A stretch of DNA of 64,000 bases. Origin: Callorhinchus milii. Lineage: Eukaryota. Where the stretch lies: contig NW_024704743.1 of NCBI RefSeq assembly GCF_018977255.1, forward strand, positions 1,364,001 to 1,428,000, in the 5' to 3' direction. The notes under the pieces are model-generated. The model saw only the letters and a list, made by a program, of their open reading frames with translations, was not told the origin of the DNA and searched no databases. A program made the position numbers and the translations under genes. This document shows, in pieces, positions 1-64,000 of this stretch. Position 1 is the stretch's first letter. The number at the start of each line of letters is the position of its first letter.

Positions 1-1123
1 ATGACTGTGCGCAAATCGGAATTCTTTTGCTTGAGTCATTAATTTAGGTCCCGTCTACCTTTTGATTCCGATGGGAGGTAAAGGCACCTTTTTATTCAGG
101 CGGGACGTGGGTCATTGCTGTGTGCAACATGCAGTCACTGCACTTTACGGTTAATACTCCTGTGAAGCTCTTTGAGACACACACACACACATGTGATAAG
201 GCGTTATTTCAAATACCAAGTCTTTTTGCAAAAACCCAATTCACTGTGGTCTTTAGGACGTTGGCGGGAGCAGTTCAGTTGACGCTTTTGCCAATAAAAC
301 AATTTTATTTCCTATTCACAATTTTTACGAAAAGTGATTTGAGAGATTTAGCTTCTCCGTTAAAAAAATAAAAGTTATTATTAACTGCAATAATCTCTTT
401 TGTATAGTTTCACAAGTTAAATGCAGGGCCTGAAGGGTTCTGACCAAATTGTGCCCCTGGTGCTCGCAAGTAATAGACAGGTCTAAGCTAACGCACCAGG
501 GGAAGGGGGAAAAAAACTGTGATACAGAATGCACTTGTCTTCATGTTGTCTGTCACTGGGTGGCAATGCAGACAGGACAGAATCCGAGCAGTTAACAGCA
601 GTTCAGACATATCCTGCATGCAAAAGGTAGCGTTATAGGCAGCCAGGCTCATTCACTCCACCGAGCCATTTCTCCTATAAAGGAACTTAAAAGTTACACA
701 GAATGCTGCGTAGCCACACAGATCCTGCGAGCCGGACTCACTGAAAAATATACCTGTCCATTGCTCCAAAAGGGTGCATGAAAATAACAAATAATTGCAC
801 ACAATTAACTAGTTAAATCCTTGCATTTAATGTATCGCGTCGTTGCGACGTCTCAAAGCGCTTCACAGAACATACTACGGAGTGAATTGACCGTATATTT
901 ATTTTGTGGTCTGTTAACACATAGGCCATTTAGAAGAATCTTTTTGTCTGGGTTTTGTATTGTAGTTCTCACATTACTGTGGAAATAAACCCCAAACTAT
1001 TTAGATGGTGATAATGTACAATTGTTAACGGCGTTTTGACAAAGTTACTTTTGATTTCTCTGCCTTTTCTGCTCCCTTCTTCAGCGCCTATTATTTTAAC
1101 TTTTACATTACGCGTTACAGAGT

Positions 1124-1480
1124 AATAATAGATAATAATAATCCTTACAATTGATACAGCACCGTGCATGTTTAGATAACACTTCAAAGCGCTTCACGGG
1201 ATTTACTGTGAAGCGTAGTGACCATATTTGTAGGCGAATGTGGCAGCGAGTCGTGGATTGAGTGACCAAATTAGTGATATATTTAAATTTTTTCAAAAAA
1301 AGGATTTTTACTCCCAGAAAGCCGTCCGCCAATCGACTAACAACCGGGTTCCTACTCACTGCTGGGTCACCAGAGACGCGTGGAGTGAGGAGACTTGCCT
1401 CACGTTTCACCCAGCCCAGGAATCAAACCCGGATCATCTCGCTTGAGGCGAGTTCTCTAACCAATACTCTACAGGACTCC
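1124..1480 (-). mobile_element. SINE, near full length
   Basis: Reverse complement of the family consensus, from ...ctacaggactcc (head) to (taa)n tail. Confidence 0.88.
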
Positions 1481-1692
1481 ACACTGAGTCAGAACAGGGC
1501 AAAGTGAAAGACCACAACTCCAATCATCTAACACCACCCCCCACCCCTGGACTGGCGCGACCATCAATTTTCAGCTGTGGCAAGTGAATTGGTGCTGGGC
1601 AAATTAAACAGGACGACTGGATTAAATGTCAGCTCACTGCTCTCCATAGGAAGGGACGTCTGCTGTTACTTACAGCTTGGGGTGACTGAGAC

Positions 1693-2010
1693 ACAACAAC
1701 AACAACAAGATTGCATTTATAGAGCGCCTTTCACGTCGGGAGGACGTCCCAAGCCGCTGGACAGTTGGGTCGGGACCCGAGCAGGAGGGGGGGAAATGGT
1801 CAGGGTGAGGGGAGGGAAGGGAGGGAGCGAGGAGGGGTTAGAGAGTCGAGAGGGGAGCTGAAGGCACGGCTGAGGAGAAAGGTCTTGAGACTGGCCTTGA
1901 AGGAGGAAAGCAAGGCGAAGGCACTGGGGGAGATTAAAGCCTGGGGGCTGAGAGGCTGAAAGCCCGGCCACCGATGGTAGGGCGGTTAGGGCGGGAGGTG
2001 AGGAGCAGAC
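1693..2010 (-). mobile_element. L2-clade LINE 3' fragment
   Basis: Translation TIGGRAFSLSAPRL (typical L2 ORF2 end), then a tail ...GGGACGTCCTCCCGACGTGAAAGGCGCTCTATAAATGCAA..(GTT)n. Confidence 0.85.
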
Positions 2011-2258
2011 CAGTGGTCCAGTGAAAACAGGATCCAGCTTTCACAGTCGACAAGACTGCCTTCGAGTCGAGTCGGCTACATTGCTTTACAGCTACGGTAA
2101 ATTCCTCACCGAGGCCGAAACAAAATGGCAGGTTCAGGCCACGTGGCAAGAGTTAGGGAGCAATGATGAGTGGCTTTATGGATGTGAGGACGAATAATGA
2201 ATTCAGACTGAGTGAGTGGTGTGGAACAATGCAATACACCAAGCAAAATGGCATCCGT

Positions 2259-2630
2259 TTAGCGCCTTTCACGTTGGGAGCGCGTCACAAGGTGCTGGAC
2301 AGTCAGTTTGTTGGATTCCTGAGGGATGGGGCCAAGGGTGGGGGACGTTGACCGAAGGCGCAGTCGAAGAGGAAGGTCTTGAGATGGACCTTGAAGGAGG
2401 CAAGGAAAGGGGTCGAAGGCAAATGGCTTCTGGGATGGGGTTCCAGAGCGTGGTGGCAGACAGGTAGCTTGAAGGCCCGATGGTCGGGAGTGGACAGGGC
2501 CGGGGACGTGAAGCAGGCCATAGCCTGCCGACAGGAGGGAGCAGAGGCCGGCGGGTTGGTAGAGTTTAAGAAGGTGTCAGAGGTCGGGTGAGGCAAGAGC
2601 CTGGAGGGGTTTGAAAGGAGGGGAGAAACA
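2259..2630 (-). mobile_element. L2-clade LINE 3' fragment
   Basis: ORF track shows DHRAF...FKVHLKTFLFD, the L2 ORF2 C-terminal motif; L2 tail present. Confidence 0.8.
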
Positions 2631-4945
2631 CGGCAAGAGCATCGGACATACAGCTGCCATGAACCGTACCGAGATGGAATCCGCTGGTGACCATGTCAAC
2701 GGGTCCACAGACATGTTTGGCAACACTATACGGTCCAACAAGTTTGTTTTTTTGTCTGATACGTGCAGAAACCCACCGCCATGTTTAAGAGGTTTGAACA
2801 CTCTTAAACTCGGCGCTGGGTTTCCGTGTGTGTCAAGACACCCGGCTGACTAACAACAACAACAACAACAACAACAAATAGCTGAATCGAATAAAGCAAA
2901 GTTTGTTAAGTTTGCCCTCACTATTCTCTGCATTGGTGTCATCGCTCACTCAAAACTCTCTCCCCATCACTCACAGGCAAAAGGAACGGAAATTTTAGAG
3001 CCCTTTCAGAGATCAGCTTCTGTTTTAACATCCAAAATGTCTTCTTTCCTCCCCGTTAGTTAATTAATGGATTAAAATAAAGTCTCTTTTTCGGTAAGTA
3101 AACACATCTACATGATCACGAAACACAAGAGGAAGTAAAGAACAGAAAAGGATTTGCAATAACAACAACAACAACAAGTGTACATGGGACTGACGTGAGA
3201 CTTGCCGTAATATGACAGATGCAAAAATAAAAATACAGAGAGGTGCCGTTCATCCCAGCTCATTGAGAAAGATGGTGATTAAAGCCCCAAAAATATCATC
3301 AATGCTTCATCCCAACCCGAGACAGAATGAATACACACATGCGCTGGGATATGGAGATGCCCAAGGATGCACTTTATTCTCTCCCCCCCACCCCCCGTGC
3401 CCCCGCACCCCCACCCAAACCCCTCACCCCCATTTTTCTTGGCTTCTTCCCAAGCTCAGGGCATTTCAATAGCAGCGGTTCAACAGTCCAGGGGCTCAAT
3501 TAAAAGTGTGGGTTAAGAAGGCCTCAGTCGATTTGATCTCACCCTTCCAGAATAATAATTATATGATAATCGCTGCATTTGATATAGCGCCTTATCACGT
3601 CTTCAAGACGCCTCAGAGCGCTTCACAGCGGCAAACCTGTGAAATGGACGAACCAGGGAGGAAACGGTGGCGGCGGATTTTACTAGTAGGAGCAGACTGA
3701 CAAGGGAATCAGATCGATTAGGGGGTATGAGAGAGTCGCAAAGGCTTTGATTTGGATGAACTTCAGTGGACTCCGAACATTCCTCTGCAGCGGATAACTT
3801 CCGACACCCCTCCCCGCCGAGTGGAAAGCCACACTATCAATCCTCGTGAGCAGCTGTACGTTAAAAGCAATAAAATCCCGGATCAATAACATGGCTGTTT
3901 CAACAGGAGTGTCCGAGGTTCAGTTCAGTCAGAACTGGGGGCCCAAACGTCAAATATTTACTGCAGGAATTACACCACTACCCCACAAGGCTACCCAGGA
4001 ATGATCCCACTAAATTACACTGTGTGTTTGAGAGAGAGTGGGGGGGGTAAAGGCAACACAATTAATAGGCAGCACTCTCCATCTCGCAGATGTTTAATAA
4101 TAATAATAATCCTTGCATTTGATATCGTGCCTTATCACGTCGTTAAGACGTCTCATTTTGCAAGTATTTGCAATCCCCCCCCCCACACCCACTCTGCTAT
4201 TATTCTCTGGATTAAGGCTGGCATTGGACTTTGGGTGTTCACAGGAACGCACACAAAAAAATTGGGCAAATAGAATTGGGCGATTAGGACAGAAAAGCGA
4301 GAGGATTTGATGAGGAATCTAAAGGGTGCGAGTCAAACCTTATCATCTTAACGGGTGTACATTTTACGGTGTTGTTACTGTATTACTCCCGAAGACTCTG
4401 GAACGCTCTCCCTCAAAGCCCCCGCCTCGTCCCCTTCCACCCCCATCTTCAGGTGCTTGTTACGGGGGTATTTGCTGCTCCTGACATAGCACGTCCTCGT
4501 TACTTTAGTGTTTAGACCGTTTCCAGTGCCTCGATGCTGGAGCTGACACTGTTAAGCCGGAGGGTCAGTGGTGTGACCCGAAGGGATCGGAAGGTGACAG
4601 CTAATGGGGCAGCGACTGAAGCCGATGTGGGTTGGGATCTGACCTTTTCCTTTTTTGGAGTTTTTAAAAGGGCGGCAAGATCAAAAAGCTCGGCCAAGCA
4701 AAACAAAAACACCACACACGCACACACAAGCCCATGCAGCTATCGATGCGAATGAATGGGGGGGGGGGGTTGCAAAAATGCAAGGCTATTTTCCCCCCCG
4801 CCCCCACCCCCAACCCGGGAATGTGTCTGGACGCATTCAAGATGGACGCTGCTTGATGACTGACGTGCGTGGACAACCATCTTTCTGATGAATGGCACCT
4901 CCCTACACGGCGCTGAGAAAACATGAAAGCAAGAGCTGTACTCAC

Positions 4946-5033
4946 ATGAAAAACTGGGAGCCGTTAGTATCTTTTCCTCTGTTTGCCATTGACAACAGGA
5001 ACTCCCTGTCGTGTTTGAGCACAAAGTTCTCAT
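4946..5033 (-). CDS. NKTR: NKTR coding exon ([30 protein letters not shown]); later exons were not found and presumably lie left of the window
   Basis: 88 nt, gacag|ATGAGAAC...TTCAT|gtgag; LSMANRG.TNGSQFF cyclophilin motif. Confidence 0.97.
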
Positions 5034-5267
5034 CTGTCCAAGAAAGGAGTAGTTGGGTCAGTCGAGAAAGGCGCTACCAGGGAGCACTTTATCTTGAACA
5101 CTTGGCAATTGCACCAACAACAGAGTAACAGCCTTGCTCTAGGCCTCACCGCAGCTTAAACACGACAATAACGTGTCTAGAAAGGGACACAGGCTTCAAA
5201 TTCCTTTACATTATCATTACCGATAATAATGCACTAATGCTCCTAGATGAGCAATTTAATTTTCGGC

Positions 5268-5655
5268 TGCGTGTCTGTGTGTGTCTGTGTGTGTGCGTTT
5301 GGGGGGGATGTGGGGGGGGGGGGGGTCGGGGGGGGGGGAAATGTGTACGCCTGTGTGCGTGTGTGGTGGTGTGTACGTGCGTGTTTTTGCGTGTGGAAGG
5401 GTGGTGGGCGTTCATGTCTGTTTGTGTATGTGCACGTCTGTGTGTGCCTGTATGTCCGTGTGGGGGGGGGGGGGGCGAAGGCGTATGCGTTTTTGAACGT
5501 CTGCGTGTGCGCATATCCGCGTATGTGCGTAACTGTGCACGTGTGCACAGCTGACGCGTGCGCAAATCCGTGCGTGTGCACATCTGCGTGTGCGCGCGCG
5601 CGCCTGTGAGCGCGTGTAAGTGTGCGTGTGTGTGTGTGTCTCTCTGGGTGTGCGT
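5268..5655. repeat. Degenerate (GT)n microsatellite with poly-G runs; similar tracts at about 16220-16350 and 19540-19730
   Basis: Visible simple-sequence repeats. Confidence 0.9.
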
Positions 5656-5764
5656 ATGCTTCGTTTTGAAGTCTGGCAAGCAATAAAAGAAAAAAAAATC
5701 AGACCATATAACTCCATCAACTCTGCCGATAAAGGTACTTGCTTGGGAGGGTGCAAGGAGAGGG

Positions 5765-5795
<31 letters not shown>

Positions 5796-5858
5796 GGGGG
5801 GGGGGTGGGGGGGGGGTGTTTTTTTTTAATTGTGTTACTTAGCTTTTTTTTCTCTTAC

Positions 5859-5886
5859 CTTTTCATTTTGCAAAAGATCACATTCT
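5859..5886 (-). other. NKTR: 28-nt alternative (poison) cassette exon of NKTR
   Basis: catattcttttatttatag|AGAATGTGATCTTTTGCAAAATGAAAAG|gtaagag: good acceptor and donor. Inclusion gives ...YFE-ENVIFCKMKR-stop, with the TGA at the start of the next exon. Confidence 0.85.
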
Positions 5887-6148
5887 CTATAAATAAAAGA
5901 ATATGTTGAAAGTTTTAGGCAGGACGATAGGTTTTCTCATGAATAAATTGCCTAGCCTCCATGCTGCAAGTTGCAAGTTTTTTAACTGCATAATAATTTA
6001 CCTCTTTTTTTTTTCTTTTATAAATTTTTTTTCTCATAAATCCACAACTTTTTTTTTTTCTCTTTCTCCCTCTCTCTCTCTCTCTCGCTCTCTCTCTCGC
6101 TCTCTCGTAGTTACCAGTGAACAAGCTAAGAAATGATTAGCCCAAATT

Positions 6149-6196
6149 CATGCATCTACTTTGTGCATGCAACAATCCAAGCACTAGCTACATGCA
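6149..6196 (-). promoter_or_regulatory. Cluster of three UGCAUG (Rbfox-type) motifs upstream of the poison exon
   Basis: catgca on + at 6149-6154, 6166-6171 and 6191-6196, i.e. TGCATG in NKTR sense; about 260-310 nt upstream of the 28-nt exon. Confidence 0.55.
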
Positions 6197-6347
6197 ACAG
6201 GTGAGGGAATTAAAAGCAATACTATTCACGTATTGTTAGATGGGGTGGGGGGGGGGGGTGGGGTGGGGTGGGGGGTAAGATTTCTATTCAACAAGTAAAA
6301 CAGAACGAGATCAAGGTTGGGCCTTTAGATTTCGACAGAAGTCCTAC

Positions 6348-6392
6348 CTTCAAAGTATCCGCCGTAAATAGATTCTCCTCCTCGTCCATTAC
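6348..6392 (-). CDS. NKTR: NKTR coding exon (GNGRGGESIYGGYFE/D)
   Basis: 45 nt, cttag|GTAATGGA...TTTGAAG|gtagg; in frame. Confidence 0.96.
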
Positions 6393-6659
6393 CTAAGAAC
6401 CACAAGTGTGTAAGTACACCAGGTTCCAAACTGGACCCCGTGCAACGCGTCAAACATTAAAGTGCAGGATTCCTGCCCCTTCCGTCGAGCACACGTCCCG
6501 CAGCGTTTCACGAGTGTACGGCGGCTCCAGTCGCAGTGAACTGCGTGCGCTTGCAGGCACTCGCGGCAGGCCCGCACCACCAGCGTCAACCACAACAGCT
6601 TGCAGTCTCGTCGTTGGGAGCCCCCGTCTCTTCTCGAACTTCACCGCGGGGAGCCTTGA

Positions 6660-7015
6660 TAACAATCATCCTCGCATTTTCGTGCAGCGCCTTATCACGT
6701 CGCCGAGACGTCTCAAAGCGCTTCGCGGGACACGCCGTAAAGTGAATCGGCTGCGCGTGTGTTTTGTGGGCGAAAGGCGGCAGCCGATTGCGCACGGCAG
6801 CGTCCCCACAAACAGCCGTGGGTTGAAGCGACCAAATTATTATTTATTTTTTAGAAAGAATTATTAACTCCCAAAAAGTGATCTACCAATCAACTAACAA
6901 CTGACAACTTACTGCTGGGTAACGAGGTGTGGGAGGAGGAAGGAAACTTGTCTAAGATTTCGTCCTGCACCACCCCCCCACCCACCACGCCCCGCACCGG
7001 GAATCAACCCACAAA
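6660..7015 (-). mobile_element. SINE, head degraded
   Basis: Tail, Deu-like block and body match the family. Confidence 0.82.
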
Positions 7016-7396
7016 CGGGCTTAACCACAACAGGCAGATGAGACCCGGGTTTAAGGGGCTCATCTTAGTGCCGTCAACGCAAGGTCCCAGCCCTGCACTC
7101 GAGTGTCAGTCTGGAACTTTTAAAGCCTTGACGCCGAGTCTCTACGAATAACCTTCTGTGTGAGTGTGTCTGTGTGTGTGTCTCTCTCTCTCTTCTGTGT
7201 GTGTGGAAGTGCTATGAGCCCAAACTGAGAAGGCTTTACGCTAGGATCACCTTTTGACAGTGCAAACACTCTCACGCACACATGCAAACAATAGTCTAAT
7301 CAAAGTTATATCAAGGCAGTAATCCACTTGGCTCCCTAGCGCTGTGAGATGACTTGATACCGCTTTGATCATGAACACAGATGATATTCTTCCCAC

Positions 7397-7504
7397 CTTC
7401 GCTGAAGTCACCACCTTGGATCATGAATTCTTTTACAATGCGATGGAAAGTGGAGCCCTTATAACAAAGCTGCTTTCGAGTTCTTTTTCCCAATCCTTTT
7501 TCAC
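7397..7504 (-). CDS. NKTR: NKTR coding exon ([37 protein letters not shown])
   Basis: 108 nt, tgcag|GTGAA...GAAG|gtggg. Contains the catalytic [11 protein letters not shown] cyclophilin motif. GLGK..LCYKGST fits NKTR better than its paralogue PPIG, and SEC22C is adjacent. Confidence 0.97.
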
Positions 7505-8179
7505 CTGCAAGAGACAAACCTTAGTTCAGCAGCAGTAATAATAATTCCTATGCTTGCATTTAATACAGCGCCCTATCACGTCTTCGATAGGATAATAATA
7601 ATAATAATCCTTGTATTTGATACCGCGCCTTATCATGTCTCAAAGCGCCTCACAGGATACCCCTGTAACGTGAATTGATTGTATATTTTATGGGCGAAAT
7701 GCAGCTCTCCCTTTAACACGGTGAACAAGATTCATACAGAAAGCGATGCACGGAAGGGTTCCTCGTACCGATGGCTTATATGCACGGCCTGATCGAGCTG
7801 CAGGACAAGTGTTGGGATTTTTGTTCCAACGCACAAGGCATTGATAAGGATACATCATGTACCACCAACACGCGGCAGTTGACATCTCAAGAGGTAAATG
7901 GTCATGCGAAATCACAATGACAACAAGCAACGTAACCCCCCCTCTCCCCGTACCTTCCCTCCCGCACCCCACCCCCTTGAAGTGCCGTGCGGGACAGAAA
8001 ACTTTGTCGCTAACTTTTGTGAGCTCATCTGCCCCTTTTGATGAGTGAGAAGAGAAGAGGTACAGCAATGTTTATCCGGACTGGTTATTGTTACATCATC
8101 ACCCAACAGGACGAGAAGTTTAACATTCCTCAAAGGGGACGCCTGGACAGGCCGAGATTCCAGCAGAATTTTGCATGAA

Positions 8180-8546
8180 TAAAATAATAATAATCCTTAC
8201 ATTTGACACAGCGCCCGATCACGTCTTCGAGACGTCTCAAAGCGCTTCACGGGATAACACTGCAAAGTGAATCGACTGTGTTTTGTGGGCGAAACGCGGC
8301 AGCCGATGGCACACAGCGGCGTTCCCCCACAAACAGCCGCGGGTTGAGTGACCAATTTTTAAAAAAAATTAGGTGGGGGAAGATTTTTACCCACGAAAAG
8401 CCATTGCCAATCAACTGACAACCGGGTTCCTACTGCGTGTGTGTGTGTGTGTGGAGTAATTAAACTTGCCCAACTTTTCGCCCGGGAATCGGACCCAGGT
8501 CCTCTCGCTTGCGAGGCGAGTGCTCTAACCCACTGAGCTACAGGAC
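8180..8546 (-). mobile_element. SINE, full length
   Basis: Complete head-body-tail match. Confidence 0.9.
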
Positions 8547-8824
8547 GACTTATAGGTAGAAATTGGGTGAACTGTCCGCGTTAAGGTTTAAAGTGGGGAG
8601 ACCCGGGGACTTTGGCAGCAGTCAATCTCTACCTTTCGTGATGGGGGCAGTTTAGGCAGTTTCTCAGCTAAACCGCTAGATGGAGCATTGCCCACTGGCT
8701 TAGCACAAGAGAGCGACGCCGGGGAAGATAAAAGAGGAAAGGAAAGGGTCCGGGAAGGGGGGCAGAAAGAGACGATGAGGGGGGAGGGAGGAGAAGGAAC
8801 AAAAGGGTTGATTCGGTATCCGAT

Positions 8825-9226
8825 GGAGCTCAGTGGTTGGAGCGTTCGCCTCGCGAGCGAGAGGACCGGGTTCGGTTCCCGGTCAGGTCGGGGCGAAACG
8901 TTGGGCAAGTTTCCTCACTCCACACTCACACACACACACACACACATGCGCCTCTGTTTACCGGCAGTCAGTAGGAACCCGGTTGTTAGTCGATTGGCGG
9001 ATCGCTTTTCCGGGGGTAATAATCTCTTCAAAAAAAAATATAATCATAATTTGGTCACTTCAATCCACGGCTGTTTGCGGGGACGCTGCCGTGCGCAATT
9101 GGCCGCCGCGTTTCGCCCAAAGTCAGCTCAGTATATTGAACAGCAATGTATCCGGTGAAGCGCTTTGAGAGGTCTCGAAGACGCGATAAGGCGCTGTATC
9201 AAACGCCAGGATTATTATTATTATTA
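8825..9226 (+). mobile_element. SINE, full length, inverted relative to 8180-8546
   Basis: gctcagtggttggagcgttcgcctcgcgagcgagaggaccgggttcggttccc ... ggattattattattatta. Confidence 0.9.
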
Positions 9227-9367
9227 CCCGCCTGAGAGAGATTTGTGCGTTTTTTTTTTAAAACGTGTTCAGCAAAAGGGGCCAAGTGATTTTTTTGTCC
9301 CCGACGGTAGCAAGATAGCGCAGACGCCATCCGCACTCAACAGCGCAGTGCAGTCTCGTTTACCTAC

Positions 9368-9442
9368 CTGTGCAAAGAAAGAGGAAGTTTTTACAGGTCT
9401 TGGGGCAGACATCTGAGAACAATTCAAAAACAATGCGGCCCA
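9368..9442 (-). CDS. NKTR: NKTR coding exon ([26 protein letters not shown])
   Basis: 75 nt, cttacag|TGGGC...GCACAG|gtagg. Continues the frame of the previous exon; cyclophilin [13 protein letters not shown] motif. Confidence 0.96.
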
Positions 9443-12400
9443 CTGTAAGAGATGGAGAAGTGAGTGATCATTCCAGGGTTTCCACAATCGCATGTAAATA
9501 TATGCAGCTCGAATCCATCTGCCAGCGTGTCGCCAGAGCCACGGGTAACCTGTTAATAAATGCTAACGGAAAAACCCGTCGGAGTTGTTGGAGAATTAGC
9601 ACATAACCCACGTCTGAAAAAGCTTTTCCTCCAAGGACTGTGGTTTATCCACCAGCTCAGTCTCACATCCTGCCCGCGTCGAATTCACTGCAGCTTAGGA
9701 ATGGACAGGGACGTCAAAATATCAAACCCACTCAAAAACAGAACGCACGTTATTAACAGGCTCTCGTTTTTTTTATATATGTGCGTGGCTCCTGACGGAG
9801 TCTTTCTGATCTCAGCGGGACAGCCTGGCGCGCGTTTCCACCGCGCGTCAAACAATACACAGCGTTTTCGCAATTTTACAGAATATTGTACCAGGAAAAC
9901 GGAAAAATAAGCTTTTAAGTCACGTAAAAAGAACAACAACTTGCTTTTACGTAGCGCCCTTCATGCAGGATAGCGTCTCGGAGCGCTGATATACAATACA
10001 ATATTTACACAGCCCCTTTCACGTTGGGAGGATGTCCCAAGGCGCTGGACAGTCGGGGATTTGGACCCGAGCTGGGGGTTGGGGTAAGAGAGGCTGGAGG
10101 GCAGGGAGGGTGACCGAAGGCTCGGTTGGAAGAGGGGGGTCCTGAGGCGTGCCTTGAAGGATGAAAGGGAGGGAGCGAGGCCAAGGGAATGTGGGATGGA
10201 GTTCCACAGGATGGATATGGGAACAGAGATGGCCGTTCAACCTGTGAACGCTGCTCCGCCATTCCTTTAGATCATCAGCGAGTGATTTATCTGTTTTTAA
10301 TACCGTTTTGCCTGCCCTTTCTCCACACTCCCTGACTGCGGCCTCTTGAAACACCCCACCGTCTCTGCACTAACAGTCCTTTAAACCAAGTGATTTCCCC
10401 ACTCCCACCATCCTGAGCGAGGAAATATCAACCCCAACCTCGGTTTTCTTCTCAAAGAAATTTGCGCGCAAAGCTTCGCGCCAAACAACCACTCTTATTG
10501 ATTTATACAGCGCCGTTCACACCAGGCCGTGCGGCCCAGAGGGCTCGTGCGTTGCACATATCGTCGGAGGTGCCGCCTGCAGGTGAGACGTTAAACCGAC
10601 GCCTCACCTGCCTGTTCAGGTGGACGTTAAAGACCCCGCGGCTGTTTGTGGGGACGCTGCTGGGCGCAAATCGGCTGCCGCCTTTCGCCCGCAGAACACA
10701 CAGGCAATTCGCTTTACGATACAGCCTGCGGAGTTCCTTTGAGACGCCTCGATGACGTGACGGGGGCGCCACATCAACTGCGCAGGTTGTTACCGTCACC
10801 GTGAGGAAGAACGGCAGCGAACCAACAAAGGGAGGGTGAAGAGGAGCCCCGGGGCTTTGGAGAAGAGAAAAAATAGAGGAACTCTCAAAAGGGCATTAAA
10901 ATATTGCAGACCAGAAATAATAACTAACAACAACAATCCTCGCCTTTGATGCAGCGCCTTGGCACGGACTTCGAGACGTCTCAAAGCGCTTCACGGGATA
11001 CGCTGTAAAGCGAGTTGACTTAGTCTACTGCGTGGGCGAAACACATGCGCGTGCGAGAGAGAAATTAAAATGATGCAGCTTCCCATCTGCGTAGCTCGAT
11101 TCGACCTTCCTGTGATTAACGAGAGCCTTTTTTTTTTCGCGCGCGAGTTGTCTTCGGGTTAACAGTAAAGCACAACCTTCGATGGTTTTTCCCAGGACGG
11201 TTTAATTCCCGGCTCTAAACCAACACAATGCCGGAGCAGGCTCCACGTCTAGAGGGATATCATTAGCCTCGAGCTGCATTTTCCTTGGACCGGACCGGGG
11301 CTGATCATCTCTCTGATCTTTTCGGCTTCTGGTCCCCGTTTCCGTGGTAACCAGCTCGTGTCCCCCCCCCCTCAGTCGGGGGAGTGTGAGGTAGAAGAAT
11401 AGGAACTCCCGATTTAGACATTCGGTGCTTTAATTCATTCAAATCGTCTAATCCAAAAGCGTGGCCCGCAAAAGCAGTAAGTCATTGAGTAACATGTGAA
11501 TTTGTGAGCATCGAGAGTCTTCCTTCGGGTTAAAAAAAAAATCACTCATGAATGCCATCGCTTTGTGAGGAAAAGGCTTCCAGGTGACACTGTCTAATCG
11601 CGAGCTCTGGCACAAACTCCTTAGGGTCAGAGAAGAGCGGATGACGCGCCAGCCTACAGGATTTTAAGCGGAACAGACACAAGCAAACGTTGCAACCAAA
11701 CCCCCCCCCCCCCACCCCGTATAAAATGTTACGCTGGTCTCATCAGTTAAATAAGGAATGCTGGACGAAAAAAGATCAAGCAAGGTCCATCTAGTTGGCC
11801 CTTCCACCTTCCTGGCGGATGCACGCACATGTGCCCTGAACTACCCACGCCACGTACTATATATCCCATAATGTTATTTCCACGACTTGTGGGACACTGC
11901 TGTGGGCGGCTGGCTGGCTGTGTTTCACCCAAACCCCCCCAAAAAAACCAGTCACTTCACTTTACAGTCTATCCTGTGAAGCGCTTTGAGACGTCCCAAC
12001 CACGCAATGAGGCACTATATCAAATGCGAGGATTATTATTATTTCTCTGTCCGCCAGAGACGATAAGCAAATTCTCCACAATATTAACCCACCCTCATGT
12101 TGCTAGTATTTGGCGGTGTGTTGTTCATAGCATAAGAGGACAAATCATGATAATTACAGAAGAGGAGGCGTTTTTTGGCTCATCGAGTCTAGACTGGTGT
12201 TAGCTCACCCATCAAAGCTAATGGCTTCAACTCAATGCCTTGCCCTCTCCCCTGAACCCTTCATAGCCCTCTTCAAACGCTTATCCAGATCCCTTTTAAA
12301 TATTGTTAATAGTCTCAGCTGCAAACAGGCACTTGTAGAAGCATTCCATATTCATAACCTTGTATTCCTCTTCAAATACTTCAAACCGATCGTCTTTTCA

Positions 12401-12528
12401 AACGTTACGCGGTCTCGGCGTCGATCGACAGCACGGCCCCGGGAGCGAAATGTCGCTTTGCTAAAGAAAGCTCTCTGCTTTCCCAACTGGAGCGTTAATG
12501 GGGAGAGAGAGAGAACCCTAAAACTCAT

Positions 12529-12806
12529 GGAGTCGTGCTGTAGCTCAGGGGTCAGAGCACTCGCCTCGCAAGCCAGAGGAACTGGGTTTGATTCCCGGCT
12601 AACGAGAAACCTCAGGTAATAATCCCTCCCCCCCAAAAAAAAATCAAAATAATAATTTGGTCGCTCAACCCACGGCTGTTTGTGGGGACGCTGCTGTGCG
12701 CGATCGGCTGCCGCGTTTCGCCCACAAACACAGTGTATCCCGTGAAGCGCTTTGAGACTGTCTCGAAGACGTGATAAGGCGCTGTATCAAATGCCAGGAT
12801 TGTTAT
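12529..12806 (+). mobile_element. SINE with an internal deletion of the central body
   Basis: The tRNA head joins almost directly to the ggtaataatccc/Deu-like block. Confidence 0.85.
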
Positions 12807-15800
12807 TGACAGTGCATCTACAGTAAACATAATCCTAATGATTGACTGATCCAGAAAGGCAGTTGGCACCTTATTGTAGTACTTTTCCATTATTGGGACT
12901 GTCTGTCTAGACTAAGAGTCTCAAAGTCACGGGGGGTTTGAGCCGAAGACCTTCTGACTCAGGAGGCAAGAGCTACCAGCCGCCGAGTAACTGAACTTGC
13001 CCGATACGATGGGTGACCACACTCGCACGTCAGTCGGTTCGCATCACCTCTCTCGTGGTGGTGTATTTTCGAAGCTAAAAAAGCTTTGTTCCTCTACATA
13101 ACGCACAGACAACAACAACTTGCATTGTTCGTCTCGGAGCGCTTAAAGTCAGTGCACTTCACGGTACTTTGAAGTGCATCGGGTCTTTCTCCTGCCGGGA
13201 AAGGCACTAAAGTAATATTTATTTCGAGTCCCTCAACAATCTAGTGCTGGTGCTGCAGCTGGAACCCTTGGCATCAAGTGGACAGAACGAGCAAACAAGA
13301 CCAACACATTACACAGCGCAAATTAAAAAGAGTCCCACTGTTTATAAATATAATGGTTACCCGTGTGACTCAGCGTCAACTAGAACGGTGGTATTTCAGC
13401 ACGCTGTGCGCATTTTATGTTAGCGCTAGGACATATCTAAATATAATTTAACATTTACTGTTGTGAGTAGGAGTGGATGCAGTTATGCCCATTTCCATGG
13501 TTAATCACTCTATGTAATTGATTGAGGGCGACTGTGGAATGCTAACCCAATACGAGAGAGACGTGGGGGCGGGCGGGGGGTGTCAGCGGGGAGGGACACT
13601 TTGGGGCTGAACTGGCTCCATGTCAGAATCAAGACCGCCCTCTGAGGTGGTCTTGGTAGTCTGGTTCCTGAGCCTGGAGGGGCCGCAGTATTCCAGGGCA
13701 CTCACCGCTGATGCCAACACGGTCCAGCCGTGGCTCAGCGGCAGGACCTGGAAGGGCCGACCAGTCACTGGGAGCAGAGAATCCTCCCCCTCGGCTCCTG
13801 TTAACTCTGCAGCCAAAGCCCTAACTAACGGGTAGGGTGGTCCTCGCTGGACAAGCAGCGGGAAAGCTTGGCCAGACAGGGCTCTCGATGGCCGAGCTGT
13901 GTGTGTGGGTTTAGCTGGTTAGACTCCAGCAGTTACCCCCAACGCACACTCTGGGCTCCCCCCAAGCCTTGGTCCTTGCCAACATGAGTCTAATACTCAC
14001 TGGAATTAGGTAAGCTGTGGGGGGGGGGGGGGGGTCCGTCAAGAATTTCCACATATGGGAGCTCAGCTTGGTTTGGATACTCTCTGAAACACGGTGATGG
14101 GATTCTGCCTGTGTCAGACACCCGGCTGACCCCCCCTGGCCCTCCCCCTCCCCCGCCCACCCCCCCATCCCCCCTACCCCCCATCCCTCAGGAAAAATAA
14201 AATAGGAGAGAGAGAGAGAGAGAGAGAAACGTGAAAGGAAATGAAATGAGTGGGTGGGGAAAGAGTGAGGCAAGTCAAAGTGCTTCAGCAACTGATAATT
14301 AGGTTCCTGTTTAACGTATCATTACAAAAAATAATTCGAATTCTCGGTGCAATCGCACAGCGAGGTGCGTGACAGCTTCTAAACGCAGAGCATCTGAAGC
14401 TGTTAAGACGCTGAAAAAAGCCATTTCCGGATGTCTTTAACGCACGCGGCCTTCAAACGGCGCGGAGGCGCGGTGTAGCCCCGCACGTTTCGCTCCACCC
14501 CGCGGGATCGAGGAGGCGAAGGATAACTCCGTCCCGAAGTTAATCTTGTCGGGACTGAATTAGGGTTTCGCAGTTTAAATGCAAAGTTCATTAAAATTTC
14601 ACTATTGCAATTTGTCACTTTTCGCCAGGGCGGCCCCTGCCTTTGTGGCGACAATTCCATCCTCATTAGCGATCAGAGGTCCCTTGCCAGCGTTAAGATA
14701 TCATTTGCTGAGCCTTCGAGTTTTTAAGGCATCGATTAAGCCGGCCCTCGCCAGACCTAATGTAATTGTGCAGAGGAAGGAAGTGGCGGCAACTTGTGAG
14801 ATTACAAACGCTGGTCTTAAACTTGCACCTTAAAAGAAATGAACCCTTTCGGCTTCCTCAGTTGACAGTGGCGTCTCGTGTCAAACGGAGCTTCGGAAAG
14901 ATCTCAGGTTCATTCTGTCCTTGACCTTCGCTCAGGGCCTCTCAATCCGGGCTGGGGACGGGCAGGGCGCGGGCAATAATAAATAATATCATAATCCTTG
15001 TGTCTGATACAGCGCCTTGTCGCGACAGATCTCAAAGCGCTTCACGGAATAGAGCGGAAAGAGACAAAGGGTTTCTGCTGAACACTGTCTAAAATGTCAT
15101 CCGCAGACACGGTGTCGACTTCCACTCGTACGCGGGTGACACCCAAATCTACTTCCCCCCCTTCCAGCTGCGCCTCCCGGTCTCCTGATGGCCTGTTTTG
15201 ACGTACATCAACGTCTGGATGAGCGCAAATTTCCTGCAGCTGAATGTCGGCGAGGCGGAAGCCAGACTCTTTGGGTCTGAATCCCTAACAACTGGGTTCC
15301 TAGGTACACAGAGCAATGTTTTGCACCACCCGGGAATCAAACCCGGGGCCTCTCGCTTGCGAGGCGAGCCAGCGAGCTAACCACTACGCTACGAGACTCC
15401 ACAATGAACAGGATGTTTGGGCTCAGGCCCTTTCGTGTCCTCAGAGCTGCTGAGACTGTGCATCAAACCCCCCCCCCCCCCAAAGAATCGTCAACTTGAA
15501 TTGTAGCTTCCAACACGTACTGTAAAATACAGTAATTGTTTTGTGTGCAATCATGGCAGCCAAGTTGCACACTTCAATGTCCTGCAAACAACAACAACTT
15601 GGATGTATATAGCGCCCTCCACCCCAGACGGCGTCTCAGAGCGTTGTACAGTAACGGGTCCCTGGGCTGAGCCGGGGGTGGGGAGGAAGGTGACCAAAGG
15701 CGCGGTCAAAAAGAAGGGTCTTCAGCTGAGATCTGAAAGTAGGAAGAGAGGGGGCGATGGGAAGGGAGTGAGGAAAGGAGCCACAAACAGCCATGAAGTG

Positions 15801-17159
15801 AATGACCAATTTTATTTGGGGTGGGGGGGGGGGCGGGGATTGTCGGCCAAATATTGGGAGAGAGCAACTCCGTTCTCTTTTCCAATAGCACCGATATTCC
15901 AATATTGTGTGTAACTCGATGCACAAAAGAGCGACTGCAGTTGTGAGGCACTGAACGCACAACACAAGCACTGAAGGCCATTTAGCGATTCTGCAAACTG
16001 GAAGTGCTGTCCTCTGTGGTTTAGAAAATGACCCATTTTTTTTTCTTACGTACATAATCCAATGTCCGCCCAACCCCCTCCACTTGCCGCAGTAACAGTA
16101 TTTTAGCTGGAATAAAAGCCGGATGTCAATAGTATAAAGTTTCATCTCTGGAAACTGGAAGAACTTAGTGTAGTCCTGCAGCTGTTAAAATGATTTTACC
16201 CCCTCCCCGCCCACCCCTAATACACACACACACACACACCACATGCCCAGGCACACAAACCAACAAACACACACGTACACACAGACAACACACACACACA
16301 GCACACTCAGACACACACAAACAGACACACACACACACACGTACACCCACACTCAAGCGAGATATGGTGTGGCGCATCAACCCATCAATTGAATCTTATT
16401 GAAATAAGACCCAAAGCTCATCCGCATCAGATTCGAGAAAGAAATTCAATCCAATCCTTCAGATAAAATGGTCGCTCACCTCATGGCTATTTACTGAAGC
16501 GGCGTGGTTGCCACGTTTGCCTACAAAAGTCATGGCCCTAGACATTAATTACAGTAATTACTGTAAAGCTCTTCGAGATGTTTAGATATTGTAAAATGCA
16601 TCTCCCATGAGTATTCAGTTATTCCAACAATAGCTGTATTCAAAGGTTATTCCTTCACCCACATCAAATCCAGAACGCTGGCCGTAAAGCCTCGCGTTTG
16701 ATTCAGTGCCTTATCACGTCATTGAGACGTCTCAAAGCGCTTCACAGGATATATTATAAAGTGGAGGGACTGTGAATCTTGTCGGCGAAATGCAGCAGCC
16801 AAATGCGAAAATGTAAGTTAACAGTTTTGTGCGGCTAAATTTGACAAGACGGCTCTATATTCCTAACTGATAACCTTTGCCTGGAGTCAGGCTGATTACG
16901 TGTCCATCGATTGCTTTTCGGAACAGCTCACAGGGGCTGCAATGGCCTTCGCACGTTTAGATTTTAGTTTTACAATCAAAGTCACCACAAGTTGGACGCA
17001 TTGATTCCTGTCTGAGATCTGAGCCGGGAAGAAGAGAAGAGAGAGGTGTTTTCAATGAAGGACTGAAGCCCGAGAGAGTGCGGTGGTGATTTATTCTCTG
17101 ATTTGGGGTCGAGTTCCCCTAGGGTTCGGGGAGTATTTGTGCGGTGGGTGCAGAGTAAT

Positions 17160-17490
17160 CGCTGAGTGGTAAGAGCGTTCGCAGGGCCAAACGTTGGGCA
17201 AGTTTCCTTACTCCACACACACGCCTCTGTTTACCAGCAGTCAGTAGGAACACGGTTTTTAGTCGATTGGTGGATGGCTTTTCCAGGGGATTAATAATCC
17301 CTCCAAAAATAATAATAATTTGGTCACTCAATCCAAGACTATTTGTGAGACTCCGCTGTGCGCAATTGGCTGCCGCGTTTCACCCATAAAATATACAGTC
17401 AATTCACTTTACAGTGTATCCTGTGAAGCACTTTGAGACGACTCGACGACGTGATAAGGCGCTATATCAAATGCAAGGATTATTATTGTA
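17160..17490 (+). mobile_element. SINE, near full length
   Basis: Family match. Confidence 0.87.
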
Positions 17491-17499
17491 ATTAACGGG

Positions 17500-17745
17500 G
17501 TGGGGGGGCCGGGGGCACAGTGGCTGAAAGCACGGCCACCAATTGTGCAGCGGAGGGGACGAGGGACGGGTGGTTGGGCCGAGCCGGTTGAGTGGGCAGC
17601 GCGTGGTGTGACGGGGAGCCAGTGTACTCTGGCAAGGACTGGAGTGATGGGGAGGCGGGGGTGGCAAATACAGCGAAAAGCCTGGTTCGAGCCAAGACAC
17701 ATGCGGCAGAATACTGAATCATTTGGACATTGTTAACCGTGGAGC
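17500..17745 (-). mobile_element. L2 ORF2 fragment
   Basis: VQMIQYSAACVL..ITPVLARVHWLPV..TIGGRAFSHCAP, read across frameshifts. Confidence 0.8.
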
Positions 17746-19821
17746 TGGGGAGACTGGCGAGTAGTGGTGCGTGTGAAATATTAATAATAATAATAATCCT
17801 TGCTTTCATACAGCGCCTTATCACGTCTTCGAGACGTCTCAAAGTGCTTCACAGGATAACACTGTAAAGTGAATTGACTGGGTGTTTTGTGGGCGAAACT
17901 CGGCAGCCGATTGCGCACAGCAGCGTCCCCACAAACAGCCGTGGACTGAGTGAACAATTTATTTTGATTTATTTTGATTTGTAGGCGAGGTTGAGGATCT
18001 TGAAAATGATCAGCTGGGAGACAGTGGAGACCGGCAACTTTACTTTTACATTTACTTACTTTTTTAAAATATAAAAACACATAATATTATAATATAAAAC
18101 TAGATTGTGTGCCCCCTAGCGACAGGATCTAAGGACCAAGTTAATAACTGCCTTGTTCATTAGAGACCCATTAGAGCTCTCCGCACCATCAACCTCGCCT
18201 TCCAAGGACCTCCATGGCCTCTTGCTCTTCCCTACCTCTGTGACCTGCTAACCCCATATCAACCTGTCCGCTCCCTCCGCTCAGTGGGCTTCACGTCCTC
18301 TGCCCGGCCCACCCTACCACCATCAACCTCTCCGCCCCCAACCTTTTCGGAACTCAATCCCACGTTGATGGCCTTGCTCCCTCTGTTGCCTCCCTCGACC
18401 CTCCTCTTCAATCGTGCCTTCAGCCACCCTCCTACCTCTCCCCTCCCCGCCCTCTGCCTTCCCTAATCCCAACCCCCAGAGCTCAGATCCAGATCCCTGA
18501 CTGTCCTCAACATTCCTCCCAATGTTGAAAGGCGCTTCAGGATGTAAATTTAAATTGCTGTTCAGGAGAAGGGAGAAAATAGGACCTTTTTTCACAATAA
18601 ATTCCAATTCCAGGTGGGTGGAGTAAGGAAACTTGTCCAAGGTTTCGCCCCGCCCGGGAATAAGAATAATCCTTCCATTTGATATACAGTAAATACAGAT
18701 CTGTATAAATCGCACATCTGCCCAAGTCCTGTTCAAGAGTTTATTTTCCATGCAAGTTTGACACAATTAAATAAATAATAAGTGTATGGTCCCAACTGAT
18801 AAGCCCAACGTGAGCTGGTACCGTATCACATTATTGAGATGCCTCAAAGAGCTTCAGGGAATATACTGTAAAGTGAATTGACTGTGTATTTTGTGGGCAA
18901 AACGTGGCAGCCAATTACGCACAGCAGCGTCCCCACAAACAGCTGTGGATATTGAGTGACCAATTTATTATTAGAGGGGTAAGAGAGATGGGGATTAAGG
19001 GGGGGGGGGGGGAAGGGGCAGAGTATAAACACTGGCATGGACTAGTTGGGTCAAATGACCTGTTTCCATGCGGTAACACTCTGTAATTTATTTCTTTCAT
19101 TCAGTTACAGCCACCCCTGCCCCCCAGCCGCAGGGGAGGGCGAGGGGTGGGGGAGAGACCGTTCTAAAAACATTAGGATCCATAACTTAATAAACCCTGA
19201 TTTACACCAAACGGCCCGCCCGCCTCGGCAAACTCAGCAAGAGTGAAATGCGGAGGTCAAAGCGGATAATTTGTCATGTACAGACTGCTGATGCGAGTCG
19301 CTGAACAAAAACTAAAACAAGGATCTGATCCGTCGAGCCTCTGTGAAAAAAAAAGACTCCCCCTCCTCCCTCCCTCCCTCCCTCGATCGATTTCTCTATC
19401 CATTCCCCCGGGTAGCGCAAATGATTCGGGCTCACTTTCACAGCATTTCTACATACATGATACATGCACAAAAAACAATTGAAGCAGAAAATAAAAGATA
19501 AGTCGAGAGGGCTTACCTTACTTAAAACAAAATCCTGCATGTGTGCGTGTACGTTGGGGTGTGTGCGTGTTTGGTTGGTGTGTGTGTGTGTGTGCGCGTT
19601 GCGTGCGAGTGTGTGTTGTGTTTGTGTGCGCGTGTTGTGTGCGAGTGTGCGTTGTGTTCTGTGCGTGCGCGCGCGTGTGTTGTGTGCGCACGGGGGTGTG
19701 TGTGTGTGTGTTGTGTGCGAGTGTGTGTATGACTATTCGGAAATGCTGAAAGAAATTCATCCCAAGACAAAGAACTTACTGGGAGACGTATATAAATAGA
19801 CAATTTACAAAGATGTCTTAC

Positions 19822-19879
19822 CTGGAACCCTGTTTATCTCCACGTCAAAGTAGCATTGAGGACGGTTCTTCACCCCCAT
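19822..19879 (-). CDS. NKTR: NKTR first coding exon (MGVKNRPQCYFDVEINRVP/V); the exon probably begins at 19904 with 5'UTR
   Basis: Reverse complement ATG GGG GTG AAG AAC CGT CCT CAA TGC TAC TTT GAC GTG GAG ATA AAC AGG GTT CCA G|gtaag. 58 coding nt, cyclophilin N-terminus. Upstream acceptor cctcctcctctttgttctgaatcag at 19905-19906. Confidence 0.93.
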
Positions 19880-21554
19880 CGCAAGGCACACTCTGTGTTC
19901 ACACCTGATTCAGAACAAAGAGGAGGAGGTTGGCAAGGTAGCCGTGTCAATGAATCTCTGCTGAACCCGGTCAGGACTCTATGTAAAAGCGACCTCTTCT
20001 TAAAAGTCTTGCAGGCATCTATTCTCTCTTTTTCTCTCTCTTTCTTGCACTCTGCTCTCCCTCCCTCCCTCTCCCTCTCTCTCTCTCTCTCTTCCTCGCT
20101 CTACTCTCTTCTCTCTCCCGCCCTTCCTTCTGACGAGCCGACTCTCATGCTATCAAAGACGGCACAAACCGTCTTTTCTTCTGCGGGTGACGAGCGACGA
20201 GCAGTGTGTGAATGAGACGCTCAAAGGCAGAGGAACACACAAGTCTCCAACAGCACGAGAGGGAGTGGGGAAGGGGAGGGGGGGGGGGGGAGTGTGGGCG
20301 GGGGATTGAGATTCATATGCAAACTCATCCTTTTCGTATGACACCCAACAAGCCTATTAAGCAAAACACTCTTGAGACAGTCACTCTTCAGTAATTAAAC
20401 AACACTGCTGTCCAGAAGAGCTGAAGGAGTACTAATTGAAGGAACTAAATTAAGAAAGCAACACAGCAGCAGCAAAATAACACACACGTACACACACGTA
20501 AATATGCACCGACGGTGCAATTAAACATGCAGCGTTGTGCCACAGAAATTAAAATTAAAAATTGCAAACAATTGTCTCTTTGCGGAGAGAGGAAAAAACG
20601 CACACATTTCTCGAATTCGGTCTGATATTCAATGCGTGTCGTGTCATGTCGCAATTCGCCTGGGAACAGGGACATGAAATATCACGTTGAAAAAATAATT
20701 GATAGCAATAAGGGCCTATCGATTCCCACGGGCGGTTTAGTTTTGCTTCAGCAAACTAGGAGCTACCACATCGCGCACGATTCTGGTCTCTGGCTCTCGC
20801 TTACATAGATTTCAACGACGACGACTTGTATTTACACAGCGCTTCTCGCACAGGGTTTACAAGCCCCAGAGCGCTTGATAGTGGTGGAGCGCGACTCTGA
20901 GCCGGGAGGGGGCAGAAGACGGTCGAAGGGGAAGGCGTGTCGTGAAAAAGGGGCAGGAAGGGGGCGAGGCGGAGGGGGATGGAGTAAGAGCGTTCCAGAG
21001 TTTCGGAGGCCTCGTGGCTGAAATACATCAATATAGTCCCAAGATTTATTTACTGTCGCTCTCTGACCTTCAACGGTGAAAGCCCCTTCCCTGGAGAGTT
21101 TTAAAAAAGAAGACCTGTGTGTTTTGCTTTCTTTTGTTGTTGGATTTGAAGTCCACCCACACGGCAGGGGATCAAAGACATCTAACCTTGCCTCAGAACG
21201 TCGGGAACTGGCTTGCAGTTCACGAGCCAAACAAGCCCCGCGCTACCGAAACACCACGCGGCCATTTAAGACGTTCGGTGCACGCGACAGTGAAGCTTCA
21301 GATCAAGTACGATATCGACTGAGACAGCTTGAGAAACGGCACCGGGAGACGAGGAGCCAAAGTGGATGAAACGCGAGCTTTTAGGACAACAACAAGATTA
21401 CATTTGTACAGCGCCTTTCACGTCGGGAGGACATCCCAAGGCGCTTGACAGTGTACAGCATTTGAGACCCGAGCTGAGGTTGGGGAGGGGGGAGAAGGGA
21501 GGGGAGGGGAAGGAGGATGACTGATGGCACGGTCGAAGAGTCAGGTACAGGCTA

Positions 21555-21760
21555 CAGCCATGGAATGAATGGCCAATTTTATCTGGGGGTGGGGGGATTG
21601 GCCAGGAACTCCGGGAGAGAGAAGCTCCCTTAACGGCGCCGCAGGATCTTTAACGTTCATCTGAACAGGCGCAGACCTCGCTTTAACATCCCATCCCAAG
21701 GACGGCACCTCTGACAGTGGAACACCTCCTCAACCACCGCACTGGAGTGTCTGTCAGCTT
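21555..21760 (-). mobile_element. Older DeuSINE-type element (SacSINE1/AmnSINE1-like body)
   Basis: Reverse complement gctgacagacactccagtgcgg..tgtcagaggtgccgtccttgggatgggatgttaaagcgagg..cctgttcagatgaacgttaaagatcc. Related copies at about 10560-10750 (+), 26290-26580 (+), 29800-30010 (+) and 37300-37420 (-). Confidence 0.7.
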
Positions 21761-22432
21761 AAGACGAGGTGAGGACATAGTCCTTAAGTGCTCTGGGACG
21801 CTACATTGCATGAAAGGCGCTATATAAGTGCAGGTTGTTGTGGTTGTGGTTGACGTGAGGCTCGACCCAACAGCTTTTAACTCAGAGAGAGAGCGAGAGA
21901 GACTGACTGAGACAGATTGACAGCTCAGGGAGAGGGGGAGTGGGGGAATAGCCAAGAAAATACGTCAACACGCGCCAGGTGCACAATGTAAAATGTAACT
22001 GGCCCAGTGTAATCTAACTTCCAGTTACCTGCGAGCTCGCCCTGTGGGTCACACGATTAAGGTCCGAGCCCTTGCCCTGGGAACTGAGCTCGCAGTTTAG
22101 GCTGACATGTTCACTGCAGGACAGGGAGGGTGTTTTATTACTGAGCCGAGCATTTCAGGTGGAGGTTAGAGATCCCTTGGCGGTACAGTAATTCGAAAGA
22201 GCACAGCTCTCCCCAGCGTACCGGCCTACATTCCTCCCTTGTCTGAATTCACCCCAAAAATGGTCTTTCCATCTGTCTTGCTGCTTTATTTTGTGTGGTT
22301 ATTAAATAATAATAATGATCATCATCACAATTCGGTCACTCAATCCACGACCGCGTGTGGGAGCCCTCCCAAACAGGAGCCCTCCCGCCGAGTCCTCCCA
22401 ATGGCACGTTTTCTTAACCTTAAGGGTTAAAG

Positions 22433-22870
22433 ATGCCTAAGAAGCGAAGATCAAGCCCTTTCAAGGACAAATGAAAGCGCCAGACGAAAGAGAGCAGGCC
22501 GTTTAAATGAATCCGAAGAGCAAAGGACAGCGCGGCTGGACTTAAAACGCAGAAAGGCACCCGAGTATACGGCCAAACGAGTTGCACGCTCAAAGGACAG
22601 TTCGGCTGGACTTCCGACGCAGAAAGGCCCGGCGAGAACACGGCAAAAAAAATTGCCCACTCAAAGAAGAAGGACGCGGCTGGACTTGAACGCTGAAAGG
22701 ACTGCAAGAGCACGGCAAAATGAGTTTCCCGCTCAAAGAATAGCCCAGCAGGACCTGGACACAGAAACGACTGCAAGAACACGGCAAAGTGGCATGGTAA
22801 GTGGCTTGTGAGTGTTAGCACTGAAATCTACATTCCATAGTGCCATCCTTTGCCACGGGTTACAGCTGGT
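22433..22870 (+). mobile_element. Decayed Helitron-like element with 23-aa (STPR-like) repeats
   Basis: Frameshift-corrected reading MPKKRRSSLSRTNESARRKRAGRL then about four imperfect NE(S/L/F)xxQRTARLDLNAERTARARQ units, period about 69-72 nt. Ends in tgccacgggttacagCTGG|t. Confidence 0.6.
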
Positions 22871-22874
22871 TCAC

Positions 22875-23198
22875 GACAAAGTGAATTGACTGTATGTCTT
22901 GTGGGCGAAACGCAGCAGCCGATTGAGCACGACGGTGTCTCACAAACTTGCCGTTGGTTGAGTGACCAAATTATTATTATTATTTTATTTTTTCGGAGGG
23001 ATTATTACCTCCAGAAAGGTGATTCGCCAATCAAGTAACAACCGGGTTCCTACTGACTGCCGGTAAACAGGAGGCGCGTGTGTGTGTGTGTGTGGAGTGA
23101 GGAAACTTGCCCAACGTCTCGCCCTGACCTGCCCGGGAATCGAACCCGGGTCCTCTCGCTCACGAGGCGAGGGCTCTGACCCCTGAGCTCCAGGACTC
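22875..23198 (-). mobile_element. SINE, 3' tail truncated
   Basis: Head, body and Deu-like block match. Confidence 0.87.
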
Positions 23199-24439
23199 TG
23201 GCATCTGATCAACAGAAGGGAGTTGGTTCGAATGAAGCACAGTGAAGGACGAATGTTGTTTATACGAGGAAACAGATTTCTTCTGCTACCGAAGGGACGT
23301 TTGTAACTGTTTCAACCGAGCGGAGATAACGCGACCGGGCGAAAGCAGAAGTGTTAATCCCACTCGAGCAAAAAATAAAACAACACTTATTTTCGGTGTA
23401 GATCGATTCCAGCAAAACTGCAGGTCACGAATCGACTGCAACGAACATCTATTTGAGACTTACTTGGCTTGAAACAATTTCGCCGACGCCTGAAGATTCT
23501 AGCGATACGATTCCTAAAATCACGCAGCTTTTCGGTGATCTGAGTGTTGAGGTGACAGCGCGCGACTAACTACGTGCCGGCTTCACCAACACACGCACGC
23601 ACGTCAAACTCAGACAACATAAAGGGCTCAAGGCTTTCTCTCCGTCTGTCGCTCCCTCTCTCCCTCTCTCTCTCCCTCTCTCTGTCTCTCTCTCTCTCTA
23701 TCCGACTCGCACTTCTTAGGACATCAAAAGCCGTGGCTTGCGAAGTCGATCTCTGGCCACGTCGAGCTCCCAGTCCATCGCGACGGCAGCGAGTGAAGTG
23801 TTTCAAGGCGAGTTGAGCTTTTATAAAACATGAGTGAGAGGATGACCTCACAGCAAACGGTTGCTGAGCCAGCCAGCTGACAATCCATCCTCCCTCCCTC
23901 CCTCCCTCCCTCTCCCTTCCGCTTACTCCACAAGCTTCTGACTTATCGAGATGCGTGTGTGTGTGTGTGTGCGTGTGTGTGTGGGGGGGGTTCTTTTTTT
24001 TTGTTGCATTTATTAAATCGTTAAGAAGCAGCAGAACCGGGTACGCTATCAAAGCCCGGACGGACTCTGGTTCGGAAGATTAGATTCGCTCCCCATTGAG
24101 CGTCCTGGTAGTTCTGCAAATGCTGCATTAGCTGATTATAGCATCGATTTCAATCTCGCCAGCATCTACTGACTATTAAACTCCCATTACCACAGACTTT
24201 AGCCTTCAGCTCAGTTGGGGTAAGAGGAGGTCGCAGTCAGGGATTCCAATCACTGATCATCACAATACCTTTAAACACACACACGCGCACACCCACCCAC
24301 ACACACACACCCACACGCGCGCGCGCGCGGGCTTAGCCAGACAGCCGTTCCGAAGGACGAACAACTAAATACTGCTAGTAATATTCAGCGCATTTGAAAT
24401 AGCGCCTTGTCACGTCGTTGAGCTGCCTTGGTTTTTTTT

Positions 24440-24652
24440 TGGGGTGGGGATTATTATCCCCGGGACAAGCGATCCGCCAATCGACTAACAACCGGGTTCC
24501 TACTGACCGCCGGTAAACAGAGTCGTGTGTGGAGTGTGTGTGTGTGGAGTGAGGAGCCTTACCCAACGTCTCGCCCTGACCTGCCCGGGAATCGAACCCG
24601 GGTCCCCTCGCTTGCGAGGCGAGGGCTCTAACCCCCGAGCTCCAGGGACTCC
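24440..24652 (-). mobile_element. SINE, 5' half
   Basis: Well-preserved head ...gggaatcgaacccgggtcccctcgcttgcgaggcgagggctctaaccccc. Confidence 0.87.
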
Positions 24653-25094
24653 ACAGTATAAGATGTCGGAGACCCCAGCAACTAATTTCGAAAAGGGAGG
24701 AGAATTTTTCCCAGAGAACACTGGCCGTCAATCTTCCAGATAAAACTCTGGAAGGTTGATTTTGACCTCGTGGCTGTTTGCAGGACCTTGATGTGTGGCA
24801 CGTTTTCCTGCAAAACTAATCGCCGTGCACGACAGTAATTACAACGGCGTTCCAGATAACACCCAACAAAGGAAAAACATCTCAAAGCGCTTCAGTTTTC
24901 CACGGAGTTCAGTGATTGTATCGCGGGTAGGCAAACCCATGGAGTGTAGTAGGCGAATTATCTGAAGCACTTTTGAGACACGGAGGCGATAAGGCTCCGA
25001 ATAAGAAGAATCGAGTTGTTTCTTCCCCTTCCGATTCCGTTTCCAATTCGCAGAACCGTATTGCACACAATCTGAACAGCTTCCGAGAAGGAGC

Positions 25095-25125
<31 letters not shown>

Positions 25126-25264
25126 TAAAAAAGAAATATATCCTCTGTCCACACTGCCAGGCAACTCGGGAGTTTTCAATGACGTAAATTAATTCCACTC
25201 GAAGAGGCTCTCTCCCTGCAATAAGGGTGTTTTCACTCAAACGACTTGGAATGGCACTTGTTTT

Positions 25265-25770
25265 TGAGCTGCCTCCGCTCGACTGGCTCCGACCTCCTGC
25301 TCATCCCCCGCACCCTCCGCTCCACCAGCGGTGACCGCGCTTTCAGCCACGGAAGCCCCGAAGCGCTGGAACACTCTTTCTCTATCCTTCCACCTTGCCC
25401 TCTCTTTCCCCATCTTCAGGCTGTGCCTGAAGACCTTCCTCTTCGACCAGTGCTGACGGTCACCTCCCCCCAACCCCCCCCCCAGGCTCGGTGTTGTGCT
25501 CGCCCACTGTCAAGCTCTCTGGGGCGCTACCCCGCGTGAGGAGTGAGTTGTTGTTTATGGCGCCCCTCGCTCAAGCTACAGGGTATCCTCCGAGAGCGCT
25601 CGACAGTGGCGGAGCCCGATGCCAAGCCGGGCGGAGGTGACCGTAGGCGCGTTCGAAGAGGAAGGTCTTCGGGCAACGACCTAAAGACCGGGAAGGAGGG
25701 GGGGCAAAGCGGAGGGATAGAGAAAGCGGGAGCGTGTTCCAGAATTTCCGGGGGTAGTGGCTGATAGGGC
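25265..25770. mobile_element. Two L2 3' fragments tail-to-tail (+ about 25265-25560, - about 25550-25770)
   Basis: CLRSTGSDLLLIPRTLRSTSGDRAFS on +; mirror-image L2 3' UTR on -. Confidence 0.72.
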
Positions 25771-26857
25771 GGCCACTTACGGTGGAGCGGAGGGCACAAG
25801 GGACGAGCAGTCTGGAGCGCTGCTGAAATCACACGCTGACAGCCGAGGGTGAAGAGCTTGAAACAAAATGGCAGTCAACTAGCCCTGTTGGTGTGGATGG
25901 AGGCCCCGGGGGCAGTTACCGTAGATGAGACGCTGTCACAAATGCCAGGAGACCACACCAATGATCTGATTTTAAGGTAAGAGGTAAGATTTACTGCTTT
26001 CAGAGATGAATGTAAACACAAAATGGTTTACTTCACTCCGAGCTCAAGTGGGGGGCACAATCCTATTCAATTTTGTGGTTCGAAATCTCTGGGGAGTCTC
26101 AAACAAAGAATAGTTTTATTCTCTCTTTTCCTACTCTCCGTTGTTATCTCCCTTCCCCCCCCCACCCACCCCCCACCCGCCGCCAACCGCTCAATCACAC
26201 TGCATAATTCTCAAGGAAATGCAAACGGTTAACGATGAAAGATATATGACTATCCACCCGCCTCCCTGCCACAATCATCTGGGAGCACTCATGCCTCTGA
26301 GTCAGAAGATTTTGGGATCAAGCTCCACGTCAGTCCTTTGAGCTCAATAACACTCAAACCTAGTTCCGGGGAGGGATGGGGATGAGACGTTAAACCTGAG
26401 GTCCCGTCTTCCTGTTCGGGTGGAGGTTGAACATCTCATTGTACGACTCAAAAAAAGAGAAGGGAGTTGCCTCTCTCCCGGTGTCCTGGCCAACGACGCT
26501 CAAGATGGAAATGGTTCACTCACTCCACGGCTGTTTGCGGGTCACTGTTGGACGCAAATTGGCTGCTGCGGTTTGCCCCTCGAAATATAATCGCTGCACC
26601 TCCCTGACCCGCAGGTGAGCACTCACGTGGCTCGCTCAACTATCGGAGATTGTCCTTCGAGCCTATCTGTACCCCTCTCTGGAACTCCATCACAGAGTCC
26701 CTCCAAATAACTCCCTCACCTCGTTCAAGCCCACCTCAAGACCTGCCTCTCCGACTGCACTTTCTATTTCGCTCAAAGGATCCGCATCTTGCCCTTCCCC
26801 ACCCACCTCGCCTCCCGCTCCCAGCTCGGTTGTCTAACTCTGGGAGAACCTGTAGCT

Positions 26858-27242
26858 GGAGTCCTGTAGCTCAGTGGTTAGAGCCCTCGCCTCGCAGTCA
26901 AGAGACCCGGGTTTGACTCCCGGGCAGGGGGGCGAAATGTTGGGCAAGTTTCTTTACTCCACACACGCGCCTCTGTTTACCGGCAGTCAGTAGGAACCCG
27001 GTTGTTAGTCGATTGGAGGATCGCTTTTCCGGGAGTAATAATCCCTTCCAAAAATAAAAATTATTTGGTCACTCAATCCACGGCTGTTTGTGGGGGACGC
27101 TGCTGTGCGCAATTGGCTGCCGCGTTTCGCCCCCAAAATATACAGTCAATTCAGTTTATACAGTATATGCTGTGAAGCCCTTTGAGACGTCTCGAAGATG
27201 TGATAAGGCGCTGTATCAAATGCAAGGACTATTTTTATTATT
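26858..27242 (+). mobile_element. Full-length tRNA-derived SINE (reference copy of the dominant family)
   Basis: GGAGTCCTGTAGCTCAGTGGTTAGAG (A box) ... GGGTTTGACTCCC (B box); body GGGCAAGTTTC..GCCTCTGTTTACCGGCAGTCAGTAGGAACCCGG; Deu-like GCTGTTTGTGGGGGACGCTGCTGTGCGCAATTGGCTGCCGCGTTTC; L2-like tail ending in ATT repeats. Confidence 0.92.
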
Positions 27243-27744
27243 GAAAAAGGATGCTTTAGCCTTCCATTCCTAGATTTTCTTTAATAAATATAATAAATTC
27301 TACGCGAAAAATGTTATTGCTTTGTTCCTTGCAGCAGCTCTCGTCTTGTGCAGAAAAAAGGGGTCAGTATGACCAGGTATTACTCGACTCTACCCTTCAC
27401 ATTTGCCAAGGTAACCAGTCTTTAAGCCAAGGAGAGTGGGCAGATTACAGTTCTCACAAGCCAGTCAACTTTTAATCAATTTGCAAAATCAAAACTCCTT
27501 TAGCTTGGCTATTCCATCTTGATATAAAATTGGACAGGAATTGGAAGAGATGTGATCTGAAGATTTTCCCCAGCACACGGGACAAGGTCTGATTTTTTTA
27601 TGCACTGGCTGCTGAAGTATAATAAATACTAACAATCCTTGCTTTTGCTGTTGCGCCTCATCACGTCGTTGAGGCGTCTCAAAGCGCTTCACAAGATATA
27701 CTCTAAAGTGGAGTGACTGTGAGTATTTTGAGGGCGAAACACCC

Positions 27745-27985
27745 AAGGAGCTGGACAGTCAGGGATTTGGACCCGAGCTGAGGGTTGGGATCGAGGCGGG
27801 TGGAGGGCGGGGAGGATAGGAGGGTGGCCGAAGGCTCGGTCGAAACAAAGGGTTTTGATACACGCCTTGCAGGAGGCGAGGGAGGAGCGAGGCGAAGGGA
27901 ATGTGGGGTGGGGGCAGAGAGGCGGAAGGCCCGGCCGCCGATGGTGGGGCGGGCCGGGCGGGGGACATGGGAGTAGGTCGGAGCG
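27745..27985 (-). mobile_element. L2 3' fragment
   Basis: VPRPARPTIGGRAFRLSAP motif. Confidence 0.78.
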
Positions 27986-27999
27986 CGCTGAGCGAAGGG

Positions 28000-28090
28000 A
28001 GTGGACAGGTTGACATCGGTTAAATTGGGGTTATTCTCATTTTGGAGGTTGAGGGATGACCCGATCGAGATGTTCAAAATACTAAAAGGA
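28000..28090 (+). mobile_element. CR1-clade LINE fragment
   Basis: RL..KLGLFSFWRLRDDPIEMFKILKG resembles the CR1 motif LGLFSLEKRRLRGDLIEVFKILKG. Confidence 0.72.
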
Positions 28091-31000
28091 ACACATTCTT
28101 CACTCCGGTTGGGAATCTTGAGCAAAACCTTAACATTGCCGTCTCAAAACACCATAGATAAAGAGTTGATTGAGGCACTTACGAAAAGCAGGGACACAGA
28201 ATTGGGAGGGTTGGCACGGACTCAATTTAATAAACTCTTGTTCGGGTTTTCTTAAGCATCGACTCAAGAGTTTGCAGAATATTAAAAACTTCAGCAATCT
28301 GTTTGGTAAGATCATCCATAAATAAAAAGTCATTACACTTCACAGTAAATCCAGTGACATGCCAGCGGGCACTGCTAGGTTGGCCATCCAGACTGAACAA
28401 ACAATATGATAAGGTGCAAAATCAAATGCGAGGTTTATTATTATTCATTATTAAGATGCCGGGCAGATACCAAAGGCCTGAGGACGCTTCATTCTGGCTT
28501 GTCACGAGCAACTACGCAAATGTGGGCACCCAACAGAAGTTTGCATCCAAGTCATTTATTCTGGTTGTTGTTTTACGTGGCACACTCAGCACAAAGTCAC
28601 TTCCATCACCTCAAACAACAAGACAGTTTTTTTGTTCAAAATCATCTTGTCCACAAGGACACCACCATAATAAAAAATAATAATAATAATCCTTGCATTT
28701 GACGCAGCGCCTCCTCACGTTGTTGAGACGTCTCCAAGCGCTTCACAGAATATACCGTAAAGTGGTGTGACTGTCTATTCTGTGGGCGAAACGGGGCAGC
28801 CAATTGCGCACAGCGGCGTCCCCACAAACAGTCGTGGATTGAGTCACCACATTATTATTACAAGCGGCGCAAGGAGCAAAGAGCTTGTTGCGAGGGGAGT
28901 AAAAAGGTGGCGAAAATTTCCTTTTTATGATGGCACAGTAACGACCAGTACAATCAAACACCAGAGGCTGTGACGGTAAAACTCAAAAGGGTCTCGATGG
29001 TTATTCCTTGGCATCTGCGGACAACATGTGATAGGTACTCCTAAAGCTTTACACACTGGAATGAGAAAGCGCCTTACTGGGAAATTTGAGAAGATGCTAT
29101 GTGCAAATTGGCTGCCACGTTCACCTCCACTGGAGCATATCCCGTGAAGGGCTTTGAGATGTCCTACCAAAGTGAAAGGCGTTAAATCAAACGTAAGGAT
29201 TATAATAATACGATTATTATTATCACTTCATGGCTGTTTGTGCGTCACTTCTGTGAGCAAATTGGTTGTCGCCTTTACTTACAAGTACAAAGACCTTGCG
29301 ATTCACACTTAAATCCTGCAAAAATCTCAACAGCATGATAAAAATAATCATAATAATAATAATCCTGGCATTTGATACGGCGCCTTATCGCGTCTTCGAG
29401 ACGTCCCAAAGTGCTTCACAGAATATACTGTAAAGTGAATTGACTGCATATTTGTGGGCGAAACGCGGCAGCCGATTGCGCACAGCAGCGTCCCCCACGA
29501 ACAGCCGTGGAATGAAGTGACCAACCTATTATTCATTAACTAATTTATTGATTCATAAATCAATTTATTATGTATTAACGCTACATTAAATGCAAGGATT
29601 ATTATTATCATTGTTAGAAAGACTTCAAGAACGTTTCAACAATTCGATTGAGGCGCTATATCAAGTGGTGACTATTCTGGGCACAGGTGATATAGTCAGT
29701 TCAGTAAAGTGAACTGCCATCAATAGTCACGTGGAGAAGGTTTAATCTGAAGGATTAAAGGACACAGGGAGAAATCCACTCCTCTTGGAATCCCATAGTC
29801 TGACACTCCAGTGCAGCGCTGGGGGTGTGCATTGTCGGAGGTGCCGTCCTTCGGATGAGAGGTAAAACCGGGCCTCCGGTCCGTTAAACAGACCGCGTCG
29901 CTATTTGAAAAGAGAATGTTGTTTCTCTCGCCCCCAAATAAAACTGTCCCCTCACTCCATGGCCGATTGTGGGCCGTCGCTGTGCGCAATTGGCTGCCGC
30001 GTTTCACCACGAGGTGTTAAGGCTCCTCCGTATCAAACGCGAGGATTGGGGTTATTATTATCTCAGTTAACATCGTACCCGAGAGGCCGACACCTAAATA
30101 ATTAAGAAGAGACCATCTCCGAGATACGAGGGGGTGGGAAGGGATTTAAGATTCATAGGTGTTCCATCGAGCAAATGTGAAACATCACACTTCAGTGAGA
30201 ATGCACACAATAAGATCCTGTTCGGCAACAGGACATGCAGATGACTGACTACAAGGACACGTCATTCACTGGGTTAACAATGAACACAATTTGACCGTGA
30301 GTTGAGTGGGGGGGGGGGGGGGGGAGGGAGAGAGAAAAAAAACATCAATACTTGCAACTTGCAACCCTAGGATTTCCATGAGGATTCACCGAGGTACTGC
30401 GGAACAATAGTTCCCGCTAATTCGAATACCGAAGATGGAGCATTCATTAGTCGATGAGTCGCGCTGCGTCAGGGTTTTAGCTACAAGGAGAATAATTTGT
30501 AGAGTCCTATTTCCTCTCACAATCATAGAGCAATCTATGTTTAGCTGATTTGAGTACGTGCATCGTTTGATGTGGAAGTAAAACCCTTTGGGATCTGAAG
30601 GGTCTGCGTGGAGATACCGGACGAGGACGGGCGCGAGGCACCATAATCTACCTCAGCGACGCTTCCCGCTCCAGATTCCTGTGGAGCTCTGTAGCTCAGA
30701 GCGCTCACCTCGCCGAGCGAGAGACCTGGGTTGGATTCCTGGGCGGCGCGAAGCTTTGGGCAAGTTTTCTTTGATAATTCCTTTTAAAAAAAAGTGGGCC
30801 ACTCGACCCACGGCTGTTTGTGGGGACGCTGCTGCGCGCAATCGGCTGTTGCGTTTGGCCCGCAAACAGTTCAACTGACTTTACAGTCTACCCTGTGAAG
30901 CGCTTTGGGATGAAGACGCGATAAGGCGCCGTGTCAAATGCCAGGGTTATTATTCTTAAATTCCCCCGTTGGTAAAAAGAAACGCCGCAAAATAGAACCA

Positions 31001-33161
31001 TTGAAAATTTACAGCACAGGAGGAGGCCGTTCTGTACACACACCTTTAAAGAGCAATCCATTCGGTCCCACTTACCTGCCCTTTTAACCCCATACCGCTG
31101 CGTTCAGTCCTTTTTAGATATCGATCTAGTTCGCTTTTGAAAGCTAACATGGATTATGTCTCAACTCTGCTCCCAGCAGAATCCATACAAACTTTCAATC
31201 TACGTACATTAGTGCAAAGACAGCGGACCTCTGACTGCACTGCATTTCACAATCTAATATAGCAGACGGATAATATAGCCATCGATGAGATGCCAGAAGG
31301 GAATCCACGGGATCGTGTGTGTGTGTGTCCCTCCCCACAATTCACGCCCTCAAGACAAAGTGTGAAAGGGAAAATAAACAGGAGACTTCACGCCGGGTCT
31401 TTATCGAGACCACATTCCAATCTGACTCAATGCCGGTCAGCTATTTTTATGTGATGACAATCATAAATAATAATAATAATCCTTATATTTGATATATTCG
31501 CGCCAGGACGTTCCAGTGTGCCTCACAGGATGTACTGCAAAATGCAGTGACTTGTGTGTTGTGGGTGAACACCAACAGCCATGAAGTGAATTATCAATTT
31601 TTCTCAGGGACTTGTTGGCCAGGAGAGCAGGTGAGAGAAACTCCCTTCTCTTTTCCGAGTCGTGCTATGGGATCTTTAACAGCCATTTAAAGAGGCACAG
31701 ACGGGCACAGGGGGCCTTGGTTTAATAATAACAATCCTGGCATTTGATACAACGCCATATCACGTCTCCGAGACGCCTCAAAGCGCTTCACAGGACATGC
31801 TGCGTAGTGAATCGACTGTATATTTTGTGGGCGAAACCCGGCAGCCAATTGCACACAGCAGCGTCCCAGAAAGAGTGATGGAGTGAGTGACCAGATTATC
31901 ATTTCATCTGAAGGACGATACCTTGGTAGTTTGCATAATCTGGTGGTTGAATGAGGGTGAGAGGGGAATGGATTGTGACTGTGGTTAAGAAAAGCCCGAG
32001 GCCAGTGAGAGAGAGTTACGACTCTACTGTATTGTCTTTCACCTGTTTCACCGGTCTCTCTGGCTCTGAAATACTGAAGCGATGCATTATGAAACTCGCC
32101 CTCTTTAAAAATTCCAGTCAATTTTGTTTTCAAAATTATTTCAAAAAAAGTGAAGCGTACAGGCACGTTATGGAGATGGGTGGGAAGACAGTCAAGACAA
32201 ATGAAGGGCAGGAGAGTGCACGTGTGAGAATGCGTGTGTGTGCGTGTGTAAATAAGAGACACAGAGAGAGAGACTATAAGTGTGTGTGTGTGAGAGAGAC
32301 AGAGACACGGAGAGAATAGTATTAATAACAATCCTTGCATTTGATGTAGCTAGAGCCTTATCACGTCTCTGAGACGTCTCAAAGCACTTCACAGAATACT
32401 GTAAAACTTTGTACTTTGCAGGCGAAACGCGGCAGCCAACTGCACAGTAAGTGAGAGAGAGACAGAGAGAGACGGACGGAGAGAGAGAGCACAGCGTGAG
32501 CACTCTATTCCCACTCACGCTGCACCATTAGGTTCGTCTGGCCAACGAGACCAATTAGCTGCTTTGCTGTGTTAAATAGACCGACAGAGAACGGAGCGAA
32601 AGAGAGAGAGAGAGAGAGAGAGAGAGGAAGGTATAAATGAGCTGTACGGGGCTTATAACACGTTCGGAACAAAGGAAAAACGAGAGGATCGTTCCGTCTA
32701 CGCAAGCTCCACTTTGCCTCCAGGGTCAGGCGGAGTGACAGCGTGGATTGGATCGATCGTGTAATTACCGGTGGTCGGAAAAAAAGCAGGCTCCAACTGG
32801 AATATCACAGGGAGCTCAGCGACACAGATCCAAAATACATGCCCTGTTCTCAGATCAGCGTCGGGGTGGGGGAGAACATTCACCTCCCACTGAAGGAAAC
32901 ACAATTATTTTTTTACGTTCTGATTGGAACTCTGAACCTCCGCTACAAAGACCAACCCCGTTTACCCCCTCCCACCCCCACCACACCTCCCGAGAGACTG
33001 ACAAGAGGAGATTCACTGGGGAGATGCTAAGGACGAGAGAACACTTATGATGAAAAGCTTTGGTACTTTTTTTAAAAAAAAAACACTGGGCTCCATTCAC
33101 TGGGGGAAAAAAAAAGCTCTCCATTCACTGGAGCAGGCAAAGCTAAGAGAGTCCAGCAGAC

Positions 33162-33491
33162 ATAATAATAATAATAATAATAATCCTTGCAATTCATATA
33201 GCGCTTTTCACGTCTTCTAGACGTCTTAAAGCTCTTCACAGAATAGACTGTAAAGTGAATTGACTGTATAATATGTGGGCGAAACGCGGCAGCCAATCGC
33301 GCACAGCAACGTCCCCACAAACAGCCGTGGACTGAGTGACCAAATTGTTATTGCTTTTTTTTTCTTGAGGGATTATTATTAGGCTCTGTGTGGAGTAAGG
33401 AAACTTGCCCACGGTTTCGCCCTCTGCCTGGAATTGAACTCAGGTCTCTCGCTTGCAAAGCGAGTGCTCTAACCACTGAGCTACAGGACTC
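33162..33491 (-). mobile_element. SINE, near full length
   Basis: Family match with a long (taa)n tail. Confidence 0.88.
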
Positions 33492-36400
33492 CACAATGTT
33501 CTACAAGACATGTTCAAAGCTTCAAAATAAATAACGATTTCTACCGGTTCAGGTCACTCAAACTCCAGATTAAGATTTCGCGCCCACGAAATACACAGTC
33601 AAGCGCCTTGAGGCGTCTCCAAGACGTGATCAGGCGCCAAGTCAAATGCAAGGATTATTTATATTTGTGCCTGGAGTTGTCCTTGGCCTCCGGGATAATC
33701 CTGGAAAGGAAAATTTGGCTTCAATGAGAGGTCTTTGTGTGAGCCAGCCAAATACGGCAAAGGACTGTTAGGTTGGATTTAGACCAGGCTGCGGTTTGAA
33801 GGTGCAGAAGTGGGAGGTGTACCCATCGTACCTGTGCTGGCTCTTTGAAAGAGCCTCCAACTAGTCCCACTCTCTCCCTATTTACTCTCATCAAAACCCC
33901 TCATGGTGTGGTACACCTCTATCAAATCTGCCCTCAACCTTCTGTGCTCTTGAGGAAGGAGAACAATCCCAGGTAGGAGGCAGTGCGGGAGGTGCCAGGG
34001 CTTGGAGACTCTTAGCCAGGGTATTTGGGGGGAGGGTGATCAAGGAGGCAAGGTCAAGGCTAGCGAGAAGAGTGTCATTGGGTCAGGAGTTTAGATGACT
34101 TGAGGGCAGGAGAGTGGCAGCGGGGGGGCGATATCCAAACAGGTTGAGACCACAACAACAGTGAACAGGATGCAGAGCTAATCTGCAGTACAGGATGTGG
34201 AGCTAAATTAGGTACTGCATACAGTTTTGGTCAATGTGACACAGGTTCGTCATCCAAGTCCTTGGGACATCACAGAGGAGAACAAGCAACTAGGAGCCGT
34301 GGGAGAATTACTCGAATCTCAACCCGGGACCCGACGGAAGGCAGATCTGATTATAGCACCTTATCCTCATCGCTGAAATGTTCCCAAGCACTTCACAGCA
34401 AGAAAGCGAAGGGAGTTAAAAGCGAGGGCGGGGTTCAAGGGTGGGAAGGAATTCAGCTCTTGTGAACACCAGTAAACAGGATCCTACGAAAGCAGGATCC
34501 TACTGCTTGCAGCTGGTGCAACTCGTGTTGCGTTGGTCAGCTCATGCTCACATCAATCTGGGCAGGCTGCCAACTCAATGCAAATTTGGAAAGCACGTCA
34601 CTGACCTGAGCTATATGTTCTGAGACAAGCATCTTGATTTTTTTGGATAGTGGGAATCAGAAGAAAGATGAGGAACTCAGATCGGCAGAAAACACAGGAA
34701 CAGGAGGAGCCCGTTCAGCCCCTCGAGCCTGTTCCGCCGTTCTATCAGATCACGGCTGATCTGTACGTCCGACTCCAATTTGTTTTCCCAAAAAAATTTT
34801 AATTCAAAATTTAAAAAAAAACACACAATTAAAAACTAAAAAGAACTAAATTAAAAATAAAAAATCTCACGGGAACAATGTTTAACTTCGATGCTTCGCG
34901 AAGGCACCAGTACGCATCAAGCTTTTATAGACTTCCGGAGCATGAATAACTAATGTTTTTTTGGTCAGTCTGTTTGACACAAGAGAAAACCCATCACCGT
35001 GTTTAAGAGTACCCAAACCAAACAGAGTTCCACCTATATTCTCGAGATCGTCAATAAATAAGTCAGCTTCCACGGATCCAATGTCTGAGATAAACTTATA
35101 TTAGGCCTCAGTGAAATGTCCCAGAAACTCAGGTCAATAGGAATTATGAAAATAATAATGATCCTTGCTTTTGAAATAGTGCCATAATCATGTCGTGGAG
35201 ACCTCTCAAAGCGCTTCACAGAATATATTGTAGAGTGAAGGGACTGTGTGTTTTCGGGGTGATATGAGGTAGCCAATTATGCACTGCAGTGTCCCACAAA
35301 CAGGCTTGAAAGACCAAATTTTTTTTTGAGACGAGTGTTCTAACCATTACGCTCCGGGAAACTATGGTTTTGCACTATTCCATTCGTTATTAGCAACCAC
35401 ATGGTCCTCACCAGACGAGCAGTGGGAAGCTTGCCAGTCAGCTTACTCTGATTATTGAGAGCAAGTGTTGGCCAATGCAACTTGAGTTGTAACAGCTGTA
35501 AGCAATAGGATGCTGTCTTTATAGAATCCTGTTTTGTTGGTGGTTCACAAGGGCTTCATCCATCTCTGACATTGTCATGGGTTGACTTTCTCTGCAAAAG
35601 TCAGCCTGGCGCGGTGGTAATCTCTTGCCTCAGAGCCAGAAGGCTGTGGGTTCAATAGTAAGCTGCAAACTTTAGCTGGTTAAGCTGCAGCAGTATCTCA
35701 ACACAACCTGTGGTGTCCAGGGTCAAGTCAACTTGCACCTTGCAAATTCGCCATGCTAAAGAGAAAAAGCAGGGGAGTGAGACTGATTGGGTGGCTCTTT
35801 GAAAGAGCAGGCACATTCGATGAGCCGAATGGCCTCGCTCTGTGCTGCAGGATTCTACGATTCTATGATACTCAAGATGAGCAGGTTGTGTCTTCATAGG
35901 GTCCTATCATCAACGGGTATGGAGTGTGAATCCTGTCCAGAATAATGGGATTGAAGTCCGGATCGAGGCTGCTTTTAGCAATGAAGGGACTACCAGAATT
36001 AGTTGAGAGATTATATAACAGTGATTAGGAATGTTGATCGATGAAAGGATAGGGGCCACAGGAGATGCATGTTGGTCAGACTTGCCAGAGACACGAAGGA
36101 ATAGTTAAAACATCACCACTGAAGATCACAGGTTGAGTGATTGTCATTGAAATAACACTAATAATAACACTACGACTAATAATAATCCTCGCATTTGATA
36201 TAGTGCCTTTTACGTCTTCCAGACGTCTCAAAGCGCTTCACAGGATATACTGTAAAGTGAATTCATTGGCTGTACAGCAGATGCAAGGATTATCATCATG
36301 GTGCACCAAAATTTACAGCAAGCTGCATTTGCAAACTTTCTCTCTGTTAATGAGAAGAAACGAACACAACAAAGCTAAAAAAAACGCAATCTAGAACCCT

Positions 36401-37608
36401 TGCCCTATTATGGACGCAAATTGTTAATTTTAACCACTATTTATTTTATAAGTTGAGACGCCCTTGGCCAGAGTCACTGAGGTTCGGGTTCTAAATCATT
36501 TTATCCCATTATTTTCAGAATGCAAAAGGTTCCTCACAACGGAGCTGCACTAACGACGGCTATTATACAACTGAGCCCTTGATTATTTAATCTAAGTAGT
36601 TTTCTTTTAGCGCTTCTGTCCTTTACCTAACAATTCACGGCAACAAGCAAGGTGAACGCCACCTTAACCCAACCCAATGGAAACCACAGTCCTTTTAGAC
36701 AACCTGCAAAAGATCACTCTCCTTACCAAAAAAACAGCTCAATTGACAAGAAGGAGCTCGAGGGGAGGAAAAAAACACAAAACTGACATAAGTAGGACAA
36801 GGTGGGAAGTGTTTAAAAATCAAAGGGAGGGAAACAAGAACATCTGAAAACACACACAGGAAACGAACTGGACCAAGCCCGCTCTTCGGAAGCTTTAAAA
36901 AGGAGTCGGAAGGTTACGATCGAACTAGAAAGCACGGTTTTCACGCTGAGCCATCAGAAATAAATGTCAATTCGTCCCACGGAGAGCCTGGGCTGCTTTA
37001 GTCACCCAGGCAATGCCAAGCTGCAGGGCAGGCAGGCCCTGCTTACCCGATTCACAAGGTTATTACAACAACCACTTGCATTTATATAGCGCCCTTCACT
37101 TGAGTGCTTATTATTAGGCAAAGGTTGGTAAGAGCCAACGCTTGGGGAACCCTACAGTCCCAGCTGATTGAACTCTATAGTTTGCCACTTCAAGCCCTGT
37201 TTGGCAAGCTGACTGCTCGTCCAGCGAGGACCAACCTACCTGTTAAGGCTTCAGCATGCTGAGTTAATGGGAGCAGTGTGGAAAGAATTCCTGCTCAGCA
37301 CCTCCAACAACCCAGCACTGCATTGGAGAGTCAGCCTGGACTCCAGTTCAAAGTCCTGACGTGGGACTCGAACCCACAGCTTTCCGACTCGGAGGCGAGA
37401 GTGCAACCGACTGAGCCAGGCCGACACTTATTAAATATTGTAGAGAGAAAAAAAAAACCCACGGAAACGGGATCAACAATCGATCATCTCCTATAAAACT
37501 GCAGCAGACGCTCGTGTTACTGAACGAGCTCGCGCTGTTCACGGTAGGCACGGTTCTGGTGGTGCAACAGAGGTGAAGCAATGCAAGGTGATCGTGGCTG
37601 TCAAGATA

Positions 37609-37977
37609 GTAATAATAATCCTGGCATTTGACACCGCGCCTTATCACCTCGTCTCAAGACGTCTCAAAGCGCTTCACAGGATACACAGTAAAGTGAACTG
37701 ACTGTGTATTTTGTGGGTGAAACGCGGCAGCCGATTGCGCACAGCAGCGTCCCCCACAAACAGCCGCGGATTGAAGTGACCAAATTATTCTTTGTTTTCG
37801 AAAGTGATTATTACCCTCAGAAAGCGATCCGCCGATTGACTAACAACTGGGTTCCTACTGACTGGTAGGTAAGCAGAGGCTTGAAACTTGCCTGAGGTTT
37901 CGCCCCCGCCCGGGGAATTGAACCCGAGCCCTCTCGCTTGCGAGGCGAGGGCTCCAACCACTACTCTACGGGACTCC
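37609..37977 (-). mobile_element. SINE, full length
   Basis: Family match. Confidence 0.9.
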
Positions 37978-38339
37978 GTGGAGGTTACAACTCGAGGAGA
38001 AAAACGTCCAAAAAAAAAAAAAAAAAAAAGATCGGCTCTCCCTTTTGGAAAGGCCGCAACAATGGATTCGGACAAGTCAGTTCGCAGAGACTGAGATCCA
38101 GCTTTGCGAAGGCTTAAGAAGGGTTACAGGACATTGTTTTAACAGCCAAGGTTTTTTTTAAATCAATTACAATTAGCAGCTTAGATTTACAGAGTATCAA
38201 GCTGAGATACGGCAGCTCGGGAATGCTTCAAACTGATTGAGGATGTCACGTGCGATGCGCAGAACATCGGGTTACAGTGCTGAATAAAACAGTGAGGGCA
38301 AGCACGGTCCTGGCCCTGTGACACTGTCAGCTCGTTTAT

Positions 38340-39062
38340 GACTTGGGTCACGCTCTGGATTTGCAGTATAGTCAATCCCAAACTCCGCCATCCGCATACT
38401 CACGCGCACTGAACTCCTCACCCCCGTCACCCCAGTGCCAGCCAGGCTCCACTGGCTCCCCATCACCGAAAGGATCGGTTTCAAGGCCCTCGCACTCGCC
38501 TTCAAATCCCTGGTACCTCCCTACCTGTCTCTCCGACCTGCTCACTTCCCCCCAACCCGCTACCCGCCGCCTCCACTCGGCTGGCTCCGGCCTCCTGCTT
38601 CTCCTCGTGCCCTCCTTTCCATCATTGATGGCCACACTCACTTCCCCCCAACCCGCCGCCTCCACTCGGCTGGCTCCCGCCTCCTGCTTCTCCTCGTGCC
38701 CTCCTTTCCATCATTGATGGCCACACTCACTTCCCCCCAACCCGCTGCCTCCACTCGGCTGGCTCCCGCCTCCTGCTTCTCCTCGTGCCCTCCTTTCCAT
38801 CATTGATGGCCACACTCACTTCCCCCCAACCCGCTACCCGCTGCCTCCACTCGGTTGGCTCCGGCCTCCTGCTTCTCCTCGTGCCCTCCTTTCCATCATT
38901 GATGGCCACAGTTTCAGCCACTGCCCTTCGAAACTCTGGAACTCTCTCCCTCAATCCCTCCACCTCGCGCCCCACGAATGCTCATCTTCATGTTGAGTCT
39001 GAAGACCTTCGTTCTGGGGACACTGTCCTGCGTGAGGGGCAAGGTTTTGTTGTTGTTGTTGT
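38340..39062 (+). mobile_element. L2 3' fragment containing an internal tandem amplification
   Basis: ARLHWLPITERIGFKALALAFKSL..PPYLSDLL, the repeat block, then gtttcagccactg..ctctggaactctctccct..ctgaagacc and a (GTT)n end. Confidence 0.85.
38541..38910 (+). repeat. Tandem repeat, 4 units of 96/89/89/96 bp
   Basis: Unit ctcacttccccccaacccgc(tacccgc)cgcctccactcggctggctcc..cctcctgcttctcctcgtgccctcctttccatcattgatggccaca; starts at about 38541, 38637, 38726 and 38815. Confidence 0.92.
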
Positions 39063-40834
39063 CGTTGAAGTGAACGGCTACCTTAAGGCATTCTAGCCAG
39101 TAGTGACCTGGTGACTTGGGAGCACACTGAGTGGCATTCTTGCCTGCGGGTGAAAAGGTTGTTGGTTCAAGCTCCGGGTCAGGGTTTGGAACTGAGACTC
39201 GGCTAAAACTCAAAGCACTGCCGAAGAGGCGCTGCGCTGTGAGAGCTGCTGTTTCTCCAGATCTGGTTCATAAATTGAGATCCCATCCGTTGAACATTAA
39301 TGATCCCATATTTCTGTGGGAAATGAGGGAAGAATAAGCAGAACATCTCTGAAATTGGCCATTCAATTTATGGCTGTTTGTGGGGCACTGCACTTTACGG
39401 AAAAAATAGTCTCAAGTGCTTATGTAATAAGGCACCACGTCAAATGCAAGATTATTAAAAAGAACGTCCACCTCATTGAATGGTTATGGGACCTTGCTGT
39501 ACCACTGGCTTTTCCATGTGTAGGTGGGACGCATGGAATTGTCAGTTTGGTTTGGAGACTACCCTCGACACAAGATGCTTTGATGTTACAAGACACCATA
39601 AAAATTCCTCGCATGGCGAGAAGTGGAGATCATCAGGATGAACACGAGTATTAAATACCTCCTCCGAGGATCGGCGCGTGGCTCAAGAGAAGGCGAAATC
39701 CACACAGCTTTACTTCACGTCAGCAAAACGCCACTGCTTATCAAAGCCAGCCGCACTCTCAAACACAACCCAGATTATTTTTTCTTGCAAAAAAAACCGT
39801 GATAGCCACAGAATCATTGAATTATATACACAGCACGGAAGGAGGCCATTCGTCCCATCGGGTCTGTGCCGGCTATTTTAAAAGAGCCATCCAAATCAAT
39901 CCCACTCCCCTGCTCTCTCTCCCCATAGCCCTATAAATTGGTCCACCCCCAAATACCAGCAGCTTGCATTTGATACAGCGCCCTTATCATATCGTCGAGA
40001 CGTCTCAAAGCGCTTCACAGGATATACTGTAAAGTTAATTGACTGTGTGGTTCGTGGACGAAACGTGCCAATTGCGCACAGCAGCGTCCCCACAAACAGA
40101 TTATTAGCCCCGGAAAGCGATCGCTTTCTGTGTCATCATATCTCAATTTTTAATTGAGAGATTTTTTGTCTTCTGTGTGCGCTTCTACGGGTTAAGCACC
40201 ACCTCAAGCAGCAAAATAGCTATGATAAAACGGCTGGCCCACTGTTGTCAGCTTGGCAGTCGCTGTAGCATATAGAGAGAGAACATTGCTGCCAGCTGAG
40301 AACTTTAATTGAGCTCTTCGCTTTCACAGTCCAATGTAACAGAAACCATTTGCAATACACACAGGATAGGAAAGTGAAGCAGTAATTACACGTCCAAAAC
40401 TGCCAGGAGATTAATATTCAACCCCCCGGTGAGTACAACAGAGCAAAACAAAATTCGCAATTAATGAACTTGGAAGTTAAGAATCAGACAGCGCTTATTG
40501 GTTTGCTGAGTCGATGAAGAGGTTTGGGATAACAGTGATTACATTCATCCATACATGGGAGTCCTGTAGCTGAGGGGTTAGAGCACTCGCCTCACAAGCG
40601 AGAGGACCCGGGTTCGATTCCAGGCAGGTCAGGGCGAAATGTTGGGCAAGTTTCCTTACTCCACTGACCTCTCTTGCTGTCTGCTGTACCAGAACAACAG
40701 AACAGCATGACTAACGGAGGGTAACTCTTACCACAACGCGACCAGATACTTGAGCGCTAGTGAGCTAGAGTTGTAAACTGCAATCCATGGCTTCCTGAGA
40801 CCGTTTAGATTTCCTCCTCATTTAAAAACAACGC

Positions 40835-41178
40835 AGTGGTTAGCTCGCTCGCTCGCCCGCCTCGCAAGTGAGAGGACCTGAGTTTCATCCCCGAGCAGTG
40901 CAAAATGCCTCACTCCACAGGCCTCTATTTACCTAGCAGTAAGTAAGTTGGAACCCAGATGTTAATCGAGTTGGTGGATCTCGCTTTTCGGGGGTAATAA
41001 TCCCTTGTGTCACTCAACCCACGGCTGTTTGTGGGGACGCTACTGCGTGCAATTGGCTGCTACGTTTCACCCTCAAAATATATAGTCAATTCACTTTACA
41101 GTATATTCCTTAAAGCGGTTTTGAGACATCTCAACGAGGTGATAAGGTGCTATATCAAATGCAAGGATTATTATTATA
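40835..41178 (+). mobile_element. SINE, near full length (separate head-only copy at about 40558-40665)
   Basis: Family match. Confidence 0.85.
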
Positions 41179-44100
41179 ACTATCAACCAGAATGGGAGCT
41201 GAGCGGCACAAATGTGAAGCATTAAAGTCTGAATTAATCTCCTATGATCACTGTGACCTTTGAAACGTATCTACTTCTTCGTGATCAAAAAGGCTCTTCC
41301 ACCGAGTCCGGTGATTTAACTATGTTCTGCCACAAAATGGCTCTTTTCCGGATGAAATTGCCATCACGGAATTTTGATTCATCAGGGATTATAGCTTCAA
41401 CGTCCTGTCGAAAGATTTCCCCGTTATCTTCCAGTTTGCTTTTCTCAGTCGCAAATCACTTCCCTCCCCCCACCCCCCACCCAAGAACAAATTGAAGATT
41501 AAATAAACGGCAGCGTGTGGGTTTTGAAACAAAGAGCAGTTTTCCACTGAACAGGAGCACCCACATCTATCAAATGAAACTATGTCTATACTGGCTTGGT
41601 GATAAAGTGAAACAGATTCAGCTTACAGGAAAATCAATGGTTGATGAATCAGCACAGTTCTGCACGATATCAGCTTTGCCTTCCTATACGACTGTTTGAG
41701 GCCATTAGCTGGACACACACACACACACAGCCAAGAAGAGGGTAGGTAAAGAGACAATTAGTCTTTCCCAATCCTGTACGTTTCACTGAATTCAGAATAT
41801 TTATGAGATTCTGGCATATCAATAATAAATTAAGAATCAATAACAAAAAATCCTGAACCAAACCATCTCCGACGCCAGAATTTGCATTGCGATCGGGAGA
41901 CCTGCTCTACACAGCTGACGGCTTCTTAACAGTGTGCAAAGATCACCAACGAGAGATGACAACAGCTTTCCCGACGCAACACAAGATCGGCAGCCCAGCA
42001 CACAGCAGCTGCCACTTTCTAACCCACCTACTGCTTGACCCAGTTTCTCCGACAATTCACAGAGCAACGAGGCTGTTGTAGCAGCCACTCTCTCACAGAG
42101 AGAGGGAGAGAGAGAACAGGGACTTGAGAGGAAGAGTTTTGGTGAAAATACACAGTCAATTCACTTGAGAATGTATTCTGTGAAGCGCTTTAAGGCACAT
42201 CTCAACTCTGGATAAGGCGCTATATCAAACGTACTGTTCAGAAGAGCTCTGGGACACTACCCTGCATGAAGGTTGGCGATACAAATTCAAGTTGTTGTCG
42301 TAGAACACGACCCACGAGGGTAGGATTTCAGTGCTGGAAAATAAAACCATTTCAGCATCACTCGGTCGCATCAACCTACCCCGTAGGCTCCAATCGCAGG
42401 CGAGATTCCCTTCTTGCGTCCGTTTGAAGATCAGATGTCGTTCGGGTTTCTAGAAAGCAAGATGGCTGCTTCGGTACATCTGGGTGGCAAAACTGTGGGC
42501 CGGTTGGTGCAAAGGATCCGTGCCTTTGTTACTTTTGGATCTGCGGCCAGGTCTTCAGGAGTGGGTTGACATTGCTCAACAACTCATTCACTTGGGGCCC
42601 TTGTAGTTTGCAGAGAGAGAGAGAGAAAGAGAGGAAGACAATCAGTCCCGGACTTCATGTTCCAGAGCAGACTCGGTCAAAGCCGAGTGTGCCGACTCCA
42701 CACCACCAATTGTGTCAATAGCACTATTTGGCGGTTTCCCCGGGGCAGAACATCCCTCATATTCGTGAATGCAAAAATCCCAGGGAAAAGGTTAGGGAGG
42801 GAGAAGGGGAGAAAGGCGGTGGTGGGGGGGGGGGGGGGGGGGAGAGGGGAGGAAAGGGAAGACAAATAACATTAAAACCACGGTCATATTCAGCTATCGC
42901 GGAGGAGACATGTTGAGGGCACTTTATTTGGGGACATTTTGCAAAACCAGTAGATTTGGCAAAAATACTCAAGGTAAACCGCTCGCTCCCTCCCCCCCAA
43001 AAAATCATCGCCAACCAGCGGAGTGAAAGGGTCAACAACAATAATAATAATGCTTCCACTTGATATAGCGCCTTATCCCTTCGTTGAGACGTCTCAAAGC
43101 GCTTCACACCGTGTATTTGGGCGAGAATGTAAAAATGCAGACACGGGCCCCACCAAATGTGAGAGCAGCCGTGTAAAAAAAAAATGACAATTACAAAAAA
43201 ATTGCCCACGTTTTCTTATAATGGTATAAATGAAATAGAGCGTTTTTAACAATTCAATCAGGGCCCAGAGTTTAGGAAGTTTGCCGTATGACTTTTCTAC
43301 AACAACTACTTGCATTTCCATAGCGCCCCTGAGGCAGGATAGCGTCCCGGGGCGCTTGACAGTGGTGGAGCACAACGCCAAGGCCCGTCGGGAATAGATC
43401 CTAACCTCCCCGTGATTTATTCCTGGGAGGTAGAGCTCTCCTACCAGGAAAGCTGCGCCTTCTGGCCTCTGTTGGCTGAGATGAAGATGTTAAAGGGTCC
43501 TGATGTGAAGAGTTTGCCCCCTCCCTCCCTCCCCACCTTCAAATCCCGCCTAAAGACCTTCCTTTTTGATCGTGCTCACGGTCACCTCCCCACCTCCACC
43601 CCCGGCTCGTTGTCAGAATCCGCCACTGTGAAGCTTTTATTTAAAGGGATTATTATTACCCCCGGAAAGCAATCCGCCAATCGATTAACAACTGGCTTCC
43701 TAGTTACCGCTGGGTAAACAGAGGAGTGCGGAGTAAGGAAACTTGCTTAAGTTTGCGCCCCACTTGAGAATCAAACCAGGGACCTCTCGCTTGTGAGGCG
43801 AGTGCTCTAACACCACTACCCTACAGGACGCCACAATCTACCCAAGAAGGTACAGGAGCAGCAAATTTCTCCACCATTTGAGAGGAGCACAATTACTGTG
43901 AGTTCGAATCCCCGACTCCACCCGGTTCTCAATCTGGGCATCACCGAGCCGAGCTCGCGGCAACTCCTCACCAACATAAGGGAAAAATAAGCGACAATTC
44001 TGAAGATGACGTTTTCTGGCACGTCAGACAAAGGTTGCGTTGACAGATGCCTGGAATCTCAGCACTCGCCCTCTCAGCAGCACAGATTGAGAGTCCACGG

Positions 44101-45269
44101 GGAAATCGCAGGGGAATAAATCATCCTCACACGCACGCACGCAAAAACAGGTCACCAGCAGGAGCTCTTGCGTGTGATGCAACTGATGTTTGGAGTGGTA
44201 GAAACTTGGGACTTCAAAGGGTTGGTGCTTTTCAGGCCTACTTTGCAACCATCGATTCAGTCAACACAGCAAAGCAAATGTCCTTCCTACACAAGCCTAA
44301 CCCGCTAACCCATTACCCCCAATGTGGGAGGTTAGGGTTAGCGATTCCCGGGAGGAGAGAAACCTTAGGCAAGTTTGCTTACTACACACACACAAGCCTC
44401 TGTTTACCCAGCAGTAAGTAGGAGCTCGGTTGTTAGTCGATTGATGGATGGCTTTCCGGGGCTAATAATCCCTCCTAAAAAGAAAAACGATGGTGACTCA
44501 ATCGACGAACGTTTGTGGGACACCGCTGTGCGCAATTGGCTGCCGTCTCAGCGACATAACAAATTAATCTGAGGGATTATTACTTCCATAAAGCGATCTG
44601 CCTATCGACTAACAACCGGGTTGCTACTTACTGCTATGTAAACAGAGGCGTGTGCGTGGAGCGAGGAAACTTGCCTAAGGTTTCACAAGAAATGCAGGTC
44701 CTGATGCTTTTACTCTGAGTTGGGAATAGACGTCAGAGCTAAGTTGGAGCCTTGCTCAATAAAACTAAATGCAAAGTTAGTCTGGCAGTTCAGGGGCGGA
44801 ACATGCAAGCACAGATTTGAAACCCCCCCAAAAATAAAACGTTGCAAAGTACATTTTGGAGGCACGTTTGCTGTTACAAAACCTTAACTCTGACCGCATT
44901 AGAGCTTCGAAGACTTGCCTCTTTCCGTCAAACTCAATTCCCTCCTTTGTTTAGGTTGCCTTTTCGTTATCAATGCATTAGATACCAACGCAAGGATCAA
45001 TTAGACGCCAGAAACCTTTGCTGGTTAGATGCCCTTGGGAAAAAAAACTGCCTATTCTTGTAACTGCGCAGAATGCTGGTGGAGACGCACGCGGGCAGAC
45101 GCCGAGTATTTCAGGCGGAGCGTTTTCGCTGTTTACAAAGCTGCAGTAGGAAGCAATACCAAGTATTTTAATTTAATAATTCATTACTTTCAAACTTACG
45201 TCATCTCTTGAAGGCCACCTGCTAATGCCTTGTGCTGGCAATGGTTTCTATGACAGTGTCCTTCTGGAA

Positions 45270-45590
45270 GAGATTTGTACACCGCAGAAGGAGGCCATTC
45301 GATTCGGCCCATCGTGTCTGTGCCTGCTCTTTGAAAGAGCTATCCAACTCATCCCACTCTATCCCCCCCGACCCCCGCTCTTACCCCATAGCCCTGCAAT
45401 CTTTTCCTTTTCAAGTGTCTATCCAATTCCTTTTTAAAAGCTATTATCGAATCTGCTTCCAGACCGTAGCGACTCTCTGGGTTAAAAAAAATTGTCCTCG
45501 TCACCCCTCCAATTATTTTAAATCGGGGTCCTCTGGTCACTGACCCACCCGCCGGAGGCAACAGTTTCTCCCTTAGCTACCCTATCAAAG
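45270..45590 (-). mobile_element. CR1-clade LINE 3' end
   Basis: SVTRGPRFKIIG...EADSIIAFKKELDRHLKRKRLQGYG plus a CR1-type 3' UTR (gggccgaatcgaatggcctccttctg). Confidence 0.8.
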
Positions 45591-48589
45591 CATAGTATCA
45601 CTGAAAAGCTCACGCTTCTAAACAATTACTAATAAACATCTTATGCTGCGAGTTATTCGTGTAAGACACGAGGAACACCGTTTCAATGGGTGACGAAGGT
45701 CCAACATAAATAAAACTGTCAAAACTGAAAAAAAAAATCCTGAGATAGGTCTGGAAAATTGCATGTGTTTTTGAAACGTTTCTCTGTTGAGGAAGAGGTC
45801 TGCTGGACTTGAACGAATATAGGGAGGTCTGAAGTCTAACCAGCTAAGACCACACGGCTTGCCATTGGTATCGCTGTCTGGCAAGCTTTCCCGCAGCTTG
45901 TCCAGCTAAGACCATCGTACCCTTTAGGGCTTTGGTTTGCAGGGTGAACAGGAGCTGAGGGCGGGGGGGGGGGGGGGGGGAGGAGGATTCCCTGGAATAC
46001 TGCTGACCCTCCTGGCTCAGGAACCGGGACTAGAGACCGCCGCACGGGGAGGGCTGGCTCGATTACGACGTTCCATTGCCAAACACGTCACCTTGGAGCC
46101 AGTTCAGCTCCACGGAGACCCCACTTACCTCTGCACGGCACCGTTGATTGAGCAACGCTTCCTGCTCATCTCTCAAGTGCCCTGTGAGCCAACGCCCTAA
46201 AACTCGGCTTTCTCAGCATTCTTTTGACCACCTCAGTTACTTCTTAAAACATGACACGTGAACACAGCCTGATCGGATCCCCCGATCTGGGCTGGTCTTA
46301 TCACATACCAGGCTCTTACCGCTCCTGAACAATAATTGCCCCTTAAAAAATGCGTCAATCAATATCTTCCTCCCTCCCCCCAAGAGGATGCTAAGTGCAT
46401 AAACTCTCCTTCTGCAAGTTCTCAGCGGCTGTAACCACAGAGTCTAAAATACACCAATTAGTCGCTGCAAGTCACACACCCACTTGACCCGTAAGAGCTA
46501 ACGTAAACCAAGTACTTCTTTGGAAGTCTCAGCCACTTCCTCAGCTTTGAAGCTATCTGAGATGCTGACCCACTTGAAGGACGCTATATAAATGCAAGTG
46601 GTTGTACTTGTTTCTTCCTCCACCATTTCACCCACGATCCCTCCGCCTCGCTCCCCTAACCTTTAGATCTCTCCTGAAACGCTAACTCTTTGACTGTACT
46701 TATGGGAACCTTATCCCTTGCTTGCCGTCCAATCCCGGCAGCGTTCAGCACTCCCAAGATGTTAGGCTACAGGAAAGGCGTTGCATAAATCCAGTGGCTG
46801 CTGTCGTTCTTTCCTTACAAGTGCATCTCCTTTCGACACAAATAAGTACCAAATATTTCTGAAGACTTTACTTCCTTGTTCAATGAGTCTGACTGCACCC
46901 AACAAAACCCAAGATGCAAATAGCAAATCAATTCACCCAAGGTCGGTCGGCAAACAATAATAATGATCCTTACATTTGATAGCGCGCCTTATCACATTGA
47001 TGAGGCGTCTCAAAGCCCTTCACAGCACTGACTAAATTTGGTGGGCGAAATGCGGCAGCCAATTGCGCACAAACAGCCGTGGATTGAGTGACCCAACATT
47101 TTTTAGGGAGGGGTTATTTTGCCCGTGGCGTACTGCGGAGCAGGAATAGAGAATTTGTTCACACCCCAAGATTTGAGCCGGTTTGTCTTTAAGCTCGTCC
47201 CAGGCGGGCGGCCATGCAACGCTGAGATATACGGTAGCTTTACGCAGTGAACGCTCCTTGCCTTTACAGACGCTGCTGCTGTTAGGAGGAGCGGGACTTT
47301 AATGCAGGATTTTGTTTGTGCGAGTTGCTTCTGAGCTGGGCTTAGTTTATATTCACGGTTTGTCACTAACCTCAGAGGTGCCTGGACACTGAATGAATCT
47401 ACATTTGAAGTCACATTGAAATGCTGGGTTAAAAGCTATTTATCCATCTGTTCCATCAAGCTGTCGGGATACAGGAATGTGCCAAGCAAGTTCTACCCAA
47501 TGGTGGCATCTGCCTTTGTTTGCTCCTATAACTATACTGCACAACTTTATCTTCTCTCTCCCACCCCCCAGCCCCCCCCACACTCCACCCAGTATTTCTC
47601 ACAGAGCTTATTCAGCTCCATACAGCCCAAGACATTTTGATGTTTTACTGCACGGAGGTTGCTGGGGTTATTGTAAATCGCCGTGTGCAATTGGCTGCCG
47701 CGTTTCACCCACAACACATAAGTCAACTGACTTTACAGTGTATCCTGTGAAGCGCTTTGAGACGTCTCGGAGACTTGATAAGGCGCCGTCTCAAATGCAA
47801 GGATTATTATTAAGCGCAGTGACTGTCTGCTTTGTAGGCAAAAGTGCCAGCCAAAATTGCGCCCAGCACAGTCCCACAAATAGACAGATCTGCTGCGGGT
47901 AGTACACCGAGTCAAGCTACTCACGCTGCGTGCGGGCTCGAGAGAGAGAGAGAGAGAGAGAGGAACGAAAAACCAATGAATGAAACCAAAAATAGAACGG
48001 AAAAGAGCGAGGAGAGCATTACCGAACAACTACCAGAGAGAAGATCCTCGCTGAGATGCAAGAGCAAACTCAAAAATAAAGCGAGTCCAACCACTAAAGG
48101 GGCAGAAAATAGAATCACCAACAGCGCACAAATAAAATAGAACTGCAGACCCTCGGGAACTGCACAAGGCTGCAATCTAACCCCAAACTGAATTCCACTC
48201 ACGACTAAATTATTCATGGACACTCATGTAATACGTCTTGTGCCTGAAAACTACGGCACTGTCAAAAAGACTGATAATGGCTTTAAAAAGCCAATAAACT
48301 GGCAAAGGCTGCACTTGCATCCTTATAATTGTGATTCAGTACATTTCAGGCTTAAAGACGGGGTTCCTTTTGGTGGAGGGGCGGGGTGGGGGGAAAAAAG
48401 GGGTATTTTGGCTAAGGTTGCAGGCAGCCAATCCACCAATAATAATAATAATCCTTGCATTTGATATAGCACCTCATCACATCCCTGAGGCGCCTCAAAG
48501 CGCTTCACAGAACAAATTTGAGGGATGCGGAGAAGGCTTGAGGGAGACAAGAGACATTCCCACCAAGAGGAACTGCGAACAAAACGCTG

Positions 48590-48730
48590 AATAACTGCAG
48601 GTGCTGGAAATCTGAAACAAAAAGCAGATGTCGCTGGGAAAAACACTCAGCAGGTCAGGTCAGGCAGCATCTAGGGAGAAAGGAAAGCGAGTCAACGTTT
48701 CAGGTCCAAGACCTTTCGTCAGAACTGGAA
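48590..48730 (-). mobile_element. Penelope-like element terminal fragment
   Basis: tgcaggtgctggaaatctgaaacaaaaagcaga..ctcagcaggtcagg..cagcatct..aacgtttcaggtc..gacctttcgtcagaactgg resembles a common chondrichthyan repeat end (from memory) and carries a hammerhead motif. Confidence 0.6.
48690..48726 (-). ncRNA. Minimal type-I hammerhead ribozyme motif
   Basis: Minus strand: AGUU-CUGACGA-A-AGGUC(UUG)GACCU-GAAA-CGUU-GACU. It has the CUGANGA and GAAA core boxes, stem II, a palindromic ACGU stem III and stem I AGUU/GACU. Confidence 0.68.
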
Positions 48731-49138
48731 CTAGGAATCTGGTTCAGAGAGTGAAGGCGAGACGCTGAACACACATTAAAGTTTGGCGTCTAATCTGACG
48801 CAAATTGGAGTTGACGTCCAAATCAGCCATGAGCTGTTAGAATGGCAGAACAGGCTCGAGGGGCTGAATGGCCTCCTCCTGTGTTGCTCCGGACGAGAGC
48901 CTCTGCTGGCCTGTCGCAACAGACATGGGAACAAGCAGTTGCCGGCACCACATATCATACAAAAGTAGGCCGAGTGCGTCAAAAAAAGAGCAGTGGACAT
49001 TGCAAAAGGTAACCCAAAGCCAACAGTGGACGAGACCTGAAGCAAAAGCACTCGAGGCCATCGACTTATCTGCTTATTTGCGCAAGAACTGGGGTGAACT
49101 GGAATAAAACTGCACAGAAACAGGCCATTGCTTGATGG

Positions 49139-49225
49139 AAAGTACTTTCCAAGCACAAGGGTATTGGGGAGCCACGGAATCGAATCCTACTACTCCCCAA
49201 TACCCTTGTGCTTGGGAAGTACTTT
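49139..49225. repeat. Near-perfect inverted repeat (33-bp arms, 21-nt loop)
   Basis: AAAGTACTTTCCAAGCACAAGGGTATTGGGGAG (49139-49171) pairs with CTCCCCAATACCCTTGTGCTTGGGAAGTACTTT (49193-49225): 32 Watson-Crick pairs plus one T.G. Confidence 0.93.
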
Positions 49226-49989
49226 GCAATTTATACAGCGGAGAACTGTACAGCTGATTCAGATAGTAATGACCGCTGCACCCCAAGGATGATAGTAAGG
49301 AACTTAATAACCCTTGGATTTGATATAATAATAATAATAATCCTGGCATTTGATACGGCGCCTTATCACGTCTTCGAGACGTCCCAAAGTGCTTCACAGG
49401 ATACACTGTAAAGTGAATTGACCCTATATTTGTGGGCGAAACGCGGCAGCCAGTGTCCCGCAAACAGTCGTGGATTGAGTGACCAAATTATTATTAGCGA
49501 TAGATAGGACAGGACTGAAACTGCTCCACAGATAATTGCTGTCAGCGACTGTGCTGGTGGACACGTTTGCTCCATTCCGACTGCGAGACTGAAAAAGAAA
49601 TCTTCAGGCCTTCCATTTGAAGTCTACTCCCTCTAGTTCTGCCCAGTAGCTAAACAAAAATGTTTAACTTATCTACACCGCTCACTATGTTGGAAGAGCT
49701 GAGTTACTATTCCACGAGTCAGGACACTCCTGTAAGCAATGAAGATGGATCCATACGCACAACAACAACAACAACAAATTACACTTGTATAGCGCCCTTC
49801 ACGTCAGAAAGGCATCACAAGCTGCTCAGTTGCACAACAAGGCATTATTTTATCGAAACGGCTCCTCCTATGATGACCAAGTTATACTGTAGGCCAGACC
49901 CACATAACGAAACAGGATGCCCACATTGTTTTGATTTAGGTTGTTCCAAATTATCCAAACCGCCGCTCGTCTACTTTCCACTGGCCATT

Positions 49990-50230
49990 GGTGAGTCAGT
50001 AACCAGAGAGGGCATCAATTTAAGATAGTCAGTAAACAAGCAAACCGGGGAGGTCAGGAGGGAAAAAAAAGTTTCCACGCACAGTGCAGTTCGGATATGG
50101 AATGCTCTGCCAGCAGTGGTGGTTGAGGAAGAATCCATATTGGCCTTCAATTGGGAACTGATTAAAGAGAGTCAGCTACAGGGGTGTGGGGAAGGCGGGT
50201 GAATGGGACTGAAAGATTGCTCTTGAGGGG
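49990..50230 (+). mobile_element. CR1-clade LINE 3' fragment
   Basis: gagtcagtaaccagagagggcatcaatttaag..tggaatgctctgccagcagtggtggttgagg..ctacaggggtgtggggaa. Confidence 0.72.
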
Positions 50231-51894
50231 GTGGCTTTAGCAATGTACCATACATTTCTATGGCTATCTACCCTCACAAGGCTCATCTGGCTCTCACATC
50301 GTGTGCTCTTTTCTCCGCTCTCCTTTCCTCCTCCCCGCTCGGTCATTCCCATCGTCCCTCTGACAATAATAATAATCCTTGCATTTGATATCGCACCTTA
50401 TCAATGTCTCAGAGCGCTTCACAGAATATACTGTGAATGAATTGACCTGTGTATTTTGTGGGCGAAACGTGGCAGCCAATTGCACACAGCAGCGTCCCCA
50501 CAAAGAGTGAAGTTGCTTCAAGATGTTCATCCTACGTGAAAGGTGGTTTTACTGATTCTTAGAATTACATACAATGATACAGGATGACCCAACTGGTGTT
50601 TATATTCCACACACCTCCCACACCTACTCATTGCCTCTCCTCTACCTCTCCCTTCCCCTGTGGAAGCAACAAATGAAGCACCCGGAACCATCACTGGATT
50701 TCACCTCAGTTTGAACACAAACATAATTATTTCAATGCCACATAACAATTAAGTTGGGAGACTTTGCTTAGAACACATTTTTTTCCCTCGTACGTACGGG
50801 GAACTATACAAATGAATTTTGTGCCAAGGGCCAGACAATGATAAAGTGGTTTATGTATCTCGGGGAAGTCTGTTTGGAGCCCGGCTTTAACCCGGCTCCA
50901 TCACACTGAGCCTGAAAATGCTTTCGGTGATGTAACCAGCACTCAATGTTCAAAGAAAGACATCCTCTCACACAACAGATACATACATCACAGTAATATT
51001 GTTAAAAGGAAAGCTAAAAGGTGAAATCAACTTTCAGGGCATTTTACCAATCCCCAAACTCCCCAACGCAACATCTGATTAATCTGCTGGAGCACTTAAA
51101 TACGTTCGCTTAACAATCATGAATAAAATCAGGAAGTATTTGAGCAATCACACATACGTAATGCAAATTTACATTGATGCAGCATCTTTCACACTGGGAG
51201 GACATCCTAAAGAGCTTGACAGTCTCTGCTTGGCTCCCGAGCTGGGGTGGGGGGGCGGGGGGCGGGGGGTAGGGGAAGCGAAAGATGATCGAATGCACAA
51301 CCAAAGAGGAAAGTCTTGAGACCGTTCTTGAAAGTGGCTCGGGAGGGAGGGGGCTTGTCTGGGGGATGGAGTCCTGAGGATGGAGCTCCGGAGATTAGCT
51401 GAAAGCCCAATTTGTATTGCGCCTTTCACGTCGGGCGGACGTCCCAAAGTACACAGTCAGTCCACGTTAGTCTATCCTGTGAAGCGCTTTGAGATGTCGC
51501 AACAACGTGATACGGCTCTATATCAAATGCGTGGAATATTATCAAAAAATCCTTTTTTGCTATGCTTCTCTCCCTGCTTTGAGAAAGCGTTCAAAAAACC
51601 TCTCTCTCTTTGACCAACAACCATGAACTCCCTTCCTCCCCTCACTGCTTGCTGGTCCTCATCGTGATAGCAAAGTGCCCCCCCACCTTCCTTTCTTCCC
51701 ACTGTCTTCGAGACGTTCATCCCACTTGCAAATCGTTGAGTTCCTCAGTTTATCTAATTCCCTGTTAAATGGGCTCTCCGGCAATGCCTCTCGCATCCTA
51801 ATAACTTAAGACAAGCGTACTAGAAATTATTTGCGTTATTCTAGAAATATTTCCCATCAAAGTATTTCCTATCAGCCATCATAGGCAAGGAAAT

Positions 51895-51925
<31 letters not shown>

Positions 51926-52788
51926 CGACTGTTTGTGGGGACGCTGCTGTGCACAATTGGCTGCTGCCTTTCGCCCACAAAATACACAGTCACTCCACTT
52001 TGTACAGTGTATCCTGTGAAGCACTTTGAGACCTCTCGAAGACATGATAAGGCGCCTGTATCAAATCCAAGGGTTATTATTGGTTCTAATGGTGAGCGGC
52101 AGTTTCACAGGAGCACTGTCCACGTTTTGCTCTTTCCCTCAGGTGCAAGAATGCGTTGGGGCTGCAACAGGAATTTTCCACGTGGAGACTTTGAAGCCGG
52201 TGCACAGCGACACTCCCCTGGTGGGCAGCAGAGTGCTGCAGCACAAAGACATCTTACTGAAGAATCCGTGGCCTCAGTTACAAGTTGGTCAATTTACGCA
52301 GATCCGGGATGAAGGCAGAACTACAGGCGTGAAGAATTGCCATCCTTTCCAAACCTACCGTGCGGTCGCACGCAATGCCACGTATCCTACTGCACCGCGT
52401 ACTTCATAGTTTATTTATTTATCTGCTGTTCAATCCAACGACAGCAAGAAATTATATTACGCCTCTCACGTCGAGGGGACGTCCCAAGGCGCTGGACAAT
52501 CAGGGATCCAGTCCCGATCTGGGGCTGGGATCAGGGCCGGTGGAGGGAGGGGAAGGTAGGGAGTAGGGAGGGTGGCTGAAGTTGTGGGGGATTGGCCGCC
52601 GCGTTTCACCCACAAAATATACAGTCAATTCACTTTACAGTGTGTTCTGTGAAGCGCTTTGGGACGTCCTCCCGACGTGAAAAGCCCTATAGCAAATGCG
52701 AGGATTATTATTATTATTTTACAATATATTTTACGAAGGGCTTCGAGACGTCTCAACGACGTGATAAGGCGCTACATCAAACGCAAGG

Positions 52789-52820
<32 letters not shown>

Positions 52821-53989
52821 CATCATCCAATCTTGCTCACGTCACAAGCTAATGGAACCGCAGCATCCCGTGACAAGTTAAAATAACAAGGAGGAGACGA
52901 AAAGAAGGGACAAAAAGAAGGGAAAAATAACTGCGTCGCAAGCCGGCAATCTAACTAAGGTTGACAAACCCAAGAAAGCACACCCGAAGCTTCAAAAATT
53001 CATCATAAATTTGGCAAGCGACAACTTGTTTTCACGATTCAAGAAAGACAACAAAATGACATCTGTGAAGCGCCTCTCGGGTCGGGAGGACGTCCCCGAC
53101 GGCGCTGAACAGTCGGGGAAATCAGGCAAAATTCAAAGCAGAACAAAAAAAAAATGAAGGAAACACAAGACTCCAAACTCCCCCGCCCTCCTCCTCCTCC
53201 TCCGCCCTCCTCCTCCTCCTCCTCCTCCGCCGCCGCCCTCCACTCCGATGCCTCCAGAAACATTCAAAAATAACACTCATCCGTCGCGACAGAGAATGAT
53301 CGCAATCCGAAGGACGAAACCGAAACCACAACATTGAAAAATCCTCTCTCTCTCTCTCTCTCTCTCGGCCACAAACAAACACACGAAAACTTCACAATCA
53401 ATGGAAAGCAAAGCTCGCACCAGGAACCACCGAACTTGCAGACGATTACGCTCTCTGTCGCCCGACAGTCGTCGTCTGGGTGTAAAGGAATTCCGATAGT
53501 CTATTTAACGCGGAACCCCTTCCCCGCCCCCCCCCCACCGCACCGCACCGCTCCACCCACCCAAAAATATCCCAAACTGTTCAGCTGAACTCCGTTGAAA
53601 TCTCCGCTGAAGACGAGGAGAATTTCACGTCGAAACGACGCCACTTTTTAAACTGGATTTTAAATCCAGGGGGGGGGATGGGGGGGGTTGGTGGGGGTGG
53701 GGAGGGGGGGGATGGGGGGGGGTTGGTGGGGGTCTCCAAAGAAAATGCAGAGCACAAACATTAAAAGCAAATGTAATTATTAACTGAATTAAAAGTAAAA
53801 ATAAAAGTGAAGTCGAATAAAAAGCTACAAAACACAATGACAGACAACAACACAGCGACAGCCCCCGGGGGGGGGGGGGGGGACAGGGGGGGACAGGGGG
53901 TCCCGGGCCGGGGGGAGATACACAGAGGGTACACCGAGGTTTGCGGACGAAGACAACGCAGGGGGAGGTGGTGGGGGAATAGTGGGGGC

Positions 53990-54045
53990 CAAGTCCGTCG
54001 GGTTGGACCTGACCTGCGAGCCCGGCGCATGCGCCGACAGCCCCT
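53990..54045. promoter_or_regulatory. Candidate promoter element: NRF1-type palindrome in a CpG-rich segment between the divergent genes
   Basis: CGGCGCATGCGCCG at 54023-54036 (core GCGCATGCGC). A possible minus-strand donor CAG|gtcagg lies at 54014/54013. Confidence 0.45.
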
Positions 54046-54146
54046 CCCCCCCCCTCCCACACCCACACCCACCCACAATGCCTCAGGGGCAACGGTGACA
54101 ACAGCTGAGAAACAGCAGCTCAGACTGTGAGGATCATGGGCTGAAC

Positions 54147-55071
54147 TTAGCCCCTCCCCCTCTCCCCCCCCCACCCCCTGCACTGTCTCCCCCTCCCCCA
54201 CACCGTCTCCCTCACCCCCATACCCTCTCTCTCCCCCCCACCCCCTACACCGTCTCCCCTCCCCCCCCCCCACCCCCACACCGTCTCCCTCACCCCCACC
54301 CCCCATACCCTCTCTCTCTCCCCCCCCCACCCCCTACACCGTCTCCCTCTCCCCCCCCACCCCACACCTCTCTCTCTCTCCCCCCCCACCCCCTACACCG
54401 TCTCCCTCTCCCCCCACCCCCCGCACCGTCTCTCTCTCCCCCCCACCCCCCATACCCTCTCTCTCCCCCCCCACCCCTACACCGTCTCCCTCTCCCCCCC
54501 ACCCCCCACGTCTCTCCCCCCCACCCCCATACCCTCTCCCTCTCCCCCCCCCCCACGTCTCTCTCTCCCCCCACCCCCATACCCTCTCTCTCCCCCCCCC
54601 ACCCCCTACACCGTCTCCCTCTCCCCCCCCCACCCCCCACACCGTCTCCCTCTCCCACCCATACCTCTCGCTCTCCCCCCCACCCCTGCACCGTCTCCCT
54701 CTCCCCCCCCACCCCCCACCGTCTCCTCTCCCCCCCACCCCCCGCACCGTCTCCCTCTCCCCCCCCACCGTCTCCCTCTCCCACCCCCATACCCTCTCGC
54801 TCTCCCCCCACCCCTACACCGTCTCCCTCTCCCCCCCCACCCCCCACACCGTCTCCCTCTCCCACCCCATACCCTCTCGCTCTCCCCCCCACCCCCTACA
54901 CCGTCTCCCTCTCCCCCCCCCACCCCCCACACCGTCTCCCTCTCCCCCCCCATACCCTCTCGCTCTCCCCCACCCACCCCCCACACCGTCTCCCTCTCCC
55001 CCCCATACCCTCTCGCTCTCCCCCCCCCACCCACCCCCTACACCGTCTCGCTCTCCCCCCCCCCATACTTT
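54147..55071. repeat. C-rich minisatellite
   Basis: Alternating units cccc(t)acaccgtctccctctcccccccc and cccccataccctctc(g/t)ctctccccc. Confidence 0.93.
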
Positions 55072-55096
55072 NNNNNNNNNNNNNNNNNNNNNNNNN
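55072..55096. other. Assembly gap (25 N)
   Basis: Run of n in the sequence. Confidence 0.99.
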
Positions 55097-55795
55097 GGGG
55101 GGGAGACAGAGGTCGTGGGGAGGGGGTGATGGAGGGGGAAAGGGGGACTGGGGGTGAGGGGGTACAGTGTGGGGGTGTAAGGGGGGTGGGTGTGAGGAGA
55201 TCTCGGGGGGTGAGGGGGTGGGGTCTCGGGGGGGGTCTCGGGTGGGGGGGTGTGGGGTGAGGGCTGTGATGGGGGTCTCGGGGGGGTGTGGGGGGGTGTG
55301 GGGTGAGGGCTGTGATGGGGTCTCGGGGTGTGGGGGATGTGGGGGTCTGGGGTGAGAGCTGTGATGGGGGTCTCGGGGTGTGGGGCTGTGATGGGGGTCT
55401 CGGGGTGTGGGGGTGTGGGCTGTGATGGGGGTCTCGGGTGTGGGGCTGTGATGGGGGTGTGGGGTGTGGGGCTGTGATGGGGGTCTCGGGGTGTGGGGCT
55501 GTGATGGGGGTCTCGGGGTGAGGGCTGTGATGGGGGTCTCGGGGTGAGGGCTGTGATGGGGGTCTCGGGTGTGGGGGTGAGGGCTGTGATGGGGGTCTCG
55601 GGGTGTGGGGGGGTCTCGGGGTGTGGGGGTGGGGCTGTGATGGGGGTCTCGGGGTGTGGGGTGTGAGGGGGTCTCGGGTGTGGGGGTGAGGGCTGTGATG
55701 GGGGTCTCGGGGTGTGGGGGTGAGGGCTGTGATGGGGGTCTCGGGGTGTGGGGGTGAGGGCTGTGATGGGGGTCTCGGGGTGTGGGGGTGAGGGC
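55097..55795. repeat. G-rich minisatellite
   Basis: Repeated gggctgtgatgggggtctcggggtg(tggg)(ggtga). Confidence 0.93.
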
Positions 55796-55796
55796 C

Positions 55797-56098
55797 TCGC
55801 TCTCCCCCCCCCTCCATACCCTCTCGCTCTCCCCCCCCACCCACCCCCTACACCGTCTCGCTCTTCCCCCCCCAATACTTTCTCGCTCTCCCCCCCCTCC
55901 ATACCTCTCGCTCCTCCCACCCTCTCGCTCCTCCCACCCTCTCGCTCCTCCCACCCTCTCGCTCCTCCCGCCTTCTCGCTCCTCCCGCCTCTCGCTCTTC
56001 CCACCCCCACCCCCTCACTCTTCCCACCCCACACCCCCCCCCCCCCACCCTCTCGCTCGCGAGGTGAACGCTCTTAACCACTGAGCTACAGGGCTCCA
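55797..56098. repeat. C-rich repeat (ctctcgctcctcccac)n running into a minus-strand SINE head
   Basis: Short units at about 55905-56000; ctctcgctcgcgaggtgaacgctcttaaccactgagctacagggctcc at about 56050-56098. Confidence 0.8.
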
Positions 56099-56499
56099 CG
56101 TCCACTTTTAATGTCCACTCATTCCCCAGTTCCAGCACACTGGGGTATTCCCTCCGCGAGAGAAGAGAGAATGGATTCCCTGCTTTGCGGAGGAAATAAT
56201 TCTAATGCACTTGTGCGTGACATTTCGTGTCACGAGGAAAGCTATTCGTTCGCCTCTCCGGGGTGTGAATGGTCCCATTGTGGTCGTTGGATGTTTATGC
56301 TTTTTTTGGTATTGTCCTCCATGGAGTGGGTGGGTGGGGGTGGGGGGGGGGGGGAGAAATAAGCGGGCTTTTTTGTGGGGGAGCTGAGCTGGCTGCAAGG
56401 TGACGTGCGTGGCAGAGGAACGTCGGAATCGAGTCGCTGCTCTGTGGCGGCCGCTCTCAGGGGTCTTGATTCTTGAGCCACACGGATCCACAGTACTCC

Positions 56500-56800
56500 A
56501 AAGCACTGCTGATGGCCTATCAGCACAAGCATCTCACCGCCTTCAGCCTCTGGAACTGCATCCCACAGTCCCTCCGCCTCGACCCCTCCTTTGCCACATT
56601 CAAGACCCGTCTCGAGACCCTCTTCTTCGACTGTGCCTTCGGTCACCCTCCTGCCCTTACCCTCACTGCCCTCCCCCCCCCCCCCCCCTTCCCGATCCCA
56701 ACCACTAGCTCCGGTGCGGATCCCTGACTGTCCAGAGCCTTGGGACGTCCTCCTGGCGTGAAAGGCGCAGTGCAAATGTGATTTGTTGTGGTGGTCGTTG
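56500..56800 (+). mobile_element. L2 3' end
   Basis: AFSLWNCIPQSLRL..FKTRLETLFFD, then ctgtccagagccttgggacgtcctcctggcgtgaaaggcgcagtgcaaatg..(GTT/GTG)n. Confidence 0.85.
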
Positions 56801-57269
56801 TTCACTATTGCACTCATCAGTAGAACTTGGAGGGGCAGACCGAGGCGGAGCCTCTGCACCTAACACTTTACACAATTAGATAAGGAGGATGCATCGCTTC
56901 AGGGAGAGAGTGTGCGTTCCATGTAGTGTGGCATACGTAGAGCTCTTGTGTTGATTGGATGCTCTTATACATAGTGATGAGTTTCCTCATGTGTCAGATG
57001 CCTGACTGACCAAAGAAATGTGTGTTTCAGCTGGTTATTGTCATTAAACTCCCGCAATAATCCAATGCATACTCCAGGACCACAAGCCTTGGTTCTTGCC
57101 AATGTATTCCTAATATTTAATTTACTTAGATCAGCACTGTGTATCCCTCTAGTCATCCCTTCTGTAGTATTTCTAATCGCAAATTAGATGCCATATTTAC
57201 CATTTTCAGACGGACACTGCCCTTTGATCTCTGATTCGAAACTGAATTGCCATTGCAGTGGAAGCCTTC

Positions 57270-57389
57270 ATGAATCCCGAAGAAGACCATGTCTATGATC
57301 CTGTTTGCCTACGTGGTGCGGGTGGGGGATGGGCTGCCACTCTCAGCTTCCACAGACTCCTTACACAGCAAGGACCTGCAGGAATGTAA
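57270..57389 (+). promoter_or_regulatory. Out-of-frame upstream ORF (39 codons plus stop) overlapping the SEC22C start
   Basis: ATG at 57270 (weak context ttcATGa), 19 nt before the main ATG and inside the same exon; TAA at 57387-57389. Confidence 0.5.
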
Positions 57390-57470
57390 AAGGTACTTGA
57401 AGATTTTGTCCAAAATTCTCGGAGCTTACCCAGGTCGGGGCACTGTGAAGAGCAATCAACTTCAGATACA
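57289..57470 (+). CDS. SEC22C: SEC22C first coding exon (MSMILFAYVVRVGDGLPLSASTD...YPGRGTVKSNQLQI/H), longin domain; exon starts at 57259
   Basis: ttgcag acceptor ending 57258, accATGt start, 182 coding nt, ATACA|gtgagt donor. The RV.DGLPLSASTD motif is typical of SEC22A/C. Confidence 0.95.
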
Positions 57471-57745
57471 GTGAGTATGTCAAAGCACACACCACACATA
57501 CTGCATTGAATGCCATGAATTGTCTTTACTGGAAATTCACAATTGGGAATTAACGGCTTTAGATTTAATTCCGTTGTGAATAACACCCCTTGGAAGTCTC
57601 GGATCATAAAGTGCTGTTGAACTCAACCGTTGACAAAGTTGAGCAGATGCTGCCTACAATGTATGCATTGTACATCACAGAAGCTAACGTGTGTGTGTTT
57701 TTTCTCTCTCTCTGTTACTAACTCTCTAAACACCTTTTTTTCCAG

Positions 57746-57909
57746 TTTTAATTCTTTACAGGGTGTGGCCTATATGACTATCTGCTGTAGTTTCTATCCC
57801 ACTACTTTGGCGTTTTGCTTCCTGGAGGAACTTGGAGTGGAGTTTGTGTCTTCTTATGACCACACTAAAGTCCACATGGTCTCCAGACCCTACGCCTTTC
57901 TTGAATTTG
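57746..57909 (+). CDS. SEC22C: SEC22C coding exon (FNSLQGVAYMTICCSFYPTTLAFCFLEELGVEFVSSYDHTKVHMVSRPYAFLEF/D)
   Basis: 164 nt, ttttccag|TTTT...TTTG|gttag; AF.FLEEL and RPYAFLEFD Sec22 motifs. Confidence 0.95.
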
Positions 57910-59332
57910 GTTAGTTTCCTACCTTTTCGCATCTTAATTCTTAGTTTTCCCCCCCAACCCGCGCCCAATTAACCTTTGTGCTTGTGGTGGACAGTGCAAT
58001 ATCATCCCTGGAAATTTGTGCTTGCAAATTGGCTGCAAACAGATTAACTTCAATCTGATTGAAGCAAAGTCAATAGATACTGTTAGAAGGGAATTAGCTA
58101 GGTGTGAACAAACAGGAATTTAATGGATGTTTGGGGGAGTGTCTTTATTTAACCAACAGTAAGTAAGAACCTGGTTTTTAGACGATTGGTGGATCACTTT
58201 TCCGATTAATTTGGTCACTCAATTCACGGCTGTCTGTGGGACACCGCTACCGTTTTTCACCCACAAAATACACAGTCATTCCACTTTACAATATATTCTG
58301 TGAAGCGCTTTGAGACGTCTTAACGATGTGATTGAATCTACGTCCCCCGGTTAGTGACCTTCCAGCCAGTGGAAACAGTTTCTCCTTATCTACTCTTAAC
58401 AAAACCCCTGATAATTTTGAATCAGAGACTGAATGTTGGGGTGGGCTGCAAGTCTATCCACTACATCATTGGGGCTGTCGTACTTCACGGTCTTACTCTT
58501 AATCCCCTTGTCCTAATATTTGAGATCATGAAGAATTTTAGAAAATCCTTAAATTCCATTATTTGGAAGCCTTTTCTGCAGATCTCTCTGGTTACCGCGC
58601 AAGACTAAGGTGAAGACTTGACAAAAACCAACACTGTGTTTTGTAAACTAAAAAGTCAGCAACTAAACTTTAGACTATTAAAGTACCAAGACAGGGACTC
58701 CCAGGAAGGGACTTTTTCTATATGTTAATTGTCTTTCTTTTTTTTAACAACAGCGAATTACATTTGTATAGCGTTTCACGTCCGGAGGATGTCCCAAAGC
58801 GCTGGGGTTATATTGAGGGTTGTATGTTTAAAATGTGAAAGATTCCTTTAAAAGTTAACTTCAGTTGCTTGGCTAGTGACTCAGTGCTAACAGATAATTA
58901 TCCTTGCATTTGATACAGCACCTTTCCTGTCAGGAGGACATAACCTTTAAGGATTTTACTGTGAAGTGGAGTGACAGTATTTGCTAGGCAAACAAAATGG
59001 AAATTCATAGATTTTAGCTCGTCTGCAGTGAGCGCAGCTGAGGCTTGATTTTCAGCTTCTTTAGACCTGCAAAAATATTTGAGTTTAGGTTTAGGGGCTG
59101 TAACGATGCCTCACATCTATTAATAATCCTAGACAGTATCAAAATCTCTTAGGCTTGAACAGCACTCTCCATCATATGATAGTGTTCGCGTGATCCATTA
59201 TAACGTTATTTCTATTTCTTTTTAACCCACGTTCTCACTCAGTCGTCCCAGCTTTCAATGCTTACAGTGCTCCCATTTTTCCTTCCAGAGCCGCCTGCCC
59301 ACACACTCGTCTGCGAGCTTCGCATCAGAAGT

Positions 59333-59595
59333 TATAATAAAAATAATAATCCTCGCGTTTGATACAGCGCCTTATCGCATCTTTGAGACGTCTCAAAGCG
59401 CTTCACAGAATAGACTGTAAAGTGAATTGACTGTAGGTTTTGTGGGCGAACCGCGACAGCCAATTGCGCACAGCAGCGTCCCCACAAACAGTCATGGATT
59501 GAAGTGACCAATTTTCTTATTTTTTTAAAGGCATTATTACCGCCGGAAAAGCGATCTGCCAATCGACTGACAACTGGGTTCCTACTTACTGCTAA
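59333..59595 (-). mobile_element. SINE 3' two-thirds, in a SEC22C intron
   Basis: Family match. An oppositely oriented head copy lies at about 59955-60135. Confidence 0.85.
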
Positions 59596-60233
59596 ATAAT
59601 GTTTTATTGGATAAAAGTGTGTTTTATCAAGTTAACTCACTGTAATTTAGAATATTCTTCATGGCTATCGTAATATCATATTGTGCCAGTCTCTCTTGCT
59701 CGCTGTGTTGTCTGTGTATGTCTCTCTCTCTCTTTCTCCTTCTCTCTCTTGGTGACGGTCTCGCTTTGTCTTTCTCTCTCTGACTTTCTAATATTGCTTA
59801 ACTCGTGAGTAGCTGTGCAAAAAAATTTCAGTTGGCACAATTACATACTTGTGCTTGGAGCAACTCGGGATTTGACCACAATTGACCTGTCCTGTGCGGG
59901 GAATCTCACTCCAGTAATCTTGTGTGCTTTCTTGGACATGTAGGCTAATGGATTTTGCGGTTAGAGCACTCACCTCACAAGCGAAAGGACCTGGGTTCGA
60001 TTCCCAGGCAGGGTGAAACTTAGGCAAGTTTCGTCACTCCACATGCCTCTCTACGTAGCAGTAGGTAGGAACCCTCTTAGTCGATTAGCGGATAATAATT
60101 CCTTCAATATAAATAAAAATAATTTGGTCACTCAATTATTATTATTTTTGAGGGGAGTTATTAGCCCGGAAAGGGTTTAATGCCTTCCGACTTTCGATTT
60201 AAAAATTCTTATCAATTTTCTGTTCATTTCCAG

Positions 60234-60413
60234 ATAGCGTGATCCAGAAGATAAAATGGCATTATAACTATTCGAACCGCCCTTCGTTAAAGATCAGCGT
60301 GGGAAACATCCAACAAGAGCTGAAAGTGAACCCTCCCAGACAGGTGAATGTGGAGGATATAGTAGTTACCAATGGGACGTTAAATGGACAACTCCATTTT
60401 TACTCGGGCTCCG
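60234..60413 (+). CDS. SEC22C: SEC22C coding exon (DSVIQKIKWHYNYSNRPSLKISVGNIQQELKVNPPRQVNVEDIVVTNGTLNGQLHFYSGS/A)
   Basis: 180 nt, tttccag|ATAGC...TCCG|gtaag; in frame. Confidence 0.94.
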
Positions 60414-61802
60414 GTAAGGTTATGTTAAGCGTTAAAAGTGCAGTTCCTTATAAATGCTTTGATGAGTTTTTAACAGTCTTTTAAGCGCTCTAAAAGCTAC
60501 TGTACGTGGAGGGCGCTACTTAAGTGCACGTTGCTGTGTAACAAGTCGTTTTTGTGGTCGTTCTTGTCTAAGAAGCCGAGGTTTAATGCAACAAAGCCAA
60601 CAACAACTCAAGTTTCTATAGCGCCCTTCGCGCTGGGTAGCGACCCAAGGGCAGTTCTCAGTCAGCTGGTTACATTTTCTGGACGAGATCCAGAGCCGGT
60701 ATTGCGGGTGTTCGTTCCTGACTCTTCACGTATCGGATTCAGGTCGCAGTCTTTTTTTTAAAGTGAAGAATGAATCACAAATGGCAAACTGGATTGAGCG
60801 CCTGAAAGACAACATCAATGCATTTGTGGGCATTGTAAGACTTTTAGTATGTTGTGACATAGATTTATATATCTGCGTAAATTTTATATATTGTGGGTCT
60901 TATACGGCTGTACAATTACACTTGAATATTACTATTACACTTTCACATCAAAATCTCAAAATGTCTGTCTAGGTTTGGGTGGGGATTAGAGGTTAGAGGT
61001 GAAGTCCACAAATCTTTATCGAAAATGTTTAATTCCTGACTTGACTAAACAGCGCGCCAAGGTGAAGTGTTTGACAACGGGATATTAGACTTGAGCTGAG
61101 ACTCTGTTCTCAGCCCATTGGGTCTGCTAATGACTGACCAGTGACGATCCCACAAAACTACCCCGTCTCGCCCACAAAACATACAGTCACTACACTCGAC
61201 AGTGCCTCCTGCGAAGCGCTTTGAGACGTCTCGAAGACGTGATAAGGCGCTGTGTCAAATGCAAGGATTATTAGTAGTATTATTTACCCTGGCTCATGGC
61301 AGGACTGGGTGGGGGTGGGGGGGGAGCGTGTGTTGCCCGCATGCATTCAGGGTTAGTGTATATTCCATTCCAGAGTCGTGGAATTCCCTGTGTAGGTGGC
61401 GTACGCTTGTGGAACTCTGGCTCGGATACTCTGAAGCACAGTGATGGGATGAATAAAATTGTTCAAAGCCTGTGCTCTAAAACCTTTCTTTCTTTCTTGG
61501 TCACCTTTCCCCCCCCCCCCCCGCCCCTCCACTTTTTTTTTTAATCTCCCCACCCCCACCTCCCCTTCCACCGCAACCTTCCTCATCTCCCCCACCACAC
61601 CCGTTTGGATCCGGTTTACGATGTAGCTCTCGCGGTGCCTGAAAAATAAAAATCTGTTTGAAGCCACCGTTCATCCGGCAATCACTGCCTTTTGTACAAA
61701 GATTACGAAAGGATTGACAAACGCTCAAGTGCACAAGGCAGTCTGTCGTGACGAGAAGGGAAGAGATTGTAACAGGAATATCTTGTCTTGGATTACCTGC
61801 AG

Positions 61803-61921
61803 CTCCCAGGCACAGGCTGGAACCAGTAAGTGCAGTTGGCATCCTCTCCATTGTACTCAACATCATGTGTGGTGCTCTCAACCTGATCCGCGGAGTACAC
61901 CTCATAGAACACCTCTCTCAG
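61803..61921 (+). CDS. SEC22C: SEC22C coding exon (APRHRLEPVSAVGILSIVLNIMCGALNLIRGVHLIEHLSQ), transmembrane segment
   Basis: 119 nt, ctgcag|CTCCC...TCAG|gtaag. Confidence 0.95.
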
Positions 61922-62514
61922 GTAAGACAATGCCGCGGGTTATGTTGAATAGCTGACGGCAGCACTGATGAAGTTGTTTGATTCTCCTCCCGCCTTTGCG
62001 TGTGTGGGGGTGTGTGTGCGTGTTTTTTAAAAAAAAGTTTCATCCGTTTCAATGAATTTGGCTTTGCAAAAACACCCTCCCTAATAATAATAATAATAAT
62101 CCTTGCATTTGATATAGCGCCTTTTATTGAGATGTCTCAAAGCGCTTCGCAGAATATATTGTAAAGTGAATTGACTGTATAATTTTGAGGACGAGACACG
62201 GCAGCCAATTGCGCACCGCATTTACCTACAAAACACACAGTCACTACACTTTTAAAGTACATCCTTATGAAGCACTTTGAGACGTCCTCCTCTTGACACG
62301 AAAGGCAATATATCAAATGGAAGTTTTTTATAAAAAATATTGTCGGTTCGGTTTATTATTTGCCACCCGTCCCTCACCCTCGAATATGCTTTCGGCCGTA
62401 AATTGTGTAGCTGTTGCCGATTAATCATTCAAACACAAAATCACGGAGCAACTTGACCAGCTTTTACTTTACAGTCTTTTTTTCACATTTCTTTTATCAC
62501 CGTTTTTGCACCAG

Positions 62515-62580
62515 GATGACGATGACCGAAAGGGAAATATTATTGCGTTTCTCACAGCGTTTCTTACCTGTTTGATTCAG
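62515..62580 (+). CDS. SEC22C: SEC22C coding exon (DDDDRKGNIIAFLTAFLTCLIQ)
   Basis: 66 nt, long polypyrimidine tract then caccag|GATGAC...TTCAG|gtaagt. Confidence 0.92.
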
Positions 62581-62654
62581 GTAAGTCTTGTTTTTTTTTT
62601 TTTAACCGACGCCGCAACACGTTGAGCCACGTTGATGTGATTAAAATTGTGCTG

Positions 62655-62980
62655 ACCTGTAGCGTAGTGGTTAGCGTGCGTGCCTCGCAAGCAAGAGGTC
62701 CCAGGTTCGATTCCTGGGCCGGATGAAACTCCATCCCGGTCAAACCCGGTTGTTAGTCGATTGCCGGGACGCTTAACACAGAGTAGTAATCCCTCCCAAA
62801 CAATATAATAATAATTTTGTCTCTCAATCCACGGGTTGGGGGCACTGCTTTGCGCAATTTGACAGGTGCGCTTGCCTACAAAAATACAGTCACTCCGCTT
62901 TACAGTCTCCCCTGAGGTGAAGCGCTTTTGAGATGTCCTCCTGAGGTGAAAAGGCGCTGCATCAGACGCAAGTTGTGTTG
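62655..62980 (+). mobile_element. SINE variant with an L2-type (GTT) tail
   Basis: tRNA head and Deu-like block, ending gatgtcctcctgaggtgaaaaggcgctgcatcagacgcaagttgtgttgt. Confidence 0.8.
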
Positions 62981-63071
62981 TATTAGAACCAAGACGTCCG
63001 TGTCCCCGAGGGTGAGCAGTGTGGTTTGGCGTTGAGTTGAGTCTTCACGCTGGGATCTGTTCCTTTCGCAG

Positions 63072-63272
63072 TGCTACCTGTTCCTGTTCTACATTTCTGC
63101 CAGGACGGCGAAGGCGTTGACGGCCTTTGTGATCGTCTGCCTCTGCAACCTTTATCTGTTCGGCCACCGGAACGCCTGGCAAGTGCTCTTCCACATAGGG
63201 GTGGCGTCCCTGTCCAGCCACCAGACGCTGTCGCGGAAACTTTACGAACGGCCGCCCGAGCTCGGAGTCTGA
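63072..63272 (+). CDS. SEC22C: SEC22C last coding exon (CYLFLFYISARTAKALTAFVIVCLCNLYLFGHRNAWQVLFHIGVASLSSHQTLSRKLYERPPELGV*)
   Basis: ttcgcag|TGCTAC..., stop TGA at 63270-63272. The six exons sum to 912 nt = 303 aa plus stop. Confidence 0.95.
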   Translation, partial: CYLFLFYISARTAKALTAFVIVCLCNLYLFGHRNAWQVLFHIGVASLSSHQTLSRKLYERPPELGV

Positions 63273-64000
63273 CACCCAGAGGCCAGAACGTCGTCACGGC
63301 TGAGCTTTCTCGGATCTGCCTTCACTACCTTTATGAAGTTGCCGTTAGTACTTTACGGGGAGACTTAAAAGAAAAAATCAAGCCCTATAACCCATTGAAG
63401 GGGAAAGGGATTGAAATATCCCTCTTCCCACTTAAAAAAACAAGCTAGTCCCCTTATTAATAGAAGGGTGGGAGTACTCGTTGCGGAAGGAGAGGACGTT
63501 TGAACTTATTTATTCGTTGTAAATCTGTTTTTTTTTTACCTTTTCCAAACGCTCAGCGGTATCTCTTCAGAAGTCCGAGGGTATAGGAGACAGTGAGGTG
63601 TATAAACTTGCTGAGTAGTGGAGGGGAGCTATGAGGGTTTCTTTGTAAATCGGGTCATTTCAGTACTGGATTTTTTTTTAAAAAGAAAACCTGGCTCTTT
63701 GTATGTAGAAGTATGCTAAACCCTCTCCTCTCACCTTAAAGGAATCTTAAATCCCATCCAGCCCATGGGAGATGGTGGTGGAGGTCAGGAGCGTGATGAG
63801 TTTTGGGTGGGGGGTGGGTTTGGGGGTGGGGGGGCCACAGTCTCGACCCAAATTACAGCTTTTAAAACTGCCCGCGCACATGCCAGCGTTAATCAAACTG
63901 CACGTCAGTCTCTGTCGGAAGGACCACAAGGGTTGACTTGATGTGATCAGAAGGGACAGCTCGTGTGGGTGTGGGTGTGTGTGGGAGCCAGCAACAGCGA

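Follow-up and report, generated by a model that had tools for sequence, protein, structure and literature searches.

A putative 28-nt frameshifting cassette exon in the NKTR gene of a chimaera matches the mammalian NKTR poison exon

The window, i.e., the whole stretch of 64,000 nucleotides of Callorhinchus milii DNA analysed here, contains on its minus strand a 28-nt block that matches the poison exon of mammalian NKTR in place, length, and sequence. The block is flanked by splice sites, lies between two NKTR coding exons, and shifts the frame into an early stop. It probably works as the mammalian exon does, and we infer its inclusion and decay in the chimaera from this likeness.

The host gene and its exons

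A cyclophilin gene contributes five coding exons to the window, all on the minus strand. They are listed here together with the elements of the block, in the order of transcription.

19822..19879, minus strand: first coding segment of NKTR, 58 nt from the ATG
9368..9442, minus strand: NKTR coding exon, 75 nt
7397..7504, minus strand: NKTR coding exon, 108 nt
6348..6392, minus strand: NKTR coding exon, 45 nt, counterpart of human exon 5
5887..6347, minus strand: upstream intron, 461 nt; reading through its donor yields a product of 102 aa
5887..5905, minus strand: T-rich tract and AG acceptor, from the sequence (AG at 5888-5887)
5859..5886, minus strand: 28-nt frameshifting cassette exon, counterpart of human NKTR exon 6 and of the mouse Nktr alternative exon; assigned from splice sites, translation, 9/10 residues shared with database tails, and the length and place of the human and mouse exons
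5853..5858, minus strand: 5' splice site of the cassette, GT donor at 5858, by matrix rank
5034..5858, minus strand: downstream intron, 825 nt, containing a G-run and CA-rich simple repeats
5030..5032, minus strand: premature TGA on inclusion, 84 nt upstream of the end of the 88-nt exon
4946..5033, minus strand: NKTR coding exon, 88 nt, counterpart of human exon 7

In the form that skips the cassette, 119–120 of 124 residues are identical to those of six NKTR proteins from sharks and rays, and 103–111 of 124 to those of the full-length NKTR proteins of bony vertebrates that we compared. Lamprey PPIG-like proteins reach 96–97 of 124, and PPIG was rejected as the host gene on this difference. 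Read-through of the donor at 6348 gives a protein identical over 102 aa to a UniRef record of the same species (A0A4W3IFI6, Callorhinchus milii). Protein identity and this record together identify the host as NKTR and not PPIG.

The next NKTR coding exon after the 88-nt exon was not found in positions 1–4945 of the window, so the intron that follows must exceed 4.9 kb. In a bamboo shark, the gene model is split at the same place, after the 88-nt exon (P0092, P0094). At the other end of the gene, a consensus-like donor on the minus strand at about 23463, some 3.6 kb upstream of the ATG exon, may mark the end of a non-coding first exon. Four mammalian records (P0150, P0279, P0283, P0284) skip the 88-nt exon, a second frameshifting event at the NKTR locus.

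Rfam gave nine tRNA-like hits of modest score in the window (8482-8540, 8826-8885, 12540-12599, 23125-23196, 24585-24641, 26863-26929, 33424-33486, 40560-40632, and 62660-62717). Several are followed by a shared repeat sequence, and the nine are likely copies of a tRNA-derived SINE rather than tRNA genes. These were the only hits in 5950–64000, there were none in 1–5800, and the explanation of the locus as a snoRNA host was dropped on these grounds. A GC-rich (70%), low-complexity tandem region at 54000–56100, which includes a run of N, is likely a repeat at an assembly gap.

Splice sites of the cassette and the predicted effect of its inclusion

Splice sites between 19821 and 4946 (14.9 kb) were scored with a rough, untrained weight matrix. 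By this rough measure, the cassette donor ranks first among 866 GT sites, the acceptor is good but not exceptional (rank 11 among 879 AG sites), and the pair comes second among all candidate exons of 20–200 nt, below a true coding exon. The initial annotation had called both sites strong, which holds for the donor and has to be softened for the acceptor; it was right on the coordinates, on the length of 28 nt, and on the flanking 45-nt (6392-6348) and 88-nt (5033-4946) exons, all on the minus strand. A second AG sits two bases inside the cassette and could yield a 26-nt variant, and the pig and salmonid records described below read as if they had been spliced there.

In-silico joining of the exons with the cassette gives a protein of 105 aa that ends in ENVIFCKMKR and is followed by TGA, and joining without it keeps the frame over 124 open codons. 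Canonical sites surround an exon that can be skipped and the skipped form is open, two properties expected of a poison cassette. The ten-residue ending had been read correctly at the outset, and the stop, first placed three bases into the next exon, is to be moved to bases 2–4 of the 88-nt exon (5032-5030). Because the cyclophilin domain ends near residue 174, inclusion would remove about 40% of the domain and the whole RS-rich tail, and the truncation at 105 aa does fall in mid domain as proposed. The active-site residues, placed by cyclophilin A numbering, presumably lie within the lost part. Nonsense-mediated decay (NMD) is expected when a stop lies more than 50–55 nt before a downstream junction. 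The TGA is 84 nt from the end of its exon, with the junction there assumed from relatives, and the earlier prediction of NMD agrees with this distance.

The mammalian counterpart

The mammalian exon put forward in the initial annotation is real: a 28-nt exon lies between the same two flanking exons in human (PMC8501971) and mouse (PMC3446288). Human NKTR exon 6 (hg19 chr3:42661508-42661535, 28 nt) lies between exons 5 and 7 and gives RT-PCR products of 140 and 112 bp; its inclusion falls upon EBV infection of B cells, the retention of the intron that follows it also changes, and the event is labelled 'N-ter truncated protein' (PMC8501971). Other papers report exclusion of NKTR exon 6 with HTLV-1 HBZ (PMC9376625) and retention of human NKTR intron 6 (PMC8395096). 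The mouse exon follows exon 5 of Nktr, has junctions 28 apart, and belongs to the class "PTC upon inclusion" (PMC3446288). Upon Upf2 loss, its PSI changed from 0.20 to 0.58 in macrophages, with very wide intervals (0.004–0.83 versus 0.17–0.93), and from 0 to 0.625 in liver, again with a wide interval, and the Nktr gene level rose 2.5-fold and 3.83-fold, respectively; NKTR autoregulation was put forward there as a proposal (PMC3446288).

The chimaera cassette is equal to human exon 6 (protein record A8K7K2) and to the mouse Nktr exon in gene, in intron, and in its length of 28 nt. Inclusion gives a 105-aa product in both the mammalian and the chimaera genes, with tails equal at 9/10 residues, and the exon is in both cases closer to the upstream exon (introns of 461 and 825 nt in the chimaera, 316 and 1453 in mouse). 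The differences are that the chimaera is a cartilaginous fish, that its exon has one inferred base change, and that splicing and NMD have been demonstrated in mammals only. Both the NKTR exon and its link to NMD are thus already published for mammals, and what is new here is the deep-branching chimaera member. A 1993 paper reportedly dealt with NK-TR splicing. We found no report of the exon outside mammals, or of its frame changes, in open-licence papers and preprints; such a report may exist in subscription papers, in supplements to preprints, or in splicing databases.

Conservation across vertebrates

The cassette peptide has a homologous sequence in the amniote tails, with 9/10 residues shared with the tail of P0276, the DNA identity being deduced from the peptides. 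Elsewhere in the six-frame translation of the window (127,586 positions), no match exceeds 6/10, so the match between cassette and tail is more than chance. To place it among vertebrates, we used a sample of 341 database proteins; short NKTR forms were obtained by querying with the 102-aa chimaera record and by looking up clusters. The motif that ends the 45-nt exon is present in 169 of the 341 proteins: 11 are PPIG-like and 158 NKTR-type, the latter assigned by motif in 148 cases and by name or cluster in the other 10. Among the NKTR-type proteins, 81 run on into the following exon, 21 are donor read-throughs, 5 take other forms, and 51 carry a tail made of the exon peptide, a fraction (51/158) that comes from a non-random sample, with clusters picked by their tails and many records that may be projected gene models.

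The tails are found in three frames. The frame of the window is used in 39 of the 51, from mammals (human A8K7K2 included), birds, alligator, turtles, tuatara, lizards, tarpon, bonefish, carps, piranhas, and electric eel, as well as from unnamed proteins grouped in a cluster with a frog NKTR. A second frame (WSFAK or GSFAK) is used in seven, which include the percomorph fish perch, Javanese ricefish, and clingfish as well as unnamed proteins, and a third (CGLLQN) in five, from pig, three salmonids, and coelacanth. The second frame also occurs in a mammal, in a clouded-leopard protein outside the 51 (P0174). Whichever of the three frames is used, all short tailed forms stop early; one of the five CGLLQN proteins, the Oncorhynchus record P0311, is a long gene model. 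When compared by eye with the mammalian tails, the cassette differs by one residue in each frame, and all these differences come from its ninth base. This implies that about 27 of the 28 bases are identical to the mammalian exon, a figure derived from peptides of different mammals and not from a DNA alignment. Ten of the 51 tailed proteins are known only from assemblies of sequencing runs and have several exons joined in a single frame, as expected from spliced transcripts. The protein records of the three frames point to conservation of the RNA sequence and of the stop rather than of the peptide. Since the same bases are read in three frames and an early stop follows in every one, selection seems to act on the RNA and on termination, not on the peptide.

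None of the 35 cartilaginous-fish NKTR proteins compared has the exon tail; one of these proteins is a donor read-through, and in two others the start lies at the MANRG methionine further downstream. Poison-exon transcripts are frequently annotated as non-coding. For this reason, the count of 0/35 is weak counter-evidence. The NKTR tail is also absent from the four lamprey proteins, which all run straight into the next exon and are too few to date the origin. A scan of metagenome contigs for the exon pattern gave no match and another with a fish-type NKTR fragment gave 10 loci, all short or weak matches; because this collection is ill-suited to vertebrate DNA, neither scan counts against conservation. 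With the exon peptide spread across bony vertebrates and the block present in a chimaera, the simplest reading is the one first proposed, namely that the exon has been present since the gnathostome ancestor. The putative switch itself, which may be regulated like those of SR genes, probably dates to the first jawed vertebrates.

Proposed mechanism and alternative roles of the block

In the scenario that we favour, the cassette is most likely skipped to give full-length NKTR and would be included in a share of the transcripts, where the frameshift would halt the ribosome 84 nt before the junction. The included message would undergo NMD, as published for mouse and as expected for the chimaera, and the output of NKTR would be lowered. 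If the flanking introns are retained, this may in addition hold the transcript in the nucleus. Inclusion would be controlled by splicing factors, possibly by NKTR itself through its RS-rich tail. Such feedback of NKTR on its own exon is plausible by analogy with SR genes (PMC4379411) and with the speckle-linked paralogue PPIG (PMC4496705).

The block could instead be mainly a decoy exon, whose strong sites would keep the flanking introns unspliced and the transcript nuclear, with decay being secondary. This is compatible with the poison-exon scenario, and it fits the reported retention of human intron 6 (PMC8395096; PMC8501971). It also fits the Callorhinchus record that reads through the donor at 6348 and the 21 of 158 NKTR-type proteins with the same form, although such records can be artefacts of gene models or pre-mRNA. 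Yet the increase of the included mouse form on Upf2 loss indicates that it is translated and degraded (PMC3446288), and a pure decoy would not need a stop that is kept in all three frames. We find it unlikely that acting as a decoy is its main role. With the tail in 0/35 cartilaginous-fish proteins, the block could also have fallen silent in chimaeras, as a remnant that is homologous to the mammalian exon and no longer spliced in. Neutral decay over a time span of roughly 450 million years fits badly with intact sites, a top-ranked donor, and the preservation of about 27 of 28 bases within introns full of repeats, and this makes a remnant highly improbable.

A similarly slim chance goes to inclusion yielding a functional protein. 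This could be the half-cyclophilin of 105 aa, or a product restarted at the MANRG methionine and devoid of the first half of the domain. The ten-residue tail indeed hardly varies between amniotes, some teleosts, and the window. Annotations for Mobula, Narcine, Alosa, Rana, and Peromyscus include isoforms that begin at MANRG, and the human event carries the label of an N-terminally truncated protein (PMC8501971). The frame differs, however, in percomorphs, salmonids, and coelacanth. The loss of some 40% of the domain, presumably with active-site residues (cyclophilin A numbering), also speaks against a functional product. Moreover, the mouse form is an NMD target (PMC3446288).

If the block is the poison exon that we propose, a splicing-decay switch of NKTR would be placed before the split of sharks and bony vertebrates, and a general role of NKTR in dosage control would gain support over a role confined to NK cells. 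Changes of frame from lineage to lineage would then be a natural test of what selection targets in a poison exon, namely the bases and the stop as opposed to the peptide, and the 28-nt target would make autoregulation easy to test. The surprise is modest, with the mammalian exon published and vertebrate-wide poison exons known from SR genes.

Comparison with related poison-exon systems

A broader proposal, which we hold tentatively and consider rather doubtful, is that NKTR, long classed as an NK-cell receptor, would regulate splicing in the manner of an SR protein, and that its feedback switch would be as ancient as the jawed vertebrates. The core bases of the exon would be a binding site and would have been kept, its length and reading frame would have changed at least twice in fish lineages with a stop always left in place, and the same intron of the paralogue PPIG may harbour a poison event unrelated to this one.

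PPIG, an SR-cyclophilin (PMC4496705), shares with NKTR the exon boundary after the GGESIYGG motif. None of the 11 PPIG-like proteins compared has the NKTR tail. Two PPIG-type proteins (P0163, P0165) have an extra short tail at the matching boundary. It does not resemble the NKTR tail and may reflect an independent poison event in the matching intron of PPIG, one that looks unrelated in sequence.

A published parallel is given by SR-protein genes such as SRSF5 and SRSF6, which have poison cassette exons (PMC4379411). The likeness comprises a stop-creating cassette in a gene for an RS-domain protein, its conservation across vertebrates, and reported retention of neighbouring introns (PMC4379411). 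The NKTR exon differs from these in being very short and in poisoning by frameshift, and its host is an RS cyclophilin in which Pfam found no RNA-recognition domain.

Follow-up and report, generated by a model that had tools for sequence, protein, structure and literature searches.

The question raised by this locus is whether a short motif on the minus strand of a 64-kb window (the whole stretch of DNA that was analysed) is a genuine hammerhead ribozyme, what kind of element carries it and whether it is likely to act where it now lies. Direct reading of the minus strand (48726 to 48690) gives the 37-nt motif as AGUU CUGACGA A AGGUC UUG GACCU GAAA CGUU GACU. In standard numbering, the core box CUGACGA (C3-A9) occupies 48722-48716 and is followed directly by one extra A at 48715, and the GAAA box places G12-A14 at 48701-48699. 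Stem I, whose arms lie at 48726-48723 (5') and 48693-48690 (3'), consists of four pairs, namely A-U, G-C, U-A and a U2.1-G1.1 wobble adjoining the core. Stem II is made of five Watson-Crick pairs (48714-48710 with 48706-48702) and a 3-nt loop, and its closing pair is A10.1-U11.1 (48714 and 48702) instead of G-C, a departure on which the initial annotation is silent. Helix III is replaced by the palindrome A15.1-C15.2-G16.2-U16.1 (48698-48695), and U17 is 48694, which puts the predicted cut after GUU, at 48694/48693. The motif thus combines the CUGANGA and GAAA boxes with U16.1-H17 and a palindromic 15.2/16.2 pair, the features by which the minimal type-I class is recognized, and the strand, position and cut site given in the initial annotation were borne out by direct reading and numbering.

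Some observations would fit a chance arrangement of letters. A plain pattern, CTGANGAN{4,30}GAAACGTH, matched once in the window, and this loose pattern alone was equalled in 8 of 100 shuffles; the folding energy of the motif is not unusual by itself (z -1.28). A search with Rfam hammerhead models returned nothing for the motif: at the gathering score the 64-kb window gave nine matches, all to tRNA and none to a hammerhead family, and at E<=10 the 501 bases of 48450-48950 gave five unrelated matches and no hammerhead. However, a search with a structural descriptor that adds a stem II of at least 4 bp, a stem I of at least 3 bp and the 15.2/16.2 pair, and that was composed after the motif was known, found the motif site alone on both strands of the whole window and found nothing in any of 1000 dinucleotide shuffles in 2-kb blocks. 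Moreover, the motif lies within a high-copy repeat whose relatives retain the core, and traits beyond the core boxes (the extra nucleotide after A9 and the palindrome) suit the published class. A chance origin is largely refuted by these results, and we leave it almost no probability. A second CUGANGA...GAAAC combination at 53607-53636 on the plus strand was set aside, as it is without U16.1 and such combinations are at chance level (2 found compared with 1.3 expected).

The published class to which the motif was compared is that of the minimal hammerheads (min-HHR) of metazoan Penelope-like elements, defined in 2014 and described in the available part of that study as type I, with helix III absent, a palindromic 15.2/16.2 pair, an extra nucleotide after A9 and a highly conserved G10.1-C11.1 (PMC4209133). 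Their consensus at more than 80% is NNN CUGANGAH G...C GAAAN palindrome NUH NNN; they occur in thousands of copies per genome, mostly as single copies, and most of those in animals have been attributed to truncated Penelope-like elements (PMC4209133). The motif agrees with this consensus at every named position except 10.1-11.1, and it shares with the class the type I arrangement, the CUGANGA and GAAA boxes, the extra nucleotide after A9, the C-G palindrome and the short helix I. The identification as a minimal type-I hammerhead made in the initial annotation is therefore supported by the published alignment of 56 motifs, as far as the accessible part of that source extends. Unlike most of these, in which stem II opens with G (51 of 56 rows, counted by eye), the present stem II opens with A-U; A(-U) is found in 3 of the 56 rows and U in 2, so that this pair does not exclude the motif from the class. 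The GUU triplet, described as weaker in the initial annotation, is no sign of decay, as C-G-U-U stands in 15 and C-G-U-C in 13 of the 56 published rows (by eye; PMC4209133). We accordingly dropped both A10.1-U11.1 and GUU as marks of decay: both occur in published rows, and no alternative of 10% or more is listed at 10.1 or 11.1 among related copies. No published cleavage rates were found for GUU or for A10.1-U11.1. In the examined supplement of the 2014 study (file 2, holding the alignment; PMC4209133), no shark, skate or Callorhinchus term appears, and none of the titles and abstract openings searched, a scope outside which most subscription journals lie, describes a minimal hammerhead in a cartilaginous fish.

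The motif had also been claimed to lie inside a repeat, and contig depth in four of four public runs confirmed this. Assembled contigs of these runs, which bear three organism labels, were placed on 48400-49100 at 80% likeness. In all four runs, summed contig depth per bin was approximately 850 to 1,076,000 at 48592-48735 compared with 0-17 at 48736-48783; such depth is not equivalent to copy number. The high-copy dispersed repeat that bears the motif, likely a 5'-truncated Penelope-type terminal repeat, is placed by this depth at 48592-48735 on the minus strand; it is about 144 bp long, with one end roughly 9 nt beyond stem I on the 5' side and the other 102 nt beyond the cut site on the 3' side. 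No second copy of this region, tandem or inverted, was found within the 64-kb window.

The same contigs, which are selected for likeness to this copy, allowed it to be compared with its relatives. On the 3' side of the motif, it differs from most of them at 48624, 48629, 48674 and 48688 and carries a 5-nt local duplication (48651-48655, minus strand) that 92-98% of the depth lacks in each of the four runs, and signals among the relatives are mixed at 48632 and 48639. Inside the motif, three alternative letters stand among those listed, none of them the majority in any run: G1.1 to A (3-38% of depth), with which pairing to U2.1 is retained, U1.4 to C (1-18%) and C15.2 to U (3-18%), a CpG change. 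For stem II and the core, including A10.1 and U11.1, no alternative reaches 10% among those listed, where counts are partial in two of the four runs. By this comparison, the motif resembles an intact form of its subfamily, and the A-U closing pair seems to be common to many copies of the repeat.

An 8-bp direct repeat, ACGCTGAA, is a weak candidate for a target-site duplication, with its left copy abutting the repeat end (48584-48591) and its right copy at 48762-48769. As 123 of 3000 random placements (4%) gave a direct repeat as long as this match, the duplication is only a candidate; if it is real, the insertion would be 48592-48761. One 170-nt contig equals 48679-48848 without a difference; the RNA nature of its run is a guess, and because the contig extends 15 nt beyond the cut site and may be DNA, it is uninformative on expression or cleavage.

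The surroundings are rich in other repeats, which make up 26% of the window by self-BLAST, and two of them flank the motif copy (48434-48518 and 48803-48882). The latter and 34700-34782, which are 87% alike, belong to a second high-copy repeat that is abundant in all four runs and that we take to resemble the 3' end of a CR1-type LINE. The former belongs to a dense tRNA-derived SINE-like family spread window-wide (for example 48434-48518, 40560-40632 and 8482-8540; nine Rfam tRNA matches), with about 40 copies of a common tail. A near-perfect hairpin of 93 bp lies 410 bp from the motif (49136-49228). Its 36-nt arms are 94% complementary and enclose a loop of 21 nt, with a folding energy of -66.6 kcal/mol (z -12.7); it occurs once in the window, has no Rfam match at the gathering score and is possibly a fold-back mobile element or a local inverted duplication. 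An inverted repeat at 44387-44658 (88-nt arms, 81% complementary, 96 nt apart) overlaps repeat-covered sequence and probably represents either a MITE or parts of two SINEs that face each other.

To which kind of element does the repeat belong? Judging from motif class and repeat layout, it is likely Penelope-like. One Penelope feature is a dispersed, high-copy repeat with a hammerhead close to its 3' end, and here the cut lies 102 nt from that end. As described in the available part of Craig et al. (2021; PMC8557442), 5' truncation is frequent in Penelope-like elements and their hammerheads lie near the 3' end, whereas a partial-tandem or inverted partner and a tail of 30-40 bp are frequent but not obligatory. 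The Penelope assignment of the initial annotation therefore holds in so far as motif class and layout fit it, but no open reading frame for a reverse transcriptase (RT) or GIY-YIG domain could be tied to the family. Pfam gave no RT or GIY-YIG hit in 220 stop-free frames of at least 55 aa between 20 and 57 kb, as expected of a truncated copy. Relatives sought by a first pattern amounted to 3 viral and 61 metagenome loci, none of which (0 of 64) was BLAST-similar at E<=1e-3; of 65 matches to this pattern, one was preceded by a core-like hexamer, but its context was not that of a hammerhead. A second pattern gave no viral locus and five bacterial genome loci, which we take as chance.

We propose that the repeat would represent the 3' terminal repeat of a Penelope-like element, and that this copy may have arisen by reverse transcription of uncleaved RNA, initiating about 100 nt 3' of the cut and halting just beyond the motif. 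For the Poseidon element of the anole, the accessible part of one study places the cut 26 nt into the open reading frame and the start of reverse transcription 111-118 nt into it, that is, 85-92 nt 3' of the cut, and reports that the main substrate is uncleaved RNA and that cleavage requires protein (PMC11167929). Altogether, with good though not complete confidence, we regard the motif as part of a solitary copy of about 144 bp of a very abundant repeat, likely a 5'-truncated Penelope-like end and likely inactive here.

The gene context bears on which transcripts might cross the copy. An NKTR-like first coding exon is found at 19822-19904 on the minus strand, with its ATG at 19879, an AG acceptor 25 nt upstream and a GT donor, and further cyclophilin exons lie on the same strand near 9440, 7450, 6380 and 5030, giving five exons from 19879 to about 4950. 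Pfam Pro_isomerase was detected on three of the five exon frames, and for the two exons tested the best PDB match was the NK-tumor recognition protein 2he9 (E 3.5e-17 and 0.0063). On the plus strand, diverging from NKTR, a longin-domain gene, which we take to be SEC22C, starts at about 57.2 kb and is represented by two exon frames (57274-57911; Pfam Longin E 7.8e-12 on 57621-57911). In human, SS18L2 presumably lies between NKTR and the longin gene; here, short SS18L2-like motifs sought between the two genes yielded no convincing exon. In the approximately 37 kb that separate the two genes' first coding exons (19904-57210), we could find no coding exon; the scan, which covered 220 frames of at least 55 aa outside repeats and so could miss short exons, gave two Pfam hits, both below cut-offs. 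A strongly C-rich low-complexity minisatellite block at 54130-56050 (GC 0.70, strong skew), located in the likely promoter region between the genes, contains the only gap in the window (25 N at 55072).

Because an AG acceptor stands 25 nt upstream of the ATG exon, a non-coding first exon of NKTR further upstream is likely, and it is plausible that both genes are served by one promoter at 53-56 kb. The human NKTR first intron is short. CpG counts mark no single promoter, as the 34 at 53.0-53.5 kb are accompanied by 35 at 20.5-21.0 kb and are matched elsewhere too. Three placements of the motif are thus conceivable, namely a sense position within intron 1 of NKTR, an intergenic position, and an antisense position within a 5' intron of the longin gene. 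Of the proposal in the initial annotation that it is sense in NKTR intron 1 if transcription starts near 54 kb, the strand fits and a further exon upstream is likely, but CpG counts do not single out a start near 54 kb and the ATG exon is 29 kb away; the chance of a sense position in intron 1 is about even at best.

Would the motif cleave at this site? In computed folds, the isolated 37-mer forms a rod in which G5-A6-C7-G8 is paired with C15.2-G16.2-U16.1-U17 (probability 0.88-0.99), at -8.9 kcal/mol compared with -6.3 kcal/mol for the open form. With flanks of 30, 60, 100 and 200 nt, the predicted pairing of stem I is <=0.15, <=0.03, 0 and 0, respectively, and an active-like dimer (-10.5 kcal/mol) is predicted to be less stable than the best dimer (-26.8 kcal/mol) or two rods (-17.8 kcal/mol); none of these models takes account of Mg2+, tertiary contacts or proteins. 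By analogy with the published systems, cleavage after GUU in the parent element would take place only when two copies pair via the ACGU palindrome and so form helix III; alternatively, an element protein would assist folding and thereby enable cleavage. The one published minimal monomer for which an assay is described in the available part of the 2014 study was not cleaved, and its dimer and trimer were cleaved weakly (PMC4209133). As neither a partner copy within the 64 kb nor a nearby RT or GIY-YIG frame was found, as the predicted rod would block the core and as that published monomer remained uncleaved, cleavage activity at this site appears unlikely. The earlier caution that a lone copy may be inactive thus gains support, in part from modelled folds. 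With no second copy in the window and no element reading frame alongside, the copy is predicted to be a passenger, whichever host transcript may cross it.

Two other readings of the repeat deserve consideration. It could be a stand-alone unit of a non-autonomous element with a hammerhead (a non-LTR retrozyme or a SINE-like derivative) that uses Penelope enzymes, and not the shortened remnant of an autonomous one; in that case the monomer would still be inactive. The copy is short and begins just 5' of the motif, and no open reading frame is linked to the repeat here; in addition, the accessible part of a recent preprint indicates that non-LTR retrozymes derive from Penelope terminal repeats (pLTRs), exist as monomers and are present in the one chondrichthyan sampled (bioRxiv 10.64898/2026.07.22.740005). 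However, there is no tandem unit in the 64-kb window, none of the 15 joints listed (202 further ones exist) falls within 48592-48735, and the minimal form, in which helix III has no loop, is tied to Penelope repeats in the 2014 description, as far as it is available (PMC4209133). We therefore consider a solo retrozyme-like unit unlikely, and retain the truncated Penelope-like end as the preferred reading.

It could also be supposed that the motif, in NKTR intron 1, cleaves the pre-mRNA slowly, in trans with RNAs from other copies of the repeat or assisted by an element protein, and so modulates NKTR output. The motif is on the NKTR strand, the splice acceptor at the ATG exon makes an upstream exon likely, the search of 20-57 kb revealed no further coding gene, and amniotes are described as having conserved intronic hammerheads (PMC6155905). 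Within its 37 nt the motif shows no difference from its relatives, compared with at least five over the 98 nt on its 3' side. At a divergence of 5-7%, however, a Poisson estimate for no difference in the motif compared with five to seven in the adjoining 98 nt gives p of about 0.07-0.15, that is, an unchanged motif would be expected about 7-15% of the time, and the contigs were chosen by likeness; this is therefore no evidence of selection. CpG counts do not single out the candidate NKTR start, energy models disfavour the active fold, anole RNA-seq contained no read that starts or ends at the cut site in the results available (PMC11167929), and 1 of 9 Xenopus retrozyme dimers was cleaved and 8 of 9 were not, according to the accessible part of Li et al. 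(2026; bioRxiv 10.64898/2026.07.22.740005). Modulation of NKTR by the motif is thus highly improbable in our view. A bolder form, in which an intact Penelope-derived minimal hammerhead within NKTR intron 1 would undergo conditional cleavage, by trans pairing with RNAs of thousands of related repeats or through an element protein, so that retroelement activity tunes the pre-mRNA, we regard as exceedingly improbable. If solo motifs did cut host pre-mRNAs in trans, it would matter, because such genomes contain very many of them; as found, the locus matters little, being another solitary minimal hammerhead in a Penelope-type repeat.

Compared with known systems, and within the parts of the cited sources that were available, the putative Penelope-like repeat can be set beside Poseidon of Anolis carolinensis, with which it shares a hammerhead near the end of a terminal repeat and an element end about 90-100 nt 3' of the cut. 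The likeness is one of layout: Poseidon is complete, active in vitro and cleaves with the help of protein, whereas the present copy is a fragment of about 144 bp without an open reading frame. Like non-LTR retrozymes, the repeat is non-coding, carries a type I hammerhead and is likely related to Penelope terminal repeats, but those elements are defined by tandem units each with a hammerhead, and this copy is solitary, the only one in 64 kb. With the ultraconserved intronic hammerheads of amniotes (for example, that of RECK; PMC6155905) it shares a possible location in a host intron; in contrast to those, each of which is one locus conserved across species and drawn with tertiary interactions, it is a minimal motif in one member of a high-copy repeat. 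Among the minimal hammerheads themselves, the motif is an ordinary member of a class already defined in 2014, to which it would add an A-U closing pair and a taxon that is likely to be a cartilaginous fish, a group with no named representative in the examined 2014 alignment.
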